Of a stretch of 64,000 nt of DNA, positions 1 through 64,000 are shown in pieces. Under the pieces are notes generated by a model. That model was not told the origin of the DNA, searched no databases, and saw only the letters and a list, made by a program, of their open reading frames with translations. Source of the stretch: Chloroflexota bacterium (GTDB lineage: Bacteria; Chloroflexota; Dehalococcoidia; Lucifugimonadales; JADFKI01). The position numbers and the translations under genes are program-made. Positions within the stretch are counted from its first letter, which is position 1. Every line of letters starts with the position of its first letter. Location of the stretch: the NCBI GenBank assembly GCA_027623195.1, contig JAQBUT010000002.1, forward strand, positions 96,001-160,000, written 5' to 3'.

Positions 1-1
1 C

Positions 2-1321
2 CTTACCTTGCCGAAGGGTACCCCAGAGCTAGAAAAGGTCCCAACGAAGGAGTCCGTTGGGTTGACGGCCCTGGTGATAACAGGGGATGGGTTCGAAAGT
101 AGTTCTCTTGAGCAAATTTTGTCTGCAAATGGCGTAGCTGTAACGATTGTGAATGATGCCCAAGAAGCCCTGGTTAATTTCGATGATGAAAATATCCCCG
201 GTCAGCCCTTCGGATTCTTAATTGTGGACGGCGATATGCCTGGAACCGACGGCGAAGATTTTTCGAGGGGCTTAAGGGAACGAGTAGACAGTTCTGGTGT
301 CCCCGTTATTATGCTCTCGTCACCTCATGATAGAGAGGAACATCAGGGTAGGCCTTATGCCGACATGGTGTCTTTCGTTGACAAGCCTGTAACGGATTCT
401 GCCTTGGCTGAGGCGATTCGCCACGAAAAGGAAGGCCAAACCGATATCGATGACGTACCTGCGGACTTCTCGGCTCCCGAGGCGCCGACACCTGCAGTGG
501 ATGTTCCTAAGAATCGTCGTCCGTCTAGATCGCTCCACGTGCTTCTGGTAGAAGACAACGAGGTGAACCAGGTCCTGGCAGCTCGGGTGTTGGAAAAGCA
601 GGGACATACCTTGGCTTTGGCTAAGCACGGCGAAGAGGCGCTTGCTCTGCTGGAAGAATCTACGTTTGACCTGGTGTTAATGGACGTGCAAATGCCGGTC
701 ATGGACGGGTTGGAAACGACAAGGCTGATCCGCGACCGGGAGACGGAGACTGGGGAACATCTGCCCATAATAGCTATGACTGCCAACGCCATGAAGGGCG
801 ATAGGGAGAAGTGCCTGGAGGCGGGCATGGATGATTACGTATCCAAGCCACTGCTCACCCAAGTCTTATTTGAGGCCATGGCCAATGTCCTGGAAAATAA
901 GACCTCATCTTCAGCGTTTGTGGAGTCGGACAGTGGCGCGGCAGACCTTACGGCGAACCAAAAATCTGCAATGGACCTGGACGCAGCGCTTAAACGCCTT
1001 GGCGGCAGCCCCAAGCTATTCCTCGAACTGTCCGGCATGTTCGTAGATAAGTGCCCCGCATATTCGCGAGACCTGCGAGCGTCCCTTCTAGGGGAGAACG
1101 TTGAGGAGTTCACCAGGCATGCACATTCGCTGAAGGGTGTCCTCGGATTCTTCGTGGCCGATTCGGCGTTCGACATGTCGTTGCAACTGGAAATGCTTGG
1201 TAGGTCAGGCGATCTGACTACGGCCGAACCCATTCTCGTTCAGCTCGAGTCCGAGTTACGTCGTATCTGTGAAGAGATCGAAGAGGCTCGACTGGCCCTC
1301 AGCGCCGGACTTCCCTCTTAG
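2..1321 (+). CDS. Hybrid sensor histidine kinase, C-terminal part (REC-REC-HPt), 5' truncated by the window edge
   Basis: Two receiver domains (LIVDGDMP; LLVEDN...LVLMDVQMP...YVSKP) and an HPt motif (HAHSLKG). The frame is open back to the window start. Confidence 0.85.
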   Translation, partial: LTLPKGTPELEKVPTKESVGLTALVITGDGFESSSLEQILSANGVAVTIVNDAQEALVNFDDENIPGQPFGFLIVDGDMPGTDGEDFSRGLRERVDSSGVPVIMLSSPHDREEHQGRPYADMVSFVDKPVTDSALAEAIRHEKEGQTDIDDVPADFSAPEAPTPAVDVPKNRRPSRSLHVLLVEDNEVNQVLAARVLEKQGHTLALAKHGEEALALLEESTFDLVLMDVQMPVMDGLETTRLIRDRETETGEHLPIIAMTANAMKGDREKCLEAGMDDYVSKPLLTQVLFEAMANVLENKTSSSAFVESDSGAADLTANQKSAMDLDAALKRLGGSPKLFLELSGMFVDKCPAYSRDLRASLLGENVEEFTRHAHSLKGVLGFFVADSAFDMSLQLEMLGRSGDLTTAEPILVQLESELRRICEEIEEARLALSAGLPS

Positions 1322-1394
1322 CCAGCCACAACTCAGTTTCGAGTCCTTGCTTTTAACGACGTAGCCCATCCATTAGTCCGGGATACGGCGCACC

Positions 1395-1745
1395 TCAGTC
1401 GGGGAACACCTCGGCCATTGCTTTCTTGTCCGTGCCCACCACTACTCGATTACCGACCTTTATCAGCGGCCTGCGAACGAGTCGTGGCTCCTCAAGCATC
1501 AAGCGAATTAGATCGTCTTCGGAAAGCTCGTCTGGCTTGAGTTCCATCTTCTTTACAGAGGGGCTTCGGTACGAGAATATTGCCGACGCGGGTGTGTCGC
1601 CCAGCAATTCCCGCAACTCCTGTTCTGTGAACTGGTCCTGAAAGAAGTCCCTCTCGTCCAGCTCAACACCACCTTGTGAAAGCGACGCCTTCACCTTCTT
1701 GCAAGTGCTTCAGCGGGTCCAGGTGTAATATTTTGCAGTGGTCAA
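1395..1745 (-). CDS. ArsC/Spx-family redox protein, predicted selenoprotein (UxxC)
   Basis: GGAGG RBS at 1751-1755 and TTG start at 1745 give MTTAKYYTWTR-TGA-STCKKVKA. The TGA (1710-1712) sits at the first Cys of the family CxxC motif. C-terminal EEPRLVRRP motif. ORF track calls only 1395-1694. Confidence 0.85.
1676..1694 (-). promoter_or_regulatory. Putative bacterial SECIS hairpin
   Basis: GUGAAGGC-GUC-GCUUUCAC stem-loop starting 15 nt after the in-frame UGA, with G first in the apical loop. Confidence 0.6.
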
Positions 1746-1771
1746 TTCGGCCTCCAAAATTGGTGGTCTGC

Positions 1772-1888
1772 TTATCGGGGCTTGGGGGGAGGTGGCGGCG
1801 GAATATCCTTTTTTATCACAGGACCTGTTGGCGGCGGATCCTTCTGAGGCTTGGCCATCAATGCGTTTGCGTTTAGTTCATTCAGCAT
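1772..1888 (-). CDS. Proline-rich small ORF, 38 aa (28 aa from the ATG at 1858)
   Basis: MLNELNANALMAKPQKDPPPTGPVIKKDIPPPPPPKPR*. GGGAGG upstream; overlaps the stop of the upstream frame. Confidence 0.4.
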   Translation of the reverse strand: MLNELNANALMAKPQKDPPPTGPVIKKDIPPPPPPKPR

Positions 1889-2457
1889 CGTCTAATTCTT
1901 CCTCCCGCGAACTTACCAGATTCGAGAGATCATGAACAGTTCTAGCCTCCAGGCCTTTGGCACTATTGGACTGATAGTAGGATATCACTTGAATGGTCTC
2001 TGCTGGATCGGGAATGACCAATTTGGTAATGCAATTCCTCTGTGTCCGCTGGCTCGATGTCAAAACCATCACTCAGCGCAAGCGGACGCTCATCAATCAC
2101 TGGCCACATGTAATCTGGAGCGCTCTCTTCGACCGCAAATGCACGGTGCAACTGTGATAGCTCTTCATGCTCAATTGGTTTTATTAGAAGAATTCTAGTC
2201 CAACCGTGCGACGAGTCCAAAGACCAGACAACTCTACCCGTATTTGAGAATACCACACTCACGAATACGTGGACTGTATTGGCGGTTAGCCGTCGGTGGG
2301 AAATTCGGTGAGTTATGCTGACCCGTGGTACAGATTCTCTAAATATGCCGAAACGGTAGATTGCCCATATGCCAACGCTCAAAACCGCGACGACCTGAAC
2401 GAATTTCAGCACAGCGTCGATAAATAAGTTGACATTCTCTAGCGTGATCTCAGTCAA
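1878..2457 (-). pseudogene. Hypothetical single-TM protein, apparently frameshifted near 2022
   Basis: Removing one A from the run at 2022-2024 joins ORF 1963-2457 (...EELHYQ) to ORF 1878-2072 (LVIPDPAETIQVISYY...), giving about 192 aa. Confidence 0.5.
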
Positions 2458-2482
2458 AGTGGCTGCTTCACTCCGATACCGG

Positions 2483-3781
2483 CTAGTCCCATTCCTCTAC
2501 GCGTATGAGGTTGCCGATAGAGTTTACAACGTCAAGTTCGCTGATCAATCGAAGCGCTTCTTGCAGGGAAGACTCCTTGGCCCGATGCGTCATCAGCACT
2601 ATCTCAGCCCGTTGCGCCTCGTCGTCGGTCTCCTTCTGTATGGCGGACGCGATGCTGATGTCCAGTTCGCCTAGCACGCCGAGTATCTGCGCAAATACGC
2701 CGGGTCGCTCTGCGACGTTCAGCCTCATGTAGTATTTGGTCTCCAACTCGCTCATGGGCTTGATGCGAATTTCGTCCGAAAGCTTTAAAAGAGGGGGAGC
2801 GATAACGTTGCCAACGACGTTTCGAGCTATGCCCACCATGTCGGCGAGCACAGCGCTGGTGGTCGGCATGTCCCCTGCCCCGCGACCGTGAAACAGCACC
2901 CTTCCGGCCAGGTCAGTCTGTACCTCAACCGCGTTCAATACTCCATCCACTTTGGCGATCATTACGTCTTTCGGCACCAGCGCAGGGTGTACCCTAACCT
3001 GCACTGCGCCATTGTCTTTGCTGGCGATGGCGAGGAGCTTTATGGCGTAGCCCAACTCCTTGGCGTACTGGAAATCTTGCGCCGTCAATTTCGTTATGCC
3101 CTCGCTGTAGACGTCCACATCCTTTACCCTGGCCCGAAAGCCCAACGTCGACAGGATAGCCAGTTTGTATGCCGCGTCAATCCCTTCCACGTCATTAGTC
3201 GGGTCCGACTCGGCGTAGCCCAAGGCCTGCGCCTCTTTCAATACTTCTCCGAAGTCCGAACCCTCCTGGGACATCTTCGTCAGGATGTAGTTCGTGGTGC
3301 CGTTGATAATGCCATGAATTGTGAGAACCTCGTTTGCCACCAGGTCTCGCAAGAGCGGCGCGATGATGGGCGTGCCTCCTGCGACGCTGGCCTCAAAAAG
3401 AACCTGAACACCCTTCTCCGTGGCCTGCGTCAAAATATCCGGACCGTGCTTGGCCATGACCTCTTTGTTCGCGGTGACCACGTGTTTGCCTAGGGAAATG
3501 GCCTTCAGTATGTATTCTAGAGCCGGATCCTCGCCGCCCATTAGTTCAACAATGATGTCGACTTTTGGATTCTCGAGAACGTCTTGCGCGTTTGTAGTAA
3601 GCAGTGCGGCAGGGGCGTCGAAAGATCGGGCCCGCGCGATATCGCGCACCAGTATGCCTTCGACAGTGACGGGCGCGCCAACCAGGTGTTGGATTTGATG
3701 TCCTTTTTCCGCCAGGACCCTGGCTACGCCGCCACCGACTACACCCATTCCCAAAAGACCGATTCCGACCAATTCCTTCAT
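2483..3781 (-). CDS. hom: Homoserine dehydrogenase with C-terminal ACT domain
   Basis: GLLGMGVVG, VVTANK, FEASVAGG, GIINGTTNYIL and GYAESDPTNDVEG motifs. Confidence 0.95.
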   Translation of the reverse strand: MKELVGIGLLGMGVVGGGVARVLAEKGHQIQHLVGAPVTVEGILVRDIARARSFDAPAALLTTNAQDVLENPKVDIIVELMGGEDPALEYILKAISLGKHVVTANKEVMAKHGPDILTQATEKGVQVLFEASVAGGTPIIAPLLRDLVANEVLTIHGIINGTTNYILTKMSQEGSDFGEVLKEAQALGYAESDPTNDVEGIDAAYKLAILSTLGFRARVKDVDVYSEGITKLTAQDFQYAKELGYAIKLLAIASKDNGAVQVRVHPALVPKDVMIAKVDGVLNAVEVQTDLAGRVLFHGRGAGDMPTTSAVLADMVGIARNVVGNVIAPPLLKLSDEIRIKPMSELETKYYMRLNVAERPGVFAQILGVLGELDISIASAIQKETDDEAQRAEIVLMTHRAKESSLQEALRLISELDVVNSIGNLIRVEEWD

Positions 3782-3833
3782 GACATGTCCTATCTGTTTA
3801 ACTGAAGCGTCCTTTTCATTACCCTACGCATTA

Positions 3834-3867
3834 AGAGGGGCGGCCCTCCGTGGCGGGCCGCCCCTCT
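3834..3867. terminator. GC-rich hairpin downstream of the rpsF-ssb-rpsR-foldase run
   Basis: AGAGGGGCGGCCC-N8-GGGCCGCCCCTCT perfect 13-bp stem; weak U tail. Confidence 0.55.
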
Positions 3868-3908
3868 ATCGTATCCCTATTCGATTGTAATGTTAACACT
3901 CTATGGAG

Positions 3909-5102
3909 TTACGGCGCTGAAATCAAACCCTGATCCTTGAACAGTTGCTGGTACGGATCATCCGGCACAGGTGTCGGCAAAATGCTGGTGGAGATTCCTA
4001 GTTGTTCTATAATCCAGGCGTAAATTTCGGAATTGAACACGGCGTAAACCTCGTGGTCTCGCCGGTGTTCGTTGATCCAATCATCCAAAGCGTTGTTCCT
4101 TAAAGTTTCCACATGGCCGGGGTGGACATCGCGGAGTTCATCTACTTCAGAGACCATGAAAATGAGTGTGTCATTTTGCACGTCGCGATTCCGAACGGGG
4201 TCTGAAAGTCTCCCCATCTCTAATGTGGCTATGACATCGTCGTAATCTTTGATGATGCCCAGGGGGAGCCATCCCAGGTCTCCTCCGATACGGAGGCTCT
4301 CTGCCGGCTCACGAGAGAACTCCCTGGTTATGTTTTTGAAAGCCTCCGCTAGAATTTGGGGATCGGTGTTGGTTCGCACCATGTCCTGATACTTGGTGCG
4401 CATAACGTCTGCCTCGTCTCCAGACTGAAGAGTCAGTCGATAGACATGGTACTGCTTGGCCACAAGGGGGACGCTCTCGCCTACGAATATCCTTACCTTT
4501 TGACGAAGTATGATTCGCCGGACGATGTCGCGGTGCTCTTTCTCGTTGATCTGGCTTTCGTTCAGAAAGCGGCCATACTGCTCGTCGAACTCCCTTTCGA
4601 GCTGGTCTGGGGATTTGCCGAAAGGGTCAACTCCAGATGAGAGCGTGATGGAGAAATTGATCTGAGCATCAACCTCCTCTTCGGACACAGTAATGCCGAG
4701 GGAAGGGGCGGTCTGGGCTATAATCTCATTTTCCACGATTAGCTGGAGCGCCTGAAAAACATCTGTACTGTTGTCCAGCCGTTCGCCAGTCTGTTCCAGA
4801 GACCTTTGTCGCACTCTGAGAATCTTGACCATGTCTCCGCGTGAGTATTCAATGTCGTTAACTCGCACGACGAGCTGTTGCGGAGGCCTTACGAATATGA
4901 TGACGTAGCCAGCCAACAGGATCCCGACAATGACCAACATCAGAGCGCCGATGATAGCGAACGCGTATCGCCTTCGGCGTTTCAGTTGCTGTATGCGGAC
5001 GACCTCGGAACGGCGATCTGGCCGCGCCGGGTTCGGCTGCGTCATGCTCGGCTGTTGGCTAGGTTCCTGCCCAGATGGTAATCCCTGCGCATCATCAACC
5101 AC
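3909..5102 (-). CDS. Membrane-anchored SurA/PrsA-like foldase (parvulin-type PPIase domain)
   Basis: Basic stretch plus N-terminal TM helix, SurA-like VSEEEVDAQI and parvulin GGDLGW motif. Confidence 0.7.
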   Translation of the reverse strand: MVDDAQGLPSGQEPSQQPSMTQPNPARPDRRSEVVRIQQLKRRRRYAFAIIGALMLVIVGILLAGYVIIFVRPPQQLVVRVNDIEYSRGDMVKILRVRQRSLEQTGERLDNSTDVFQALQLIVENEIIAQTAPSLGITVSEEEVDAQINFSITLSSGVDPFGKSPDQLEREFDEQYGRFLNESQINEKEHRDIVRRIILRQKVRIFVGESVPLVAKQYHVYRLTLQSGDEADVMRTKYQDMVRTNTDPQILAEAFKNITREFSREPAESLRIGGDLGWLPLGIIKDYDDVIATLEMGRLSDPVRNRDVQNDTLIFMVSEVDELRDVHPGHVETLRNNALDDWINEHRRDHEVYAVFNSEIYAWIIEQLGISTSILPTPVPDDPYQQLFKDQGLISAP

Positions 5103-5132
5103 TAAACAATCCCCTTGCTAAGGTGTTTGGCC

Positions 5133-5426
5133 TTAACCGGCGAATCCGCCACCGGGGAGGCGATGGTCAGGGCTGAAGGGAATCATGGCGAGAAGCCGCG
5201 CCCTCTTGATGGCTGTGGAAAGCCCTCGCTGGTGTTTGGAGCAGACGCCAGTCTTTCTTCGTGCCTCGATCTTGTACCTGTCGGACAAGAAACGCCTCAG
5301 GCGGTCAACCTGTTTGTAGTCGACCTCCTTGATATGATCCACACAGAATGTGCATACCTTGCGTCGCGCGTAAAACCTTGGTCGGCCTCGCCTGTGAGGG
5401 GGGCCGGCGGAACGTTGCTGTGTCAT
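5133..5426 (-). CDS. rpsR: 30S ribosomal protein S18
   Basis: RRKVCTFC...VDYK...RRKTGVCSKHQR...AIKRAR; canonical rpsF-ssb-rpsR order. Confidence 0.97.
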   Translation of the reverse strand: MTQQRSAGPPHRRGRPRFYARRKVCTFCVDHIKEVDYKQVDRLRRFLSDRYKIEARRKTGVCSKHQRGLSTAIKRARLLAMIPFSPDHRLPGGGFAG

Positions 5427-5532
5427 GCTCTTCCTCTGAAATGCTCCGATTTACTCTTTAATTGACTCATATTAACGCCTGACTCCGCAAGGCTGCGTGG
5501 GGGGTTAAATTGCCCGCCGCGCCAAGCCAGAG

Positions 5533-5961
5533 CTACCAGGGAAGGTCCTCGGCATCGCCCACTGCCATAGCAGGGTCCTCCTCGCCTTCAAATGCCGGTG
5601 TGCCCGAATCTTCGAACGATCCTGAAGAGGGTGTCCTGTCCAGGAATATAACGCGGTTGGCAATGATTTCGTTACGAAACCGTGATTGACCGTCCTGGCC
5701 AGTCCAGGTGTTGCTCTTGATCCTGCCCTCGACGTAGACCCTTCGGCCTTTCGCCAGGAACTGGTTGCACTGCTCAGCCAACTGATTCCACGCCACCACT
5801 GTGAACCATTCCGTTTCCTGCTTTCGCTCACCGTCCGACGCCGTGTAAGAACGGCCTGTCGCAAGCCTGAAGGAGGTCACTGGATTGCCGTTAGGCGTGT
5901 AACGCATCTCCGGATCCGTCCCAACGTTTCCAATGGCTATCATTTTGTTTAGCCCGACCAT
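5533..5961 (-). CDS. ssb: Single-stranded DNA-binding protein
   Basis: LNKMIAIGNVGTDPEMRYTPNG, ETEWF and an acidic tail ending EDLPW. Confidence 0.97.
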   Translation of the reverse strand: MVGLNKMIAIGNVGTDPEMRYTPNGNPVTSFRLATGRSYTASDGERKQETEWFTVVAWNQLAEQCNQFLAKGRRVYVEGRIKSNTWTGQDGQSRFRNEIIANRVIFLDRTPSSGSFEDSGTPAFEGEEDPAMAVGDAEDLPW

Positions 5962-6016
5962 GGATCATCTCCTTACGGGTGCGGATTATTGGCAATCCAA
6001 CTCTAATCGGCGGCTG

Positions 6017-6313
6017 TTACTTCTTAGTGACCAAGTGCCGGAGAATATCTTCGGACGTGGTCAAATTTCGGTTCAACTCCAAAACGTCCTTGGCGTCTAG
6101 CGAGAAGTGCGCCAGCACGTAAATGCCTTCTAGGAACTTATTGATCGGGTAGGCCATGCGGCGTAGGCCCCAGATATCGTGGTCCGCCAAGGTGCCGCCG
6201 TGTTCCGATATGTAACCGGAAACGCGCTCCATGATTGCTGCCACTTCTTCCTCGTTGGCCTGAGGCGTGAGGATCAGCACTATTTCGTAATCTCGCAAAC
6301 GTTGAGCTACCAA
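6017..6313 (-). CDS. rpsF: 30S ribosomal protein S6
   Basis: RDYEIVLIL, WGLRRMAYPI and ILRHLV motifs. Confidence 0.96.
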   Translation of the reverse strand: MVAQRLRDYEIVLILTPQANEEEVAAIMERVSGYISEHGGTLADHDIWGLRRMAYPINKFLEGIYVLAHFSLDAKDVLELNRNLTTSEDILRHLVTKK

Positions 6314-6428
6314 AGTCGACTCCCAATTCTTTTAAAGCCAATAGCAATAGCCGCTCCACACGTGGCTATCCGAAGAGTATACGTCAGGAACGGCAGTTAG
6401 TACTAATGCTGCCAAATTTACCCAGAAA

Positions 6429-6458
6429 ATTATATCACGCTCGTTTGCATCTCTACAA
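6429..6458 (-). promoter_or_regulatory. Sigma70-type promoter for the rpsF operon
   Basis: TTGTAG-N18-TATAAT with extended -10 (TGn). Confidence 0.55.
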
Positions 6459-6758
6459 TGAAATCGGGCCGCTCGTTTTCGATTCATGCCTTTTTAAATT
6501 GGCGGCGCCGTGAATCGAAGGGGCAACGGCCCGTACATTTGCTGCGCAATCGACCGGGGGGGCCTTAGGGCATTGCACAGTTCATGGTGATGGTTCATAA
6601 AATAAGGGCAGGTCGATTTGGGGAAAAAGGAAGAGAAGCCATTCCCAAATTGTTGATACACGGGTATTTCCCCTATTTCCCCAAGGGTAGCGTCCCGATA
6701 GGGCTTCTAAGTAAACCCAATTCATGTCATTAGGTGGTTACTTTACCCCCAAGGCTGT

Positions 6759-6788
6759 TTGACAGAATGCGGGTCGGCCAACTAGTAT
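6759..6788 (+). promoter_or_regulatory. Sigma70-type promoter upstream of the panD-like/methyltransferase operon
   Basis: TTGACA-N18-TAGTAT. Confidence 0.5.
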
Positions 6789-6877
6789 GGAGAAAATTCG
6801 GTTGGCCCGTAAAGGCCGAACCAATTGTTTGCGAAACTTACGTTATGCCGATTGGGATACATATGAATAGAGATAAG

Positions 6878-6921
6878 ATTTCCTGAATGGCGGCTCGCAT
6901 GGGCACCGCCATTCAGGAAAT
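6878..6921. repeat. Perfect 16-bp inverted repeat in the putative leader
   Basis: ATTTCCTGAATGGCGG-N12-CCGCCATTCAGGAAAT. Confidence 0.85.
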
Positions 6922-7137
6922 AACTTCACATTGCGCCCGCAACCGCCCCCTTCCCTGCGAGCCCTAACCTACTTCACTGCACTTACCGGACTGCTGGGCG
7001 TTACCCCGCCTGCGCACTAGACTATGTCTTTCTCCTTTTAAATCTGGCGTTATTTGCTGTGAAAAGCGTGCGCCTTCGTCGGTATATTCGTCTTCAATCC
7101 ATATCAACAAATCGAGCAAAAATTAATTGGGAGAATC

Positions 7138-7515
7138 ATGATGCGAACAGTTCTACGATCTAAGATTCATCGAGCCTTCGTTACGCACTGCAACGAGGAC
7201 TACATTGGTAGCATCCTCATCGATAAGGACCTGATGGAGAGGGTAAACCTTTGGGAGTATGAAAAGGTTCTGATATGCGATGTAACCAATGGCAACAGGT
7301 TCGAGACCTATGCCATTCCAGGTGAAGCCGGCTCTGGAGTCGTATCCGTGCAAGGTGCGGCTGCCAAGCTGGTAGACCAAGGCGATTGCATCATCATTAT
7401 GTCATTTGACCTTACCGACGAGCCCATTGAGCCGCAGATGATACTGGTAAACGAGCAGAACGAGTTCGTCGAATATCTCGGAGAGGCGCACTATGCTAAG
7501 CAAAAGGTTCACTGA
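7138..7515 (+). CDS. panD: Pyruvoyl-dependent aspartate 1-decarboxylase family protein
   Basis: K9, H11, Y22, G24-S25 self-cleavage site, R54, T57 and Y58 at E. coli PanD numbering; N72 is Q. Confidence 0.85.
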   Translation: MMRTVLRSKIHRAFVTHCNEDYIGSILIDKDLMERVNLWEYEKVLICDVTNGNRFETYAIPGEAGSGVVSVQGAAAKLVDQGDCIIIMSFDLTDEPIEPQMILVNEQNEFVEYLGEAHYAKQKVH

Positions 7516-8314
7516 GCAAGACACCGAAAGTTACTACGACAGCCAGGACTCGATCTACAGCTCCTTTTGGGACCCTGACGGTAGCGTACATTGGGGTTAT
7601 TTCGGCGAGTCCACTGGGCACGACTTTCTAAAGGCGTGCGCCAATTTGGATTCACTTATGTCGCGCTTGGGACAGATTGGTCCTGACTCAAAAGTCTTGG
7701 ACCTTGGCTGCGGCAACGGGACCACAGCACTGAGTCTGCATGAGGCTTTCAAATGCGAGGTTGTTGGAGTTGACCTCAGTGGCGTTCGTATCGACAACGC
7801 CCGGAAAGCCCTGTTAGAGCAGTCGCCCGAAGTACAAGCGCGTGTATCGTTCGAGAAGGCCTCCGCCATTGACCTCCCCTTCGAGGATGGCGCTTTCACT
7901 CACGTGTGGAGCCAGGCGGTACTCTACCATGTTCACGATCAGGAAACGGCCCTGAAAGAGGCGTACCGCGTGCTCAAACAAGGCGGTACCCTGATTTTTG
8001 ATGATCTACTCAAGCCAAAGCCTGACGTAAGCGAACTGGCCAAAAAGCATGTCTATGAGCGGCTTTATTTCGACACTGAGTATAGCTTCGAGACATACCA
8101 GAGAGCTCTGGAGCGTGTTGGCTTCACCATCTCGGAGGCTCGGGACCTGTCAGAACACTTGAAGATGAGCTACTGGTGCCTCTCCATCATGACCCATAGT
8201 CGGGGGGGCGAGCACGCTGACCATTATGAGGAGCTGTCGCACTCTTACGAGCAGACCGCCCAGGCAGTGGTGAATAGAGAGCTTGGCTGGGGACTGTTCC
8301 TCTGCCAAAAGTGA
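7493..8314 (+). CDS. Class I SAM methyltransferase (sarcosine/dimethylglycine MT-like or DsyG-like)
   Basis: YYD...FWD...VHWGYF, VLDLGCGNG, LPFEDGAFTHVWSQ, RVLKQGG and terminal LGWGLF. Overlaps panD by 23 nt. Confidence 0.85.
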   Translation: MLSKRFTEQDTESYYDSQDSIYSSFWDPDGSVHWGYFGESTGHDFLKACANLDSLMSRLGQIGPDSKVLDLGCGNGTTALSLHEAFKCEVVGVDLSGVRIDNARKALLEQSPEVQARVSFEKASAIDLPFEDGAFTHVWSQAVLYHVHDQETALKEAYRVLKQGGTLIFDDLLKPKPDVSELAKKHVYERLYFDTEYSFETYQRALERVGFTISEARDLSEHLKMSYWCLSIMTHSRGGEHADHYEELSHSYEQTAQAVVNRELGWGLFLCQK

Positions 8315-8336
8315 TCAATCCGCGGGAGACCAGAGC

Positions 8337-8969
8337 ATGACGCAAGAAGATAACCTGGTCCAATGGGTCTACGCCTCCAAGAACGAGGACGAGTTGGAGG
8401 AGCGGTATGACCATTGGGCAAAAACATATGACGAAGACTTGAACCGAGACTTTGGCTGGTACGGCCCGATCCGAGCAGTAGAGTCGATGGGCAAATACGT
8501 CTCTAAGGACGCTCGGATTCTGGACGCAGGCGCAGGCACGGGCCTGGTAGGAAAACTGCTGGCAGACGCTGGTTACACCAACCTCGTAGCAATGGACCTA
8601 TCTCAGGGAATGCTGGATGAGGCCCGTAACAAGGGCGTGTACCAGGAGTTCCATCAGATGACCATGGGTGAAACCCTGGACTTTCCTACGAACTCCTTTG
8701 ATGCTGTTGTTACAGTTGGTGTATTGACTGTAGGCCACGCCCCGGTCAAATCGCTTGACGAACTGGTCCGGGTAACTAGGCCAGGCGGATATATTGTGTA
8801 CACGTTGAGGCCGGACCTCCTGGAGGATGGCGGCTTCAAGGAAAAGCACGCCGAGCTAGAAGCAGCCGGCAAGTGGAAGTTGACTGAAATGGGAGAGCCC
8901 ACCAAGATTCTCCCCAAGGGTGAACCGGACGTCTTCCATCAAGTGTGGGTCTTCGAAGTGCTGGCGTAG
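8337..8969 (+). CDS. Class I SAM methyltransferase (METTL27/WBSCR27-like)
   Basis: YDHWAKTYDEDL, ILDAGAGTGLVG, DLSQGML and GHAP...ELVRVTRPGG. Start moved to ATG 8337 (GGAG RBS). Confidence 0.85.
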   Translation: MTQEDNLVQWVYASKNEDELEERYDHWAKTYDEDLNRDFGWYGPIRAVESMGKYVSKDARILDAGAGTGLVGKLLADAGYTNLVAMDLSQGMLDEARNKGVYQEFHQMTMGETLDFPTNSFDAVVTVGVLTVGHAPVKSLDELVRVTRPGGYIVYTLRPDLLEDGGFKEKHAELEAAGKWKLTEMGEPTKILPKGEPDVFHQVWVFEVLA

Positions 8970-9083
8970 CGGGGCTTCCCGCTGCCGAACGTCTAGTATC
9001 GCCGCATCGCAATCGACTCACACAAATCTGACTGATTAGGGTATCCTTAGCTCCGAGATATCACAGTAATCAGGAGAAACCTC

Positions 9084-9572
9084 ATGCCCGATTTGACACC
9101 TATGGCCGCATCCGTTGGCGAGAAACTTAAGCAGAGTGGCCAGAATTTGGCCGTCTCCGAGTCCTCGTGTGGAGGGTTGCTTTCTGCCTGCCTCGTATCG
9201 GTCCCGGGGGCGTCAGCTTACTACGTAGGTGGTTCTGTGGTTTACACCAGGGTCGCCCAGAAGGGTCTGCTAGATGTGCCCGACAGCGCTATGGAGGGCA
9301 TGCGCGCCAGCACCGAAGCCTACGCTCTCATGAACGCCCGTGCCTTACGGGAGCGTCTTGGCACCACCTGGGCTCTTAGCGAAACAGGCGCCAGTGGTCC
9401 GACGGGAAACCGCTATGGCGACGATGCAGGCCATGCCTGTATCGCAGTCGCCGGTCCCATTGAGCGGGCCATAACCGTAGAGACTGGCAATTCTGATCGC
9501 GAGGCCAATATGTGGGCCTTCGCCAAGGCAGCCTTTGATCTGCTGGAAGAGTGTGTTTCGGAGGCTGGCTAG
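9084..9572 (+). CDS. CinA C-terminal / PncC-like NMN amidohydrolase family protein
   Basis: LAVSESSCGG, PGASAYYVGG and SETGASGP motifs. Confidence 0.85.
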   Translation: MPDLTPMAASVGEKLKQSGQNLAVSESSCGGLLSACLVSVPGASAYYVGGSVVYTRVAQKGLLDVPDSAMEGMRASTEAYALMNARALRERLGTTWALSETGASGPTGNRYGDDAGHACIAVAGPIERAITVETGNSDREANMWAFAKAAFDLLEECVSEAG

Positions 9573-9590
9573 AGCCGCCATACCTCCGTC

Positions 9591-10499
9591 TTAAGCCCGG
9601 TCGCCTGATTCAGTAGCCCTGAACATGATGATAATGGTCTGCTGGTCTCCAAGCACGTACGTCGCTGGCTCCTCTATGCGCACCCCATCCACAAAGACGG
9701 CCAACTCACCTGCATGACCGTCTGGACATAGATCACCGTTTGTAAAGCTCGTCCCCCACGGCATCGTCATGCTTGAGTTCGTCAGATCCCCGCCTGATGT
9801 CCTGAAGGCCAGAGCTAACGTTGCGTTTTTGCCGGCCTCCGAGGGGTCAAACGGATGAACGTGTATTAGCTCGTCGCCGTGGCTGTGGACTCCGCCGGGA
9901 GCGCCCGGCAGATTGGGCTGCCGAACGCCGCACACGGATATGCCATATGCGTTGTGCCAGTGGTCGCCAACGTAAGGGTGGTCCGGATTCCACACAGCAT
10001 TGCTTACAGCAACCCCTAAGACGATAAGAGCTACCCCTGAGCCAATGCCGACGTAAATGAGGCGTCTTGGGAGGCCGATCACTCGGAGAAAGACGACAGC
10101 CCCAAGCCCAAGTAGGATACCAGTGACGTTGAACAAAACGTCCGACAACTGAGCCGACCGCTCTGGAAGTATGGCCTGCAGGACCTCTACGGTTATGCCA
10201 ATCGTAGTGGCTATCACCATGGCTGCTACGGCAGACCTAAGACCACCCAGCAGGCCTGGTCGGCTTCGTGCCAGAGCCACGTGAATCAGCGAGGCGAGGA
10301 TGAAGTACGCGATCACGTGGGCTGCTGCTGAGACCAGGGGCCGAGGCAACGAGGGCAACAGAAGCAGGCGTGGCGTCGAAGACAGGTACACGAGGTAGAC
10401 TACCCAGGCCGTGATAAGCAGCGTTGTGGGACTGCGGAGAAATCCTAGTCGGCGCAACTGGCTCAGTCCTGGTCGCGAGGTGAAGTCTTCATGTTCCAA
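9591..10499 (-). CDS. VanZ-like membrane protein with a C-terminal His/Cys-rich soluble domain
   Basis: AHVIAY, EVLQAILPERSAQLSDVLFN (VanZ); then DHWH...VCG...HSHGDELIHVHP. Confidence 0.7.
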   Translation of the reverse strand: MEHEDFTSRPGLSQLRRLGFLRSPTTLLITAWVVYLVYLSSTPRLLLLPSLPRPLVSAAAHVIAYFILASLIHVALARSRPGLLGGLRSAVAAMVIATTIGITVEVLQAILPERSAQLSDVLFNVTGILLGLGAVVFLRVIGLPRRLIYVGIGSGVALIVLGVAVSNAVWNPDHPYVGDHWHNAYGISVCGVRQPNLPGAPGGVHSHGDELIHVHPFDPSEAGKNATLALAFRTSGGDLTNSSMTMPWGTSFTNGDLCPDGHAGELAVFVDGVRIEEPATYVLGDQQTIIIMFRATESGDRA

Positions 10500-10541
10500 T
10501 TATAACTGTATCGGGGGCGGTTCGAACTCCTCGTTTCGGGC

Positions 10542-11396
10542 CTAAACCTGGCTGTATCCGCTGCCTACCCTGCCTCCCGGAAGGCCTGTGCCCTCGGGAT
10601 TGTCAAGCTGCCCGTACTCTGCCAGAATCTGCTGGCTGTAAGTCACCCGTCCCGAGATCTTCTCCACGGGCTCTGTGGCTAGGATCAGCGCAGCGTCTGC
10701 CATGAGCTTGGGGTGCTCGCCGCGAGGGTCGTCGACGCCGGTTACCAGGTGATGGAACACCGTGCCGGGTGTCGGTACTACCTTCGACGGAGACAGCGCT
10801 GTAACCGAGATGCCGTACTCGAATAGCTCTTGGGCCAAGCCCTGGCTGAAGCGTTCCAGCGCCGCCTTTTCTGCGCCGTAGCAGGTGTGACCGCTGTTGG
10901 GCGGCACGTCTTTGTACGGACCGCGACCCGGGCCAATGGCTGCTCCGGATGAGATGTTTACAATGCTGCCGCTTTTGCGGGGTATCATATCTTCCATTAC
11001 CAGTTGGCTCAGGATAAATGGCGCATGGAAATTTACCGCCCACGACCGCATCCATCGGTTAAGCTGGTAGTCTTTGATCGGCACGAAATAGGTCAGCGCG
11101 GCGTTGTTGACCAGGACGTCCACCGGACCATAGGTCTCCTTAGTGGCCTGAACCAGGTTTTCGCAATCTTCCGGCAGCGATATGTTGGCTGCCACAGCGG
11201 TGGCTTCCCCGCCCGCCTGTTTTATTTGGTTAACAGTAGTGTTTAGGGAGCCTTCCAAGGGGTGGTCGCCCTCATCCACGGTCCTTGCGGCACAAACGAC
11301 CTTGCCGCCTTCGGCAGCGAACAGCACTGCTATTTCCTTGCCGATGCCACGGCTGGCCCCAGTTACCAGAACGACCTTGCCGTCTAACTTACCCAT
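10542..11396 (-). CDS. Short-chain dehydrogenase/reductase
   Basis: TGASRGIG, LVNNA and YGAEK (YxxxK). Confidence 0.92.
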   Translation of the reverse strand: MGKLDGKVVLVTGASRGIGKEIAVLFAAEGGKVVCAARTVDEGDHPLEGSLNTTVNQIKQAGGEATAVAANISLPEDCENLVQATKETYGPVDVLVNNAALTYFVPIKDYQLNRWMRSWAVNFHAPFILSQLVMEDMIPRKSGSIVNISSGAAIGPGRGPYKDVPPNSGHTCYGAEKAALERFSQGLAQELFEYGISVTALSPSKVVPTPGTVFHHLVTGVDDPRGEHPKLMADAALILATEPVEKISGRVTYSQQILAEYGQLDNPEGTGLPGGRVGSGYSQV

Positions 11397-11464
11397 ATAA
11401 TTTCCTCCAAAAAGTTTCAGGCGCAGGTGCCAATGTCAAAAAAATCAGCCTCGTGTGCTTCCGC

Positions 11465-12178
11465 TTAACAACCTAGTTTGCCTGCCAACTCTTCAAAGCT
11501 GGTGGCGTAGACGTCGATCCAGTCTTCGTTGGTCGTGTCGATTTCACGACTGGGCCCGTGTTCCCCTGGCCGGGGTACGAAGGCAGTCTTCATGCCTGTC
11601 TCGTGAGCCGCCTTCAGATCGTCCTTGTGTGCGGCGGTCATCATCACCTGCTCGATAGGCAACCCAAGCATCTGCGCAGCGCCCTTGTATACCTCGGGGT
11701 CGCGCTTGTAATGATGAAACAGCTCTGCGGATAGAATGCAGTCCCAGGGCAGTCCTGCGTACTTTCCCATATTGGCAAGCAGGGCTACGTTGCCATTGGA
11801 CAGCGTGGATATGAGGAACTTCGTTTTCAGTCGAGTAAGTCCCGGAGGAGAGTCCGGCCAGGCATCCAGCCTATGCCAGGACCTGTTGAAGTCGTCTTTT
11901 TCCTCTTCGGTGAGTCCCGTTATCTTGAACTCTTCCAGAAGGTCTTCGAGAATCATACGATGTAGCGTGTCGATGTTGGTCCACGGCAATTCGCCCTTGC
12001 GTACCTTGTCCATGGACGGCCGATAGCCTCCGCGCCATCGATCGGCAAACTCTGCCCAGTCAAGGGAAACGCCCTTCGCCTTGCCCAGCGCTTCGCCTTG
12101 CCGCGTGATGCTTCCGCGCCAGTCTACCACGGTGCCGAACACGTCGAACGTGAGTGCCTTTACGTCGGATAAACTCAT
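11465..12178 (-). CDS. Haloacid dehalogenase type II family
   Basis: FDVFGTVVDW, TLSNGN, YKRDPEVY and AAHKDDL. Confidence 0.9.
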   Translation of the reverse strand: MSLSDVKALTFDVFGTVVDWRGSITRQGEALGKAKGVSLDWAEFADRWRGGYRPSMDKVRKGELPWTNIDTLHRMILEDLLEEFKITGLTEEEKDDFNRSWHRLDAWPDSPPGLTRLKTKFLISTLSNGNVALLANMGKYAGLPWDCILSAELFHHYKRDPEVYKGAAQMLGLPIEQVMMTAAHKDDLKAAHETGMKTAFVPRPGEHGPSREIDTTNEDWIDVYATSFEELAGKLGC

Positions 12179-12288
12179 TAGGATTAAACCTCCAAAGGGT
12201 CATGATGCTAAATGGGGCGTGCAAGATTGGGTCGTTCGCCTATCCCGCTTTTACCAGTAGCCTACGGGGGCTATACCAATTACGAAAA

Positions 12289-12744
12289 TCAGGGTATGAC
12301 CAGGACGGGTACATCGCCGGTGCGAATGACTCTGTCCGTATTACTTCCCAGCAACATACGCTTCAAGCCTCCATGTCCGTGGGTGGACATGACGATAAGA
12401 TCGATTCCATGCTGCTTGGCATAATCGATTATATGGTCGTGGGCGGAGCCCTCACATACCTCTCGCTCGGACTGGATTCCGTCATGCTCCAACTGCGCGG
12501 CTACGCGTTCGAGGTACTCCTCCACGCCGCTTAATTGGGCCTCTTCCAGTTGTCGAGCCAGGTCCGCAGTGCTGGGATCGGAGTCCAGGCCACCGGTTAA
12601 GGCCATGCCGCCTGAAGGGTTCCGGGAGAAGACACTAATTAGATGTATGGTAGCGCCAGAGGTCTTGGCCAGGCCCTGCGCGTGGGGCAAAGCCTTTTCT
12701 GCTAGCTTGGAACCGTCCAAGGGCACCAGGATGCGGGAGTACAT
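12289..12744 (-). CDS. Universal stress protein
   Basis: ILVPLDGS, DLIVMSTHG, LLGS and PVLVI. Confidence 0.93.
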   Translation of the reverse strand: MYSRILVPLDGSKLAEKALPHAQGLAKTSGATIHLISVFSRNPSGGMALTGGLDSDPSTADLARQLEEAQLSGVEEYLERVAAQLEHDGIQSEREVCEGSAHDHIIDYAKQHGIDLIVMSTHGHGGLKRMLLGSNTDRVIRTGDVPVLVIP

Positions 12745-13084
12745 AAATCCTCCATAAGGATAACAATGCGGGTCACTCTACAGGAACCGCATGATACGGA
12801 CATGGCGTGGGCCTGTCAACGATGTGGGGCTAGACGAAAGAGGGCATCAAGCCTTGCTATGTCTGCGCCCCTCAACTCGCGGTTTCTGGTATACCGAATA
12901 TTTCTGGACTACGCCCACCACCTTTGATTACACTTTAGAGTAGCGGTGTATTTTATCTTTAGGTTACGTATATCCTCGTAAATTCGACTGAGCAGCCTGC
13001 CAGATCAATATCAGTGGATTTACTCATGGGCCGCATGGCGGCTGACCGCAACGAAATTAAAGCCCGAATAATCAAGGAGCGTTC

Positions 13085-13816
13085 ATGACTGAAGAGACCC
13101 AAGACGAAAAATTCTCCCGTGGCATGGTTGTCGTCGCCCACGCGGACGATGCCGAATTCGGCTGTTCCGGTACGGTGGCAAAGCTCTGCGCCGAGGGCTG
13201 GGATATGGTGTACGTGATGTGCACCGACGGCAGCAAGGGCAGCAGCGACCGCAAGATGACTCAAAAGGAACTTTCTCGAATTCGCCACGAAGAACAGTCT
13301 AACGCCGGCAAGGTGCTGGGGCTCAAGGACGTGGTGTTCCTGGATAACGAAGACAGCATGCTCCAGCCCACGTTGGAGCTACGCAAAAGCATCGCGCGCG
13401 AGATTCGCCGACACAAGCCCGACGTGGTTATTACTATGTACCCTATGCGCAATTTGGACGGCGACGGCTTTGGAGTAGGACACCCAGACCACATGGCGGC
13501 GGGTGAGGCGACGCTCCAGGCTATATTCCCCACCGCCCGCGATCACATGACCTTTCCCGATCTGCTGGAGAACGGCTTCGAGCCACACAAGGTTGCCGAG
13601 GTCTGGATAATGGGCCACCCGAATCCCGACCATTGGGTAGACGTGACGGACCACATGGATACGTCGGTGAAGGCTTTGTTGGAACACGTATCCCAGATGG
13701 ACGGGCGCGACGAGGCCTGGGCTAACACAGTCATGAGGGACGGGCGAAGGGAAAGGGCAGAAGGCAAGGGCATGCAGTATGCAGAGGCCTTCAAGAAGAT
13801 CGGGTTCCGCCGATAA
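13085..13816 (+). CDS. PIG-L/LmbE-family deacetylase
   Basis: AHADD and HPDH motifs; terminal AEAF. Confidence 0.92.
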   Translation: MTEETQDEKFSRGMVVVAHADDAEFGCSGTVAKLCAEGWDMVYVMCTDGSKGSSDRKMTQKELSRIRHEEQSNAGKVLGLKDVVFLDNEDSMLQPTLELRKSIAREIRRHKPDVVITMYPMRNLDGDGFGVGHPDHMAAGEATLQAIFPTARDHMTFPDLLENGFEPHKVAEVWIMGHPNPDHWVDVTDHMDTSVKALLEHVSQMDGRDEAWANTVMRDGRRERAEGKGMQYAEAFKKIGFRR

Positions 13817-13897
13817 GCAGCACGCCGTTGGGAACACTTTGATGTATGGCATATTAGGTAGGCTACGCGGCCCACCTCATATTTGTTTGCGAGCGAA

Positions 13898-14902
13898 TCA
13901 GCCTGCCGGAGCGAGGTCTCGAACTGCCTGAAATATGTTTTCTTTGTTCGGCTCGTTGAACACGAGACGAATTTCGTCCACTCCGGCGTCGAAAAAGGTC
14001 TGCATCTGCTGGCGACACTGCTGGGGATCGCCAATGATGGTCATGGCATCCACCATCTCATCGGTGACCAGTTTGGCCGCGCCGTCACGGTCTCGGCGTT
14101 CCAGGTAGGCCTCTCGTATACGGTCGGCCTCTTCCCCGAAGCCAATGCGGTGCATGTACTGGTGGTAGAAAACGCCCATACCGCCAATGTAGAAGGCGAT
14201 GTGTGGTCGTTCCCGGTCCCGTGCTGCAGGGATGTCGTCGGTAACGTATATGGAGACCTGTGGCGATATGGCAATGTCGTCCAGCGACCGGCCCGCTAAT
14301 TCCGCGCCTGCTTTAAGTTCTGCCAAAGCAGATTCCATACGCCCAGGCGCCAAATAAATAGGTAGCCAGCCGTCGGCCAACTCCCCGGTAAGACGTAGGC
14401 TCGCCGGACTCAGCGACGCGATGTAGATTGGCATGTTTGGCCGATAGGGTTGGAACCGCAGACGAAAACGTTGGGTGTGAAAGAACTCGCCTTCGTGGTC
14501 CAGCCGTTCTCCGGCCAGCGCTTTGCGAACGATGTCGATATACTCCCGCATGCGCGCCAAAGGCTTGTTGAACTGTTCCCCGTGCAGGTCTTCTATGACA
14601 AGTTTTCCGCTGGAGCCCAGTCCTAAAAAGAAGCGGCCTTCGGACATCAGGTCCATATTAAGCGCGGTCATGGCCAGGTTGGCCGGGGAGCGCGCGAACA
14701 CCGGCACGATGCTGGTGCCGATTCGGATACGTGAGGTTACCGCCGCCAGTTGAGCCAGCGACGTGAACGCGTCTTCTCCCCACGACTCGCCCATCGCCAG
14801 GCTGCTGTAGCCCAGTTCGTCGGCCAGGATTGCGAGCTCCCGCACGTCGTTCCACGACATGCCGGGAGAGCGCAGTCCCATCAGGCCTACCTTGCCTGCC
14901 AT
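13898..14902 (-). CDS. LLM-class flavin-dependent oxidoreductase
   Basis: AAVTSRIRIGTSI, SEGRFFLGLG and GELADGW. Start moved to ATG 14902. Confidence 0.9.
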   Translation of the reverse strand: MAGKVGLMGLRSPGMSWNDVRELAILADELGYSSLAMGESWGEDAFTSLAQLAAVTSRIRIGTSIVPVFARSPANLAMTALNMDLMSEGRFFLGLGSSGKLVIEDLHGEQFNKPLARMREYIDIVRKALAGERLDHEGEFFHTQRFRLRFQPYRPNMPIYIASLSPASLRLTGELADGWLPIYLAPGRMESALAELKAGAELAGRSLDDIAISPQVSIYVTDDIPAARDRERPHIAFYIGGMGVFYHQYMHRIGFGEEADRIREAYLERRDRDGAAKLVTDEMVDAMTIIGDPQQCRQQMQTFFDAGVDEIRLVFNEPNKENIFQAVRDLAPAG

Positions 14903-14912
14903 CCTGGAAGCC

Positions 14913-15698
14913 TTAGCCCTGCTTGGCTTCGAAGATGGCAAAGTAGGCGCCCTGCGGGTCGGAAACGTAGGCGAACTTGCCGAACTCGATGTCCATGACC
15001 GGCGTTACGCCCTTGCCGCCCAGGCTCTCGACCTTCTGCAGGGCCGAGTTGACTTCCTCGACGAGGAAGTAGACGTTCCACATAGGGGGTGCGCCGCCCC
15101 ACTCCTCGGGCGTTTTCATCATGCCGCCCTTCATGTTTTCGCCGTCCATTAACATCGTGTATTCAGCGTCTTGCGACATTGGCATCGTGTTAGTCCGCCA
15201 GCCGAACAGGCCGCTGTAGAACGCGCCTGCCGCCTCGGTGTCACTCGTACCAAGCTCGTTCCAGCACATGGCGCCCGGCTCATAAGCAATCTGCGTGCCT
15301 ATGTGAGCCTTAGGCTCCCACAGCGATATGTGCGCTCCCTGGGGGTCTTGCACCACCGCCATTCGACCTACATCCATCACGTCCATGGCCGGCATAACGG
15401 CCTTACCACCAAGCTCCTCAGCTTTCTTCTGGCTCTCTTCGGCGCTTGCCACCGTGACGTAGTTCACCCAGTGCGGCGGAATACCCTGCCCCTTCATCTC
15501 GTCGCCCATGTCGTACACGGCGGCGGCATTCAGGCCGCCCTTGTCGAACATTGTGTACGTCATGCCCTCGCCAGCCGGCATGTCCGTGGCGTTCCAGCCA
15601 AACAGACCTGTGTAAAAGGCCTTCGCGCCCTCCGCGTCTGAGGTGGCCAGATCGGCCCAGCTAAAGGATCCAGGTGCGTGTTCCTTTACTTCTGACAT
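14913..15698 (-). CDS. Two-domain VOC/glyoxalase family protein
   Basis: Tandem W.(D/E)L.TSD...AFY.GLFGW...DPQGA repeats; AAGGAG RBS. Confidence 0.9.
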   Translation of the reverse strand: MSEVKEHAPGSFSWADLATSDAEGAKAFYTGLFGWNATDMPAGEGMTYTMFDKGGLNAAAVYDMGDEMKGQGIPPHWVNYVTVASAEESQKKAEELGGKAVMPAMDVMDVGRMAVVQDPQGAHISLWEPKAHIGTQIAYEPGAMCWNELGTSDTEAAGAFYSGLFGWRTNTMPMSQDAEYTMLMDGENMKGGMMKTPEEWGGAPPMWNVYFLVEEVNSALQKVESLGGKGVTPVMDIEFGKFAYVSDPQGAYFAIFEAKQG

Positions 15699-15884
15699 CA
15701 ATGTCTCCTTTTCAGACTTCGATTATTTAGCACTAATGTTTGTATATTGTCCGACCTCTTGTCCAGGGTCCACAATTTATCAGGTACGGACCTTACATGT
15801 GGTTGCCCAAATTATGTATTGGATCGAGAGAATTGGCACTACTTTTATGCGTCGGGCATATTCATTCCGATTTAACAGAGAAGT

Positions 15885-15962
15885 ACCCGTCGCGGCCTTT
15901 CCCCCCAAGGGGGAAGAAACAATCTCCTCTCCCTCGACGGGAGAGGATTAGGGTGAGGGTGA
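15885..15962. repeat. REP-like palindromic doublet, family A
   Basis: TTCCCCCCAAGGGGGAA and TCCTCTCCCTCGACGGGAGAGGA hairpins with a TAGGGTGAGGGTGA tail. Reverse complement resembles 27576-27660. Confidence 0.75.
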
Positions 15963-16049
15963 GGTCGTCCTCGTCCCCGGCCGAAAAACGTACCGCAATT
16001 CAGCCATAGACAAATCCGCCTTCAACGTGATCCCGAAGCCAGGCCCGCC

Positions 16050-16748
16050 CTACCCCAGCAGCAGCTTGCTCAACTCGGCCGGGTGGCTAAGCATGGGGTA
16101 GTGTCCTGCATCCAACTCGTACCATGCTGCGTTGAGCTTGTCTGCGGTGGCCCGCTGATGTGCCTCCGGTGGGTTGACACTCAGGCGGCAACGGATGACC
16201 GTGGCTGGCCACTCCTGCGACCAGAAGCCGTCTAGCTCTCCGGGCGCGTCCGAGGCCTCGATTGGATGCGCGGTGCAGCGGTCTACGGCCCAGGCCTTCA
16301 GCGTCGGCTCCAGGTCGGCGAACAAACGCGTTTCCAACTCCTCTCGCGTGGGGCCGCGAGTGAGTTCTGTGGTCGTCATGGGCGCTGAATCGGGGTTACG
16401 CTGCACGATATCGGTAACCTTCTGGCCGGGCTGCGGAGCCAGGGCGTCTACGAAAAAGATGTGCTTGATTCTGTCTCGAGCCAACTCGGCGATCTTGGCT
16501 ACCACCAGACCACCGGTGCTTGTGCCTGCGAGCATCACGTTGTCAATGTCCTCGTAGAACATCAAGTCTGCTAACTCTTGGGCCTGTGTCGCGATGGTGA
16601 TGCCGGGCCGAATCTGATGGCGGCGTTCGGCACAACCGTCCAGTGTCGGGACGTAGACGTTGTGTCCAGCCTCTCTCAAAATCTTGGCCGTTGGCTGCCA
16701 AATCCAGGCACCCTGAAATGATCCATGAACCAGTACGTAGTTTGCCAT
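16050..16748 (-). CDS. Alpha/beta hydrolase (esterase-like)
   Basis: LVHGSFQGAW, GTSTGG nucleophile elbow and AGHYPM. Confidence 0.88.
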   Translation of the reverse strand: MANYVLVHGSFQGAWIWQPTAKILREAGHNVYVPTLDGCAERRHQIRPGITIATQAQELADLMFYEDIDNVMLAGTSTGGLVVAKIAELARDRIKHIFFVDALAPQPGQKVTDIVQRNPDSAPMTTTELTRGPTREELETRLFADLEPTLKAWAVDRCTAHPIEASDAPGELDGFWSQEWPATVIRCRLSVNPPEAHQRATADKLNAAWYELDAGHYPMLSHPAELSKLLLG

Positions 16749-16840
16749 TTCTTCTCCTTATGCTTTCTCTGTGACTGGCCGCCTGCAGGCCAGTGTCCGG
16801 GTCATTACGCTTCTTGTGGGAGCGAACCCGCCGTGACGGG

Positions 16841-18163
16841 TCAACGGGCCTCCCGCTGCACCCTGCGAACGCCACCCATATCTGCGCCCTCTAAAGGGAT
16901 AGTTCCGATTACCTGCTTCGATTCCAGTTCTCTCATTCGTTCGTCTGGGTATCCTAACACTTCGCCAAGAAGGTACTCGTTGTGCTCGCCCAACGTAGGC
17001 GCATGTTCGTGTCGTTTTTCGAAACGACCTTTATCTGAATTACCCAAGAACTTCCATATAGGGCCGCTCATAGGGTACGTTCCGGCATCGGGATGTGTAA
17101 CTACCTGGAAGTAATCTCGAGCCTGCAGGTGCGGGTCCTCGTACGTGTCCGCTCCGCAATCCAGAACAGGCCCAGCCGGAATGTTCTTGGCCTGTAACAG
17201 ACGAAAGATGTCATACTTGTCACGTGTGGCTGTCCACTCGCCGATGATCTCGTCCAGTGCGTCCTGGTTTTCCAGGCGCGCTGCCAATGTGCCGAACCTA
17301 CCGTCATCTCCCAGGTCCGGCACGCCCATGAGGGCGCAAAGGGCATGCCACTCGTTATTGTTGCGGATAGAAAGTGTCACCCACTGGTCTTCACCTGTGC
17401 AGAGGTAGCAACCCTGAGGCGCAATCGCGGGGTGTCGATTGCCCCTACGCTCTCTGGGACGGCCTGTCATCTGCTCTTTCAGGAAGATCTCTCCAAGATG
17501 AGGCATGAAGGTCTCCGCCTGAGACAGGTCGATGAACTGGCCCTTGCCAGTGCGAGCCCTGTAGAGCAGCGCAGCGCAAATGGCGAAGTATGCCGTGACA
17601 CCGCCTACCGCGTCTGGATGGTGCACCAGCGAATTGTTGGACAGGTCCATGTCCGGGTATCCGCGCAGCGCCGAGTGACCAGACAGCGCGTCTATGGCCA
17701 TGCCCATGCTGTGAAATTTCTTGTATGGCCCTGTGTTGCCGTAACCAGGAGTAAACAGGACGATGAGGTCTGGCTTGACCTTGCGCAACTCCTCGTACCC
17801 CAGGCCCAGGCGGTCCATGACTCCAAAGGCATAGTTGGAGAAGACCACGTCGCTGAGACTGGCCATCTCCTTGAACGCCTCCCTGCCCTCCTCAGACCCC
17901 AGGTCGAGAGTCACGCCCAGCTTGTTCCTATTCAGCGCATTGAAATTGGCCTGTCGGTTCCACGCCCGTTCCCCAGGCTCGTCTTCGGGGTAACCGGGCG
18001 TGTCTGGATTGGGGTGTATAAGTCCTCTGGCGATACGCTGAATGGCCTCTACTTTGATGACCTCTGCGCCCATGTCTCCCATAAGCACACCACAGAAGGG
18101 ACCGGCCCAGATCTCTGCTAGCTCCAGCGCCCGTACGCCCGACAGAGGGCCTTTGCTCGGCAC
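16841..18163 (-). CDS. Family III CoA-transferase (CaiB/BaiF)
   Basis: WAGPF...DMGAEVIKVE, NRNK, catalytic-position Asp (PDAVGG) and APTLGEHN. Confidence 0.92.
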   Translation of the reverse strand: MPSKGPLSGVRALELAEIWAGPFCGVLMGDMGAEVIKVEAIQRIARGLIHPNPDTPGYPEDEPGERAWNRQANFNALNRNKLGVTLDLGSEEGREAFKEMASLSDVVFSNYAFGVMDRLGLGYEELRKVKPDLIVLFTPGYGNTGPYKKFHSMGMAIDALSGHSALRGYPDMDLSNNSLVHHPDAVGGVTAYFAICAALLYRARTGKGQFIDLSQAETFMPHLGEIFLKEQMTGRPRERRGNRHPAIAPQGCYLCTGEDQWVTLSIRNNNEWHALCALMGVPDLGDDGRFGTLAARLENQDALDEIIGEWTATRDKYDIFRLLQAKNIPAGPVLDCGADTYEDPHLQARDYFQVVTHPDAGTYPMSGPIWKFLGNSDKGRFEKRHEHAPTLGEHNEYLLGEVLGYPDERMRELESKQVIGTIPLEGADMGGVRRVQREAR

Positions 18164-19389
18164 TAGACCACACCCCTATCGCGCAATTCAGTCAGGTCGC
18201 TTTCACGTAATCCAAGAATCTCGCCGTATACCTCAGGGTTATGCTGTCCTAGCGTGGGTGCGGGTGTTGGCTCGTTGCGGGGCATGTCGGAATACAAGAA
18301 AGGCAGGCCAGTGTAGGTCAGGACACCAGCCTCCGGATGCGCCAGGTCAACGAAGTAGTCGCGAAACTTGAACTGCTCGTTCTCCAGTGCGTCAGAAGTC
18401 GTCTGAATGGGTGCGCAGGGCAGGCCCTCCCCCTGTCCGGCATCGAAAATCTCGGCTCGGGTGTGCCTGTCGAACCACTCCTGGAATTCAGCTTCGATCT
18501 CCTCACGGAACTCGGTGCGGCCTTCAGGAGTTTTGTAGCGCTCCACGTCCAAGAGTTCGGGCCTCTTTATCATCCTCGCCAGATTGGGCCACATGCGGGG
18601 ACCCAATGGCAGAAAGCTGACGAAGCCGTCCTTGCATCGGAATGTGCCGACGGCGTATGGCTCGCGGGAGCCTGACGCCGTCAGACGAGGTGGCTTGCGC
18701 GGGTCGGTCTCGCCGCCGTAGATGTACGGCAGCCGTCGGCCAATCTGGTGAGGATGTCCGGCCATGCACTCCTGCATAGCGATGTCGATCCACTCTCCCT
18801 TGCCGGTCATGGTTGCCTGAAATATGGCCGTCATAGTCGCCGCAACTGCCGCCGTGCCGGTGAAGTACTGGGCTGCCTCCGCGCCGTAACGCAGCGGCTC
18901 TCTCTCCGGAAGGCCCTCCCTGTGCATGGCACCACCCATGGCGAAGATGGTCAGCTCAGTGAACTCGAAATCTTTGTACGGTCCCGCTTGACCGAATGGG
19001 GTTATGGATGTCATTACCAGGTCAACGTGGTTTTCTGACAGCGCGCCGTATCCCAGGCCGAGTGACTCCATTTGGTCCGGGGGACCGTTCTCGATAACGA
19101 CATGGCTTTGCGCGGCCAACTCGCGGAAGAGTCTTGCGCCCTCCGAGGTCTTTATATCCAGCGTCACTCCCTTCTTCTGGCGGTTCAGGTGCAGGAAGAG
19201 GCCGCTCTTCTCCAGGTGCGGCTTGTCGTTGATGAAGGGACCGTGTTGTCGGGACGTGTCGCCGGTGGCGGGTCGTTCCACCTTGATGACGTCGGCCCCG
19301 TAGTCGGCCAGCATTTTGGCGCAGTAGGGCCCGGCGATGTCTGTGGAGACATCGAGAACGCGAACTCCCTCCAGGGCGAGAAACGGCAA
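18163..19389 (-). CDS. Family III CoA-transferase (CaiB/BaiF), possibly non-catalytic subunit
   Basis: IAGPYC...DYGADVIKVE and APTLGQHN; Q at the usual catalytic Asp position (AAQYFTG). Confidence 0.9.
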   Translation of the reverse strand: MPFLALEGVRVLDVSTDIAGPYCAKMLADYGADVIKVERPATGDTSRQHGPFINDKPHLEKSGLFLHLNRQKKGVTLDIKTSEGARLFRELAAQSHVVIENGPPDQMESLGLGYGALSENHVDLVMTSITPFGQAGPYKDFEFTELTIFAMGGAMHREGLPEREPLRYGAEAAQYFTGTAAVAATMTAIFQATMTGKGEWIDIAMQECMAGHPHQIGRRLPYIYGGETDPRKPPRLTASGSREPYAVGTFRCKDGFVSFLPLGPRMWPNLARMIKRPELLDVERYKTPEGRTEFREEIEAEFQEWFDRHTRAEIFDAGQGEGLPCAPIQTTSDALENEQFKFRDYFVDLAHPEAGVLTYTGLPFLYSDMPRNEPTPAPTLGQHNPEVYGEILGLRESDLTELRDRGVV

Positions 19390-19559
19390 AGGCCTACCTC
19401 ATGCGCAAGACGGCGACAGGGCCAATTCTCCATGCGTCGGAGCCAGGTTGTCAACCGGCGTTTATAGAAAGGACGGCTTGGTAAAAATTATGCCTTTGCA
19501 GTTGGATACCTGCCGTAACCGTTTGGCTCAGATATTAGGCTAAAAGCAGGAGGGTTCCC

Positions 19560-20888
19560 ATGGCATTGAAGACTTACGGAACGATGGGCGTGGACTGGGA
19601 GGAGCGTATCGACTATGACAGGCTGCGCACGCAGCGCTTGGACAAGGCCAAGGCTCTCCTAAAGAAGTCGGATATGGGCGCGATTCTGACTTTCGACATG
19701 AACAACATTCGTTACCTCACGGCGACGATCATCGGCACGTGGGCCATGGACAAGCTGGTGCGCTATGCCCTGATGCCCCAGGATCACGAACCCATTCTGT
19801 GGGACTTTGGGTCGGCTGCCAAGCATCACCAGCTTTACTGCCCATGGCTAGGCGACCGCTCCCGCGCAGGCATCTCTACCCTGCGAGGCGCTACTCCCGA
19901 GGGAGCGGGTCTCGCCGCCGACGTGGCAAAAAAGATACGCATAGAGCTGGAACTGCGAGGCCTGAAAGACGAGCCACTGGGCGTGGACATCGTGGAACCC
20001 GTGGTCCTATTTGCGCTGCAAAACGAAGGGCTGAACGTGGTTGACGGGCAGCAGCTAATGCTGGAGGCCCGCCGTGTAAAGACTGACGACGAAATCACCC
20101 TGCTGAACATGGCCTGCGGAATGGTCGATGCCGTCTACGACGAGCTGTACATGATGCTGCGGGCCGGTGTGCGCGAGAACGACGCTGTCGCCCTAGCCAA
20201 CAAGATTCTTTACGAGCTTGGCTCGGAGCATGTGGAGGGCGTTAACGCCATCTCCGGCGAGCGCACAAATCCGCATCCGCACAACTATAGCGACCGTCTG
20301 TTGCGGCAGGGCGACCCGGTGTACTTCGACATTCTTCATAGCTACATGGGCTATCGAACGTGTTACTACCGCACCATGGTCATCGGCAGCGCGTCGCAGG
20401 CGCAGATCGACGCATACAAGAAGTGTCGCGAGATTCTGGACATCTCCATCGACAAGGTGAAGCCTGGTATCACCACTGCCGACATCGTGAAGGACTGGCC
20501 CAAGGCCCAGGAGTTCGGCTTCGAAAACGAGGAGGCCGCGTTCGCACTGCAGTACGGGCACGGCGTCGGACTGTCCATCTGGGAGAAGCCTATCTTCAGC
20601 CGGTTGGTGTCGTTGGACAACCCGCAGCCCATCGAAGAGAACATGGTCTTCGCGTTGGAAACCTTCTGGCCTTCCGCTGACGGGTGGTCGGCGGCCCGCA
20701 TCGAGGAGGAGGTTGTTGTCACCAAGACCGGCGCCGAGGTAATCACCCGCTTCCCCGCCGAGCAGCTGATGGTGGCGGGACCGCGCTACCACACCGCCAC
20801 GGGGCCGCTATCGGCCACCCGGGAGGCGCAGTCGCACCTGAACCGCGCCGACGGCATTCCCCCTGGAATAGCAGGGGCGCACGCCTAG
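19560..20888 (+). CDS. M24 (Xaa-Pro peptidase/creatinase fold) family protein
   Basis: NIRYLT, ARRVKT, GHGVG, ALET and ARIEEE. Confidence 0.88.
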   Translation: MALKTYGTMGVDWEERIDYDRLRTQRLDKAKALLKKSDMGAILTFDMNNIRYLTATIIGTWAMDKLVRYALMPQDHEPILWDFGSAAKHHQLYCPWLGDRSRAGISTLRGATPEGAGLAADVAKKIRIELELRGLKDEPLGVDIVEPVVLFALQNEGLNVVDGQQLMLEARRVKTDDEITLLNMACGMVDAVYDELYMMLRAGVRENDAVALANKILYELGSEHVEGVNAISGERTNPHPHNYSDRLLRQGDPVYFDILHSYMGYRTCYYRTMVIGSASQAQIDAYKKCREILDISIDKVKPGITTADIVKDWPKAQEFGFENEEAAFALQYGHGVGLSIWEKPIFSRLVSLDNPQPIEENMVFALETFWPSADGWSAARIEEEVVVTKTGAEVITRFPAEQLMVAGPRYHTATGPLSATREAQSHLNRADGIPPGIAGAHA

Positions 20889-20960
20889 TTTCTTTTGGGT
20901 AGACGGCTTTGGGAAAGAGTTGTGGCAAAACGTCGCAACACATAAAGGGGAGTCAACGGC

Positions 20961-21713
20961 ATGGGTAGTGAGGCGTTTGAACGGCACATCTCTCTGGAAG
21001 GCGCGTACAACTTTCGCGACCTGGGCGGCTATCGCACGAACGATGGCCGGACTGTCAAATGGCGGAGCCTGTTTCGGAGTGGCGAACTTCACCTCTTGAC
21101 CGATCTGGATGTGTCGCGGTTGCGAGGTGAACTTGGTCTAACCACGGTTTTGGACCTGCGAACCACGGACGAAAGCGACGCCGGGGGCATGGGGCAATTG
21201 CAAAATCTAGGGGTTCAACATCACAGCCTACCTTTCACTGCCAGTCTAGCCGAAGATTTTAATTTGCTTCAGGCAGTTCAAAACATGGGAGAGTTTTATA
21301 TTGAACTCACTTCTCGAAAGGCTTTCGGAATTAACCTGCTGGAGGCGCTCAACTTGATTGCCGATCCTCATAATCACGCGCTGACCTTCCACTGCTCTGT
21401 TGGCAAAGACCGGACCGGAGTTTTGGCGGCCATTCTGCTCGGAGCGTTGGGAGTGCCTGACGAGGAGATTGTTGCCGATTATGAGCTGTCGCAGGCGGCA
21501 ATGGACTCGATAAACCAGAGAATTATGGCAGACCCCGTTAGATCAGAACGCAACAGGCTGTTGCCCAATTTCACCCAAGAAGCGGCACCAAAGGCCATGC
21601 GAGTTTTCCTGTCTTCCTTGAGGGGCGAATACGGTTCCATGCGCGGTTACGTCGAAGCGCAGGGAGGGGATGATGCCTTGTTTCAGCAACTGGAAAACGT
21701 GCTTTTGGAGTAG
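20961..21713 (+). CDS. Tyrosine-protein phosphatase family (IphP/PtpB-like)
   Basis: NFRDLGGY, HCSVGKDRTG P-loop and ADYELS. Confidence 0.92.
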   Translation: MGSEAFERHISLEGAYNFRDLGGYRTNDGRTVKWRSLFRSGELHLLTDLDVSRLRGELGLTTVLDLRTTDESDAGGMGQLQNLGVQHHSLPFTASLAEDFNLLQAVQNMGEFYIELTSRKAFGINLLEALNLIADPHNHALTFHCSVGKDRTGVLAAILLGALGVPDEEIVADYELSQAAMDSINQRIMADPVRSERNRLLPNFTQEAAPKAMRVFLSSLRGEYGSMRGYVEAQGGDDALFQQLENVLLE

Positions 21714-21748
21714 CGGCAGCTCTTATCAGGCGTCGACGGGTCTGCCAT

Positions 21749-22537
21749 TTATCCAGCGCCCTCATCTGAGTCTGGAGGGAACCCTTCGTTTTCAGTGAGT
21801 AAATGATGCTTCAAACGGTCCAGACGTCCGCTAATGGTCATGTCTACTAGCGTGTCACCCGTGCGAATAGAAATGCCTCCCAATACCGATGGGTCGACCT
21901 TATAGAATGTCCTTACCTCCCTCTTAGCCATTTGAGCCAGAAAGTCGGATATCTGCTTCTCCTGGTTGGCGCTCATCGGGACCGCCGTGGTGACAATCGC
22001 GAACCCAATTGATTTCCTAGCTGGAGGTTCCCACGTAAGTTTCGACAGTTCCTCGGTCGCCTCTGAAAGGAGTTTTTGTTGCTCCTCTTCATCGAGTGAT
22101 CGTTGCAGTGAACGCTCTGCTGCGGCCATAACCAGCTCTACAAATGAGTGGTGCAGGTCCTGATACGCCAGTCTGCTTTCCTGGCGCAACTGATCCTTGG
22201 TCCGCTTCAATTGAGTCTCGGCTGCTTTGCGGGCCCGCCTAAGTCCATCTTGCACATGTCTCTCAGCCAACTCTTCGGCGGCTCGAAGCAGGGCGTCCCC
22301 TTCCCTGCGCGCTTCGGTCAACAATTCCTTCCGAGTTCTGACCGCCTCGTCGGTGATGTTACTGGCGTCTTCTTTATTCGCCGCCCACGTTTTCTCCTCC
22401 TCAGCACGCGTCTTTAGTTTCCGCATAAGTGGTTTGAAGGCAAGCAGGTACAACACCCCCCAGAGTACCAGGAAGTTCACGGTGTATATCAGCAGGCTGG
22501 GAAGGTGGACTCCCAGCCGTTGCAGCGTGTCCAACAT
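21749..22537 (-). CDS. F0F1 ATP synthase subunit b fused to the delta C-terminal domain (orphan paralog)
   Basis: b-type N-terminus (VNFLVLWGVL...FKPL), coiled coil, then delta C-terminal motif VTTAVP...VDPSVLGG...VDMTISGRL. Confidence 0.8.
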   Translation of the reverse strand: MLDTLQRLGVHLPSLLIYTVNFLVLWGVLYLLAFKPLMRKLKTRAEEEKTWAANKEDASNITDEAVRTRKELLTEARREGDALLRAAEELAERHVQDGLRRARKAAETQLKRTKDQLRQESRLAYQDLHHSFVELVMAAAERSLQRSLDEEEQQKLLSEATEELSKLTWEPPARKSIGFAIVTTAVPMSANQEKQISDFLAQMAKREVRTFYKVDPSVLGGISIRTGDTLVDMTISGRLDRLKHHLLTENEGFPPDSDEGAG

Positions 22538-22539
22538 TG

Positions 22540-23442
22540 CTAATTCCCGTTCTTGGATGTTGCTTCATTGTTGCCTTCGGCGACGACCATCAGCACCACA
22601 GTCAATCCCGCAAACACAAAAGCCTGTAGAGTTCCGAGCAGTATTTCCAAACCGTAGAATGGGACAACCAGCATCAAGGGAGTCAAGAAGGAGATCACTA
22701 TTCGCAGCAACTCACCAGCAGTTAGAGCTCCAAACAAGCGGAAGGTGAAACTAAACAATCTTGCCAGGATGGTGATGTCGTGTAGAACTGCTGCGAACAT
22801 CTTAACCAGACCAGCCAGCGGCTTCCCCCTTATGAGGCTTTGAATGGGGAAAAATTGCCTAAAATAAACGATCCCTTTAGTTCTAAATACGTGAAGCTCA
22901 ACAAATATACCAGTAACAATTGCCAACGAAAGAGGCATGTTAATGTCGGTCCCCGCTCCTCGCAACAAGGCAAACGTCCCTTCTGCGCTGTCTGGAGATT
23001 CAATCAACACCGGGCCGTAGACCGGCAAAAGCGTAATCCAGGCGTTGGCGGTTATGAAGAGAAAAAGTGTCGCCACGAAGGAAAAGGTCACGATGGAATA
23101 CCGCTCTCCTGCGATTCCTTTGAACAGCCCCCAAAGGGACTCCAGGATAATGTCAACCGTTCTCCGGCTTTGCGGGAACACGCGGCCGCCAGGCCCAATA
23201 GCGAAGCCTATCAGTCCGATGAGGATGAGCGTTGCCAGCCAGGAAGATAGGATAGTGTTGGTGATCGCGAAAGAGCCGATCGTATATAAAGTGTCGGCTT
23301 GCAGGTGAATTGTGGGGGGCGGTACCAGTTCCTTTATGCCGAAAATATCTCTTGCCAGCAAGCGAAGAAGTACGCCTCCAACGCCGGCAATTACGACGCA
23401 TAGAATAGAGACCTTTACCAGGGTACGTCCGGTAAATATCAA
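22540..23442 (-). CDS. atpB: F0F1 ATP synthase subunit a (divergent orphan paralog)
   Basis: ITNTILSSW, TLFLFI, TDINMPLSLA, FRLFGALTAGE and GLE...LQAFVF. Confidence 0.85.
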   Translation of the reverse strand: MIFTGRTLVKVSILCVVIAGVGGVLLRLLARDIFGIKELVPPPTIHLQADTLYTIGSFAITNTILSSWLATLILIGLIGFAIGPGGRVFPQSRRTVDIILESLWGLFKGIAGERYSIVTFSFVATLFLFITANAWITLLPVYGPVLIESPDSAEGTFALLRGAGTDINMPLSLAIVTGIFVELHVFRTKGIVYFRQFFPIQSLIRGKPLAGLVKMFAAVLHDITILARLFSFTFRLFGALTAGELLRIVISFLTPLMLVVPFYGLEILLGTLQAFVFAGLTVVLMVVAEGNNEATSKNGN

Positions 23443-23622
23443 CAGAAATACCTAAAATGCGATACGTCCGACTTCCACGTAGGGAATTCCGAGCTTTAAC
23501 CGAAATTGGCCGAGTGGGTCGTTGACGATTGAAGAAGTCAATCGCCTAGTCTTTTGCCAGAATGTTAAGGTCATGAAGGCCGCGATACAAATGGCAAACG
23601 CTGGCAGGCGTCACGCGCGCCC

Positions 23623-24507
23623 TCAGATTGCGACCGCCTCCAAAGCCGCCATAGGCCCGTGTCGCAGTATTGTGGCCAACTGGTCGCGGTCCATGACCAG
23701 CAGCTCCCCGGCGAAGCCCAGCGCGTTTATCGAGATGCCTTCGAAGTGCTCGCGGCTGCGGGGCACTAGCATCATCCAGCGTAGCGTAGCTAGCAAGTTG
23801 TACTTTCTTCTCTCATCAGACGCTTTTCCCAGTCCAACGCCGTCCAATAAGGCTGCGTAATTTTCAAGGAGCATATTGCCGGCCTCCGATATGGACAGAG
23901 TGTCAATCCCATCCAGCATGGCTATGCAGTGCTGAAACGATAGCATCGGCGATTTCCATATCCCGGTTGTTATTGCTGCGGCATCAATGGCCGTTTCGAT
24001 GGGCACGGGCGGCCCATTTGAGTTCAGCGGCAGCGGCACTATCTGAAAATGCTTGTGGCGCTGGCTGGCACCGGCGACCTCCCCTGCGTTGTAGAAGGCC
24101 AGACCATCGAACTCCTGCATGCACGCCCACAGGGCTTCGAAATCTGCCAGCCTTAGTGACGAAGTTTGCTCTTCGAAAACTCGCGTAATAATTAGCAAGT
24201 GGTTGTTGACAACCGGGAACTTGTTCAGGATGGCCACGTGGGTCTCTGATATATCGGCGACGAACAGGTCCTGGTCGTACGGCAGAAAAGGGTCGAAGTC
24301 CGGCGGATGGACCTCGGGGTTAGCCTCATGCGCCTTGAGGGCCAGGCTGGACACCACCCGAACGTCGAAGGCTATACCCTGGTCCTCCACGGTCTCTCGC
24401 GTAGTCTCGATTGGCCGCAGCGCGCCTCTTTTGATAGCCTGCCGAGTGCTATTTTCGATGGCGCGCCACAGCGTCCCGGCCTGGAGGGTCAGTCTGCTAT
24501 CAGGCAA
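23623..24507 (-). CDS. ATP adenylyltransferase / Ap4A phosphorylase II (HIT-like)
   Basis: DPFLPYD, LNKFPV, FYN...AGASQRHKHFQ and SINALGFAG. Confidence 0.9.
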   Translation of the reverse strand: MPDSRLTLQAGTLWRAIENSTRQAIKRGALRPIETTRETVEDQGIAFDVRVVSSLALKAHEANPEVHPPDFDPFLPYDQDLFVADISETHVAILNKFPVVNNHLLIITRVFEEQTSSLRLADFEALWACMQEFDGLAFYNAGEVAGASQRHKHFQIVPLPLNSNGPPVPIETAIDAAAITTGIWKSPMLSFQHCIAMLDGIDTLSISEAGNMLLENYAALLDGVGLGKASDERRKYNLLATLRWMMLVPRSREHFEGISINALGFAGELLVMDRDQLATILRHGPMAALEAVAI

Positions 24508-24514
24508 ATGTACC

Positions 24515-24952
24515 TCACCCCAGCCCGTCGATTTCGTAAGTGGTGACCTCCAGCAGGTAGCCGTCCGGGTCGCTGAAGTAGATGGACTGGCAGTCGGCGT
24601 GCACCAGTTTTTCGTAATCTATCTGCCGATCTTTCAGATGTTGCTGGTACGCAACAAACGTCACAGCGTCGGTGCCGAAAGCTATGTGGCAAGCTCTGGG
24701 ACCCTGGCCTACGGGTGCCACGTAGGTCCGTTCCTGATTCTCCTCCAACAATGCTAGCTTGGTCGTGGCGTTGCCGATGTACGGACTGGAAGGACCCGCA
24801 TTCGGGTCTAGCGCCGCAAAGCCGAACATCTCCGCATACCACCTCTTTGATTCTGCCAGGTCGCGTACCACGAAGGCCGCGTGGTCCATACCGCTAACGG
24901 TCAGTTGTTCTCTCAAAATTGTCTCCTCGTCGATGTAGTGAGGGTTAGCCAT
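24515..24952 (-). CDS. VOC/glyoxalase family protein
   Basis: DHAAFVVRDL, HIAF and YFSDPDGYLLE. Confidence 0.88.
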   Translation of the reverse strand: MANPHYIDEETILREQLTVSGMDHAAFVVRDLAESKRWYAEMFGFAALDPNAGPSSPYIGNATTKLALLEENQERTYVAPVGQGPRACHIAFGTDAVTFVAYQQHLKDRQIDYEKLVHADCQSIYFSDPDGYLLEVTTYEIDGLG

Positions 24953-25217
24953 TAATGTGAGAATGGTAGCAAATTGCCCGGTTCGTTGGGGGGCGAATGG
25001 CTGGGGCTCCCGGCGTTTCCTTGACCGGCCCTATACCCGTTGCTAAACTCGCCCCTGGATGTTCGGCGAAGACATGCCCTACAGGTAGAACGTTATAATG
25101 CAAATGCAGGACGAGGCTCGCCGATGATATGGCGGGCGTTACGACTGAATGTTTTAGCTTGCGTCCGCATTCTGCATTGGACAACTTGTAAAATATGAAC
25201 TTTGAGGGGAGAAGCCA

Positions 25218-26333
25218 TTGGCTGACAAAGTAGGCCTGGCCATTATTGGCTCAACGGGAATAATAGGGCGAGTACACATCGATGCCATTGCCCAACTGGA
25301 TAGTTGCCGTGTGGTTGGCATCACCGCGCGGAGCCAGGAGCCGCTTCGGAAGCAGGCGATGGAGCAACATGTAACCATGTACGCCACTCTGGACGAGGTG
25401 CTGGAGGACCCGGAGGTCGACGCCGTGGTAATCGCCACGCCGCACCCGTCTCACCTGGAGATTACGCTGAAGGCAGCGGCGGCGGGTAAGCACATCCTCG
25501 CAGAGAAGCCAATGAGCGTTACGCCATCCGACGCCGACGCTATGATTGCCGCCGCCAAGTCGGCAGGAGTGAAGCTAGGGGTTCTCTTCAACAACCGCTT
25601 TCGTCCTGAGGCCATAAAAGCCAAAGAGCTTATTCAGCAAGGCGCCATCGGCTCCATAAACCGAGTTAGCATGTCCAGCGTCATGCTGCGCAGTCAGGAC
25701 TACTACGACCGCCTGGATTGGCGCGGCCGCTGGGACATGGAAGGCGGCGGCGTTTTGATTAACCAGGGCATCCACGCCATAGACATGATGCAGTGGCTCG
25801 GCGGTATGCCAACGACCGTCTTCGGACGGATCACCGCTCACAGGCACAACGTCGAGGTTGAGGATCATGCCACGGCGGTAATGGAGTTCGCTGGCGGCGG
25901 CCACGGTACGCTGCACTGCACCACGGCCCAGGCCCCTAATCAACATCGTATAGAGATTTGGGGTGAGAAGGGTGCACTGATCCTGGATAACTGGGTGCTG
26001 ACGCTACACAAGATTGGAACGTCGGTCACGGACTACGTCAATAACAACAAGGACGTCGCCTTCACAACCCCCGATGTTCAGACCGAGATCTTTGACGACT
26101 TTGAATCGATGGCAGGCACCCATGCGCCCGCCATTGACGACTTCGCACGCGCCATCCTGGAAAACAGGGAGCCGTCCATAACTGGCGAGGATGGCCTTAG
26201 GTCGCAGGAGTTGGTTGCTGCTGTCACGCTGTCCGGTTGCCGGGAGAAACTGGTGCGTCTGCCCGTGGGCCGCGCCGAGTACGACGGCCTCATGAACGAA
26301 CTGCGCACCACAAGACGGATGCCTGGCAGGTAG
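25218..26333 (+). CDS. Gfo/Idh/MocA oxidoreductase
   Basis: DAVVIATP, HILAEKP and GGGVLINQGIH. Confidence 0.92.
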   Translation: MADKVGLAIIGSTGIIGRVHIDAIAQLDSCRVVGITARSQEPLRKQAMEQHVTMYATLDEVLEDPEVDAVVIATPHPSHLEITLKAAAAGKHILAEKPMSVTPSDADAMIAAAKSAGVKLGVLFNNRFRPEAIKAKELIQQGAIGSINRVSMSSVMLRSQDYYDRLDWRGRWDMEGGGVLINQGIHAIDMMQWLGGMPTTVFGRITAHRHNVEVEDHATAVMEFAGGGHGTLHCTTAQAPNQHRIEIWGEKGALILDNWVLTLHKIGTSVTDYVNNNKDVAFTTPDVQTEIFDDFESMAGTHAPAIDDFARAILENREPSITGEDGLRSQELVAAVTLSGCREKLVRLPVGRAEYDGLMNELRTTRRMPGR

Positions 26334-26361
26334 CGCATTCTAGGTAGACCCTCCGATAGCA

Positions 26362-26431
26362 TGTCATGCCGAAGAGATTGTCTGGATTCGCAGGCGTGCG
26401 TTCTAGATGCCCAGCTCTGCTCGGAATGACA
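26362..26431. repeat. Degenerate TGTCATTCCG-type palindromic repeat, family B
   Basis: Termini TGTCATGCCGA / TCGGAATGACA, similar to 51010-51116. Confidence 0.55.
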
Positions 26432-26476
26432 CTATCTTTCGTTTGGAAATAACGAAATCGAAGGAAATCCAGAAAT

Positions 26477-27520
26477 ATGAAGTTCGCCTTGTTTACGCAT
26501 GTGCCTTGGCCTGAGGGATACGAACCGGCGAAGATTCTGGCAGAGACTACCGAGCAGATTCAGTACGGCGAGGAACTGGGCTTCCACAGCGCCTGGTTTG
26601 CGGAGCACCACTTCTCGCGCTACAGCATGGGCTCGTCGTCGCTGGTCATAGCTGCTGCTATTGCGGCAGCAACAAAGCGTATTCGTTTGGGCACTGCCGT
26701 GCTGGTCCCGACTCTGCATAACCCGATACGTCTGGCCGAGGACGCCGCGACAGTAGACGCCATCAGCAACGGTCGTCTGGACCTGGGCTTCGGTCGTGGC
26801 AGCGGCGGTTACGAGTACGGGGGCTTCAACGTAAGTCGGGAGGAGAGCCAGGCCCACTTTCAGGAGAGTGTGCGCATAGTGGAGGGACTTTTCACCACAA
26901 CCGAGTTCTCATATGCCGGACAGTTCTACCAGTTAAACAAGATAAACCTGGTGCCGCCGGTTACGCAGAAGCCTCACCCGCCCATGTACGTCGCAGCGTC
27001 GTTTACGCAGGAGACTTTGGACTTCGCCGTGTCGACGGGCCACAAACTGGCGTTGGCCGTAGTGCAGGACACCGAGCAGTCCCTGGACCTGTGCAAGCGC
27101 TTCGTGAAGATGTCGGCCGAGGCGGGCCACAACATACCCATGTCGGAGATACCGTTCTTTCGCTACTTCTACGTGGCCGAGACCGAGGAGCAGGCGCGTG
27201 AGGATACGGAGTCTCATATCAACTGGATTCTAGATATCATGCAGTGGCGGCGCATCTTCGACAAGGGCAGCAGCGAAGTGCCTTACAGCATCGAGGACTG
27301 GCGGCGCACTCGCACAGACGCGCCCTTGAGTTACGAATACATCAACGAGAATCGGGCATTCATCGGCACTCCCGAGCAGTGCGTCGTGAAGATTCAGCGG
27401 CTGCGGGACGAGGGCATCGAGTACTTCGGCTGCAACTTCCACTTCGGCGGCATCTCGCATGAAAAGGCCATGAAGTCCATGGAGCTTTTTTCGAAAGAGG
27501 TCATGCCGCAGCTCTTGTGA
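26477..27520 (+). CDS. LLM-class flavin-dependent oxidoreductase
   Basis: WFAEHHF, NPIRLAED, SNGRLDLGFGRG and ELFSKEVMP. Confidence 0.92.
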   Translation: MKFALFTHVPWPEGYEPAKILAETTEQIQYGEELGFHSAWFAEHHFSRYSMGSSSLVIAAAIAAATKRIRLGTAVLVPTLHNPIRLAEDAATVDAISNGRLDLGFGRGSGGYEYGGFNVSREESQAHFQESVRIVEGLFTTTEFSYAGQFYQLNKINLVPPVTQKPHPPMYVAASFTQETLDFAVSTGHKLALAVVQDTEQSLDLCKRFVKMSAEAGHNIPMSEIPFFRYFYVAETEEQAREDTESHINWILDIMQWRRIFDKGSSEVPYSIEDWRRTRTDAPLSYEYINENRAFIGTPEQCVVKIQRLRDEGIEYFGCNFHFGGISHEKAMKSMELFSKEVMPQLL

Positions 27521-27575
27521 GGAGTGGTGTGTGGCGTAATTGGTTTCGACGGTGGCTGTATCGATGGTTTAACTC

Positions 27576-27660
27576 TTCACCCTCACCTCAGTCCTCTCCC
27601 GTCCAGGGAGAGGAAGACGCCCCTTCCCCCTTGATGGGGGAAGGCTGGGATGGGGGTGAA
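27576..27660. repeat. REP-like palindromic doublet, family A
   Basis: TTCACCC...TCCTCTCCCGTCCAGGGAGAGGA...CCTTCCCCCTTGATGGGGGAAGG...GGGTGAA, between convergent genes. Confidence 0.8.
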
Positions 27661-27739
27661 AGAATTGCCGATGACCAGCGTCGTAGTTTCGGGAAATGAC
27701 TGCAACGAAAGAAATGCGGGAGAGGCATGCTCGAGAATG

Positions 27740-28213
27740 CTACTCCCCGGTGCCCAATCCCAGAAAACGCGCGTGCACATCCTCGGCGTTCAGAACCACC
27801 TGTAGCTGGCCATCGGCGTCGGTCTCGAAAGACGAGTCCTTGTTAAATTCTTCGACCATAAGGCCAAGCGCCTTCTTCAAAGTAGCATCCGTCATTGCGC
27901 TTGCCGCGCTATGGGTCTCGGCCCCAATTGTCAGCATTACGGCGATCTCTTCCGCCAGTAACTCCCGTTGAACAACGGACTTCTGAATGTCGGCGATGGC
28001 CTCCATGCGGCCGGCCCCCAGGTAGCACCCGCCAAACGACAGAAGCTCAAAATTCTCGCCATCCAGCTCCACGTCGGACTGCCGCTTGGGTTCCAGGCCG
28101 TTGTCTGTCAGGTACTGACGAACGTGAGAGTCTTCGGCATGCGGCTTAGTCTGACTGAAGAAGATCTGCACGGTGTACATGTCCCATTCCTTGGGTTCAA
28201 CGCGAATGATCAT
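27740..28213 (-). CDS. Hypothetical protein, 157 aa
   Basis: Start moved to ATG 28213 (AAGGAG RBS), which removes the overlap with the S9 peptidase; contains FGGCYLG. Confidence 0.7.
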   Translation of the reverse strand: MIIRVEPKEWDMYTVQIFFSQTKPHAEDSHVRQYLTDNGLEPKRQSDVELDGENFELLSFGGCYLGAGRMEAIADIQKSVVQRELLAEEIAVMLTIGAETHSAASAMTDATLKKALGLMVEEFNKDSSFETDADGQLQVVLNAEDVHARFLGLGTGE

Positions 28214-28352
28214 TTGTTGGATGCTCCTTAGAGTCAGGTTAGCATCGGCGCGCGTTCGAAGTCCAGTTGTTTGCCTCAATAACCTTGTCCACCGATGCTC
28301 CCTGACATAACATTTGGAAAGCACCAAGCCGGTATACCTCAAAGGACAAATA

Positions 28353-30332
28353 ATGCCATTGCAGACCGCTCCATACGGCTCCTGGAAGTCTCCCATAACG
28401 TCAGAACTTATCGTCTCTGAGGCCATCAGCATAACATGCTTGGCCCTGGACGGCGACGACGTCTACTGGGTAGAGATGCGGCCTTCTGAAGGCGCCAGGA
28501 ACGTGGTGGTGCGTCGCACTCCGGACGGCAAGACGCAGGACGTCACTGGCACGCCGTACAACGTGCGCTCGCGTGTTCACGAGTACGGCGGTGGTGCGCT
28601 GACGGTGGCCGACGGCGTGGTGTACTTCTCGAACTTCGACGACCAGCGTCTGTATCGGCAGGAGGTCGGGGGCGAGGCCAGCCCGCTAACGCCCGAGATA
28701 GACATGCGCTACTCCGACGGCGACATAGACCGCCGACGCGGTGTCATGGTCTGCGTGCGCGAGGACCACACGTCGGCTTGGCAGGAGCCTGTGAACACAC
28801 TGGTCGCCATCGACCTGCGGCGCGGCGGCGGCAGTCGTGTGCTGGTATCCGGCAACAACTTTTACACTAGCCCGCGCATCAGTCCAGACGGCACGAAGCT
28901 TACCTGGCTTGCCTGGAATCATCCCAACATGCCTTGGGACGGCACTGAGCTTTGGGTCGCGGAACTGCTTCCTGATGGCGGCGTGGGCGAACGACAGCTT
29001 GTGGCCGGGGGCAGAGAAGAGTCTATATTTCAACCGGAGTGGTCGCCGGGCGGTACGCTGTACTTTGTCTCCGACCGCACTGCTTTCTGGAATATTTTTA
29101 GATATACGGGGGTAGGGCAAGCTAGTGAGGCAGAGGCTGCTGTGGAGCCGATGTGTCCGATGGAAGCGGAGTTTGGCCTGCCTCAGTGGGGACTGGGCGT
29201 CGGGACGTACGGTTTTGCGTCGGAGGAGCGCATCATCTGCGCATACAACCAGCAGGGAACCTGGCACATCGCCGACCTGGATACGCAAACCAAAACTCTT
29301 CAGAGGGTGCCCACGCCCTTTACTGACATAGGCCGCATGGGCTTGAAGGTTGGCTCAGGCAAAGTGGTATTCACCGCAGGGTCGCCTACGATGCGCATCG
29401 CCCTGATGCTGCACGATCTCAATGTCGGAAGCACGGAAGCCTTGCGCGCAACCAGTGAGTCAGCGGTGGATGACGGGTATATCTCGCAGCCTCAGGTAAT
29501 AGAGTTCCCCACCGAGAACGGCGTGACGGCCCACGCCTTTCACTATCTGCCAGCCAACCAGGACTTCCAAGCGCCCGAGGGCGAGAGGCCGCCGCTAATC
29601 GTGATTAGTCACGGCGGGCCGACAGGCGCTACGACCTCTACGCTAAGCCTGATGACCCAGTATTGGACCAGTCGAGGCTTCGCCGTCCTGGACGTAAACT
29701 ACGGGGGCAGCACCGGCTACGGCACGGCTTACCGACGACGGCTCAACGGCAACTGGGGCGTCGTCGACGTGGACGACTGCGTTAACGGAGCGAGGTATCT
29801 TGTGGAGCAGGGCCTGGCGGATGGCGAGCGGCTGGTCATTCGCGGCAGCAGCGCCGGCGGCTACACTACCTTGGCGGCGTTAACATTCCGGGACGCCTTC
29901 AAAGCAGGAGCCAGCCTGTATGGCATCTGCGACCTGACTGCGCTGGCGGAGGATACGCACAAGTTCGAGTCCCGTTACCTCGACACAATGATCGGGCCGT
30001 ACCCCGAGCGGGAAGACCTTTATGAGCAGCGTTCCCCTATCAATTACACAGACCAGTTGTCCTGCGCCCTCATCCTATTTCAGGGCTTGGACGACCAGAT
30101 TGTGCCGCCGAAGCAGGCGGAGGCCATGCTGGCCGCCGTGCGAGAGAAGGGTCTGCCCGTAGCTTACGTCCCCTTTGAGGGCGAGCAGCACGGCTTCCGC
30201 AAAGCTGAGAACATTCGCCGGGCTCTCGATAGTGAGCTTTACTTCTACTCCCGCGTGCTTGGCTTCGAGCTTCCCAACGACCTGGAGCCAGTGGAAATTG
30301 AGAATCTGCCGTCAGTGGGTAGGAGAGCTTAA
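28353..30332 (+). CDS. S9-family (prolyl oligopeptidase / acylaminoacyl) peptidase
   Basis: APYGSWKSPI, HGGP, GSSAGG, QGLDD and EQHGFR. Confidence 0.93.
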   Translation: MPLQTAPYGSWKSPITSELIVSEAISITCLALDGDDVYWVEMRPSEGARNVVVRRTPDGKTQDVTGTPYNVRSRVHEYGGGALTVADGVVYFSNFDDQRLYRQEVGGEASPLTPEIDMRYSDGDIDRRRGVMVCVREDHTSAWQEPVNTLVAIDLRRGGGSRVLVSGNNFYTSPRISPDGTKLTWLAWNHPNMPWDGTELWVAELLPDGGVGERQLVAGGREESIFQPEWSPGGTLYFVSDRTAFWNIFRYTGVGQASEAEAAVEPMCPMEAEFGLPQWGLGVGTYGFASEERIICAYNQQGTWHIADLDTQTKTLQRVPTPFTDIGRMGLKVGSGKVVFTAGSPTMRIALMLHDLNVGSTEALRATSESAVDDGYISQPQVIEFPTENGVTAHAFHYLPANQDFQAPEGERPPLIVISHGGPTGATTSTLSLMTQYWTSRGFAVLDVNYGGSTGYGTAYRRRLNGNWGVVDVDDCVNGARYLVEQGLADGERLVIRGSSAGGYTTLAALTFRDAFKAGASLYGICDLTALAEDTHKFESRYLDTMIGPYPEREDLYEQRSPINYTDQLSCALILFQGLDDQIVPPKQAEAMLAAVREKGLPVAYVPFEGEQHGFRKAENIRRALDSELYFYSRVLGFELPNDLEPVEIENLPSVGRRA

Positions 30333-30333
30333 G

Positions 30334-30894
30334 GTGTCTATAGTTCTGCTGATGGGCTTCGTCACCTTAATCTGGGTGGTGGAGATTTTGGACGGCTTTA
30401 CGGGTAACAGCCTGGACCAGTATGGCATCGTGCCTCGCAATATCCATGGCCTTGTGGGTATACCGCTGAGTCCGTTTCTTCATGGCGGGCTGGGCCACGT
30501 GCTTTCCAACACACTGCCCCTGTTAGTGCTGGGCGGCCTTGTTGCCCTTCGAGGCAGAGCAATTCTAGTAGGTCTAACCCTGTTTGTGACTTTTCTTGGT
30601 GGTCTGGGCATCTGGGTAATCGGTAGGCCTGGCGTCCATATTGGAGCCAGCATACTGGTGTTTGGTTTCTTTGGGTACCTGGTGGCGCGGGGCTGGTACG
30701 ACCGCAGCGTTCTATCTTTTGTAATCGCCGTAGTCGTTCTGATATTCTACGGCGGCCTCATCTTCGGCGCGCTACCTTCGCAGGGCTTTGTTTCCTGGGA
30801 AGGGCACCTGACGGGCATGCTGGCAGGCATTTTTTACGCACGGATTACTCGGAAGAGGCGGCTTCCGGCCCAGGATTCAGCAAAAGAGCCATAA
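30334..30894 (+). CDS. Rhomboid-family intramembrane serine protease
   Basis: PFLHGG..H..SN, HIGAS and SWEGHL. Start moved to GTG 30334 (AGGAG RBS). Confidence 0.88.
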   Translation: MSIVLLMGFVTLIWVVEILDGFTGNSLDQYGIVPRNIHGLVGIPLSPFLHGGLGHVLSNTLPLLVLGGLVALRGRAILVGLTLFVTFLGGLGIWVIGRPGVHIGASILVFGFFGYLVARGWYDRSVLSFVIAVVVLIFYGGLIFGALPSQGFVSWEGHLTGMLAGIFYARITRKRRLPAQDSAKEP

Positions 30895-31396
30895 GGTATT
30901 CGTCCAGGTACTCGCCATTAAACAGCATTGCTTTTGGCTCGGTGCCGTAGGTCTGAAAGCCCACGGACCGGTATAGACCGTATGCCGGAGTATTGACGCT
31001 GGTCACCGCAAGAAGTATCTGCTCCAGGCCCGGCAATGACTTTGCCTGCTCGATAGCCCTGCGGATTAACTCCCTGCCGATGCCATCCCCTTGAGCCTCG
31101 GCGGAGACGTACATGCCCCAGAAGTGGCCTTTGTGGCGCGTCTTCTCTCCAGAATCTCGGCGAAATCCCACCATGCCCCTGAACACCTCGTCGTGAAACA
31201 GGCCCATTATGAAGTCGTCGCGTGAACGCTCGGTACTGCGGAGCCGCTCCTGCACAGCCTCCAGCGGCGTGTCGCGCTGCGACTCGTAGGACTGGCCAAA
31301 GGCTTCGGGATGCTCCTTCAGCGCTTGCAAACGAAGTTCCTGATACGCAGGTGCGTCGACTTCCGTCAGTTGTCGATAGGCTATGGTGGGAGCCAT
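30845..31396 (-). CDS. GNAT-family N-acetyltransferase
   Basis: GMYV...QGDGIG and N..A..LY...GF motifs. Confidence 0.9.
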   Translation of the reverse strand: MAPTIAYRQLTEVDAPAYQELRLQALKEHPEAFGQSYESQRDTPLEAVQERLRSTERSRDDFIMGLFHDEVFRGMVGFRRDSGEKTRHKGHFWGMYVSAEAQGDGIGRELIRRAIEQAKSLPGLEQILLAVTSVNTPAYGLYRSVGFQTYGTEPKAMLFNGEYLDEYLMALLLNPGPEAASSE

Positions 31397-31418
31397 TATT
31401 AATTTGCCTTGGGTAGGA

Positions 31419-32210
31419 CTACTTCCCCAGCTTCTTTGCCAGAGCGGCGCCGTGCTCCTTGGTCCAGTCGCTTATGATGCTGACGTCCCAGCCGATGCAG
31501 AAGTGTTTAACGCCCATCTCGATGTACTCTTCAGCGTCGCTGCTGTCCTTTAGCTCGATGCGAGGCGCTACGCCCATCTTCAACGCCGTCTCGATGATGT
31601 AGCGATCAGCCTCTTTGATGCGCGGGTCGTCCCACTGGTCAGGAATACCGATGCTCATGGAGTAGTCTGCCGGACCGAACTGCACCATGTCGATGCCGCC
31701 TATGGACAGGATCTCCTCCAGGTTCTGAACGGCTGATTCCTTTTCGATCATCAGGGCTACCACGGTGTCCTCAAGGGAGTCGATATATTCGGTCAGCGTG
31801 GCCTCGCCGTAGCCGCCGTCGCGTCTCATACCTACGCCTGCGCGCCCTCCCGCCCTTGGCGTATCGGCCCTGGAAGCTGAAACAGCCTCGCGGGCGTCGT
31901 CAGCAGTCCAAATGTCGGCGAACAGGAGGTTCTGAATCCCTGAGCCTACCGCTCGAACAGCCAGATAAGTACGGGGCTGCTGTTCAATTTTCATCATTGA
32001 GCTCATATTCGGAAAGAGGTCTACCGAGCGACCAAAATTCTCCAGGGACATCAGGTCGTAGGGTGCGTACTCGCCGGAAAACTCGATGTAGTCCATAGTC
32101 CCGGCCAGGCCGATAACCTCCACCATGCCCGGCCAAATGGAGTGCAGGTGCATGGCTATGCTGGGCTTGTCCTCGTTAAGAAGCTCTCGAAGCACATTGC
32201 GCTTTTTCAT
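31419..32210 (-). CDS. HpcH/HpaI aldolase family protein
   Basis: ALMIE, NLEEIL and FGPADYS. Confidence 0.88.
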   Translation of the reverse strand: MKKRNVLRELLNEDKPSIAMHLHSIWPGMVEVIGLAGTMDYIEFSGEYAPYDLMSLENFGRSVDLFPNMSSMMKIEQQPRTYLAVRAVGSGIQNLLFADIWTADDAREAVSASRADTPRAGGRAGVGMRRDGGYGEATLTEYIDSLEDTVVALMIEKESAVQNLEEILSIGGIDMVQFGPADYSMSIGIPDQWDDPRIKEADRYIIETALKMGVAPRIELKDSSDAEEYIEMGVKHFCIGWDVSIISDWTKEHGAALAKKLGK

Positions 32211-32478
32211 TCTTTTCTCCTGTATCTGAGTAATAGGTTACTTGCGTAAAATTATTTGGCGGCTACATGATACCCTAAGCATCGATTGGCGTTGCATGCG
32301 GGCCAACGCCGTGTCCCCGAAGCGCCGTAGAAGTGCAATTGGGATTCGATGCTGTCCAGGGTAATCAGTGCGGTTTCCGTGTTAACTGCCAAGGCCTGGA
32401 CACCTGTCTGTTCGAGAAAATTTATTCGAGTAATATGCTAAAATCCCAAATATTCAGAGTAATGGGGAAATCTAGAAT

Positions 32479-33192
32479 ATGGACCTCTCTTCTATAAAGG
32501 TTCTCACCTTCGATATCGGTGGAACTGTGTTTGATTGGCACAGCTCCATCACCGCCGAGGTCAACCGGTTGGCAGGTGAGCGCGGCGTAGAAGTAGACGC
32601 CAGCCGTTTTGCCAACGATTGGCGGCGTGGGATGTTCCAAATGCTAGACAAGGTCCGCAGTGGCGAATTGCCCTGGATGAACGCTGATGAAATCCATCGT
32701 TTGATGCTGGACGACATAACTCCCGGGTATGCCGCTCTTGAGCTCAACTCGGCGGACCTGGACGATCTCAACGGGGTATGGCATCGGCTCAAAGTCTGGA
32801 ACGACGCCCCGGCCGCTATCGATAGGTTACGGGGTCGATACACGGTGGTGGTTTTGACCGTTCTCAGCTGGGCTATCGCGGTTTACAGTTCGGAGGCAAA
32901 TAACCTTCAGTGGGACGGGATTCTCTCCTGTGAGTTTCTTGGGCATTACAAACCGTCGCCTGAGGCGTACCTCTCAGCCGTGAGTCTGCTGGGCGTACAA
33001 CCGCAAGAGACAATGATGGTGGCAGCCCATTACGGCGATTTGCGCGCGGCCATGGGTGCCGGTCTTCACTCGGCCTTCGTCTCCCGTCCGGACGAGCGCG
33101 GCGTGGGCGACAAGACCGAGTCGGGTCCTCAGCCTGACTTTGACGTTAATGCTAAGGACTTCGCCGATCTGGCCAATCAACTCCTGGCCTGA
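32479..33192 (+). CDS. Haloacid dehalogenase type II family
   Basis: FDIGGTVFDW, YKPSPEAY and MVAAH.GDL; paralog of 11465-12178. Confidence 0.88.
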   Translation: MDLSSIKVLTFDIGGTVFDWHSSITAEVNRLAGERGVEVDASRFANDWRRGMFQMLDKVRSGELPWMNADEIHRLMLDDITPGYAALELNSADLDDLNGVWHRLKVWNDAPAAIDRLRGRYTVVVLTVLSWAIAVYSSEANNLQWDGILSCEFLGHYKPSPEAYLSAVSLLGVQPQETMMVAAHYGDLRAAMGAGLHSAFVSRPDERGVGDKTESGPQPDFDVNAKDFADLANQLLA

Positions 33193-33240
33193 AGATTTTC
33201 CGCCTAGAGCAAACGCACCAGTCCAGGTGAAGGCAAAGTA

Positions 33241-34332
33241 TTAGCCTACCGTCAGCTTCTTCAACATCTCCTCATCCAACTCCACGCCAAGGCCCGGGCC
33301 GTTGGGCACGTCCAGGTATCCGTCCTTGACCTGCAGAGGCTCCTTTAGCACCGGCCAGCGGTCGCGGATGGAAATGTCCTCGATGTTGTACTCCTGGGCG
33401 TAAGGAATGATCGAGTATGCCGCGCAAACATGCAGGTGGGCAACGGTGCTCAGAATCGGCTGAGTGTTGTGAACAGTGATTGGCTTTCCAAATGCCGTGC
33501 ACAGGGCAGCGATCTTCTGGAATTCGGTGAAGCCAGGGGCCTTCACAATGTCTGGCTGGATGATGTCCACCTTGCCCTTAACTATCAGGTCACGGTACTC
33601 GTAAAGCGTGTAGATCATTTCGCCCGCTGCTACCGGCATAGCCAGAGCATCCGCCACCTGGGCCAGGCCGTCCAGGTCGTAATGAGGCCGAGGCTCCTCG
33701 TAGTGGAAGACCCCTAGGGCCTCCAGCTTCTTGCCTATCTCGATTCCGTGGTGCACCGAGAAAGCCCCGTTTACGTCCACCAGGATGTCGATATCATCGC
33801 CGACTGCTCTGCGCACCTCGGTGACGGTGGCGATTGTCTCGTCGGCCGGGTCGTCGATGGCCCCTGGGACCGCGCTGTGCAACTTGTAGCCGGAATATCC
33901 CTGCTCTACGAAGTGAGCGGCGCGATTCGCCTCCTCTAAAGGCGTCATGTTGCGATTCATAGAGGACGCGTACATGCGGACCTTGTCGCGGACCTTACCG
34001 CCAAGCAGCTTCCATATGGGTTGGCCTAGCGCCTTGCCCTTGATGTCCCACAAGGCGATGTCCAGGCCGGCAATGGCACACCAGATGGCGCCGCCCAACT
34101 CAAGGCCGCTGCCGGCGCGCTGCATGTCGTCGAAGCGAGGCTGGGTGTCAGTCGGGTCTTTGCCGATTAATGCAGGCGTAAGCAGGTCCTCAATTAGCGT
34201 TTTGATGACTGTTGGCTGGCGGCGAAAGCACTCGCCGATTCCGGTTATGCCTTCGTCCGTAAATACCCTAACGAAGGGGTAGTCACCGTCCAAGATTAGA
34301 CACTCGACGCTGGTAATTTTCATGGGTCGCAT
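33241..34332 (-). CDS. Mandelate racemase/muconate lactonizing enzyme (enolase superfamily)
   Basis: DIALWDIKGK, LVDVN, EEP, AAGE and PGLGVELD. Confidence 0.93.
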   Translation of the reverse strand: MRPMKITSVECLILDGDYPFVRVFTDEGITGIGECFRRQPTVIKTLIEDLLTPALIGKDPTDTQPRFDDMQRAGSGLELGGAIWCAIAGLDIALWDIKGKALGQPIWKLLGGKVRDKVRMYASSMNRNMTPLEEANRAAHFVEQGYSGYKLHSAVPGAIDDPADETIATVTEVRRAVGDDIDILVDVNGAFSVHHGIEIGKKLEALGVFHYEEPRPHYDLDGLAQVADALAMPVAAGEMIYTLYEYRDLIVKGKVDIIQPDIVKAPGFTEFQKIAALCTAFGKPITVHNTQPILSTVAHLHVCAAYSIIPYAQEYNIEDISIRDRWPVLKEPLQVKDGYLDVPNGPGLGVELDEEMLKKLTVG

Positions 34333-34454
34333 GCTCCGTCACATAGTTTTCGGACACAGGGTATAACGACGGATGAATCCGCGCAACGCTGGTCAGGAAT
34401 GCAGTTGCCCCCTATCGAGGCAAGCCCCTAAAATGGTTAGGCACCAGTTGACGC

Positions 34455-34542
34455 GGAGGGGTGGCCGAGAGGCTTAAGGCACCTGTCTTGAAAACAGGCA
34501 TACCGAGAGGTATCGCAGGTTCGAATCCTGTCCCCTCCGCCA
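34455..34542 (+). tRNA. tRNA-Ser (anticodon UGA)
   Basis: GGAGGGG/CCCCTCC acceptor stem, CCTGT-CTTGAAA-ACAGG anticodon arm, long variable arm, GGTTCGAATCC, G discriminator and encoded CCA. Confidence 0.97.
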
Positions 34543-34778
34543 GATTATTTGTTATCGCCCTTACACCGCCTTTTGACCAGCTTTCACGATCTTGCCAGTT
34601 CAGACCTCGCATAACTCGTTTCCCCTTCATTTACTAGCATCCCTATAGCCGCATGCCCAAATCTGTTGACCTGGTGAATCCTGGGCTGTATCGTCAGGCT
34701 TGAGTTTCGGTGTATCCAGGCCATCTTTCGAGATATCCGTATGGGGAAGCCCGAAACTCAAGAAAATGGAGACGACAG

Positions 34779-35912
34779 ATGCTACCAGAGTATATAAGGG
34801 AATCAGTTACGTATGGCCTGTTTTTCGCTGCGGGCATCATCGTGTTTTTTGTGGTGCTTGCGGCCACCACCAATGCGGTGATGAGGATTCTTGCCCGTCG
34901 ATACGGCCGCACTCACCCAGACTCACTGGGCGTAGAGGTCATCAGGATACTGCGAGGACCGCTGGAGCTGTTCTTCGTTCTTGCGGGCGTGTTCCTGGGG
35001 TTCGTGTCGCTCACACAGCAGACCCATGAGGTCTTTGCCACCATTAGTTTGGTTGGACCGTTTACAACTACCGGGGCGTTGGTCGGGTTTGTGCTCATCC
35101 TGACTTACGTGCTGGAACGGGTCGCGTTTATGGCCCTGACCTGGTACCTGCGAAACTATGCTCACAGGACTGAGACGACAATAGATGATCGCATCGGTGT
35201 ACTACTAAGGCGGCTAATGCCAGTAGTCATGTATGCGGTCGGTGGGCTAATAGCCCTGGAAGTGGCAGGGATATCCATTAGCCCACTTCTTGCTGGCCTG
35301 GGTATCGTCGGTCTGGCTGTGGCCTTGGCCTTGCAGCCTACGCTGGGAAATTTCTTCGCCGGTACCTATGTGATGAGTGAGGGCGAGTTGCATGAGGGGA
35401 ATTACATCGAGCTGGAGGGCGGTCCGGCAGGTTTTGTTGTGGAAATAGGGTGGCGTAGCACGAAGATTCGCAGCGTTCAGAACAACCTTGTGATCATACC
35501 CAATGCCACTATGGCTGACAGCATTATCACCAATTACTTCAGTCCAACTCCCGTATTGACCACAATTGTCGAGTGCGGTGTAAGCTATGAGTCGGACCTT
35601 CAAGAGGTGGAGAATATAGTTTTGGAAATCGCCAGGGATGAGGTGGCCCGGTCAGAAGTCGGCTACGAAGCCTTCGAGCCACTAATGCGGTACGCAGAAT
35701 TTGGCGATTCCAATGTGAACTTCAGGCTCATCTTCCAGGCTACGGACCGAGGAGGCAGCTTTGCTATCAAGCACGAAATCATGAAGCGAATCCACGCGCG
35801 ATTCGTCAAAGAGGGCATTGAGATAAACTACCCGGTGCGCAAGTTGTTACTGCCCACTGCGGACGGTCGAGAGGACTTGCCATTCCATGTAAAGGTTCAC
35901 AGCGGGGTTTAA
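34779..35912 (+). CDS. Small-conductance mechanosensitive channel (MscS family)
   Basis: LLAGLGIVGLAVALALQ..LGN, IGWRSTKIR, IIPN and EINYP. Start moved to ATG 34779. Confidence 0.92.
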   Translation: MLPEYIRESVTYGLFFAAGIIVFFVVLAATTNAVMRILARRYGRTHPDSLGVEVIRILRGPLELFFVLAGVFLGFVSLTQQTHEVFATISLVGPFTTTGALVGFVLILTYVLERVAFMALTWYLRNYAHRTETTIDDRIGVLLRRLMPVVMYAVGGLIALEVAGISISPLLAGLGIVGLAVALALQPTLGNFFAGTYVMSEGELHEGNYIELEGGPAGFVVEIGWRSTKIRSVQNNLVIIPNATMADSIITNYFSPTPVLTTIVECGVSYESDLQEVENIVLEIARDEVARSEVGYEAFEPLMRYAEFGDSNVNFRLIFQATDRGGSFAIKHEIMKRIHARFVKEGIEINYPVRKLLLPTADGREDLPFHVKVHSGV

Positions 35913-35951
35913 TCGAAAAGGCCGTTCAAAGTAACAGGCCTAAGGACATGC

Positions 35952-35991
35952 AAAAGGCCCACGCTGACATCCAGCGTGGGCCTTTTATTTT
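35952..35991. terminator. Bidirectional intrinsic terminator
   Basis: AAAAGGCCCACGCTG-acatc-CAGCGTGGGCCTTTTATTTT between convergent genes. Confidence 0.85.
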
Positions 35992-36063
35992 GGCTAGTGC
36001 CGGCCAACTAAACGGGCCGCCATTGTTGCCCTATTGCCAGCTATCCAAGAATATCCAAAAGGA

Positions 36064-36540
36064 CTATCCGCCGTAGAACCAGCCGGTCCCCCACATCTCC
36101 AGGGGCTTATCCTCGCGACGGTGCTCGGCGGCAATGACCTCGCCCACGAAGACTGTGTGGTCGCCCATGGCCAGCTTGTCCGACACCTTGCACTCTATGT
36201 AGGCATAAACCTCATCCAGCACAGGCGCGCCGGTAGTTCCCGGCCTGAAGGCGTGTCCGTTAATTAGTTCGCCCTCGACGGTGGTAGGCCTGAAGAAGTC
36301 CTCGGCAAACTGCTTCTGCGACTCGGACAGGAAGTTCACGGCAAAGGTGCCGGACTTCTCCACGGCAGAGTGCAGTCCGCTGTCGGCCTTGGCGGCGACC
36401 ATTACCAGAGGGGGGCTGAAGGATGCCTGGGAAAGCCAATTTACTGTGCCCGCGCCTACCTCGTCTCCAGATGCGGAACTCATCACGTAGAGGCCGTACG
36501 TAATCTGGCGTAATGTCTGTTTTTTGATATCAGGATCCAC
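36064..36540 (-). CDS. Flavin reductase family protein
   Basis: YGLYV, SQASFSPP and GDHTVFVGEV. Start moved to GTG 36540 (AAGGAG RBS). Confidence 0.9.
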   Translation of the reverse strand: MDPDIKKQTLRQITYGLYVMSSASGDEVGAGTVNWLSQASFSPPLVMVAAKADSGLHSAVEKSGTFAVNFLSESQKQFAEDFFRPTTVEGELINGHAFRPGTTGAPVLDEVYAYIECKVSDKLAMGDHTVFVGEVIAAEHRREDKPLEMWGTGWFYGG

Positions 36541-36620
36541 GGTTACTCCTTTCGGCAGGTTTGCGCATAGCATACCGATATTCGCGCTCGTTGCCAACCT
36601 GCCGAAAGAGAAAGCCGATT

Positions 36621-37610
36621 CTACAGTACGTGGTAGAGCAGCAGATGGTCTCGCAGCACATCCGTGGCGAAGTCGTTCATGACGTAGCGCCATACCGAGT
36701 GGATGTGGTTAGCGCCGTTCTGGCGGTTGTCGTACTCGATTACAAAATCGCCGCCGTGAATGCGATAGTAGTGAGGCTCTCCCGCCTTGGCCGGCCCGCC
36801 CCAGGCAAGGTACAACGCATCCAGGCCGCCATCCTTGAGGGAGTCCAGTCTTTCCTGTGACACATCTGCCCGCACCGAGTTAGTGTATTCCGCAACCAGC
36901 GATGTCAGTATCTCCCGCTGCGTAGCGTTCATCTTTGTGGCTTGCAGCCCCTGCTCATATGGCATGGAGGCTCGGGCAGCGCTGAAGGTAAGCACGTCTG
37001 GGGGCGCCTTGTCGAAGATGGTGGCCGTACTTCTTTGGCCCGCGTCCAAGTTGTTCATTAGCTCGATGGCCAGGTCTTCCCTGGGACCCAAAACTCGTAG
37101 GCCGGTATGTGGACCTTTGCGGACTTCGGCTGGGTTGATGCCCAGGAACAGAGGCGTAACGGAGATCACCTTGTCGTTCCATATGCTGAAGTGCATGGAC
37201 ACATGGTGGCCCTCAACTCGCCAGCCCCATGGGTCGCTTCCGCCTGGTTCCCCGAAGATAGTGAAAAAGTAAAGCGTGGTATCCCTTGGCCAGGTAACAG
37301 CGTTTAGTTCTACCTCGAGCGGTCCTAAGATGGCCTCGTGCTCGATGATCTGAGTAGCAACCTTATAGCCGGAATCCGTTAGACCCGTCGCCATGACGGC
37401 GTTTGCCAGCTTGCGTTGCTCATCAGTCATGTCTCGCAGCGGCAGCCCGTGCCTGTTTATAGGTGCGAAGTACCAGAAGACACGCTCAGCGTCCAGGTAG
37501 GGATAGGTGGCCCGTTCTTTCTGCCCGGCATCCAGGCTTTCCAGCAGCCTGTTGCAAGCCTCTGACATTTCGGCGGCGGCCTTCGCGTGTGGGGCTGTAA
37601 TTGTAGCCAT
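36621..37610 (-). CDS. DUF3500 family protein
   Basis: WGWRVEGHH, HYYRIHG and EYDN.Q..ANHIHSVWR...NDF. Confidence 0.85.
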   Translation of the reverse strand: MATITAPHAKAAAEMSEACNRLLESLDAGQKERATYPYLDAERVFWYFAPINRHGLPLRDMTDEQRKLANAVMATGLTDSGYKVATQIIEHEAILGPLEVELNAVTWPRDTTLYFFTIFGEPGGSDPWGWRVEGHHVSMHFSIWNDKVISVTPLFLGINPAEVRKGPHTGLRVLGPREDLAIELMNNLDAGQRSTATIFDKAPPDVLTFSAARASMPYEQGLQATKMNATQREILTSLVAEYTNSVRADVSQERLDSLKDGGLDALYLAWGGPAKAGEPHYYRIHGGDFVIEYDNRQNGANHIHSVWRYVMNDFATDVLRDHLLLYHVL

Positions 37611-37874
37611 ATCGTGTGTCTCCTCCTATTTGTGTTGCATCCGTTTCGAACGAGAGCCTTTCAAGGCATCCAAGCTGGCGGACTTTTGGCTAATGCAGCT
37701 TAGATACTCAGGTCTAGCAGCTTGGACATCACCTCATTTGGTGAATGACAATGCCAGCCAATGAGGCGAATTGGAGAATAATAGGGCAACTATATCTTGC
37801 TTAGGAGGTGTTGTCAGGACGCATTTTGGCTGTAGCCATGAGGATTCCGTGAGGATTTGCGGAAAGGCGGGGTT

Positions 37875-38894
37875 TTAGTGACGGACGACGACCCGCAAGA
37901 CCTGAGCCTGCTCCTCGTCCGTTGCCCGGAAGGCTTCGGCGGCGTCGGCCATATCGTACTCGCGAGTGAGCAGAGGGGCCAAGTCTATCTGGTCGGACGT
38001 TACCAGGTTTACAGTCCTGTAGAAGTTGGCCCGCGTGGTGGCCCTGGGGAAAATCATAGTCAACTGGTTCAGATAAAGCTGTAGAAGCTGAATGCCGTTC
38101 CAGGGCCGCGGGGATATGCCGAATCCCATCATGCGACCGCCGGGCCTGGTCATGGCTAACGCCTGGTGCATGGTCTCTGGCGTTCCAACGGCTTCGATGA
38201 CGACGTTGGCGCCGTCGCCTCCGGCACCCTGACGCACCTCGGCAACGGGATCTTAATTCCTGGCGCTGATGATGATGTCCGCTCCGAATTTGTCCACTAG
38301 CTTCAGCTTCCACGGGCTGCGTCCCACGGCGATTACAGGGTACGCTCCGGCTAGCTTGGAAAGCCGCACGTGTATTAGGCCAGTGCCGCCCAGTCCCAAA
38401 ACAACGGCGGATTCGGAGGGCTGGATGTCTACCAGCAATTGGGCATGAACGGCGGTGCTAAGCGGCTGAATCAGCGCGCCCAGGCCGAATGGCATATCGT
38501 TGGGAATTCGGAACGAATGCGTGTCAGGCATGATAAGGAACTGACTCATGGTGCCGTCGACCTCCCGGCCTAGCAACTGAATGCTTTGGCAGAGGTTCTC
38601 CTTGCCCAGTATGCAGCGCTCGCACGACCAGCAGTTGAGGTTGGGGTTGAAAACTACATGGTCGCCAAGGGCCAGAGCGTTCACACCCTCACCAATTTCG
38701 CGGACAACGCCTGTGGCTTCATGGCCAGGAACCCTGGGATATGCCACTGGCGTGTCACCTGAGTAAATGTGGACGTCGGTACCACACAGGGCCGTCGCCT
38801 TTACCTCGACTAGCACCTCGCCCACACCAGGTTTAGGCTCAGCGGCCTCGGTTATTTTGATATCTTTGGGTCCCTGTAGCTCTACCTGTCTCAA
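37875..38894 (-). pseudogene. Zinc-dependent medium-chain dehydrogenase interrupted by an in-frame TAA at 38253-38255
   Basis: CGTD, GHE, four-Cys Zn loop and GLGGTG. The same frame continues after the stop: ARN*DPVAEVRQGAGGDGANVVIEAVG. Confidence 0.85.
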
Positions 38895-38918
38895 TTGACT
38901 ATCTCCATCTGATTACGT

Positions 38919-39998
38919 TTATCGAAGATTCGGAACTACCTCTCCGGCAAACAGTCGGATGGATTTCTGCACCAAGTGCTGGTCGATTCTACCGCCCACG
39001 TTGGATTCCATGATGAAACCTTCCAGCTCCAGCTCATCGCGCAGCTGCTGCAAGCGGCTGGTCACTGCGGCAGGGTCGCCGAAGGCAAATCTGTCCCTCA
39101 AAAGATCTTCATACGTGATAGTGGCCAGACTCCGGGATCTTTCAGCTCGCTCCTCACCTGCGGCGGCGGCCTCTTTGCCAATGTCGCCGGTGAAGGCTCG
39201 TTGCAGCCTGGCGTAGGCGTGCGTGGCGCTTTCTTCTGGCTCGGCCAGGGCTTTTTCCTTTGAATCCGCAACGTAAATCGGGATTCGCAGAATAACCTGA
39301 CCTTTTCCTGGGTATCCGGCGTCGTCCCAGGCCTTACGATAGTCCTGTATTGCCTCCGCCAAGTCGGGCACCGTCATGCCTCGCAGCCCAACCAGTATGT
39401 TCAGTCCCATCTCGCCATATAGCGCGAAGGACTCCCTGGTTGTTGCGGCAGACCACAATGGTGGGTGCGGCGTCTGGAACGTCTTGGGAATGACACAGAC
39501 ATCATTGAATGAGTACACGTCGCCTTCGTAAGAAAACTCTTCTTGTGTCCAGGCGAGCCTCATGACGTTTAGGTATTCGAGGAACCGTGCTCGGCTTTCG
39601 TCGTAGGGGACGTCGTAGCCCTCGTAAACCCTGGTGAATCCGCTGCGACCAACACCCAGGTCCAGTCGTCCCTCACTGATGTTGTCCAGGGTGGCCACCT
39701 CTTCCGCCATGCGGATGGGATGCCCCAGAGGAAGTACCAGAACGCCAATGCCTATGCGAAGATGGCTAGTCCGCCCTGCTATGGCTGTGGCGAGAATGAG
39801 GGGTGCGGATACGATGGAGGGAACTCCACCGCTGCGGTTGGGCGTAGCAAAATGGCGCTCTGCTAGCCACACCGTGGTGAAGCCCTGTTCCTCGGCAAGG
39901 CTAGCAGTAGAAAAAGCTTCATCGAATGCCTCGGACTGACTAAGGCCGTACCTGTAGTCGCATTCCATGCTTAGCCCGATGTGCAATGTGCTGCTCAT
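38919..39998 (-). CDS. LLM-class flavin-dependent oxidoreductase
   Basis: WLAERHF, HPIRMAEE and SEGRLDLGVGR. Start moved to ATG 39998. Confidence 0.92.
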   Translation of the reverse strand: MSSTLHIGLSMECDYRYGLSQSEAFDEAFSTASLAEEQGFTTVWLAERHFATPNRSGGVPSIVSAPLILATAIAGRTSHLRIGIGVLVLPLGHPIRMAEEVATLDNISEGRLDLGVGRSGFTRVYEGYDVPYDESRARFLEYLNVMRLAWTQEEFSYEGDVYSFNDVCVIPKTFQTPHPPLWSAATTRESFALYGEMGLNILVGLRGMTVPDLAEAIQDYRKAWDDAGYPGKGQVILRIPIYVADSKEKALAEPEESATHAYARLQRAFTGDIGKEAAAAGEERAERSRSLATITYEDLLRDRFAFGDPAAVTSRLQQLRDELELEGFIMESNVGGRIDQHLVQKSIRLFAGEVVPNLR

Positions 39999-40085
39999 GG
40001 CATTTTCCGCCTCAAGTATATCTAGTCGGCGGTATCTTATATGCACCTCATATATTTATGCAAAGGGCCAATATGCAGATTGGCC

Positions 40086-40979
40086 TTACATCATGCCTGA
40101 GATTAGCTTCTTGGCTTGTGCCTCGGAAATTCCTAGCTTGCGATGAGCCATGGGGCCGCCCTTATCAAGGACTGGCTCGGCCTCGTCAAGGCTAGGGTTG
40201 CCTTTGACCTGGTAGAAGACGCCGATGTAAATGTCGTCGCCCCAGACCATTGCCTTTTCGCAGGCCTGCTTCCAGTCGGTGACATCATGTTCCATGTCCT
40301 CGAGCTTGGAAACCCGCTGGCGGAAGAATTGAGCGGTGTTGTCTCGGTTGAAAGTTACGCAGGGACTCATGACATCAATCAGAGCAAATCCCTTGTGCTG
40401 AATTGCCTGCTTCATAAGCTCAGCCAGGTGTCGGGGATCGCCGCTGAAGCCGCGAGCGACGAAGGTAGCGCCGTTCATTACTGCGGCAGTGAGCGGGTTC
40501 AGGGTTGGTTCTATGTTCCCAAACGGCGTGCTCTTGGTCTTCATGTCCATGGAGCTAGTAGGAGATACCTGCCCCGTCGTCAGACCGTAGATCTGGTTGT
40601 TCATTACGATATAGGTAAGGTCCATGTTGCGGCGTGCCGTGTGGGTAAAGTGGTTGCCGCCAATGCCGTAACCGTCGCCGTCGCCACCTGTCACGATGAC
40701 GTTAAGCTCGTGATTTGCCATCTTAGCGCCTGTGGCTACTGCCAGGGACCGGCCGTGCAGCGTGTGCATGCCGAAGGAGTTGAAATAGCCAGGGAAGTTG
40801 GACGAGCAGCCAATCCCACTAACCGTAAGAATCTCGTGGGGAGGTATGGCTAGGTCGGCGCAGGCCCTTTGCAGGGCGTTTAGCACGCCGAAATCACCAC
40901 AGCCCGGACACCAGTCTGGCTCCGCGGGGCCTTTGTAGTCTCGGGCAGTTAATTCAATTGTGGGTGTAGCTGCGCACAT
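40086..40979 (-). CDS. korB: 2-oxoacid:ferredoxin oxidoreductase beta subunit
   Basis: WCPGCG, SGIGCS, TLHGR, GGDGD, YGLTTGQ and SPCVTF. Confidence 0.92.
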   Translation of the reverse strand: MCAATPTIELTARDYKGPAEPDWCPGCGDFGVLNALQRACADLAIPPHEILTVSGIGCSSNFPGYFNSFGMHTLHGRSLAVATGAKMANHELNVIVTGGDGDGYGIGGNHFTHTARRNMDLTYIVMNNQIYGLTTGQVSPTSSMDMKTKSTPFGNIEPTLNPLTAAVMNGATFVARGFSGDPRHLAELMKQAIQHKGFALIDVMSPCVTFNRDNTAQFFRQRVSKLEDMEHDVTDWKQACEKAMVWGDDIYIGVFYQVKGNPSLDEAEPVLDKGGPMAHRKLGISEAQAKKLISGMM

Positions 40980-40991
40980 AGTTTGACCTCA

Positions 40992-42785
40992 CTAAACCAT
41001 TATTTCGTGGACTGGAACAAAGACGTCTGTCTTGCCCGCCAGAATCTCTTGCACGCCCTCAACGATGTGATGGGGCATAAAGGGCTCGCCGTCGTACTTG
41101 CGAATGTGCCCGTCGACGGTAACGCCGGTCTCGCCACGCATGTATCGGTGGAACTGGCCGGAGTGATTGTTCTCTACAATTATTGTCTTCTTCGCATTGG
41201 ATACGACTTCTGAGATAGCGTCGCCGTGGAAAGGAACAATCCATTTTACAGGAAGGTAGTTAGCCGTCACTCCCTTATCCTTCAACTGCCCCAAGGCTTC
41301 TGTAATCGCCCCGTATGTGGATCCCCAACCGATCAGAGTCACGTCCGCGTTAGCGGGACCTTCCAGCTTTGGTGCCGCCACAACGGCGGCCAGATTCTGG
41401 AACTTGCGGTCTCGTTTTTCCACCATCGCTCGCCGCTTGATTGGATTGGTGAACTCATCGCTGATGAGGATGGAGTTTTCATCGTGCTCATCGGTGGCGA
41501 CCACGTGGGCGTAGCCCTCGACACCCGGCAAGGCTCGAGCAGAGATGCCGGTATCAGTGTTCCTGTACCGCCAATAATCCTCGGTACTGTTGCTGGTGCC
41601 ATTGTCCGTTGTTATCAAGTCACCCCTGTCTATCTCGGGATGCATGTTAATCTCATCGGGGTCGAAGCTGAAACGACCTTCACCAATGAGTAGGTCGGTA
41701 AGCACGATAGCCGGGCACTGGTACTTGTCTGTAAGGTTGAATACCTCGGCCATTGTGTTGAAAGAATCTTGAGCATGTAGTGGTGCAACAATGAAGCGTT
41801 GGAAGTCGCCCTGGCTGGCGCCTAGAGCCTGCCAAAGGTCGCCCTGCTCCGTCTTGGTTGGCACGCCTGTAGATGGGCCAGCCCTCTGTACGTCGATGAA
41901 TACGACTGGAATCTCCATCATGCTGGCAGCACCAATGGCCTCAGTCATAAGGGCGAAACCGCCGCCGGAGGTCGCGCACATGGTCCTGCAGCCTACGTGG
42001 GCCGCCCCGATGGCCATGTTGGCCACACCGATCTCGTCTTCCACCTGTCGGACCATGATGTCCAGGTCTCGGGCGTTTTGGGCCATCCAGTGCAACACAC
42101 CCGTGGAAGGGCTCATGGGGTAGGCGCAGTAGAACTTCACCCCCGCCGCCGCGCCACCCATGGCAACGGCATCGTTGCCCGCCCAGACGGCCAGAGGCTT
42201 GGGCCCATTGCCCAGTTTGGCCTCGAACGCCTGGAAGTTGTCGGTTGCGTAGTCGAAGCCAATTTTGGCGACGCTCACGTTTTGGTCGATGACTTCCTGG
42301 CCCTGCCTCTGGAAGCGCAATGTCAGCGCTTCTTGTAGGTCGTCGAAGGATAGCCCGATAAGGGAAGCCGTCGCACCAATGGCAACTGTGTTCTGTACAA
42401 GGGGGTTGCGCCCGGCATTGGTAAGCTCATCCACTGGTATGGGGCAAAGCTGTGCGCCCGCAGGGGCGTTGTGGGGATTCACCAGATCGCTGTTGTAGAT
42501 TACTCGTGTATTGGGGCCCATTAATTTCAGGTGACGGTTCATCGTGTCCTGGTTTAGACAGAGAAGAAGGTCCAGCTTGTCACCATGGTTGTAGATGGGA
42601 TTCTCGCTAACCCGCATGGTAAGGAATATATGCCCGCCACGTACTATGGACTGGAAAGCGTTATATGTATAAAGGTGAAGTCCGCGTCGGACAAACACCC
42701 GAGCGAGGATATCGCCAGGCGTCGCTATGCCCTGCCCTGCGGAACCACCAATGGCGAGAGCAAAATCATACCCTCCCGAACTCAT
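40992..42785 (-). CDS. korA: 2-oxoacid:ferredoxin oxidoreductase alpha (gamma-alpha fused) subunit
   Basis: GGSAGQG, AYPMSP, EDEI, ATSGGGFALM and QRAGPSTG.PT. Confidence 0.92.
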   Translation of the reverse strand: MSSGGYDFALAIGGSAGQGIATPGDILARVFVRRGLHLYTYNAFQSIVRGGHIFLTMRVSENPIYNHGDKLDLLLCLNQDTMNRHLKLMGPNTRVIYNSDLVNPHNAPAGAQLCPIPVDELTNAGRNPLVQNTVAIGATASLIGLSFDDLQEALTLRFQRQGQEVIDQNVSVAKIGFDYATDNFQAFEAKLGNGPKPLAVWAGNDAVAMGGAAAGVKFYCAYPMSPSTGVLHWMAQNARDLDIMVRQVEDEIGVANMAIGAAHVGCRTMCATSGGGFALMTEAIGAASMMEIPVVFIDVQRAGPSTGVPTKTEQGDLWQALGASQGDFQRFIVAPLHAQDSFNTMAEVFNLTDKYQCPAIVLTDLLIGEGRFSFDPDEINMHPEIDRGDLITTDNGTSNSTEDYWRYRNTDTGISARALPGVEGYAHVVATDEHDENSILISDEFTNPIKRRAMVEKRDRKFQNLAAVVAAPKLEGPANADVTLIGWGSTYGAITEALGQLKDKGVTANYLPVKWIVPFHGDAISEVVSNAKKTIIVENNHSGQFHRYMRGETGVTVDGHIRKYDGEPFMPHHIVEGVQEILAGKTDVFVPVHEIMV

Positions 42786-43111
42786 ACGCAAACTCCTCTT
42801 TTGGGCCTAGTGCCTATATTGGGGCCGTAGCCCAGATTTAGGTATATTATCATGTTCACCGGCCCATGAGAACTAATTCGCCGCGCCGTAATGGGACGGT
42901 ACTGGTATGTTGGTATGCCAGATTAGATGCAGATAATTTCTTGTCGGTAGTTGAGGGTTGTCGATTGCTTATCGGCTCTCTGGGCTTGAAGATCACTGGA
43001 TAACCGTTGAATAATACCAATTCATGATATCATTCCTTCTGGCCCAATTACCGGGCTTTAGGAGCAACTAACCACACTTTCAGAGCAACACGTGGAGCAA
43101 CTCAAAAAAAG

Positions 43112-44272
43112 ATGAAGATTCATGAGTACCAGGCGAAGCAAATTCTTGCCAAGTATGGCGTGCCCGTCCCCAAGGGAGGCGTAGCAGACTCCCCTGAGGG
43201 GGCAAAGAAGCTAGCGGATGACCTGGGAGGCAAGGCTGTTGTCAAGGCGCAGGTACACGCCGGTGGGCGCGGCAAGGCTGGCGGCGTGAAGCTCGTATCC
43301 TCCTCTAATGAGGCTGGTGAGTACGCCAAGTCGATTCTCGGCACTAACCTTGTTACCTTTCAGACTGGCCCTGTTGGTGTGCCGGTGCGGAAGGTCCTGG
43401 TGGAGGAGATCATCGACGTGGGCGATGAGCTTTACCTGGCCATGGTCATCGACGGTGCGGCGGAGGGTGTGGTAGCCATTGCCAGTCAAGAGGGCGGAAT
43501 GGATATTGAGCAGGTCGCCGACGAGACGCCAGACAAGATTCTGCGCGTCGCCATAGACCCGGTGCTGGGGATTCAGCCGTATCAGGGAAGGCAGTTGGCT
43601 TATGGCCTAAAGGTAAAGCCCGAACTGGTCGGGCCTATTACCGCGTTGGTGGAGAGTCTCTACAAGGTATTCCAGGAAAACGACTGCTCGTTGGTGGAGA
43701 TAAATCCCCTGGTCATTACTTCCGACGACCGGGTGCTGGCCGTAGACGCCAAGCTAACTATTGACGACGACGCCATGTTCCGCCACAAAGACCTGGATGA
43801 TCTGTACGATCCCGAGCAGGAGGACCCAGGCGAGGTTGAGGCGCGCAAGTTCGACATCAACTACGTCAAGCTGGACGGCACGGTGGGTTGTATCGTGAAC
43901 GGCGCGGGCCTGGCAATGGCAACCATGGACGTGGTGCTATCAGGCGGGGCCAAGCCGGCAAATTTTTTGGACATCGGTGGTGGTGCGGATGAGGACAAGG
44001 TGGCCAACGCCCTCAGAATAGTTCTTATGGACTCTGACGTTGAGCTGGTGCTTGTGAACATATTCGGCGGCATCCTCCGGTGCGACGTGGCCGCGAGGGG
44101 GCTCGTGCAGCATGGCAAGGCAGACCCGTCAGCGATGCGGCCAATGGTGGTTCGCATGTTGGGAACTAACGCCGAGGAGGGCCGCAAGACCTTGCAAGAG
44201 TCGGACCTGGACGTGACGCTTGTGGAGGATTTGGCCGGGGCCGCGGAGGCTATTCGCGCTGCTACTAGCTAG
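43112..44272 (+). CDS. sucC: Succinyl-CoA synthetase beta subunit
   Basis: IHEYQAK, KAQVHAGGRGKAGG, EINPL, NGAGLAM and NIFGGI. Confidence 0.96.
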   Translation: MKIHEYQAKQILAKYGVPVPKGGVADSPEGAKKLADDLGGKAVVKAQVHAGGRGKAGGVKLVSSSNEAGEYAKSILGTNLVTFQTGPVGVPVRKVLVEEIIDVGDELYLAMVIDGAAEGVVAIASQEGGMDIEQVADETPDKILRVAIDPVLGIQPYQGRQLAYGLKVKPELVGPITALVESLYKVFQENDCSLVEINPLVITSDDRVLAVDAKLTIDDDAMFRHKDLDDLYDPEQEDPGEVEARKFDINYVKLDGTVGCIVNGAGLAMATMDVVLSGGAKPANFLDIGGGADEDKVANALRIVLMDSDVELVLVNIFGGILRCDVAARGLVQHGKADPSAMRPMVVRMLGTNAEEGRKTLQESDLDVTLVEDLAGAAEAIRAATS

Positions 44273-44343
44273 CTACCGCCACGACAATCCGGTCCAATTG
44301 TCAGGACGGGCCCTCCAGATATTAAAAAACAAAAAGGGCGACG

Positions 44344-45219
44344 ATGGGAATTCTTGTAAACGAAAATACTAGACTGCTGGTGCAGGGGATTACCGGACGC
44401 GAGGGCGGCTTCCACGCCATGCGGTGCAAGGAGTACGGCACCAATCTGGTGGCCGGCGTGACTCCTGGCCGAGGGGGGCAGACCTTCGACGAAAATGTGC
44501 CTGTCTTCAACACGGTGGAGGAGGCGGTCGACAAGACGCAGGCCAACTGCGTGCTGATATTCGTGCCGCCCCCTTTCGCGGCGGATGCAATAGTGGAGGC
44601 GGTTGCCGCTGGCATACCAACCATCGCCTGCATAACTGAAGGCATCCCTGTACGGGACACAATTAACGTCAAACGCTACATACGCGGCAAATCGGTTACC
44701 TTAATCGGTCCCAACTGCCCTGGTATGATCACACCCGGCGCCAAAGCCAAGGTTGGCATTATGCCAGGCAATATACATATTCCCGGGAGAATAGGCGTGT
44801 TGTCTCGCAGCGGCACCCTGACCTATGAAGCCGTGGGGCAGCTAACCGCCCTGGGAATTGGCCAGTCTACGTGTGTTGGCATCGGCGGAGACCCTGTTAA
44901 TGGATCGTCCTTTGTGGACATGCTGAAATTGTTCAACGCGGATCCGGACACGGACGGCGTGGTGATGATTGGCGAGATTGGCGGCACTAGAGAACAGGAA
45001 GCGGCAGAGTACATCAAAGCCGAATTCAAGAAGCCAATGGCCGCGTTTATAGCGGGTCGCAGCGCCCCTCCCGGCAAGCGGATGGGACACGCGGGTGCTG
45101 TTATCACCGGCAGGGCCGCCCGCGCTGAGGAGAAAGAGAAGGCCTTGGCTGCGGCTGGAGTGGCCATAATTCCAGGACCTGGCGATATCGGCAAGACGTT
45201 CCAGGAGGTCATAGGCTGA
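44344..45219 (+). CDS. sucD: Succinyl-CoA synthetase alpha subunit
   Basis: [20 protein letters not shown] and RMGHAGA. Confidence 0.96.
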
Positions 45220-45262
45220 CTCTCGTTGCCTGATGACCCAAACACTCGGCTAAATCGAAATT

Positions 45263-45300
45263 AAAAAAGGCGGGCGCCTCTAAGGGTCGCCCGCCTTTTT
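45263..45300. terminator. Bidirectional intrinsic terminator
   Basis: AAAAAAGGCGGGCG-loop-CGCCCGCCTTTTT between convergent genes. Confidence 0.85.
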
Positions 45301-45321
45301 GCTAATAATGGACTAGCTGGC

Positions 45322-46770
45322 CTACCAGGTATCCTCGCAGTTATCGAGGTTAGTGTCGCTATTGGTTCCGTCGGGGCAGGTAGTGTCTCCCCATTGAGCG
45401 TCGTTCCGGTTCCGGGCGTTGTCGAGATTCTCGGCATCGGTCAGGTCAGCGTTTCTCATGTCCGCATCTCTTATGTTGGCCTTGTCGAGATTTGCATCCT
45501 GAAGACTGGCGCCATTCAAATCGGCGTCGTCAAGTATGGCATTGCTGAGGTCAGCTCCATCCAGGGTTGCACCTTCGAACGTTATGTCGCCAAGTTCCAT
45601 TCCCGATAAATCGGCGTCCGTAAGGTTGGCGTCGGTAAAATCGGTCCCGCTGCCCAGGATAGAGTTCGTGAAGTCCACATCCTCTAGTTGGGCGCTATCG
45701 AAATTCGCCCCTTCCAGAATGGTGTTAAAGAGCGTTGCGCCCGAGAGGTCGGCGTCTTCAAGGCTGGCGTCCGTCAGGTCTGCATCCGTCAGGTTTGCAA
45801 TGCGCAGGTCGCTGCCGTCCAGGTTGGTCTGTATCATGCTGCTACCTGATAGGTCTGCGGCTACCAGGTATGCCTCGTCTATGATCATTCGGTCCAGGTT
45901 CAGATTCGTAAGGCTGGTGCCTCTCATTTGGGCATCTAGCAGACTTATGCCAATTACTATGGCTTCGTCGAAGTCCGCGTTCTTTAATTCTGCCCCGATG
46001 AATTTCGCGTCCACGAGGTTGGCGTTTCTGAAACTGGCATCCTCCGCGATAGCGTCGCTGAAGTCGGCTTTTTTCAGGTCCGCATCGTCCATGACTGCGC
46101 CGGTCAGGTCGGCTCCCCGTAGGTTAACACCCACCATGATAGCGTCGCTAAGATCAGCACTCATGACGTCGGCATTAGTTAAAATTGCTCCACTCAGGTC
46201 AGCCCCACTCAGGTCTGCACCTTCTAAATCTGCAGCCGTGAGATTGGCGTCCTTAAGGTTGGCCCCGCTGAGGTCCTTGCCGCTGAGCTTGGCCTTAGTC
46301 AGGTTGCATCCCTCTAAGTCGGCGTTAGGTGCGAAAAGGGTACACGGCACGGGAGTACGCGTAGCCGTGGGCTCAAGGGTCGCCGTCGGTTCCGGTGTCG
46401 GAGTGTCGGCTATAGGTGTAGCCGTGAACTCAGGAGTTGCCGTCGCTGTCGGCTCCGGCGTGTTGGTTGGCTCAGGCGTAGAAGTGGGTGGCGCCTGAGG
46501 AGTAAATGTCGCGGTTGGCTGGGGCTTGGGTGTGCTTGTTGCCGGCAACGCCGTCGCTGTTGGGGCAAGCGTGGCCGTAGGTATAGGTGTGTTGGATGGC
46601 TCCGGCGTTGGGGCAGGCGTGTCGGTTGGAGCAGCGGCCTGGTTATTGGATATGTCTGTCTGTCGCAAATCTTCCAAGACTTGCTCTCTGCTCGCCAATG
46701 CGTCCGAACAGGCTGTTATTAAGAGTAACAACAAAGGAACTGTCAATATGAAAGCAATATTGCGAATCAT
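45322..46770 (-). CDS. Lipoprotein with PT-rich linker and long pentapeptide-repeat domain
   Basis: Signal peptide and lipobox (LITAC), PTxTP repeats and A(D/N)Lxx repeats. Start moved to ATG 46770. Confidence 0.9.
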   Translation of the reverse strand: MIRNIAFILTVPLLLLLITACSDALASREQVLEDLRQTDISNNQAAAPTDTPAPTPEPSNTPIPTATLAPTATALPATSTPKPQPTATFTPQAPPTSTPEPTNTPEPTATATPEFTATPIADTPTPEPTATLEPTATRTPVPCTLFAPNADLEGCNLTKAKLSGKDLSGANLKDANLTAADLEGADLSGADLSGAILTNADVMSADLSDAIMVGVNLRGADLTGAVMDDADLKKADFSDAIAEDASFRNANLVDAKFIGAELKNADFDEAIVIGISLLDAQMRGTSLTNLNLDRMIIDEAYLVAADLSGSSMIQTNLDGSDLRIANLTDADLTDASLEDADLSGATLFNTILEGANFDSAQLEDVDFTNSILGSGTDFTDANLTDADLSGMELGDITFEGATLDGADLSNAILDDADLNGASLQDANLDKANIRDADMRNADLTDAENLDNARNRNDAQWGDTTCPDGTNSDTNLDNCEDTW

Positions 46771-47034
46771 AGGTATCTCGGGTCCCCTCCTAGAGATATG
46801 GCGAAAAGATAACTCCGACAATGTATTTCAACGACAAAGTCTAAGAATCATTTAATGGAATTACAGGTGCGCATATCATGGTGAAGGTCTGACCAAATTA
46901 GGGTCAATTCGTTATGGGGCCTTATATTGCGAATTTCTGAAACGCTAAATGCTCTTGGTGGGTTGCGAATACGTGTTTGAAGAGGTGTACAAGCCTTGGA
47001 ATTTAACAAGACAAGTAAGAGATTGTTGATGAAG

Positions 47035-47063
47035 AAAAATGGGCCCGCCTTCATGGCGGGCCC
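47035..47063 (-). terminator. Intrinsic terminator after the membrane-protein pair
   Basis: Minus strand reads GGGCCCGCC-atgaa-GGCGGGCCC-ATTTTT. Confidence 0.75.
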
Positions 47064-47100
47064 TGGAGTTTCCGGTGAATACGGACGATGGCGTCCCGAT

Positions 47101-47838
47101 CTAAGAGAGCATCTCCCACAATCGGTTTGACTGCCAACGCAGCACTCGGACGATAGTTGCCAACGCCAACCCTATCCCAGCGAACAGGGACGCCATGCCA
47201 ACGAATTTGAGAGGCTCCAGCCAGAGCTTTATGGCGTTGATAGTGCCAAGGTTGGCCAACAGACCGCTGCCCTCTAACGCGGGGTTGAGTTGAGTCGCAA
47301 TCGAGTGGTTCCAGTAGCCGTACGCTAGCGCCGAAGTCGGAATGCTTATGATAAGCGCCGTCATGAGAATCATTGTGCCCATCATCATGAGCATAGGGAA
47401 CATCTTCGCCGTCATTGGAGGCTTTATGATCCGCACTTCCGCACCAAGGGCTTCCTGTACTCTTCCGCCGCCGGTCCTCAAGGCTCCTAGGATTGTGGCC
47501 AGTAAGAAGGTAACGCCGCCCAGCATCATACCGACGCCAAAGAACTTCAGAGCGGGCAGCCAGATCTTCGTGGATTCGATGAAGGCTATTTGGGTGGCCA
47601 GTGCCGACCCTGTTGTGGCCGCCTCACGCGTTATCTTCGATGCGGCGAAATAGTCGGCCGCGACGCCCGAGGTAACGAGGCCAACGATGAACGCTGCCAC
47701 CACGATCATGAACCCCATGCCCAGGAACGGGACCCACATCTTGCTTGCCATGCTCTGCATCCCGGTCACTTCTACAGGTAGGCTGTTCGGTCCAAACAGA
47801 ATGTCGTCTCTTTTGTTCGATATAGTTGTTGTTGCCAT
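47101..47838 (-). CDS. Hypothetical membrane protein with two internal repeats
   Basis: About four hydrophobic segments; two copies of Y..S....A..GS.L...(I/L)..I...K.WL..LKF.G; AAGGAG RBS. Confidence 0.8.
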   Translation of the reverse strand: MATTTISNKRDDILFGPNSLPVEVTGMQSMASKMWVPFLGMGFMIVVAAFIVGLVTSGVAADYFAASKITREAATTGSALATQIAFIESTKIWLPALKFFGVGMMLGGVTFLLATILGALRTGGGRVQEALGAEVRIIKPPMTAKMFPMLMMMGTMILMTALIISIPTSALAYGYWNHSIATQLNPALEGSGLLANLGTINAIKLWLEPLKFVGMASLFAGIGLALATIVRVLRWQSNRLWEMLS

Positions 47839-47884
47839 TTCATAATCTCCTTCTTTTGATTGATTTGTACTGATGTTTCGGTCG

Positions 47885-48274
47885 TTACGCCTGGTGCTTA
47901 CGAGCCCTAAGCTCCGGAAGCGCCGCCGCCATCGTGTTGGCCCTTAGCCTCACGTTCTTAAGAATGTTTACGAAGGCAAAGCCGAACCCTGCTATGAACA
48001 TGGAAATGCCCAGGAATGCGAAGGGCAGCACCCAGTCCCTAACCGCTTCGATGCTTCCTAACTGTGACAGCAGTCCTGTGCCGGCCTCTGCGGCGTCACG
48101 GACCGCCTTGCTGTTGGAGTAATAGTCCCCCGTCATGATCGCCAGGACAATCCAGACGACCGCAGCGATCATCACTGTCATAGCCGCGCCGAACCAGAAG
48201 ACCGCTGCTGTCTTGATTAATGGGGACGTTCGCTTCGCCTCGCTACGTAGTTCATCGTTATTTTTGGTGGTCAA
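47885..48274 (-). CDS. Hypothetical membrane protein, single copy of the same repeat
   Basis: DYYSNSKAVRDAAEAGTGLL...IEAVRDWVLPFAFLG; AAGGAG RBS. Confidence 0.8.
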   Translation of the reverse strand: MTTKNNDELRSEAKRTSPLIKTAAVFWFGAAMTVMIAAVVWIVLAIMTGDYYSNSKAVRDAAEAGTGLLSQLGSIEAVRDWVLPFAFLGISMFIAGFGFAFVNILKNVRLRANTMAAALPELRARKHQA

Positions 48275-48679
48275 ATTGTTCTCCTTTCTTTCCTATAACC
48301 AGGTCCCTCTAGAAATCAGCGCCGGTCTGCCCTTCTGTAGATCCCTCCGAGCAAGCCGTTCGTGTTGGCGCTGTTAATTGTTTCGATGTCGTTGACGTGC
48401 CATTAGTTTGGTAGTCTTATATACAAAAGGCCCAACTTAGTGGAATCCGCCACGGCCTCAACCTCCTCGGGTACTTGTTGCATCACAAAGACAGCGAAAC
48501 TCGTATTCGAATCCATTTGTTTAAAGGCCTTCGCATGGCGTAATGTTCTTCGAAAGGTTCCCGACCATGGATTGGTTACGCGCAAACCGGCACCCAGGGC
48601 AGAATCGGTACGAAGAGCTAGGCCACCGATCGCGTCTTGATTTGGAATGCCAGGAGTAAAGAGAGGACTGAGAATGAAC

Positions 48680-49888
48680 ATGTCTGAACCCAGCATCACT
48701 GTCTATGGAGCACCCTGGTGCCCGGACTGCAAAAGAGCGAAGCAATTTCTCGGCGAACAGCGCATCCCCTATAACTGGGTGGACATCGATCAGGATGAGG
48801 AGGGGCGCCAACGGGTCCAGGAGGTCAACGACGGCAAGCAGATCATCCCTACTATCGTATTTGAGGACGGTTCGTTGCTCGTGGAGCCTACTAACGCGGA
48901 GCTTGCGGCCAAGTTGGGCATTGAGGCCAAGGCAACGAGGAACTTTTACGATCTCATCGTAGTCGGTGGCGGCCCTGCCGGACTTTCCACTGCGCTGTAC
49001 GCAGCCCGCGAGGGCATAGAGACCTTGATTATAGAGCGCAGCGCTGTTGGTGGTCAGGCGGGTGTCACCGAGCGCATAGACAACTATCTGGGCTTTTCGG
49101 ACGGCATAGAGGGCGCGGAGCTTGCTAACCAGATGCGCCTCCATGCCGAGCGATTCGGAGCGGAGATCCTTCAGGCACAGAGCGTCACGAGCCTGAGCGC
49201 CATGGGCGACTATCGTCTGGTCACCACGGAATCGGGAGACGAGTACTGCGCAAGGGCCGTACTGTTGGCTGTGGGAACCCGTTATCGAAGGCTCAACGTA
49301 CCCGGCGAGGAGGACTTCATCGGCGCGGGCGTCCACTTTTGCGCCACATGCGACGGCCCCTTTTACAAGGGACAGGACATGCTGGTAGTTGGCGGAGGCA
49401 ACAGCGGCGTCGAGGAGGGTATCTTCCTCACGAAATTCGCGAACAAGGTCACGGTTTTAGAGCGGGGAGACCGCCTGGGCGCAAGCCAGGTGTTGCAGGA
49501 CATGGCCGCCACCAACCCCAAGATAGAAATACGCACTTCCACTGTCGTAGAGGAGTTTCTCGGCAATGGCCGGCTTAGTGGGGTTAAGGTGAAGAACTTG
49601 GAGACGGGACAAACCGAGGTGATGCATCCTGGCGGGGTGTTCGTCTTCATCGGCCTAGACCCCAACACCGCATTCCTGAAGGGCACCGTGGACCTGGACC
49701 AGTACGGATTCCTAAAGACGTATGACAACATGCAGACCAGCATGGACGGCGTATTCGCGTCGGGCGACTCTCGCGCGGGCAGCACCAAGCAGGTGGCCAG
49801 CGCGGTAGGCGAGGGAGCCGCTGCCGCCCTCATGATTCGGCAGTATCTGGAAAAGTTCGAAGGCAACAGAGGCTACAAGGGAGACTAG
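48680..49888 (+). CDS. Glutaredoxin/NrdH-like domain fused to thioredoxin reductase
   Basis: N-terminal WCPDC...IPTIVF, then GGGPAG, CATCDG, GGGNSG and FASGD. Start at ATG 48680 or 48674. Confidence 0.9.
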   Translation: MSEPSITVYGAPWCPDCKRAKQFLGEQRIPYNWVDIDQDEEGRQRVQEVNDGKQIIPTIVFEDGSLLVEPTNAELAAKLGIEAKATRNFYDLIVVGGGPAGLSTALYAAREGIETLIIERSAVGGQAGVTERIDNYLGFSDGIEGAELANQMRLHAERFGAEILQAQSVTSLSAMGDYRLVTTESGDEYCARAVLLAVGTRYRRLNVPGEEDFIGAGVHFCATCDGPFYKGQDMLVVGGGNSGVEEGIFLTKFANKVTVLERGDRLGASQVLQDMAATNPKIEIRTSTVVEEFLGNGRLSGVKVKNLETGQTEVMHPGGVFVFIGLDPNTAFLKGTVDLDQYGFLKTYDNMQTSMDGVFASGDSRAGSTKQVASAVGEGAAAALMIRQYLEKFEGNRGYKGD

Positions 49889-50157
49889 TGGTGGAGCGAA
49901 CGTTGGGCGTGCTTAAGGTCTTTGTTATCCAGGGGTGTCTGGGCTGCAAACGGGCGATGGAGTTGGCTAACTGGGTCAGGGGAATCAACCCTCGCCTGGT
50001 AGTTGAGATTATCGATCTCGCATTGAGTCCTAATGCGGGCCGCAACCTGGTCTTCGCGGTGCCGACGTACGTATACGATAATTCGCCTGTTTTCATAGGA
50101 AACCCCAGCCAGGGGCAGTTGAAGGCCTGGTTGGACGAGCTTGAAAAGGGAATCTGA
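49888..50157 (+). CDS. Small thioredoxin-fold protein
   Basis: CLGC motif, cis-Pro motif AVPTY and GNP; overlaps the upstream stop. Confidence 0.75.
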   Translation: MVERTLGVLKVFVIQGCLGCKRAMELANWVRGINPRLVVEIIDLALSPNAGRNLVFAVPTYVYDNSPVFIGNPSQGQLKAWLDELEKGI

Positions 50158-50165
50158 GGCACAAC

Positions 50166-50894
50166 TTGTGGTCTTCTTTTAACGGGCGCAAAAAGCAGCC
50201 TTCCATGCAGGAGCTTGAACTGGAGGAGTCCAGCAAGCTAGAGCTGTTCAGCGCAATGGATATCTTGCAGGACCTTCCGAAAAGTGAGATGGAGGCGCTA
50301 ATGAACAGCACTCCCATGCACACTGCCAAAAAGGGAACGGAGTTCTACGGGTCCGATGGTCCGGAGGTGCTGTTCCTCCTCAAATCTGGCAAGGTCGAGA
50401 TGTTCCGCCGGTCCATGGATGGCAAACGTCTGACCCTGGCTATTATAGGGCCCGGCACAGTTTTCGGTGAAATGTCATTGATCGGCCAACGCATGGTTGG
50501 CACCTGCGCAAGGGCTATAGAAGACAGCGTAATTTGCGCGCTGAGCCGCTCCGATGTCGAGACGCTCATGTCAGAGCGACCACAGGTGGCGCTGCGAATC
50601 ATTGCGGTGCTGGCAGGCAGGCTCCAGCAGACGAGGGACGCGCTAGAGGAGATGGTATTCAGCGATGTCACGGGCCGGGTATCGAGCCTTCTGCTCAGGA
50701 TGGCCGACGACCACGACGTGATCGAGGGTTACTCTCACCAGGACCTGGCCTCGATGGTCGGCTGCCTGCGCGAAAGCTTCACGGCAGTCATTGATCGGTT
50801 CAAGGAGAGCGAGGCGCTGGTAACCGGTCGAAGGCGCATTGAGATAACCGACCGCACTCAATTGGAGCGAGTGGTCAGTCAGCGAATGGCCTGA
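50166..50894 (+). CDS. Crp/Fnr-family transcriptional regulator
   Basis: cNMP-binding fold (SGKV...GPGTVFGEMSL) and HTH (SHQDLASMVGCLRES). Start may instead be 50205. Confidence 0.92.
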   Translation: MWSSFNGRKKQPSMQELELEESSKLELFSAMDILQDLPKSEMEALMNSTPMHTAKKGTEFYGSDGPEVLFLLKSGKVEMFRRSMDGKRLTLAIIGPGTVFGEMSLIGQRMVGTCARAIEDSVICALSRSDVETLMSERPQVALRIIAVLAGRLQQTRDALEEMVFSDVTGRVSSLLLRMADDHDVIEGYSHQDLASMVGCLRESFTAVIDRFKESEALVTGRRRIEITDRTQLERVVSQRMA

Positions 50895-51009
50895 ACTGCT
50901 TTCAAATTGTCGAACGCAATGTAATCCGTCTTATTCGTTTGTACTTCGCCTATAGTTCCGGTGGTGATCAACATTCTTGATACAATTTAATTCAAGGGCC
51001 TCCGGTCAA

Positions 51010-51116
51010 TGTCATTCCGAGTCCGTCGCAACGGGCGAGGAATCTGAAGCGCGTCGACTATGAGGAAAGCATCGGTCTTAGATTCCTCTTTGCGCTTCGC
51101 TCCACTCGGAATGACA
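51010..51116. repeat. MITE/REP-like nested palindrome, family B
   Basis: 13-bp terminal inverted repeat TGTCATTCCGAGT/ACTCGGAATGACA plus inner GAGGAATCT/AGATTCCTC. Confidence 0.8.
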
Positions 51117-51195
51117 AACCACTATCGTCTCTGAGTCCTGAGTGAAGTGAATATTTATCGTTCTACTGACCTAAATGGTTCCCCTTACACACGTC

Positions 51196-52851
51196 CTACC
51201 CCGCGACCCACCTGCCGTAGACCGGGAACTGGCTGCAGATGAACTCAATGTAGGAAGGCTGGCCCGATTCGTTCGCCTTTAGGGCGCGTTCCAATGCAGG
51301 GATAATCTCGGACGGCTCACTGACACGCTCCGTGTATAGCCCTAGTCCCGCGATGACTTTGGACATGTCCACATCATCGTAGCCCTGCACAACGTGGGTG
51401 TAAGGATCGTGTCCCTCTCCCCAGAACCCAGGGCCGTAACCCGAAAAACCGCCGTTGCTGATGTGTACGATGGTGATCCCCAGCTTCTGGCGAACCGGTA
51501 CCTCAAGGTTGCCCAACATGTATCCCAGACCGGCCTCACCGGTGACCCCGACGCACTGCCTTTCCGGGAATGCCAACTTGGCAGCTATGGTGGCGGCCAG
51601 GCTGAATCCCAGCGTGGAGACATTGCCCCAACCCAGGAAGCCTCTAGGCATTAACGTGTCATACACGGTGCTCAACTGATCGCGGGTGTTGCCCGACTCG
51701 TGTGTGACGAACGAGTTGAGAGGGTCCAGCACCTTCATCAGGTCGCCATAGACACGGTATGGGTTCATCGGCGTATCTTCAGATACCATCGCCTCTCGGT
51801 ACTGCGCAAGCCCGGAATCTCGCACCGACTTGACCTCGGCAGCGACATTTCCCGCGGCCCTACCTGCGCCGGAAGTTCTGGAAGATGTCTCGCTAATTAG
51901 CGCTTGAAGTGTGAATCGTGCGTCCCCGATGATGGCGTGGGCAGTCGGATATATCTTGTTGACATGCAGCTCGTTCACGTTGCAGTGAATGATGGTCTTG
52001 CCGGCAGCGTCTGGTATTCCGTGGCTGAATCGACCGGGCGAAACGCTGGACCCGATGGCCAGTATGAGATCGCTCTTCTCCAGGTAGTGGGCCGTATGAT
52101 CACCGCGCACGCCAACGAATAGCGGATGGTTTTCGGGGAAGGCGCCTTTGGCCTTCAGCGTTGTGATGACAGGCGTATTTACCAGCTCTGCAAAGGATTT
52201 CAATTCTGCCGACGCGCCTGCGTATATGACGCCCTCACCGGCGTAGATGAGCGGGTTTTGGGCTGCGAGTATCATGTCCACCGCCGAGGCAACGTCTGCC
52301 GGGTCCGGTGCCGACTTCCAGCCCTTCACTGGCTTGTAAGGGTCGGCTGTCTCATCGTAGGTGCCTGTGGGGTCGGGAACGGCCAGAACTACAGGCCCGG
52401 GGCTACCGCTTCGTAGCATGGTGAACGCCCGGCGCATGAACTCCGGTGTGCGCTCCGGCTTGTCGATGTAGCCGTACCACTTCGACACTGACTTTAGGCT
52501 GGATGTGACGTCGAATTGGCTGTTCTCTGATGCTCCAATTGGTACGCCGTCGGTTATGCAGAGGATAGGTGAACCGTCCTCAAATGCCTGGGCCAGACCG
52601 GCGTAGGAATACTGGATACCGGCTGCGTTAACGCCGCCCTGAACGGTGCAGACGCCGATGCGCTGGCCTGCCGTTATGCGAGAAAAGCCGTCGGCAACGG
52701 CAATGGCATAGCGGTCGTCCCTCATCATAATCATCGGAACATTTTCACGTCCGAGAGCGTTGTTTACTCTGCAAACCGGGAAGGTGGAAACCCATTCGAC
52801 CCCCTCTTGCTTGAGGATCCGTGCGATTGAACTGGCTACATCGATAGTCAT
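51196..52851 (-). CDS. Thiamine pyrophosphate-dependent enzyme (acetolactate synthase-like fold)
   Basis: AVADGFSR, PGPVVL, central FAD-binding region and variant TPP motif TGEAG...NGG. Confidence 0.88.
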   Translation of the reverse strand: MTIDVASSIARILKQEGVEWVSTFPVCRVNNALGRENVPMIMMRDDRYAIAVADGFSRITAGQRIGVCTVQGGVNAAGIQYSYAGLAQAFEDGSPILCITDGVPIGASENSQFDVTSSLKSVSKWYGYIDKPERTPEFMRRAFTMLRSGSPGPVVLAVPDPTGTYDETADPYKPVKGWKSAPDPADVASAVDMILAAQNPLIYAGEGVIYAGASAELKSFAELVNTPVITTLKAKGAFPENHPLFVGVRGDHTAHYLEKSDLILAIGSSVSPGRFSHGIPDAAGKTIIHCNVNELHVNKIYPTAHAIIGDARFTLQALISETSSRTSGAGRAAGNVAAEVKSVRDSGLAQYREAMVSEDTPMNPYRVYGDLMKVLDPLNSFVTHESGNTRDQLSTVYDTLMPRGFLGWGNVSTLGFSLAATIAAKLAFPERQCVGVTGEAGLGYMLGNLEVPVRQKLGITIVHISNGGFSGYGPGFWGEGHDPYTHVVQGYDDVDMSKVIAGLGLYTERVSEPSEIIPALERALKANESGQPSYIEFICSQFPVYGRWVAG

Positions 52852-53038
52852 AAATCATTCCTCTCATGTGATGGAGATTTTGTTCACCTTGAAATTCGAC
52901 CCTACTTTACCATTTTGTGGCGGTTAGGTCATTGTCTAGGCATTCTGGGAAGAGATGGGCTGTTATCGTAGAGGCTTCTTCCTTGGCTAGATGCTAGAAA
53001 AGCATACCCTTTAACAAGGGCATATGGAGCGTGGAGGG

Positions 53039-53707
53039 TTAATCTTCCGAAGGAAGAATGCCTTTGGCGATCTTGTCTTGGACTAGCCGTTCAACGTCAA
53101 TTGCGGCATCAGATAGGCCTCCGCCGGGGAATCGTAACGCCCATTTGAACACGCCCGCTATCTCACCCGCAGTGCCTCTCAGGATAGATGGCTCGGCCTT
53201 TACCTGATCCAGCGCTTCGACCGACGCAGAAGCGATGCGCCTGTACAGCCGGTCCGTAACGGCCTGGAGATCGTCGCCTCCGGCTCTCTCCTCCTGATAC
53301 CACTGCATAGCGTTGAACTGTAGCTTTTGCGTGCGAGGGTAGAAGGAGGCCATGAGATTCCAATCGTCGTTTTCGCCGTCCTGGTCTCCGCTTCGACGAA
53401 AGTCCGACCTCAGGATCACGCATGGAGTGTCCAGCATTTTCGCGTACATGAACTCCACCACGGTGCCGGAGTCTAACTCCGTGCCGTCGAAGTTGAAGAT
53501 AGCAAGATCACACTCCATCAGCGTTTTCAGGTCTTGATTACGTATCTGTGCCGCCCGAGCGGAAGTCTGCTCCAGGTCTTGGGGCAGGACGCATCGATAC
53601 TTGCCATTAGAAACTTGCTCAATATGTGAAGCTAGCAGTGCGTTGCCGATGAGGTCTTTGTGGTCGAAAAGCTCCCCGGCGAAGTAGATTGTGTATTCGG
53701 TGGTCAT
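53039..53707 (-). CDS. Nucleoside 2-deoxyribosyltransferase family protein
   Basis: IYFAGELF, LPQ, DG.ELDSGTVVE, SDFR and WNLM. Confidence 0.85.
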   Translation of the reverse strand: MTTEYTIYFAGELFDHKDLIGNALLASHIEQVSNGKYRCVLPQDLEQTSARAAQIRNQDLKTLMECDLAIFNFDGTELDSGTVVEFMYAKMLDTPCVILRSDFRRSGDQDGENDDWNLMASFYPRTQKLQFNAMQWYQEERAGGDDLQAVTDRLYRRIASASVEALDQVKAEPSILRGTAGEIAGVFKWALRFPGGGLSDAAIDVERLVQDKIAKGILPSED

Positions 53708-53743
53708 GTTTTCCCCTTTGGGCCTGCCAATTTTGGATTAAGC

Positions 53744-55159
53744 CTACGGTTTATCCCTCACCCACCGTGGCCAGTAGGTGATCGAGACCAGTGCTGCCAC
53801 GGCCGCTAGTATAGCTGCGATCAGGTAGGTATCGCTGAAGGCCAGCACGAAGGCCTCTGCCTCTTGTCCAACGGACGAAGTGTGGAAAGCCAGCCTGCCG
53901 GCGAACACTGCGCTCATGATGGCCACGCTGGAAACTGTGCCTAAGCCGCGCGACAGCGCCAGAATCGCCCCTCCGGTGCCCAGCCTGTCTGCGGATACGG
54001 TCCCCATTATCAGCGTGGCGCTGGACGCCTGAAATAGGCCTATGCCGACCCCGGTGGCGGCCATTCGTAGGGCCACGTCCGCCACTGACGAATTAGAGTT
54101 CAGTTGCGTGAACCACAGCGTCGAGAGAGACGACACAAGCAGTGCCACTGTGATTATGTATGCTGGCGGCATACGATCGGAGAGCCAACCACCTACAGGG
54201 GCTGTGACCGCTCCCATGGCAGTCATGAGCATTAGCAGAATGCCAAGCGTCTTGGCGTCGGCCCCCAACGTGTCCGAGACGTAGAACGGCAATATGAACC
54301 AGTTCACGAAGGTGGCCAGGAACATCAAGAACGATGCGATCATGGCGGGAGCCAGCACTCGATGTCGTAGAAGCGATAGGTCTAGAACAGGACTTTCTGT
54401 GTGACGTTCGAAGTATGCAAAAGTACTCAGCCCGACCAAGGAAAGCAGGGCCAGACCAAGCACTTGTGGCGTCAACCAGCCTGTGCGCCCGCCCAGGGTA
54501 AGGAACAGGATCAACGAGCCCAGGCCGACAAAGAGCGCAACGCCTCCCCGGAAGTCAAAAGCGTTGCTAATGGAGGCTTGGCGCGGCTCACGTAGCACAA
54601 TGAATGCCAGAACTATGGCAATAAGCGCTAAGGGCACACGTGCCAGGAATATGGCCCGCCAGCCGAAGGCGTCGACTAGCACGCCGCCCGCCGAGGCGCC
54701 CGTTATCAGTCCCAGTGTGGCTATACCGGCCATCAGGCCCAGACCTCGACCGCGCTCTTCGCGAGGGAATATGCTTGTCACCAGAGCAGGCACGGAGGCC
54801 AATATCAGGCCGTTCCCGACCGCCTGCAACACGCGAAGGCCGAATACCATCGACAGATTTGGGGCGAGACCGATAAGCAACACGGCCATGGTGTAGATGC
54901 CGAGGCCAATGATGTAAAAGCGTTTGAGGCCGTACTTGTCTGCGGCGCTGCCAAGACTAAGCTGCATGCCTGCGGTGCTTCCAACGTAAAAGACGATGAT
55001 CCATTGGATTGTGCGTAGGTCGGTGCCGAGGTCGCGGGTAATATCTGGAAGGGCCACGTTGACGGTGATGTCCAGAGCGCCCAGAAAAAGGCCATAGGAT
55101 GCCGCGACAAGGCCAAGCCATTTGTAGGCGTTGCCTGTTGCGTCTATAGAGAGTGACAT
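53744..55159 (-). CDS. MFS transporter (DHA2/EmrB-like)
   Basis: LDITVNVALP, FGWRAIF and many TM segments. Confidence 0.9.
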   Translation of the reverse strand: MSLSIDATGNAYKWLGLVAASYGLFLGALDITVNVALPDITRDLGTDLRTIQWIIVFYVGSTAGMQLSLGSAADKYGLKRFYIIGLGIYTMAVLLIGLAPNLSMVFGLRVLQAVGNGLILASVPALVTSIFPREERGRGLGLMAGIATLGLITGASAGGVLVDAFGWRAIFLARVPLALIAIVLAFIVLREPRQASISNAFDFRGGVALFVGLGSLILFLTLGGRTGWLTPQVLGLALLSLVGLSTFAYFERHTESPVLDLSLLRHRVLAPAMIASFLMFLATFVNWFILPFYVSDTLGADAKTLGILLMLMTAMGAVTAPVGGWLSDRMPPAYIITVALLVSSLSTLWFTQLNSNSSVADVALRMAATGVGIGLFQASSATLIMGTVSADRLGTGGAILALSRGLGTVSSVAIMSAVFAGRLAFHTSSVGQEAEAFVLAFSDTYLIAAILAAVAALVSITYWPRWVRDKP

Positions 55160-55175
55160 GCTGGAGAAATGAGAA

Positions 55176-55613
55176 CTACTCCTTGCCTATGTCCTGGTTC
55201 CATTGCGAAGGATTGGCTTCAATGAAATCTCTCATGAGCTTCTTGGCCTCATCCAGGTCCATGTCGATGACTTCGATGCCGTGCCGCTCCATCAGCTCGC
55301 GGCCCTCGTCGAAGGTCTCGGATTCCCCTGCGTACACTTTGGTGATGCCGAACTGAATGATAGCCCCGGCGCACATGTGGCAAGGCATCAGCGTGGAGTA
55401 GATGGTCATGCCATTAAAGCTGTCGATGGTCTTGCCTGCGTTATTCAGGCAGTTGATCTCCCCGTGCATTACGGGGGCAGAGTCCTGGATGCGTCGGTTG
55501 TGGCCCACTGCAACGATCTTGTCGTCGTCCACCAACACCGCTCCTATGGGTATGCCGCCCTCTGCTGCCCCTCGTATAGCCTCGTCCAGGGCCGCTCTCA
55601 TGAACTCGTCCAT
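55176..55613 (-). CDS. Zinc-dependent nucleobase/nucleoside deaminase (cytosine deaminase-like)
   Basis: EGGIPIGA, HGE, PCHMC and terminal WNQDIG. Confidence 0.9.
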   Translation of the reverse strand: MDEFMRAALDEAIRGAAEGGIPIGAVLVDDDKIVAVGHNRRIQDSAPVMHGEINCLNNAGKTIDSFNGMTIYSTLMPCHMCAGAIIQFGITKVYAGESETFDEGRELMERHGIEVIDMDLDEAKKLMRDFIEANPSQWNQDIGKE

Positions 55614-55900
55614 TTTCTCTCCCAGAGATGATGTACACGGTTGTGCATTGTAGGGCGAATACCCTAATTAAGAAAGAAGCCCAGGTGAAGTAGTCTCCTG
55701 GGTCTCACTTATACACGAGTTAGGTCTCCCTGCGGCTAGCGGACGGTCAATGATACAAGTGCCATTTATCTTGGCCCGGCGCGAATACATTAGCCGTTTG
55801 CCGCGGTTACTACTAATTCGCCGTACATGCCTCGAAGGACAGCCAGATTATATTGGGGGGCCGATTTCGATGTAAAATAAGTCAGGAGCGAGAGTGAGGA

Positions 55901-56350
55901 ATGCTTAGATATACACGGCCGACCCAGTCCGATGAACCGCCGGGAAGGCACGTTCTGGTATACGACCGTGACTGCGCCTTCTGCCTCTGGAGCGCTAACT
56001 TTATTCGCGGGCGTTCCCGAATCGAGATCACCCTTGTGCCATCGGTGGAAGTGGACCGCAGGCTTGTCTTGAACTCGTTGGATGATGACCAGTTCCAGTG
56101 GAGCGCCCATTACATTACCCCGGATGGCAGGGAGTATCATGGCGGCGAATGCATCACGCGCTCGGTGAGGCTCATGCGAGGAGGCTTTTTGGTCAGGCCT
56201 CTGGACTTTTGGGGAATCTCACTGTTCCGCGAACTGAGCTACGCTATCATCGCTAAGAATCGCCCTTTCTTATCCAGAGTGACCCGGCGGCTGTCGAGAA
56301 GCTCCTGCGGTCCGATCTGTACGCCCGGTCCGCCGAACGATTTCAACTAG
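55901..56350 (+). CDS. DCC1-like thiol-disulfide oxidoreductase family (DUF393)
   Basis: LVYDRDCAFC and Y..IAKNR. Confidence 0.75.
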   Translation: MLRYTRPTQSDEPPGRHVLVYDRDCAFCLWSANFIRGRSRIEITLVPSVEVDRRLVLNSLDDDQFQWSAHYITPDGREYHGGECITRSVRLMRGGFLVRPLDFWGISLFRELSYAIIAKNRPFLSRVTRRLSRSSCGPICTPGPPNDFN

Positions 56351-56471
56351 CCAACGGCTTAAATCCACCAGCCTCTGCCGCCAGTCCTAAACTTCCTCGG
56401 TTCCAGACCTGTGAAAAAATAGACGTGGATCTGGGTCCCTTGCCCGCCCCTTCTTCGATGTTATGCCGAAA

Positions 56472-58280
56472 TTACCAGCCGATGGCGTAACAGGCCCTGC
56501 GAGGGTCTCCGCCGGTACTCATGACGCCGGTTTCCGGGTCGCGTTTGGAGACGGTGCCGCCCATGCCGCAGGTGGCCGCTCGAACGATCTCTCCGTGGCC
56601 TTTGCTCCTCAATGCGTCTGCCGTGCTCTCTGGGATGCCTTCCTCCAGCGATACCCTGTTGGGGTAGTAGACGTGTGGGTAGAAAGAGTCCGGCACGCTC
56701 TCGGTGGCGAATCTGGGGACCTCGACGGCCTCCTGAGGGTTCATGCCAAATACCAGCGTGTTGAGGATTAGCTGGGCGTTGGCCTGGGCTTGGTGGTCGC
56801 CGCCAGGGCAGCCGATTGTCATAACAGGCTGGCCGTCCTTGGACACGATGTAGTTGATCAGCGTTGTGCGGGGGCGTTTGCCCGGCTCCAGCCTGTTTGG
56901 GTGCCCGTCGATGAAGTTGAACATCTCGATACGAGAGCTCATGGATGCGCCCTGCTCTGGGAAGAAGACGCCCTTGGAGAGTGCGCCTCCGCTTGGGGTG
57001 GCGCAAACCAGGTTTCCATCTCTGTCGATGCAGGAGATGTGCGTGGTGCCGCCGCTGTTGCCTGACGCCCCTTCGGGTACACCCGCAACACCGGAAGGGC
57101 TGGCGTCGGCAGGCTTCTGCGTGCTCGAATATTTCCAAGGATCTCCGGCGGCAGGAAGCTCTGTGTAGGGCTTATCCGCGTTCACCAGCTTGGCGCGTTC
57201 GACTGCGTACTCCTTGGAGATTAGCCCGTCGATAGGCACCGTCACGAAGTCCGGGTCTCCGTAATATGCCTCCCGGTCTGCGAATACGAGCTTGGACACT
57301 TCAAGGAAGATGTGTATGTACTCGGTTGAGTTGTGGCCCATAGCCTCGAGGTCGAAGCTCTCCAACATATTCAGGATTTGCAGCGTCATGATGCCCTGCG
57401 TCCACGTGGAGTGACTGCTGATCTCGTGGCCCATAAACGTGGCCTTGATAGGCTCTTCGTACTGGACCTGGTAGCTATCCAGGTCCTCCATGGTGATAAC
57501 GCCGCCCACCTCAGTCGCGAAGTCGATCATGCTGCGGGCGATATCCCCTCGGTAGAAGATGTCGTTGGCCGCACGAATGCCGTCGATGCGGGTGCCGTTG
57601 GCCTCGCTCTCGGCAGCAACCATCTGCTTAAGCATACCCGCCAGTTTCTTCTGGACCAGCATTGACCCTGGCTTTGGCACCTGGCCGTTGTCGTAGAAGA
57701 TGTCACGGCCACCTGGGGGGAACAGCTCGAACTGCTTGTGAATTCCTGCATTGTCGATTCGCTGCAGCATGTACTCGTAGTTAGGGAAACCGGCCTCGGC
57801 GTACCGTATAGACGGTGCTAGCACCTCAGCCACAGTCTTGGTGCCGTAGCGCTCCAGCATTGACGTTAGCGCGGCAATAACGCCGGGCACTGTGAATGAC
57901 AGCGGCGCATCGGCACCTGGGCCTGTGGGAACGCAGTCGTGACCTTTCGACTTGAAGAAGTCCACCGTGGCCTTGCCGGGGGCAGTCCCCTGCCCGCTCA
58001 GAGACAGAAGGTCGCCGCTCTTGGAATCGTAGAACATGAAAACGCCCTCAGCCAACAGCGAGTAGCTTGCCATGGGCTCGGTGACTCCCGCAGCGAAGCA
58101 GGCAGCCACAACGGCGTCGAAGGCGTTACCGCCGGTCTGCAGCATCTGCATGCCCGCCATGGAGGTCAGGTAGTGGCCGCTGGAGATTACGCCTTGGGTG
58201 CCGTAGACAACCGGCCTGCCGGTGGGAGGTCGTACTACGTCGCCCTTTTCCATGTTGGGAGCCGATCCGTTAGTGGTCAT
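56472..58280 (-). CDS. Gamma-glutamyltransferase family protein
   Basis: GGNAFDA, TVPG, Thr nucleophile TTHISCID, PGKRPRTT and GDPRR. Confidence 0.92.
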   Translation of the reverse strand: MTTNGSAPNMEKGDVVRPPTGRPVVYGTQGVISSGHYLTSMAGMQMLQTGGNAFDAVVAACFAAGVTEPMASYSLLAEGVFMFYDSKSGDLLSLSGQGTAPGKATVDFFKSKGHDCVPTGPGADAPLSFTVPGVIAALTSMLERYGTKTVAEVLAPSIRYAEAGFPNYEYMLQRIDNAGIHKQFELFPPGGRDIFYDNGQVPKPGSMLVQKKLAGMLKQMVAAESEANGTRIDGIRAANDIFYRGDIARSMIDFATEVGGVITMEDLDSYQVQYEEPIKATFMGHEISSHSTWTQGIMTLQILNMLESFDLEAMGHNSTEYIHIFLEVSKLVFADREAYYGDPDFVTVPIDGLISKEYAVERAKLVNADKPYTELPAAGDPWKYSSTQKPADASPSGVAGVPEGASGNSGGTTHISCIDRDGNLVCATPSGGALSKGVFFPEQGASMSSRIEMFNFIDGHPNRLEPGKRPRTTLINYIVSKDGQPVMTIGCPGGDHQAQANAQLILNTLVFGMNPQEAVEVPRFATESVPDSFYPHVYYPNRVSLEEGIPESTADALRSKGHGEIVRAATCGMGGTVSKRDPETGVMSTGGDPRRACYAIGW

Positions 58281-58461
58281 GTTTTATCTCCTCAGACTTT
58301 CGATGTGGCCATAACGCCCTTAAGGCGGGTTCAATCATCCAAAAAATGCTTAACGCCTACTATAACCCGGTGTACGGGCGATGGCAAACGGTATATACGC
58401 GCCTCCGCTACGGCATAATATAGGCTGATAGAAAGTCATCGAAAAGCTGCAGGTTTGCGAA

Positions 58462-59235
58462 TTGAGCGATCGACAAGACGAATCACTGGCGGAATTAGAT
58501 GCCGACCACACCCCGGAGGCCATTCGTACGCGCTTGCGTGACGGACCTTCACAGAGCTACCTGCGTGATTTCGTGTATGGGGCCATTGACGGTACGGTGA
58601 CTACTTTTGCCATAGTTTCCGGCGCGCTGGGCGCAGAGCTTTCCTCAGGTATAGTAATCGTCCTTGGAGTAGCTAACCTCATAGGCGACGGATTCAGTAT
58701 GGCGGTCAGCAACTATCTGGGCACCCGCGCGGAGAATCAGCAGCGCGAAAGCGCCCGCCGCGCCGAAGAGTACCAGGTGAGGACGGTGCCCGAAGGCGAG
58801 CGGGAGGAGATTCGTCAGATATTCGCGGACAAGGGCTTTGAGGGCGCGGACCTGGAACGGGTTGTCGAAGTTATAACCGCCGAAGAGCAGAGGTGGGTGG
58901 ACACAATGCTTAAGGAGGAGCTGGGCCTTACTTTGGAAGGCTCTTCTCCGATTCGCGCAGGCCTGTCAACCTTCGTTGCGTTTATGCTGGCGGGACTGGT
59001 GCCGCTGCTGGCCTTTCTCGTGAATCTGCTGTCGCCCGGATTGTTGGGCAACGCTGCAATTTGGAGTGCCGTAATGACAGGTATAACCTTCTTCGCCATC
59101 GGTGCGCTCAAGGCTCGTTTTGTCCAGGAACGCTGGCTTTGGGCCGGCACAGAAACCCTGGTGGTCGGAGGCGCCGCCGCAGGCCTGGCCTTCCTGGTAG
59201 GCATGCTGCTCAAAGGCATCGTGGATGCGGTTTGA
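58462..59235 (+). CDS. VIT1/CCC1-family metal transporter
   Basis: DFVYGAIDG.VTTFA, ANLIGDGFSMA and EREEI. Confidence 0.92.
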   Translation: MSDRQDESLAELDADHTPEAIRTRLRDGPSQSYLRDFVYGAIDGTVTTFAIVSGALGAELSSGIVIVLGVANLIGDGFSMAVSNYLGTRAENQQRESARRAEEYQVRTVPEGEREEIRQIFADKGFEGADLERVVEVITAEEQRWVDTMLKEELGLTLEGSSPIRAGLSTFVAFMLAGLVPLLAFLVNLLSPGLLGNAAIWSAVMTGITFFAIGALKARFVQERWLWAGTETLVVGGAAAGLAFLVGMLLKGIVDAV

Positions 59236-59331
59236 GGTGGTTTGCCCGCGTGGCAAGCCACATGGTTAGGCGTTTCGTACAAGTCATTTGCCGCCTCGAG
59301 TTCCTCGCGATGTTCGGAATTACGAAATGCC

Positions 59332-60006
59332 CTACCCCTGCCTAAGCTTGTCTATCGAAAAGTCGTCGCTGTTTACCCAGTCGCGGTAAGTCTTCTCGGC
59401 ATCCAGCACGCGTTGGGACTCTGCGATGATGTCGTCCACCGCCGACACGGGGATGCACACCACACCGTTGGCATCGGCGTGGATGATGTCCCCGGGCGTG
59501 ACCAGCACATCGCTGACCCTAACCGGCACCTGCGACTCCATAAAGCCGAAGTTGCCGTGGGCGGGCACTGCGCCCGGCGCGTAGTACTGGAACCCCATCT
59601 CGCGGACTGTATCCACGTCACGTACCCCGCCGTCTGTCACCAGTCCGATGGCCCCGAGCTTCATTGCCACCGTCGCAAGGCCGTCACCAAAGTGGCAACC
59701 GTGCCCCGGCTTGGAGCTAAGGTCCTTCAGCACCAGCACAGCCGGATTGGGCGTGTCGCGTATCGCCTCGAAAAGTTGGTACATGCGCTCTCGGTCCTGC
59801 ACGCGCCCGTGGGTTGTGGTGTCCAGCGTGGCCGTGACTGCGTACCCCACCATCACGCCCATCTCCGGGAACATGCAGCGAATGTCGTATCCCATGAACC
59901 CGTCCGTATTGCTACGAATGTTGAAAGGTTCGATGGCGTTGGCTATAGTAGGCGTGTCTATCTGCCGTAGAGCATCCAGTTGGGCTTGTGTGAGTAGATT
60001 ATCCAT
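59332..60006 (-). CDS. RraA/HMG-aldolase family protein
   Basis: DTPTIANA, VTDGGVRD and PGDIIHADANG. Start moved to ATG 60006. Confidence 0.88.
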   Translation of the reverse strand: MDNLLTQAQLDALRQIDTPTIANAIEPFNIRSNTDGFMGYDIRCMFPEMGVMVGYAVTATLDTTTHGRVQDRERMYQLFEAIRDTPNPAVLVLKDLSSKPGHGCHFGDGLATVAMKLGAIGLVTDGGVRDVDTVREMGFQYYAPGAVPAHGNFGFMESQVPVRVSDVLVTPGDIIHADANGVVCIPVSAVDDIIAESQRVLDAEKTYRDWVNSDDFSIDKLRQG

Positions 60007-60102
60007 ATGAGTCCTCGCATGATTTCTTAATACACGGTCTTTTCGGTCCACTTCAAGCCGTCGGCCGTTAATCTAAAATACCTGGGAAAGGATATCAAAA
60101 AA

Positions 60103-61011
60103 ATGGTAAACAAAGTTTTGATGACCGGGGCCACTGGCTACATCGCCAATCAGTTGCTACCCACCTTCCGCGAGAACTACGAAATGGTGCTGGTGGACGT
60201 TCGTGAGGAAAATCGGAACGGGAACAAGGTTGAAGGCGCTATCATGGCCGACCTTATCGACACAGACCGTTCCAAGTACGCGCACCTGTTCGAGGGCGTC
60301 GATGCTGTAGTCCACCTCGGCCACAAGCGGCGCTCCGGAGAGCCGATTGACCACTTCTTCGACGAAAAGGATAACGTGCAGATGGCATACAACGTGTTGC
60401 GTTGCGCCTACGAAGCCGGTGTGCCGAGGCTTGCCATTGCTAGCTCAAACCACGCGGCGGACTGGTACGAGCACAACCTCATCCATAAGCGCCAGATGGA
60501 GGTGTTGGACCCGTATAAGCTGCCTTTGTCGGACAACTTCTACGGCTGGGCCAAGGCCACCTACGAGCATCTTGGCTTCCTGTTCGCCAACGGCATTGGC
60601 GGATTCCAGGATGCCTCGGGCCGAGAGCAGCACACGGGTATTCCATCGACAACTCGCAAGATGGGCGTGGTGATGGTGCGCATCGGCGCGCCGCGTGAGC
60701 TGGACCCGAGCAATTACGTGGATGACCAAGCCAACTACAAGCGCGACCTTGGGGCGTACATAAGCCCACGAGACATTACGCAGCTATTCGCAAAGGCCAT
60801 TGAAGCGCCGAACATCGAGAACGAGCACGGCGTTCCATGGCAGGTGGTCTACGGCATTAGCAACAACACTCGCGCCTTCTGGTCGCTGAGCAACGCCAGG
60901 CAGGCGCTGGGCTACGAGCCGGAGGACGACTCTGAGGTCAAGTTCGCGGATGACATAAAGCGCTTCCTCATGGATGGCGGCGCTTCCGGCGGCCGCGTCC
61001 AAACGTCTTAG
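60103..61011 (+). CDS. NAD-dependent epimerase/dehydrogenase (uronate dehydrogenase-like)
   Basis: TGATGYIA, ASSNHA, YGWAK and YGISNN...LGYEPED. Confidence 0.85.
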   Translation: MVNKVLMTGATGYIANQLLPTFRENYEMVLVDVREENRNGNKVEGAIMADLIDTDRSKYAHLFEGVDAVVHLGHKRRSGEPIDHFFDEKDNVQMAYNVLRCAYEAGVPRLAIASSNHAADWYEHNLIHKRQMEVLDPYKLPLSDNFYGWAKATYEHLGFLFANGIGGFQDASGREQHTGIPSTTRKMGVVMVRIGAPRELDPSNYVDDQANYKRDLGAYISPRDITQLFAKAIEAPNIENEHGVPWQVVYGISNNTRAFWSLSNARQALGYEPEDDSEVKFADDIKRFLMDGGASGGRVQTS

Positions 61012-61047
61012 GGTGGTGGATAGCCAGGGCGGCGAGACGGACAGCGC

Positions 61048-61935
61048 TTGAGCGCCTCTGTCATGCCACGCGTTGACGAAACGATGAGGCTGCCCGACGG
61101 CAGGCGTCTGGCATATGCAGAGTACGGCGATCCTTTGGGCCAGCCTGTTATGCTGTTCCATGGGGCGCCCGGTTCCCGCCTGGGTTGGGGTCTGTTTCCC
61201 GGCTGTCCCTTTCGCGAGGGCGTGCGGTTGATCGCTGTCGACAGGTTAGGTTATGGCGGGTCTGATGCGCGTCGAGCCAACGCATTTGCGGGCTGGCCAG
61301 ACGACGTATCCGCCCTGGCCGACGCCTTAAAGCTAGACAAGTTTGCGGTGGTAGGCGTCTCCAGCGGCGGCCCGTATGCGCTGGCCTGCGGATGGAAGAT
61401 ACCCGACAGGTTGACGGGCCTTGCAGTAGTAAGCGGAACCTCGCCACTGGCGCCGGAGGCCACAGGGGAGGTGCCGCGCGGTATTCGGTTACTCTACATC
61501 ATGGGTCGCAGGGCCCCGTGGCTGCTTCGCCTCAACATGTGGCTGTCCGGCTTCAAGTTCCGGCGAAACCCGGAGCGATACATTGCCAAAACGGAGTACG
61601 GACTTGCCGGCGCGGATAAGATTGCTTATTCCAAGCCTCAGGTAAGATTGGCTGTCACGGAAATCATGAGAAGCGGCCTCAACTCAAACAACCAGGCAGT
61701 AGCCAATGATCTTATCGCCCAGTCCAGACCCTGGCCATTCGAACTCCGAGATGTTCGGACGAAGGTCCACCTGTGGTATGGCCTGGAGGATCGTACTGTA
61801 CCGCCTTCAATGGGCCGCTATTTGCAGAAGCATCTGCCCAACTGCGATGCCGACTTCATGCCCGAAGCCGGGCACATGTGGCACATCGAGCATATGGGCG
61901 AAGTGCTGGATACCTTACTAAATCACACGTCCTGA
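61048..61935 (+). CDS. Alpha/beta hydrolase
   Basis: LPDGRRLAYAEYG, HGAPGS, GVSSGG and EAGH. Confidence 0.9.
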   Translation: MSASVMPRVDETMRLPDGRRLAYAEYGDPLGQPVMLFHGAPGSRLGWGLFPGCPFREGVRLIAVDRLGYGGSDARRANAFAGWPDDVSALADALKLDKFAVVGVSSGGPYALACGWKIPDRLTGLAVVSGTSPLAPEATGEVPRGIRLLYIMGRRAPWLLRLNMWLSGFKFRRNPERYIAKTEYGLAGADKIAYSKPQVRLAVTEIMRSGLNSNNQAVANDLIAQSRPWPFELRDVRTKVHLWYGLEDRTVPPSMGRYLQKHLPNCDADFMPEAGHMWHIEHMGEVLDTLLNHTS

Positions 61936-61970
61936 CTCGCTCTGGATAAACCGCCGTTCTGTACCTCGAC

Positions 61971-62426
61971 TCAGCGTCTCCCTCTTGGGTTTTCTCCTTG
62001 GCCGAAGGTGGCTGCCAGGCCCTGGACTAGCTCCTGCCTCTCGGTATCGGTCAGCTTTGCCTCGGGGTGCAGCCATACGTAGATGGCCGGGGGCATTTCG
62101 CCGTCTCGTACAGACTCGGCTGCCTCCCTTGCCTCTTTTTAGACCCGGTCCCATTCGGAGTAGTTAAGCTCATCCCTGGCTTCGTCCACATGGTTTTGAA
62201 TCATCCAGGACACGGGGGCTACGTTGGAGTACCAAGGCCATCGCACCTGATTGCTGTGGCAGCCGAAACAGGCCCGCACAGCTAGTTCGCGAGTGTGGGC
62301 CCCTTGCCAAGATGGCTCGACTCTTACCGGTGGGTTGGCGTGGCTGCGTCCGTAGGGGGCCAGTTGAATCATAAGCAGCAGGGCGAATGATGCAACGGCG
62401 ACGTAGATGCCCAGTCGCTTGAACAC
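61971..62426 (-). pseudogene. c-type heme-binding (Haem_bd-like) protein interrupted by an in-frame TAA at 62139-62141
   Basis: CFGCH and WPWYSNVAP; after the stop the same frame reads [30 protein letters not shown], ending at TGA 61971-61973. Confidence 0.85.
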
Positions 62427-62582
62427 TTCATGCTTCCTTTGCCTTTAGTTCGTGGCTTCATGTAGTCTAATGATATCTTCTCTTTTGCCGCGTGGTGAAG
62501 GCGTCAGGAGACTTCTTCTTCCGGCATATGGGGAATTAACGGCAACATCCAAGGATGGTTAAAAAGGCGGTATACCCAGGTA

Positions 62583-63179
62583 ATGAAAGAGGTTCTCCTC
62601 TCGGTTCTGCGAAACAAGAATACTGGCACAGCGGATTTTCGGCGGGCGTCCGATCAGCTAGCTCACCTTGTCTCAGCGGAGACGTTGGCCAAGCTTAAAA
62701 CGTCGGTTTACGGCATAGAAACGCCTGTGGGTACGGCAAACGGCGCATCAGGCCCAGACGATGTCATGTTCGTCCCAATCGTTCGGGCGGCGCTATCTAT
62801 TCTGCCTGCCTTTCTCGACATGGTGCCGGCCGCGCCCGTAGCCTTCCTGGGAATCGAGCGGGACGAAACTACTGCTCTGCCCAACATCTACTACCGAAAA
62901 TTTCCCCCTACCTTGCCAAACAGGGCTGTCATCATCGATCCCATGCTGGCCACGGGAGGCAGCGCCATGATGGCTGTGGATATCCTGGTCGGCCAGGGAT
63001 TAAAGCTCGAAAACATCTACTTCACAGGCGTCGTAGCCGCGCAGTTTGGGCTGGCTGCGCTTTCCGAGAAAATGCCCCAGTCGAATATTACGGTGGCGGC
63101 CATCGACCCCGACCTCAACGAGCAGAAGTACATTGTTCCCGGCCTTGGGGACTACGGCGACCGCTACTACGGCACGTAG
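62583..63179 (+). CDS. upp: Uracil phosphoribosyltransferase
   Basis: IETP, PIVRA, DPMLATGGS and YIVPGLGDYGDR. Confidence 0.95.
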   Translation: MKEVLLSVLRNKNTGTADFRRASDQLAHLVSAETLAKLKTSVYGIETPVGTANGASGPDDVMFVPIVRAALSILPAFLDMVPAAPVAFLGIERDETTALPNIYYRKFPPTLPNRAVIIDPMLATGGSAMMAVDILVGQGLKLENIYFTGVVAAQFGLAALSEKMPQSNITVAAIDPDLNEQKYIVPGLGDYGDRYYGT

Positions 63180-63228
63180 GTTTTTGGGTATGCAGAGCGG
63201 GGTCTTGCTCGAATCCGTGCCTCCGCGC

Positions 63229-64000
63229 CTACCTCATACCGTCGTCGGTCCAAGCCCTGGCCACGTCTATGCAGCGCATGAACTCCACGTCTGAGTGAGC
63301 CTTGATGTGCTGGATAAGCTTCTCCAGAACCATCATCTTGGCCAGGCGTCCCGTGGTGTGCGGGTGCATATTCATGATAAGTGCGCTGCCGTACTGATAC
63401 GCGCCGTCGAACTCCATCTCCCACGCCTGGTAAACGTCCTGCGGGGTGTTCATGGCGCCGCCGGTCCGGTTGTAAGCGTAGTAGTGCGCGTCGCCCTGCG
63501 CCCAGTCGTTGGGAATCTCCACGATGCGTCCGTTGGGAGTATCCACGAAGTATGGCGCGTCGTGACCCATCAGGCTGGAGTCGTACACAAAGTCGCGCTG
63601 CTTCAGAAACCCCAACGTGTCCTTGCTGGCCTCCAATGAGGGCGAACGGAAGCCCAGTGGCCTTTCGCCGGTGATGCCCTCCAGGATGCCCATGGCCTTG
63701 TCGAGGATGCGTTCCTCCTCGTCGGGCTCCAGAGTGGCAGGCGGCTCGTGCATGTACCCGTGCGCTCCAATCTCTATGCCTCGGCCGTGTATCTCGCGGA
63801 CAAGCTCTTCGTTGTTCTCCGCCGTATAGCCGGGGACGAAGAACGTCGCCGGGATGTCGTAGCGGTCTAGCAGGTCGATGATGCGCCTGGCCCCGACCCG
63901 AAGCCCCAACTCGTTGCGCGACATTACGGACGGCTGATTGGCTGCGTCGGGGTTGCGGTTCAGCAGCGCAGACACGCCGTCCAGGTCGAAAGTAAGCATT
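63229..64000 (-). CDS. Polysaccharide deacetylase (PuuE/NodB-like), probably 5' truncated by the window edge
   Basis: TFDLD, ATFFVPG, HGYMHE, GFRSP, YDSSLM and MHP. Confidence 0.88.
   Translation of the reverse strand, partial: MLTFDLDGVSALLNRNPDAANQPSVMSRNELGLRVGARRIIDLLDRYDIPATFFVPGYTAENNEELVREIHGRGIEIGAHGYMHEPPATLEPDEEERILDKAMGILEGITGERPLGFRSPSLEASKDTLGFLKQRDFVYDSSLMGHDAPYFVDTPNGRIVEIPNDWAQGDAHYYAYNRTGGAMNTPQDVYQAWEMEFDGAYQYGSALIMNMHPHTTGRLAKMMVLEKLIQHIKAHSDVEFMRCIDVARAWTDDGMR

Follow-up and report, generated by a model that had tools for sequence, protein, structure and literature searches.

Three consecutive forward-strand genes, encoding a PanD-like decarboxylase and the methyltransferases MT1 and MT2, lie within the 64,000-nt stretch of DNA analyzed here (the window), whose host is an aquatic Chloroflexi bacterium, likely of the SAR202 type (Table 1). 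The panD-like gene and MT1 overlap by 23 nt, MT1 and MT2 are separated by 22 nt, and a GGAG-like sequence is present 5′ of all three starts; an in-frame TTG at position 8283 offers an alternative MT2 start and a 228-residue product. ORF calls and alignment bear out the three-gene operon, the spacings, and the named residues of the initial annotation, which had also placed neither panB nor panC in the window; both were located on a different contig of the same genome, C11, with no panD adjoining them. An Rfam scan of positions 6200–9200 returned zero matches, and a search for terminator-like sites in 6300–9100 found none. We found no paper describing a panD-MT1-MT2 module.

Table 1 Features of the operon and its upstream region
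Feature	Position	Strand	Description
sigma70-like promoter match, 10 of 12	6759..6788	+	Possible promoter of leader and operon
Perfect 16-bp hairpin	6878..6921	+	Spans the leader ORF start codon
Upstream ORF	6887..6967	+	26 codons, ends LPCEP-stop; candidate ribosome-arrest leader peptide
panD-like gene	7138..7515	+	125 aa; pyruvoyl-dependent aspartate 1-decarboxylase family, Q72 clade
MT1	7493..8314	+	273 aa; class I SAM methyltransferase, unnamed family related to SDMT, RebM/MitM, PEAMT
MT2	8337..8969	+	210 aa from ATG 8337; METTL27/WBSCR27-like class I SAM methyltransferase

The PanD-like protein matches a single family, PF02261 (138.9 bits), and scores 127.7 bits against TIGR00223, above the cut-off of 106. 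It retains K9, H11, Y22, G24, S25, R54, T57, Y58, G73, A74, A75, and I86, while position 72 is Gln rather than Asn; the intact G24-S25 site, the retention of R54, and the N72 replacement noted initially were all confirmed by alignment. As every residue on the published list of strictly conserved PanD positions is kept, and N72 is not on that list (PMC3314653), we count the catalytic set as intact. In characterized PanD, N72 is dispensable for activation, R54 binds the β-carboxylate of the substrate, and catalysis proceeds through an imine with the substrate α-amino group (PMC3975893). In the PanD tree, Q72 is present in 25 of 25 rows of the clade containing the window protein, and the cyanobacterial methyltransferase-linked PanDs possess N-G-G-G at positions 72–75. 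Methyltransferase-linked PanDs are scattered over the tree, N72-type proteins included (L137, L192, and P0184); their union in a single clade was rejected (p-AU 0.034), for a group that was named after tree inspection and that involves long branches. The clade-specific changes near the PanD site, Q72 and N-G-G-G, may signify a different substrate.

The linkage of these genes, on which the initial annotation had made its reading depend, is conserved across genome and metagenome loci. A first genome scan with MT1 as the sole query returned 214 stretches, none of them confirmed. Among at least 79 genome loci listed, 59 generic methyltransferases (L044–L102) were left out, and panD adjoins MT1 in 19 of the 20 loci then counted among the matches listed; the same adjacency was observed in 51 of 68 metagenome loci, and in 19 of the 22 with 1.5 kb flanks on both sides. 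Fusions join PanD to MT1 (P0050, P0054, P0133, and P0134) and MT1 to MT2 (P0121–P0125, P0139–P0143, and L042). In P0184, PanD precedes a two-domain region that matches a GSMT/SDMT-like fusion along its whole length (25%, 531 columns, E 3e-37), a GSMT-like domain standing in place of MT2 (PanD-GSMT-like-MT1-like). The panD-MT1 linkage is not due to chance, being found repeatedly in different genomes and also in fused form. The module is also present in Cyanobacteriota, one Hyphomicrobiaceae bin, and archaeal-looking contigs. Its surroundings are variable: flanking genes differ among the 20 genome loci counted among the matches listed, GBBH/TmpA-like dioxygenases are neighbors in 12 of the 68 metagenome loci and a choline/carnitine acyltransferase in one, an EctB-type aminotransferase lies beside MT1 in 4 of 68, and cyanobacterial clusters carry additional asparagine-synthetase, PhyH, and further dioxygenase genes. 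MT1 is found behind the upstream leader and without panD in G001, G015, G016, G020, and G021. The MT1 pattern had no match among viral contigs, and a cyanobacterial class sample yielded a match in 1 of 400 other genomes, apparently a tocopherol methyltransferase.

Against the SDMT profile NF041675, MT1 scores 99.9 bits, far under the cut-off of 550, and its lowest E-values are to the natural-product O/N-methyltransferases AtmM, MitM, and RebM. The highest TM-score of the MT1 model among the listed matches is to the Galdieria SDMT (2o57, 0.84); this fold is unspecific, since AtmM, MitM, RebM, and SpnF also reach 0.77–0.82. A [YF][DE]R motif, which includes MT1 R190, is common to MT1 and three SDMT-like proteins and absent from the DsyG-type domain. 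R190 is invariant in 19 of 19 sequences, and we infer a role for it. MT1 forms its own group in the methyltransferase tree, in which the sister group is algal (P0191, P0210, P0216, P0219, P0222, P0247, and P0262). The ESM Atlas returned generic names only for MT1. MT2 matches METTL27 best among PDB structures (7qcb, E 2.9e-22), with the next match at E 6.9e-11, and weak BioC-like matches were also detected.

The leader ORF goes unmentioned in the initial annotation. Its stop codon lies 170 nt 5′ of panD. Of the 48 upstream regions, 26 carry its C-terminal motif (0.04 expected from shuffles), the ORF varying in start and in length (11–57 codons). Synonymous third-position changes at the L, P, C, E, P, and stop codons point to conservation at the peptide level. 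All 30 of the fetched leader-pattern matches head methyltransferase operons; in G054 the operon comprises PEP mutase, phosphonopyruvate-decarboxylase-like, and AEP-transaminase-like genes along with methyltransferases, and the leader also precedes a PF00891 methyltransferase whose best PDB match is DsyB (105 bits). In 25 of 26 cases C exceeds G in the 60 nt 3′ of the leader stop, the mean composition per 60 nt being 21 C and 12 G on that side; the region 5′ of the stop, at 22 C and 14 G, is likewise C-rich; rho is present in the genome, above the cut-off. The perfect hairpin has no counterpart in the other 47 upstream regions, the predicted fold of the 286-nt leader RNA is not more stable than those of shuffles (z −0.81), and the promoter match alone is no better than chance, since three sigma70-like matches were found versus 2.2 expected in shuffles. 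We predict that the mini-gene would act as a ribosome-stalling switch of a new kind, with control as in TnaC/SpeFL: a ribosome stalled at the Pro-stop would mask a C-rich Rho site. The likeliest candidate ligands would be SAM status or the betaine product.

Taken together, a predicted pathway emerges in which a methylated solute, most likely β-alanine betaine, is derived from the PanD product; this is the best-supported reading of the locus. With modest confidence, we lean towards an operon in which a PanD-family enzyme and two N-methylating methyltransferases would furnish β-alanine betaine under the control of the predicted stalling switch. β-Alanine would arise from aspartate through decarboxylation by the PanD-family enzyme, and MT1 and MT2 would place on it three N-methyl groups from SAM; MT2 would act early and MT1 later, because MT1 can occur with panD alone. 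Aspartate is the presumed substrate since R54 is kept and ordinary N72-type PanDs have been recruited to MT1 too. The SDMT-like fold and motifs, together with the GSMT-like domain that replaces MT2 in one fusion, point to N-methylation, and the product would serve as an osmolyte. Also in favor of β-alanine betaine are i) neighboring genes elsewhere that are related to enzymes acting on trimethylammonium compounds, and ii) the AEP operon of G054, which follows the same logic of making X-CH2-CH2-NH2 and then methylating it. Against it stand the SDMT score and closest O/N-methyltransferase matches of MT1, the Q72 and N-G-G-G changes, the occurrence of MT1 without panD, the EctB-type neighbors in 4 of 68 loci, and the nucleic-acid substrate favored for METTL27, for which a small molecule is left possible (PMC9240639).

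Two alternatives would dispense with a betaine, and we consider each highly improbable. The panD-like gene could be a housekeeping gene for pantothenate that shares a transcript with unrelated methyltransferases by happenstance: no second PF02261 gene was found in the genome (87% complete), it passes the TIGR00223 equivalog cut-off, and panB and panC have no panD next to them; some β-alanine may reach PanC as a by-effect. The initial annotation had named a sole housekeeping PanD as the outcome that would undo its reading; the gene is indeed the only panD found in the genome, but an order-wide survey argues against a housekeeping need, in which panC was present in 54 of 61 genomes and panD in 7, with no panD match in 47 of the 54 panC-bearing relatives. 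Neither linkage nor co-occurrence with panB/panC indicates a pantothenate role; the panBC-linked PanDs form a separate clade, all N72, G063 carries two panD genes, and the fusions and the recurrence in other phyla also speak against happenstance. Given the relatives without panD and the Q72 clade, the gene is probably accessory and not dedicated to pantothenate. The other alternative, DMSP synthesis by a split DsyD/DsyG pair, had been proposed in the initial annotation; MT1 would S-methylate MTHB to DMSHB like DsyG, and the PanD-like protein would complete DMSP. The broad SDMT-like superfamily does include both MT1 and DsyG, a stand-alone PF04115 protein is present in cyanobacterial MT1-MT2/panD clusters (36% identical across 187 aa to the C-terminal domain of a protein with DsyGD architecture), and a leader-borne methyltransferase resembles DsyB. 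The proposal nevertheless fails. DsyD is a PF04115, ureidoglycolate lyase-like domain and not of the aspartate-decarboxylase family, and the only methyltransferase plus aspartate-decarboxylase fusion in the same study, Porphyra umbilicalis OSX77567.1, supported neither MTHB methylation nor DMSHB decarboxylation (PMC11306096). The window decarboxylase matches PF02261 only, so the supposed identity of domain types does not hold, and PF04115 has no match in the 87% complete genome. DMSHB is unfit for PanD-type catalysis because, as a 2-hydroxy acid, it lacks the α-amino group with which the pyruvoyl imine forms. MT1 is 29% identical over 148 aa, and 22% over 266 columns, to the DsyG-type domain of L223 (601-2070), the one comparison protein, of DsyGD architecture; the two fall in separate tree groups, short of the about 38–40% identity over at least 70% of the length and the grouping that would mark MT1 as a DsyG. 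None of the best 150 representatives was recognizable as DsyGD; a Pfam scan, with five families shown for each protein, covered 34 of these.

The same chemistry on another acidic amino acid is unlikely, if deserving of more weight: cysteate or cysteine sulfinate would lead to N-methyl-(hypo)taurines, phosphonoalanine to N-methyl-2-aminoethylphosphonates, and glutamate to GABA and γ-butyrobetaine, then carnitine where a GBBH-like gene follows. R54 would require merely an anionic side chain, and Q72 and the cyanobacterial N-G-G-G could remodel the pocket. Several neighboring dioxygenases score best on TmpA (242–245 bits versus 223–230 for γ-butyrobetaine dioxygenase), the one in L166 adjoins an HD protein in a TmpAB-like arrangement (PMC10574752), L145 contains a choline/carnitine acyltransferase, and the leader heads an AEP-type operon, both modules lying in one row in L025. 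Yet all these dioxygenases fall under the TmpA (400) and GBBH (414.75) cut-offs, PanDs of the ordinary N72 type also partner MT1-like genes, and no PEP mutase was detected above the cut-off in the genome or in four of five cluster-bearing cyanobacteria, nor within 5 kb of MT1 in the 68 metagenome loci. Phosphonate synthesis in the window's genome was rejected on that sub-threshold PEP mutase score. A tblastn search of the genome returned no GBBH-like dioxygenase, carnitine acyltransferase, HD, PhyH, or DsyD-like match; for PF06155 there was a single short protein, and the literature on homoserine betaine and on GABA-to-carnitine conversion provided nothing usable. Less probable again is another derivative of β-alanine or a related amine, partially N-methylated or converted by MT2 to a carboxyl methyl ester, as a building block or signal and not a bulk osmolyte. 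The weak BioC-like matches of MT2, the likeness of MT1 to natural-product methyltransferases, and the additional genes of the cyanobacterial clusters agree with such a product; the Dehalococcoidia operon, with its differing flanks at the 20 listed loci, contains no conserved gene for tailoring, ligation, or export, and the PanD-GSMT-like-MT1-like fusion suggests stepwise N-methylation.

A β-alanine betaine operon would matter because ocean communities make this compound in situ by SAM-dependent methylation (PMC9321204), and the synthesis enzyme that we found described is the plant one (PMC6657504). If the assignment is true, the genes would provide a marker for β-alanine betaine in abundant SAR202-type bacteria and marine cyanobacteria; the three-gene set is expressible in E. 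coli, making this microbial route directly testable. Such panD-methyltransferase genes should not be counted as DMSP synthesis. MT2 offers a substrate lead for the METTL27 family (PMC9240639), and, metabolite-sensing arrest peptides being few, the LPCEP leader is a conserved candidate tied to methyltransferase operons. A wider scheme is conceivable, though we hold it doubtful as a whole: SAR202-type Chloroflexi, marine cyanobacteria, and small archaea would share a microbial gene set for β-alanine betaine that arose on several occasions from different PanDs. The Dehalococcoidia version would be switched by the new LPCEP-stop arrest peptide, which would head only SAM-methyltransferase operons, among them one that yields N-methyl-aminoethylphosphonates; the cyanobacterial route would be extended to glycine betaine via 2-hydroxy-β-alanine betaine by a GBBH-like hydroxylase and the stand-alone DsyD-like protein, and MT2 would give the METTL27 family its first small-molecule substrate.

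The Limonium β-alanine N-methyltransferase is a member of the plant O-methyltransferase family. The proposed product and its three SAM-dependent N-methylations are those of this enzyme (EC 2.1.1.49, Limonium latifolium); in plants, which have no confirmed PanD, one trifunctional enzyme performs what two are predicted to do here (PMC6657504). Housekeeping PanD (TIGR00223, PF02261) is akin to the window protein in family score and in catalytic and substrate-binding residues, whereas the window clade is separate, carries N72Q, and, in the loci read, is never next to panB/panC. In glycine betaine synthesis, GSMT and SDMT (NF051855, NF041675) are likewise two class I SAM methyltransferases, in tandem or fused, and SDMT shares with MT1 its fold, an N-terminal motif, and the [YF][DE]R motif; MT1 differs in its score and tree group, MT2 is METTL27-like rather than GSMT-like, and the amine is supplied by a decarboxylase. 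In DsyGD, DsyG, and DSYE, too, an SDMT-like-superfamily methyltransferase is tied to a decarboxylating function, and cyanobacterial relatives of the operon carry a DsyD-family gene, but the decarboxylase here is PF02261 and MT1 lies under the 38–50% identity range of DsyG homologues (PMC11306096). For the leader, the parallel is SpeFL, which precedes the speF ornithine decarboxylase gene, and TnaC: a short ORF conserved at its C-terminus before an amino-acid decarboxylase, with rho in the genome and perhaps a C-rich site 3′ of the stop, the sequence 5′ of the stop being about as rich in C (bioRxiv 10.1101/604074). The likeness is one of architecture; the LPCEP leader differs in its varying length and start. 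Translation of TnaC, too, ends in Pro-stop; the LPCEP leader is set apart by heading SAM-methyltransferase operons with or without a decarboxylase.

Open reading frames in the window bear out the three-gene row described by the initial annotation: the panD-like gene overlaps the SAM methyltransferase gene MT1 by 23 nt, and 22 nt separate MT1 from a second methyltransferase gene, MT2. Together with a short upstream leader, we favor, somewhat cautiously, beta-alanine betaine as the product. PanD would convert aspartate to beta-alanine, three N-methylations by MT2 and MT1 would furnish beta-alanine betaine, which would serve as an osmolyte, and the leader would act by attenuation; anatomy, families, residues, linkage, fusions and leader conservation are the observed part of this model. 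A CinA C-terminal-like gene (window 9084-9572) lies co-directionally 3' of the three genes, an arrangement shared only with G001. A second MT2-like gene (53%) sits in unrelated context in the host genome (G000:C41:53692-54330). The host is likely SAR202-type, since close MT1 homologues bear SAR202 or Chloroflexi as source names and the named loci among the genome-scan matches listed are Dehalococcoidia; 83-85% of sampled words are present in four sequencing runs of one estuary study, and two others that contain them could be where this DNA came from.

Features of the operon (window positions) and related cyanobacterial clusters
Feature	Coordinates	Orientation or placement	Basis
Leader ORF, 26 codons, LPCEP-stop	6887-6967	stop 170 nt 5' of panD	
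PanD-family protein	7138-7515	co-directional with MT1, MT2	ORF
MT1	7493-8314	co-directional with panD, MT2	ORF, SDMT-like
MT2	8337-8969	co-directional with panD, MT1	ORF, METTL27 best solved relative
Cyanobacterial extended clusters	L042:8001-16073; L156, L180, L207-L218, L224, L225		

The PanD-family protein scores 127.7 bits against a panD equivalog cut-off of 106. As initially annotated, G24-S25 is intact, R54 is kept and N72 is replaced by Q; K9, H11, Y22, T57, Y58, G73-A75 and I86 are also retained. The accessible parts of two PanD studies describe imine formation at the substrate's alpha-amino group, binding of the beta-carboxylate by R54, and an N72 dispensable for activation (PMC3975893, PMC3314653). 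This panD is the sole PF02261 gene found in the 87% complete genome. The reported absence of panB and panC from the window holds; both lie together on another contig, and the suggested search for a separate panBCD thus recovered these two genes and no second panD. A census of 61 genomes, mostly of the same family and order and including the host, found panC in 54, panD in 7 and MT1 in 9, with no panD seen in 47 of the 54 panC-bearing genomes. MT1 adjoins panD in four of the seven; G045 has a panD-panB-panC row, G044 panD alone, and G001 a partial panD at a contig end as well as MT1-MT2 without panD. Class-wide, PF02261 occurs in 216 of 301 sampled genomes (one, G688, unpublished) and MT1 in two. 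In a 60-row PanD tree, the methyltransferase-linked proteins of Dehalococcoidia type fall into a single 25-member group in which every row has Q72 (90/93), separate from 31 N72 proteins (94/84); 30 of these 31 have a panB or panC neighbor, and 30 of the 31 had been taken as the best Pfam scorers of the 216, a choice biased toward canonical sequences.

The three-gene linkage is conserved. Among the matches listed, the genome scan returned 79 loci, of which 59 generic methyltransferases were left out of the count; the 20 MT1-family loci (at least 45% identity) have panD nearby in 19 and MT2 in 17. Pattern searching of metagenomes gave 69 loci, many short, 68 encoding MT1 (two on one contig); within 5 kb of these lie panD (51), MT2 (36), and GBBH-like (12), DsyD-like (5), EctB (4) and carnitine acyltransferase (1) genes, and PEP mutase in none. 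Where 1.5 kb was available on both flanks, panD is missing from 3 of 22 loci. Four full-length PanD-MT1 fusions occur, as do MT1-MT2 fusions, and in the protein P0184 a PanD is followed by a domain pair alignable to a GSMT/SDMT-like fusion across 531 columns. P0151 is a 790-aa MT1-MT2-TauD/GBBH-like fusion. Three or more types are seen among methyltransferase-linked PanDs (Q72, cyanobacterial N-G-G-G, and ordinary N72 in L137, L192 and P0184); an AU test rejected a single clade for them (p 0.034), with the caveats that branches are long and that the group was chosen with a tree already in view. If ordinary N72 PanDs can serve, the shared intermediate would most simply be beta-alanine.

Occurrences of MT1 that lack panD, or that lie next to EctB, argue against an obligatory pairing with PanD; at L140, L160, L164 and L190 MT1 is panD-less and divergent from an EctB-type diaminobutyrate aminotransferase gene. 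Leader-MT1(-MT2) copies without panD (L007-L014; G015, G016, G020, G021, G039) number several per genome and often adjoin transposase-like ORFs, which suggests a mobile cassette. An ATP-grasp-like gene recurs near panD-MT1 (L033:7509-8612, L040:2214-3218, L142, L153, L158, L176, L185), and at L040 MT1 is also adjoined by a family 20 glycosyltransferase gene of the trehalose-phosphate synthase type. Six AT-rich contigs (L144, L149, L154, L173, L181, L182) carry Q72-type panD and MT1 and no MT2; RadB and CDC48 neighbors suggest that they are archaeal. MT1 is the core of the module, because MT2 is missing from these six loci and a GSMT-like domain takes its place in P0184.

MT1 is SDMT-like yet far below the SDMT cut-off (99.9 versus 550 bits). 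By E-value, the closest matches of its structure model (pLDDT 88.8) are AtmM, MitM, TleD, RebM and SpnF, and the top TM-score among the matches listed (0.84) belongs to Galdieria SDMT, so the predicted fold does not discriminate between substrates. R190, identical in 19/19 sequences, may bind a carboxylate. For METTL27, the closest solved structure to MT2, the accessible text establishes no substrate, favoring nucleic acid and still allowing a small molecule (PMC9240639).

The initial annotation also offered DMSP synthesis by split DsyD/DsyG, a reading that fails. It took DsyGD to contain an aspartate-decarboxylase-family domain; as far as the accessible text goes, DsyD is instead ureidoglycolate-lyase-like PF04115, and the sole methyltransferase-pfam02261 fusion, a Porphyra umbilicalis protein, showed neither MTHB methylation nor DMSHB decarboxylation (PMC11306096). 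The window protein belongs to PF02261, and the host genome (87% complete) has no PF04115 match. DMSHB is a 2-hydroxy acid and PanD needs an alpha-amino group, and therefore DMSHB cannot be a PanD substrate. Against a single DsyG-type reference (L223:601-2070 of G844; 490 aa, SDMT-like N-terminal and PF04115 C-terminal domains, the DsyGD architecture), MT1 identity is 29% over 148 aa and 22% over 266 columns, below the 38-50% homologue range in the accessible part of PMC11306096. The proposed tree, run quickly on 49 rows, groups this one sequence, whose branch is long, with SDMT-like proteins (96), outside the MT1 group (95). Near the N terminus, MT1 and three SDMT-like proteins have YD...IY...W...HxG in common; they also share the motif [YF][DE]R, whose Arg (R190 in MT1) is missing from the DsyG-type domain. 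The main rival, which we consider rather unlikely, keeps decarboxylation and methylation and starts from an amino acid other than aspartate. Some neighboring dioxygenases score best on TmpA, one of them adjoining an HD gene, but every one falls below the TmpA and GBBH cut-offs, and PEP mutase is below cut-off in the host genome and in 4/5 cyanobacteria tested. According to the accessible part of PMC10574752, TmpA is a trimethyl-AEP hydroxylase, and glycine betaine is released by TmpB.

Filamentous cyanobacteria combine an MT1-MT2 fusion, panD, GBBH-like dioxygenases and a stand-alone PF04115 protein (36% to the DsyD-type domain), sometimes with asparagine synthetase and PhyH. This PF04115 gene occurs, at E below 1e-90, in 13/401 genomes; the accessible part of PMC11306096 found no single-domain DsyD. 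Speculatively, the GBBH-like and DsyD-like proteins could make a 2-hydroxy betaine and decarboxylate it oxidatively to glycine betaine; neither gene was found in the 87% complete host genome. L145:468-6415 clusters panD, a choline/carnitine O-acyltransferase (PF00755, 441 bits), MT1-MT2, a GBBH-like gene and an MFS transporter, possibly for an exported O-acyl hydroxy-betaine.

Returning to the proposed beta-alanine betaine operon, the leader ending P-[CT]-[EDN]-[PH]-stop is found in 26/48 upstream regions, the same 48 on which it was defined, versus 0.04 in shuffles. Synonymous changes occur at every codon, TAA and TAG are both used, start position and length vary, and translation is predicted. 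An independent genome search gave 43 matches in 35/261 genomes of the order, versus 6 for a reversed control; all 30 matches retrieved head a methyltransferase operon (panD-MT1 18, MT1 alone 3, PF00891-type methyltransferase 9). Because a SAM methyltransferase is their common factor, SAM status or a methylated product would be the likeliest ligand. In 25/26 cases the sequence behind the stop contains more C than G, but the stretch before it is likewise C-rich; the host has a rho gene. In G054 (L235:2647-7662) the leader precedes a candidate N-methyl-aminoethylphosphonate operon: a methyltransferase gene of the PF00891 type (DsyB as top PDB match, 105 bits) comes first, then PEP mutase, which exceeds its cut-off, subunits resembling phosphonopyruvate decarboxylase, an AEP-transaminase-like gene (330 bits, cut-off 361) and another methyltransferase. 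Similar PF00891/PEP mutase/AEP-transaminase-like rows lie at L242:2496-8598 (G034) and L025:9650-12105; L025 has both modules in one row, the phosphonate-type part being a frameshifted remnant 3' of panD-MT1-MT2.

Among known systems, SpeFL and TnaC block Rho by ligand-dependent stalling, per the accessible part of bioRxiv 10.1101/604074. The beta-alanine betaine literature, in its accessible portions, describes one trifunctional enzyme in plants (PMC6657504, PMC13577585) and SAM-dependent labeling in ocean communities (PMC9321204); within the accessible literature, mostly without subscription papers, no microbial gene set was found described among the papers listed, one of which concerns engineered Pseudomonas (PMC9699165). 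The tests run here contribute the comparison with DsyG, the census of panC and panD, the finding that PanD was recruited more than once, and the range of operons headed by the leader.

Follow-up and report, generated by a model that had tools for sequence, protein, structure and literature searches.

The H+/ATP ratio fixes the lowest membrane potential at which ATP can be synthesized and has been treated as set by the size of the c-ring. In 2025, extra stators were shown to alter this ratio, once in an engineered enzyme and once in a constitutive natural one, according to the available text of the two reports (PMC12229609, PMC12002316). For the FoF1 of Bacillus PS3, delta's N-terminal domain was described as lying on the three-fold axis and restricting the enzyme to one stalk, and removal of delta residues 2-104 was reported to give up to three a-b2 stators and stalks (Ueno et al. 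2025, PMC12229609). In the multi-stalk enzyme, H+/ATP rose from 3.0 to 5.8, the equilibrium pmf fell from 133 to 68 mV and pumping activity was lower, while up to three a subunits were reported to fit one c10 ring (PMC12229609). The F1Fo of Chloroflexus aurantiacus was reported to have two stalks, with the sheet of each delta C-domain anchored on an alpha barrel (Zhang et al. 2025, PMC12002316). N-ATPases were proposed to be standby enzymes at low potential in a preprint whose available part also surveys b-deltaC fusions and short deltas (bioRxiv 10.64898/2026.10.01.756066). The locus described here pairs a paralogue of subunit a with a b-deltaC fusion.

Organization of the locus

The window analysed is a 64,000-nucleotide stretch of a Chloroflexota genome (assembly GCA_027623195.1, contig JAQBUT010000002.1, positions 96,001 to 160,000), in which the following features were assigned.

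22540..23442, minus strand: a', an atpB paralogue of 300 aa with six hydrophobic segments as in host subunit a (PF00119, hydropathy)
21749..22537, minus strand: b'-deltaC fusion, 262 aa (PF00430 and the C-terminal part of PF00213)
22040..22537, minus strand: b domain, residues 1-166 (alignment, AlphaFold model, hydropathy)
21788..22009, minus strand: delta C-terminal domain, residues ~177-250, corresponding to host delta ~106-179 (alignment, fold matches)
22738..22740, minus strand: codon of Arg235, the arginine of the gate (R210 in E. coli, R249 in C. aurantiacus), which all 26 a' keep
22726..22728, minus strand: codon of Ala239, which replaces the inlet-end Asn (N214 in E. coli, N253 in C. 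aurantiacus) (alignment)
22780..22782, minus strand: codon of His221, which replaces the outlet Glu (E196 in E. coli, E235 in C. aurantiacus) (alignment)
20908..23626, no strand: segment comprising a phosphatase gene and the module, absent from the syntenic position of the two genomes of the same genus

The a' gene starts with TTG, with AGGT 7 nt upstream, and ends in TAG; 2 nt (CA) separate this stop from the b'-deltaC start codon, ATG. An earlier sequence-only reading had described atpB followed after 2 nt by a b subunit carrying only the C-terminal part of delta, with no atpE in between; this was confirmed by the frames, the 2-nt gap and matches to PF00119, PF00430 and PF00213. The unrelated flanks that it named were also found, namely a tyrosine-phosphatase-family gene (PF13350) and an Ap4A phosphorylase gene (PF19327). 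In profile searches, a' scored 78.7 bits against PF00119 (cut-off 33.9) and 60.1 bits against TIGR01131, which is under the cut-off of 102.6. Residues 16-145 of b'-deltaC matched PF00430, and residues 145-246 matched only positions 73-172 of the 172 in the PF00213 profile. Both this partial match and the alignment to host delta place the delta N-terminal domain outside the fusion.

The b domain contains one membrane helix and aligns end to end with host b, and a linker of ~10 residues joins this full-length b to deltaC. The AlphaFold model of b'-deltaC (mean pLDDT 87.8) consists of a long helix up to residue 147, a short helix at 150-166 and then the delta C-domain, which superposed on known delta C-domain folds with an rmsd of 1.4-1.7 A for the nearest (68-69 columns) and 3-5 A for the others. 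The model of a' was of low confidence (mean pLDDT 65.7, weak around 241-264), and it is for this model that the best structural match was C. aurantiacus subunit a (Foldseek E 1.5e-11, TM 0.64/0.73). Sixteen delta C-domain columns are at least 85% conserved in 20 housekeeping copies; five of these are invariant in 23 fusions and several further columns are conservatively kept, the exceptions being G105, K135 (mostly Arg) and G162. Position G162 is Ala in 19 of the 23 fusions and likewise in the single b-deltaC of an Anaerolineae operon (L095). In the subclade of the window, the b' tether (residues 44-56) carries an acidic E47-E48, whereas it is hydrophobic in housekeeping b and in the other subclade; these residues might make host b a more favourable partner than a second b'.

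Distribution and genomic context

Loci were classified for 95 distinct a genes on retrieved DNA. The a gene is followed by c in 89, is cut off in one of unknown context, and is directly followed by b'-deltaC without c in five, namely the window, L006 (same genes as L035), L036, L038 and L104. The survey of other genomes that the sequence-only reading had proposed thus yielded conserved homologous units. In all five loci a' and b'-deltaC abut or overlap, and none of the five contains a gene for c, alpha, beta, gamma or epsilon. No neighbour gene is common to the five loci; the flanks of the other four are PNPOx-like and MFS genes, AsnC-like and tRNA synthetase genes, Usp and sodium:sulfate-symporter-family genes, and ZIP-like and cupredoxin genes.

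Among database proteins, 26 a' and 27 b'-deltaC sequences fell into FastTree clades with support of 0.996 and 0.999, and the fusion layout is identical in all. Gene context is known for 5 of the 26 a' proteins, the counts for the other 21 referring to protein sequences only. A further a'/b'-deltaC pair, with accessions that follow one another, comes from a contig of 5,002 bases that bears the label Deltaproteobacteria and may be misbinned, and three more candidate pairs are suggested by members on equal-sized contigs (2033, 3105 and 8362). The module was found in 3 of 401 genomes of the class. The unpublished genome G302 enters through the tallies given here and supports no other claim. Full-length, in-frame matches were present in at least 2 of 401 genomes of the order and in at least 2 of 401 genomes of a class sample that overlapped the former to a large extent, among the best 150 matches listed in each.

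The five upstream regions shared no element, sigma-70-type sites upstream numbered 0 against 1.4 expected, and no Rfam match was found near the module. The sole Rfam match within the window is a tRNA at 34455-34539 (plus strand). The module was carried by none of 68 candidate stretches in viral contigs, and only one partial delta match was obtained among 72,556 plasmids.

Origin and selection

In IQ-TREE analyses of subsets, all 13 a' sequences formed one clade (100/99) within Dehalococcoidia housekeeping a, and all 8 b' sequences formed one clade (96/97) on long branches inside a Dehalococcoidia b clade (100/98). A recent duplication of the host's own a was rejected, as the a' clade is not sister to the housekeeping a of G000, G320, G050 or G458. 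A transfer of the fusion from Anaerolineae-type b-deltaC genes was rejected from the grouping of b' with Dehalococcoidia b; the b' clade also stands apart from Anaerolineae-type and TIGR03321-like fusions. The simplest history, we infer, is that one a-c-b-delta copy lost c and the delta N-domain and then spread or was patchily retained.

Codon models were fitted to the five module loci and to five housekeeping a and b genes. The omega values were 0.042 for a' and 0.021 for b'-deltaC, compared with 0.034 and 0.015 for housekeeping a and b, and since synonymous sites were saturated only the direction of omega is reliable. An omega of 1 was rejected, with twice the log-likelihood gain amounting to 477 for a' and 359 for b'-deltaC. 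The dN/dS check proposed in the sequence-only reading therefore returned purifying selection. The module is real, conserved, rare and under such selection.

The peptidase gene and the Ap4A phosphorylase gene lie side by side in both genomes of the same genus, where the intervening 2.7-kb segment is missing. The GC content of the segment is 0.524 versus 0.593 and 0.573 on its flanks, which is within the lowest 7% of 1,070 genome windows. Its absence from both relatives together with its low GC suggests that the segment was acquired, the alternative being loss in both relatives. The tyrosine-phosphatase-family gene (20961-21713, plus strand) lies inside this segment and converges on the module. 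It is probably a passenger, as it is not beside the module in the other four loci. Elsewhere in the window, a stretch of ~40 nt at ~27620-27660 matches many places in two other genomes (G006 and G004) at 85-98% identity and is possibly a small intergenic repeat.

The host ATP synthase

The host genome, which is 87% complete, contains on contig C42 the complete atp operon that the sequence-only reading had suggested looking for, in the order I-a-c-b-delta-alpha-gamma-beta-epsilon and with a full-length delta of 179 aa. Family searches of the genome found two a genes and one c gene. With a complete operon elsewhere and a second a gene, a split operon was rejected. Three PF00006 matches were obtained, corresponding to alpha, beta and a weaker one that we take to be Rho. 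Identity to the host copies is 28% for a' and 27% for the b part of b'-deltaC. The names attached to homologous sequences indicate that the host probably belongs to Dehalococcoidia.

Gln, Ser and Thr are missing around the Glu of the single host c, which presumably leaves it with no Na+ ligands. A sodium switch was rejected on this basis, and a change of coupling ion is unlikely. Each of the four genomes with the module (host, G050, G320 and G458) has a second a beside a single c, and alpha; L104 is a metagenome contig and lies outside this genome-level check. Since each of the four has a single c gene, it is soundly inferred that the module works with, and depends on, the housekeeping c-ring and F1. 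To this extent the earlier proposal of a swappable stator that could dock on the housekeeping enzyme was supported. Its swapping part fared less well, because loss of the delta N-domain permits extra stalks and therefore favours adding a stator over swapping one.

Two observations concern other atp loci. At L004, a regulator gene (2167-2793, opposite strand; PF06971 and PF02629), presumably Rex-like, adjoins the end of the housekeeping operon. In a same-family genome (G021), a second full atp operon of very different sequence type was found on contig C3 (L161:2234-4551), which is probably a contaminating contig; the third, weak a-like match in G021 belongs to this ordinary operon and was set aside.

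Channel residues of a'

Residues named for C. aurantiacus and E. coli were located in a' by counting from the gate Arg, with Q273 of a' taken to be E. coli Q252. The motifs LHDITIL, RLFGA and LQAFVF reported in the sequence-only reading are all present as stated, and in the window Asp222 is still found one residue past the lost outlet Glu. The comparison set consisted of 33 columns at least 95% invariant in 89 operon a copies, and the counts that follow are descriptions rather than tests, as kin are not independent. R235, R228, E244 (the inlet Glu, +9), D166, N168 and Q273 are kept in 26 of 26 a', and E266 in 25 of 26. The least-kept columns were S224 (1/26, with Thr in 15), N239 (5/26), Q93 (8/23), E221 (10/26), P89 (11/23) and E97 (14/23). 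The inlet-end Asn (+4) is thus present in 89/89 operon a versus 5/26 a', where it is replaced by S (9), A (7), T (4) or V (1), and the outlet Glu (-14) in 89/89 versus 10/26. Position 221 bears an acid in 13 of 26 a'. The outlet helix segment (residues 217-230) is without any acid in 8/26 a' versus 0/89 operon a.

None of the 26 a' retains both the outlet Glu and the inlet Asn, where ~2 would be expected if the two were independent, a difference that is not significant alone. Of the nine a' in the subclade of the window, one has the outlet Glu, and none has the Asn or the Glu at -10. The three marks of a housekeeping subunit a (outlet Glu, inlet-end Asn and a following atpE) are all absent from the window's a', which has His221, Ala239 and no atpE. 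From these residues, the gate and the periplasmic entry of a' appear to be preserved while both channel ends facing the c-ring glutamate appear to be weakened. Three ordinary-looking a subunits (P0015, P0051 and P0087) carry Lys at +9, where the inlet Glu normally stands, and Lys at this position recalls alkaliphile-type a subunits. For E. coli, His at E196 was of intermediate activity and changes of N214 were among the milder ones (PMC6377231), while synthase activity was lowered 11-fold by E196Q and 15-fold by E196L (PMC9447477).

Proposed function and alternatives

The module is very probably an accessory stator on the host enzyme; this high figure covers three readings, because a brake and a replacement stator would share docking with an added stator. 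At close to an even chance, we hypothesize that a' and b'-deltaC attach to the housekeeping ATP synthase as an additional stator, which would conduct protons more slowly and roughly double H+/ATP. More tentatively, the module may be a portable two-gene gear shift, moving horizontally and added on demand, that would double H+/ATP with the c-ring and F1 unchanged. The proposal is built on the observed gene content, conservation, Dehalococcoidia atp operon origin and missing delta N-domain, and on which channel residues are retained and which are not. As the module amounts to one complete stator minus the copy-limiting domain, and the sole rotor and head are canonical, the addition of a slower, tightly gated stator is favoured.

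Mechanistically, b'-deltaC would dimerise with itself or with host b and anchor a' in the membrane. DeltaC would then take an N-terminal barrel of alpha left free by the host delta C-domain and, having no N-domain, need not compete for the single central site. The a' subunit would meet a free face of the c-ring and, since its Arg gate is intact, each passing c subunit would exchange a proton. The equilibrium pmf would be about halved, so that under weak energisation synthesis would continue and reversal to hydrolysis would be delayed. The weakened channel ends of a' would slow turnover. Against an added stator, the available text of Ueno et al. doubts stable binding by deltaC alone, and deltaC was there fused to alpha (PMC12229609). 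It also counts against this reading that multi-stalk function needs no loss of the Asn or Glu, as the natural two-stalk enzyme keeps both. The lack of any a' with both residues, the acid-free outlet segments and the activity losses of E. coli E196Q and E196L also count against it, and the milder E. coli changes (His at E196, and N214) count in its favour.

A rotor brake is considered rather unlikely. Here the module would still be an extra stator, conducting little or nothing, in which Arg would hold the c-ring glutamates and stall both synthesis and wasteful hydrolysis as a membrane-side counterpart of F1 inhibitors. S224, N239 and E221, the c-ring-facing proton-transfer sites, are three of the four least-kept of the 33 invariant columns, and the window's subclade is nearly devoid of the outlet Glu, the Asn and the Glu at -10. 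Even wild-type extra a subunits lowered pumping activity, by the available account (PMC12229609). Opposed to this, the periplasmic-side E244, E266, D166 and Q273 are nearly invariant, which fits an inlet in use although it may be structural, the substitutes of N239 are small rather than bulky, S224 is mostly T, and half of the a' proteins (13/26) retain an acid at 221. The gear shift and the brake overlap, as a slow second stator would both lower the reversal potential and damp turnover.

A replacement stator is also unlikely. In this scheme, a' and b'-deltaC would displace a, b2 and delta on some F1-c-ring assemblies, like the subunit-a isoforms of V-ATPases, and two or three copies of the module could be accommodated because the delta N-domain is absent. 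The module supplies exactly the three stator parts (a, b and deltaC), no clash with the delta N-domain would arise, and P89, Q93 and E97 in the cytoplasmic loop may have drifted because a' pairs with b' and not with host b. The a-c-(b-deltaC) operons at L095, L097 and L101 likewise have a b-deltaC and no free delta, and N-ATPase b-deltaC fusions are described as serving without free delta in the available text of two reports (PMC4154653; bioRxiv 10.64898/2026.10.01.756066). Set against these points, host a, b and delta would be hard to turn down separately since they share one operon with c and F1, and an enzyme relying wholly on weakened a' channels would be slow.

It is improbable that the module acts outside the finished enzyme, by sequestering c-rings, alpha or host b during assembly or within another membrane machine. 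Docking is here predicted from sequence, and the acidic E47-E48 of the tether would suit such a role, but the deltaC core is conserved jointly with the helix of a' that faces the c-ring, and the five loci offer no shared partner gene. A decaying duplicate, the alternative raised in the sequence-only reading, or an assembly artefact is very improbable, for although the proteins evolve faster than the housekeeping copies, are patchily distributed and have omega values made rough by saturation, both frames are intact in 5/5 loci at 33-57% identity to the window copies, one fusion layout runs through the 26 a' and 27 b'-deltaC, and decay is refuted by omega values (0.04 and 0.02) far under 1 together with distinct, supported clades.

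If the second-stator proposal is true, the stand-alone cassette would be an in vivo switch of stator number and a 1.7-kb part for tuning ATP yield. With the gear shift, the F-type coupling ratio would become a regulated plug-in property and no longer a species-fixed constant; with the brake, the module would be a membrane-side inhibitor of F1Fo.

Comparison with known systems

Every part of the module has a precedent, and what is new, as far as the literature was searched, is the free-standing a and b-deltaC cassette beside an intact operon. No description of such a cassette was found in that literature, which mostly excludes subscription papers, and loci of this kind may be listed in the supplements of one preprint (bioRxiv 10.64898/2026.10.01.756066, Figs S1/S3).

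Like the module, N-ATPases (TIGR03306, TIGR03321) have a b with a long C-terminal delta-like extension that replaces delta and are always additional to the main ATP synthase; unlike it, they come with c, alpha, beta, gamma, epsilon and atpR genes of their own, according to the available text (PMC4154653). Against these two models the module scored 23.4 of a 302.1 cut-off and 58.2 of a 224.7 cut-off. An N-ATPase remnant was rejected, as these scores are far under the cut-offs and the genes nest in Dehalococcoidia housekeeping clades, in trees that held b-delta proteins with TIGR03321 as best model under its cut-off and no certified N-ATPase sequence. The mycobacterial b-delta fusion retains an N-terminal delta portion. 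It resembles b'-deltaC in having b and delta in one chain and in its deltaC fold (PDB 7nkd and others), but is ~430-445 aa long and located in the sole operon.

Fo-only operons of the type a-c-(b-deltaC, 244 aa), with no adjacent F1 gene, were observed in Anaerolineae/Thermoflexales (L095:4522-6903, L097 and L101). In G460 and G783 a beta gene lies on different contigs, and the search of G459 gave none. If these are the only F-ATPase, they have no delta N-domain and would be a natural multi-stalk candidate of separate origin. In two Patescibacteria operons, a 70-aa gene between b and alpha matches the delta C-domain only (L099:5593-5805 and L100:9824-10036).

The yeast V-ATPase isoforms Vph1p and Stv1p likewise are paralogous a subunits on one rotor, there with differing coupling efficiency; they belong to a V-type enzyme and are described as one-for-one replacements with no accompanying stalk in the available text (PMC3164464). 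Extra Fo genes away from the main operon are also known as the ectopic atp duplicates 'Sa_eryHe' (double a) and 'De_oleHe' (double a-c-b'-b) (PMC4154653 Table 2). These differ in being species-level and in holding a alone or with c, with no pair of a and b-deltaC and no conserved family in the part of that report available (PMC4154653).

Close parallels are also the two multi-stalk enzymes. In the engineered delta(deltaN)-alpha FoF1 of Bacillus PS3, delta is trimmed to its C-terminal domain at almost the same position (leaving 105-178, against ~106-179 of host delta in the module) and the stator count is released from the limit set by the N-domain, which was shown there and is predicted here from genes alone (PMC12229609, available text). 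There, deltaC is joined to alpha, stands in for delta in all enzymes and brings in wild-type a (PMC12229609), whereas in the module deltaC is joined to b, in a cassette apart that includes an altered a, and full-length delta is kept. The C. aurantiacus F1Fo comes from the same phylum, provides the best structural match to a' and has two a subunits per c10 ring, where the second stator of the module is predicted from its genes (PMC12002316). It differs, as described in the available text, in being constitutive, in its single operon, two identical stalks and delta N-domain dimer, and in keeping the outlet Glu and inlet Asn (PMC12002316). A stalk anchor without a canonical delta N-domain, one of the features by which a multi-stalk F-ATP synthase is recognized, was found in b'-deltaC, and the module would act like one stalk of such an enzyme rather than as an N-ATPase.
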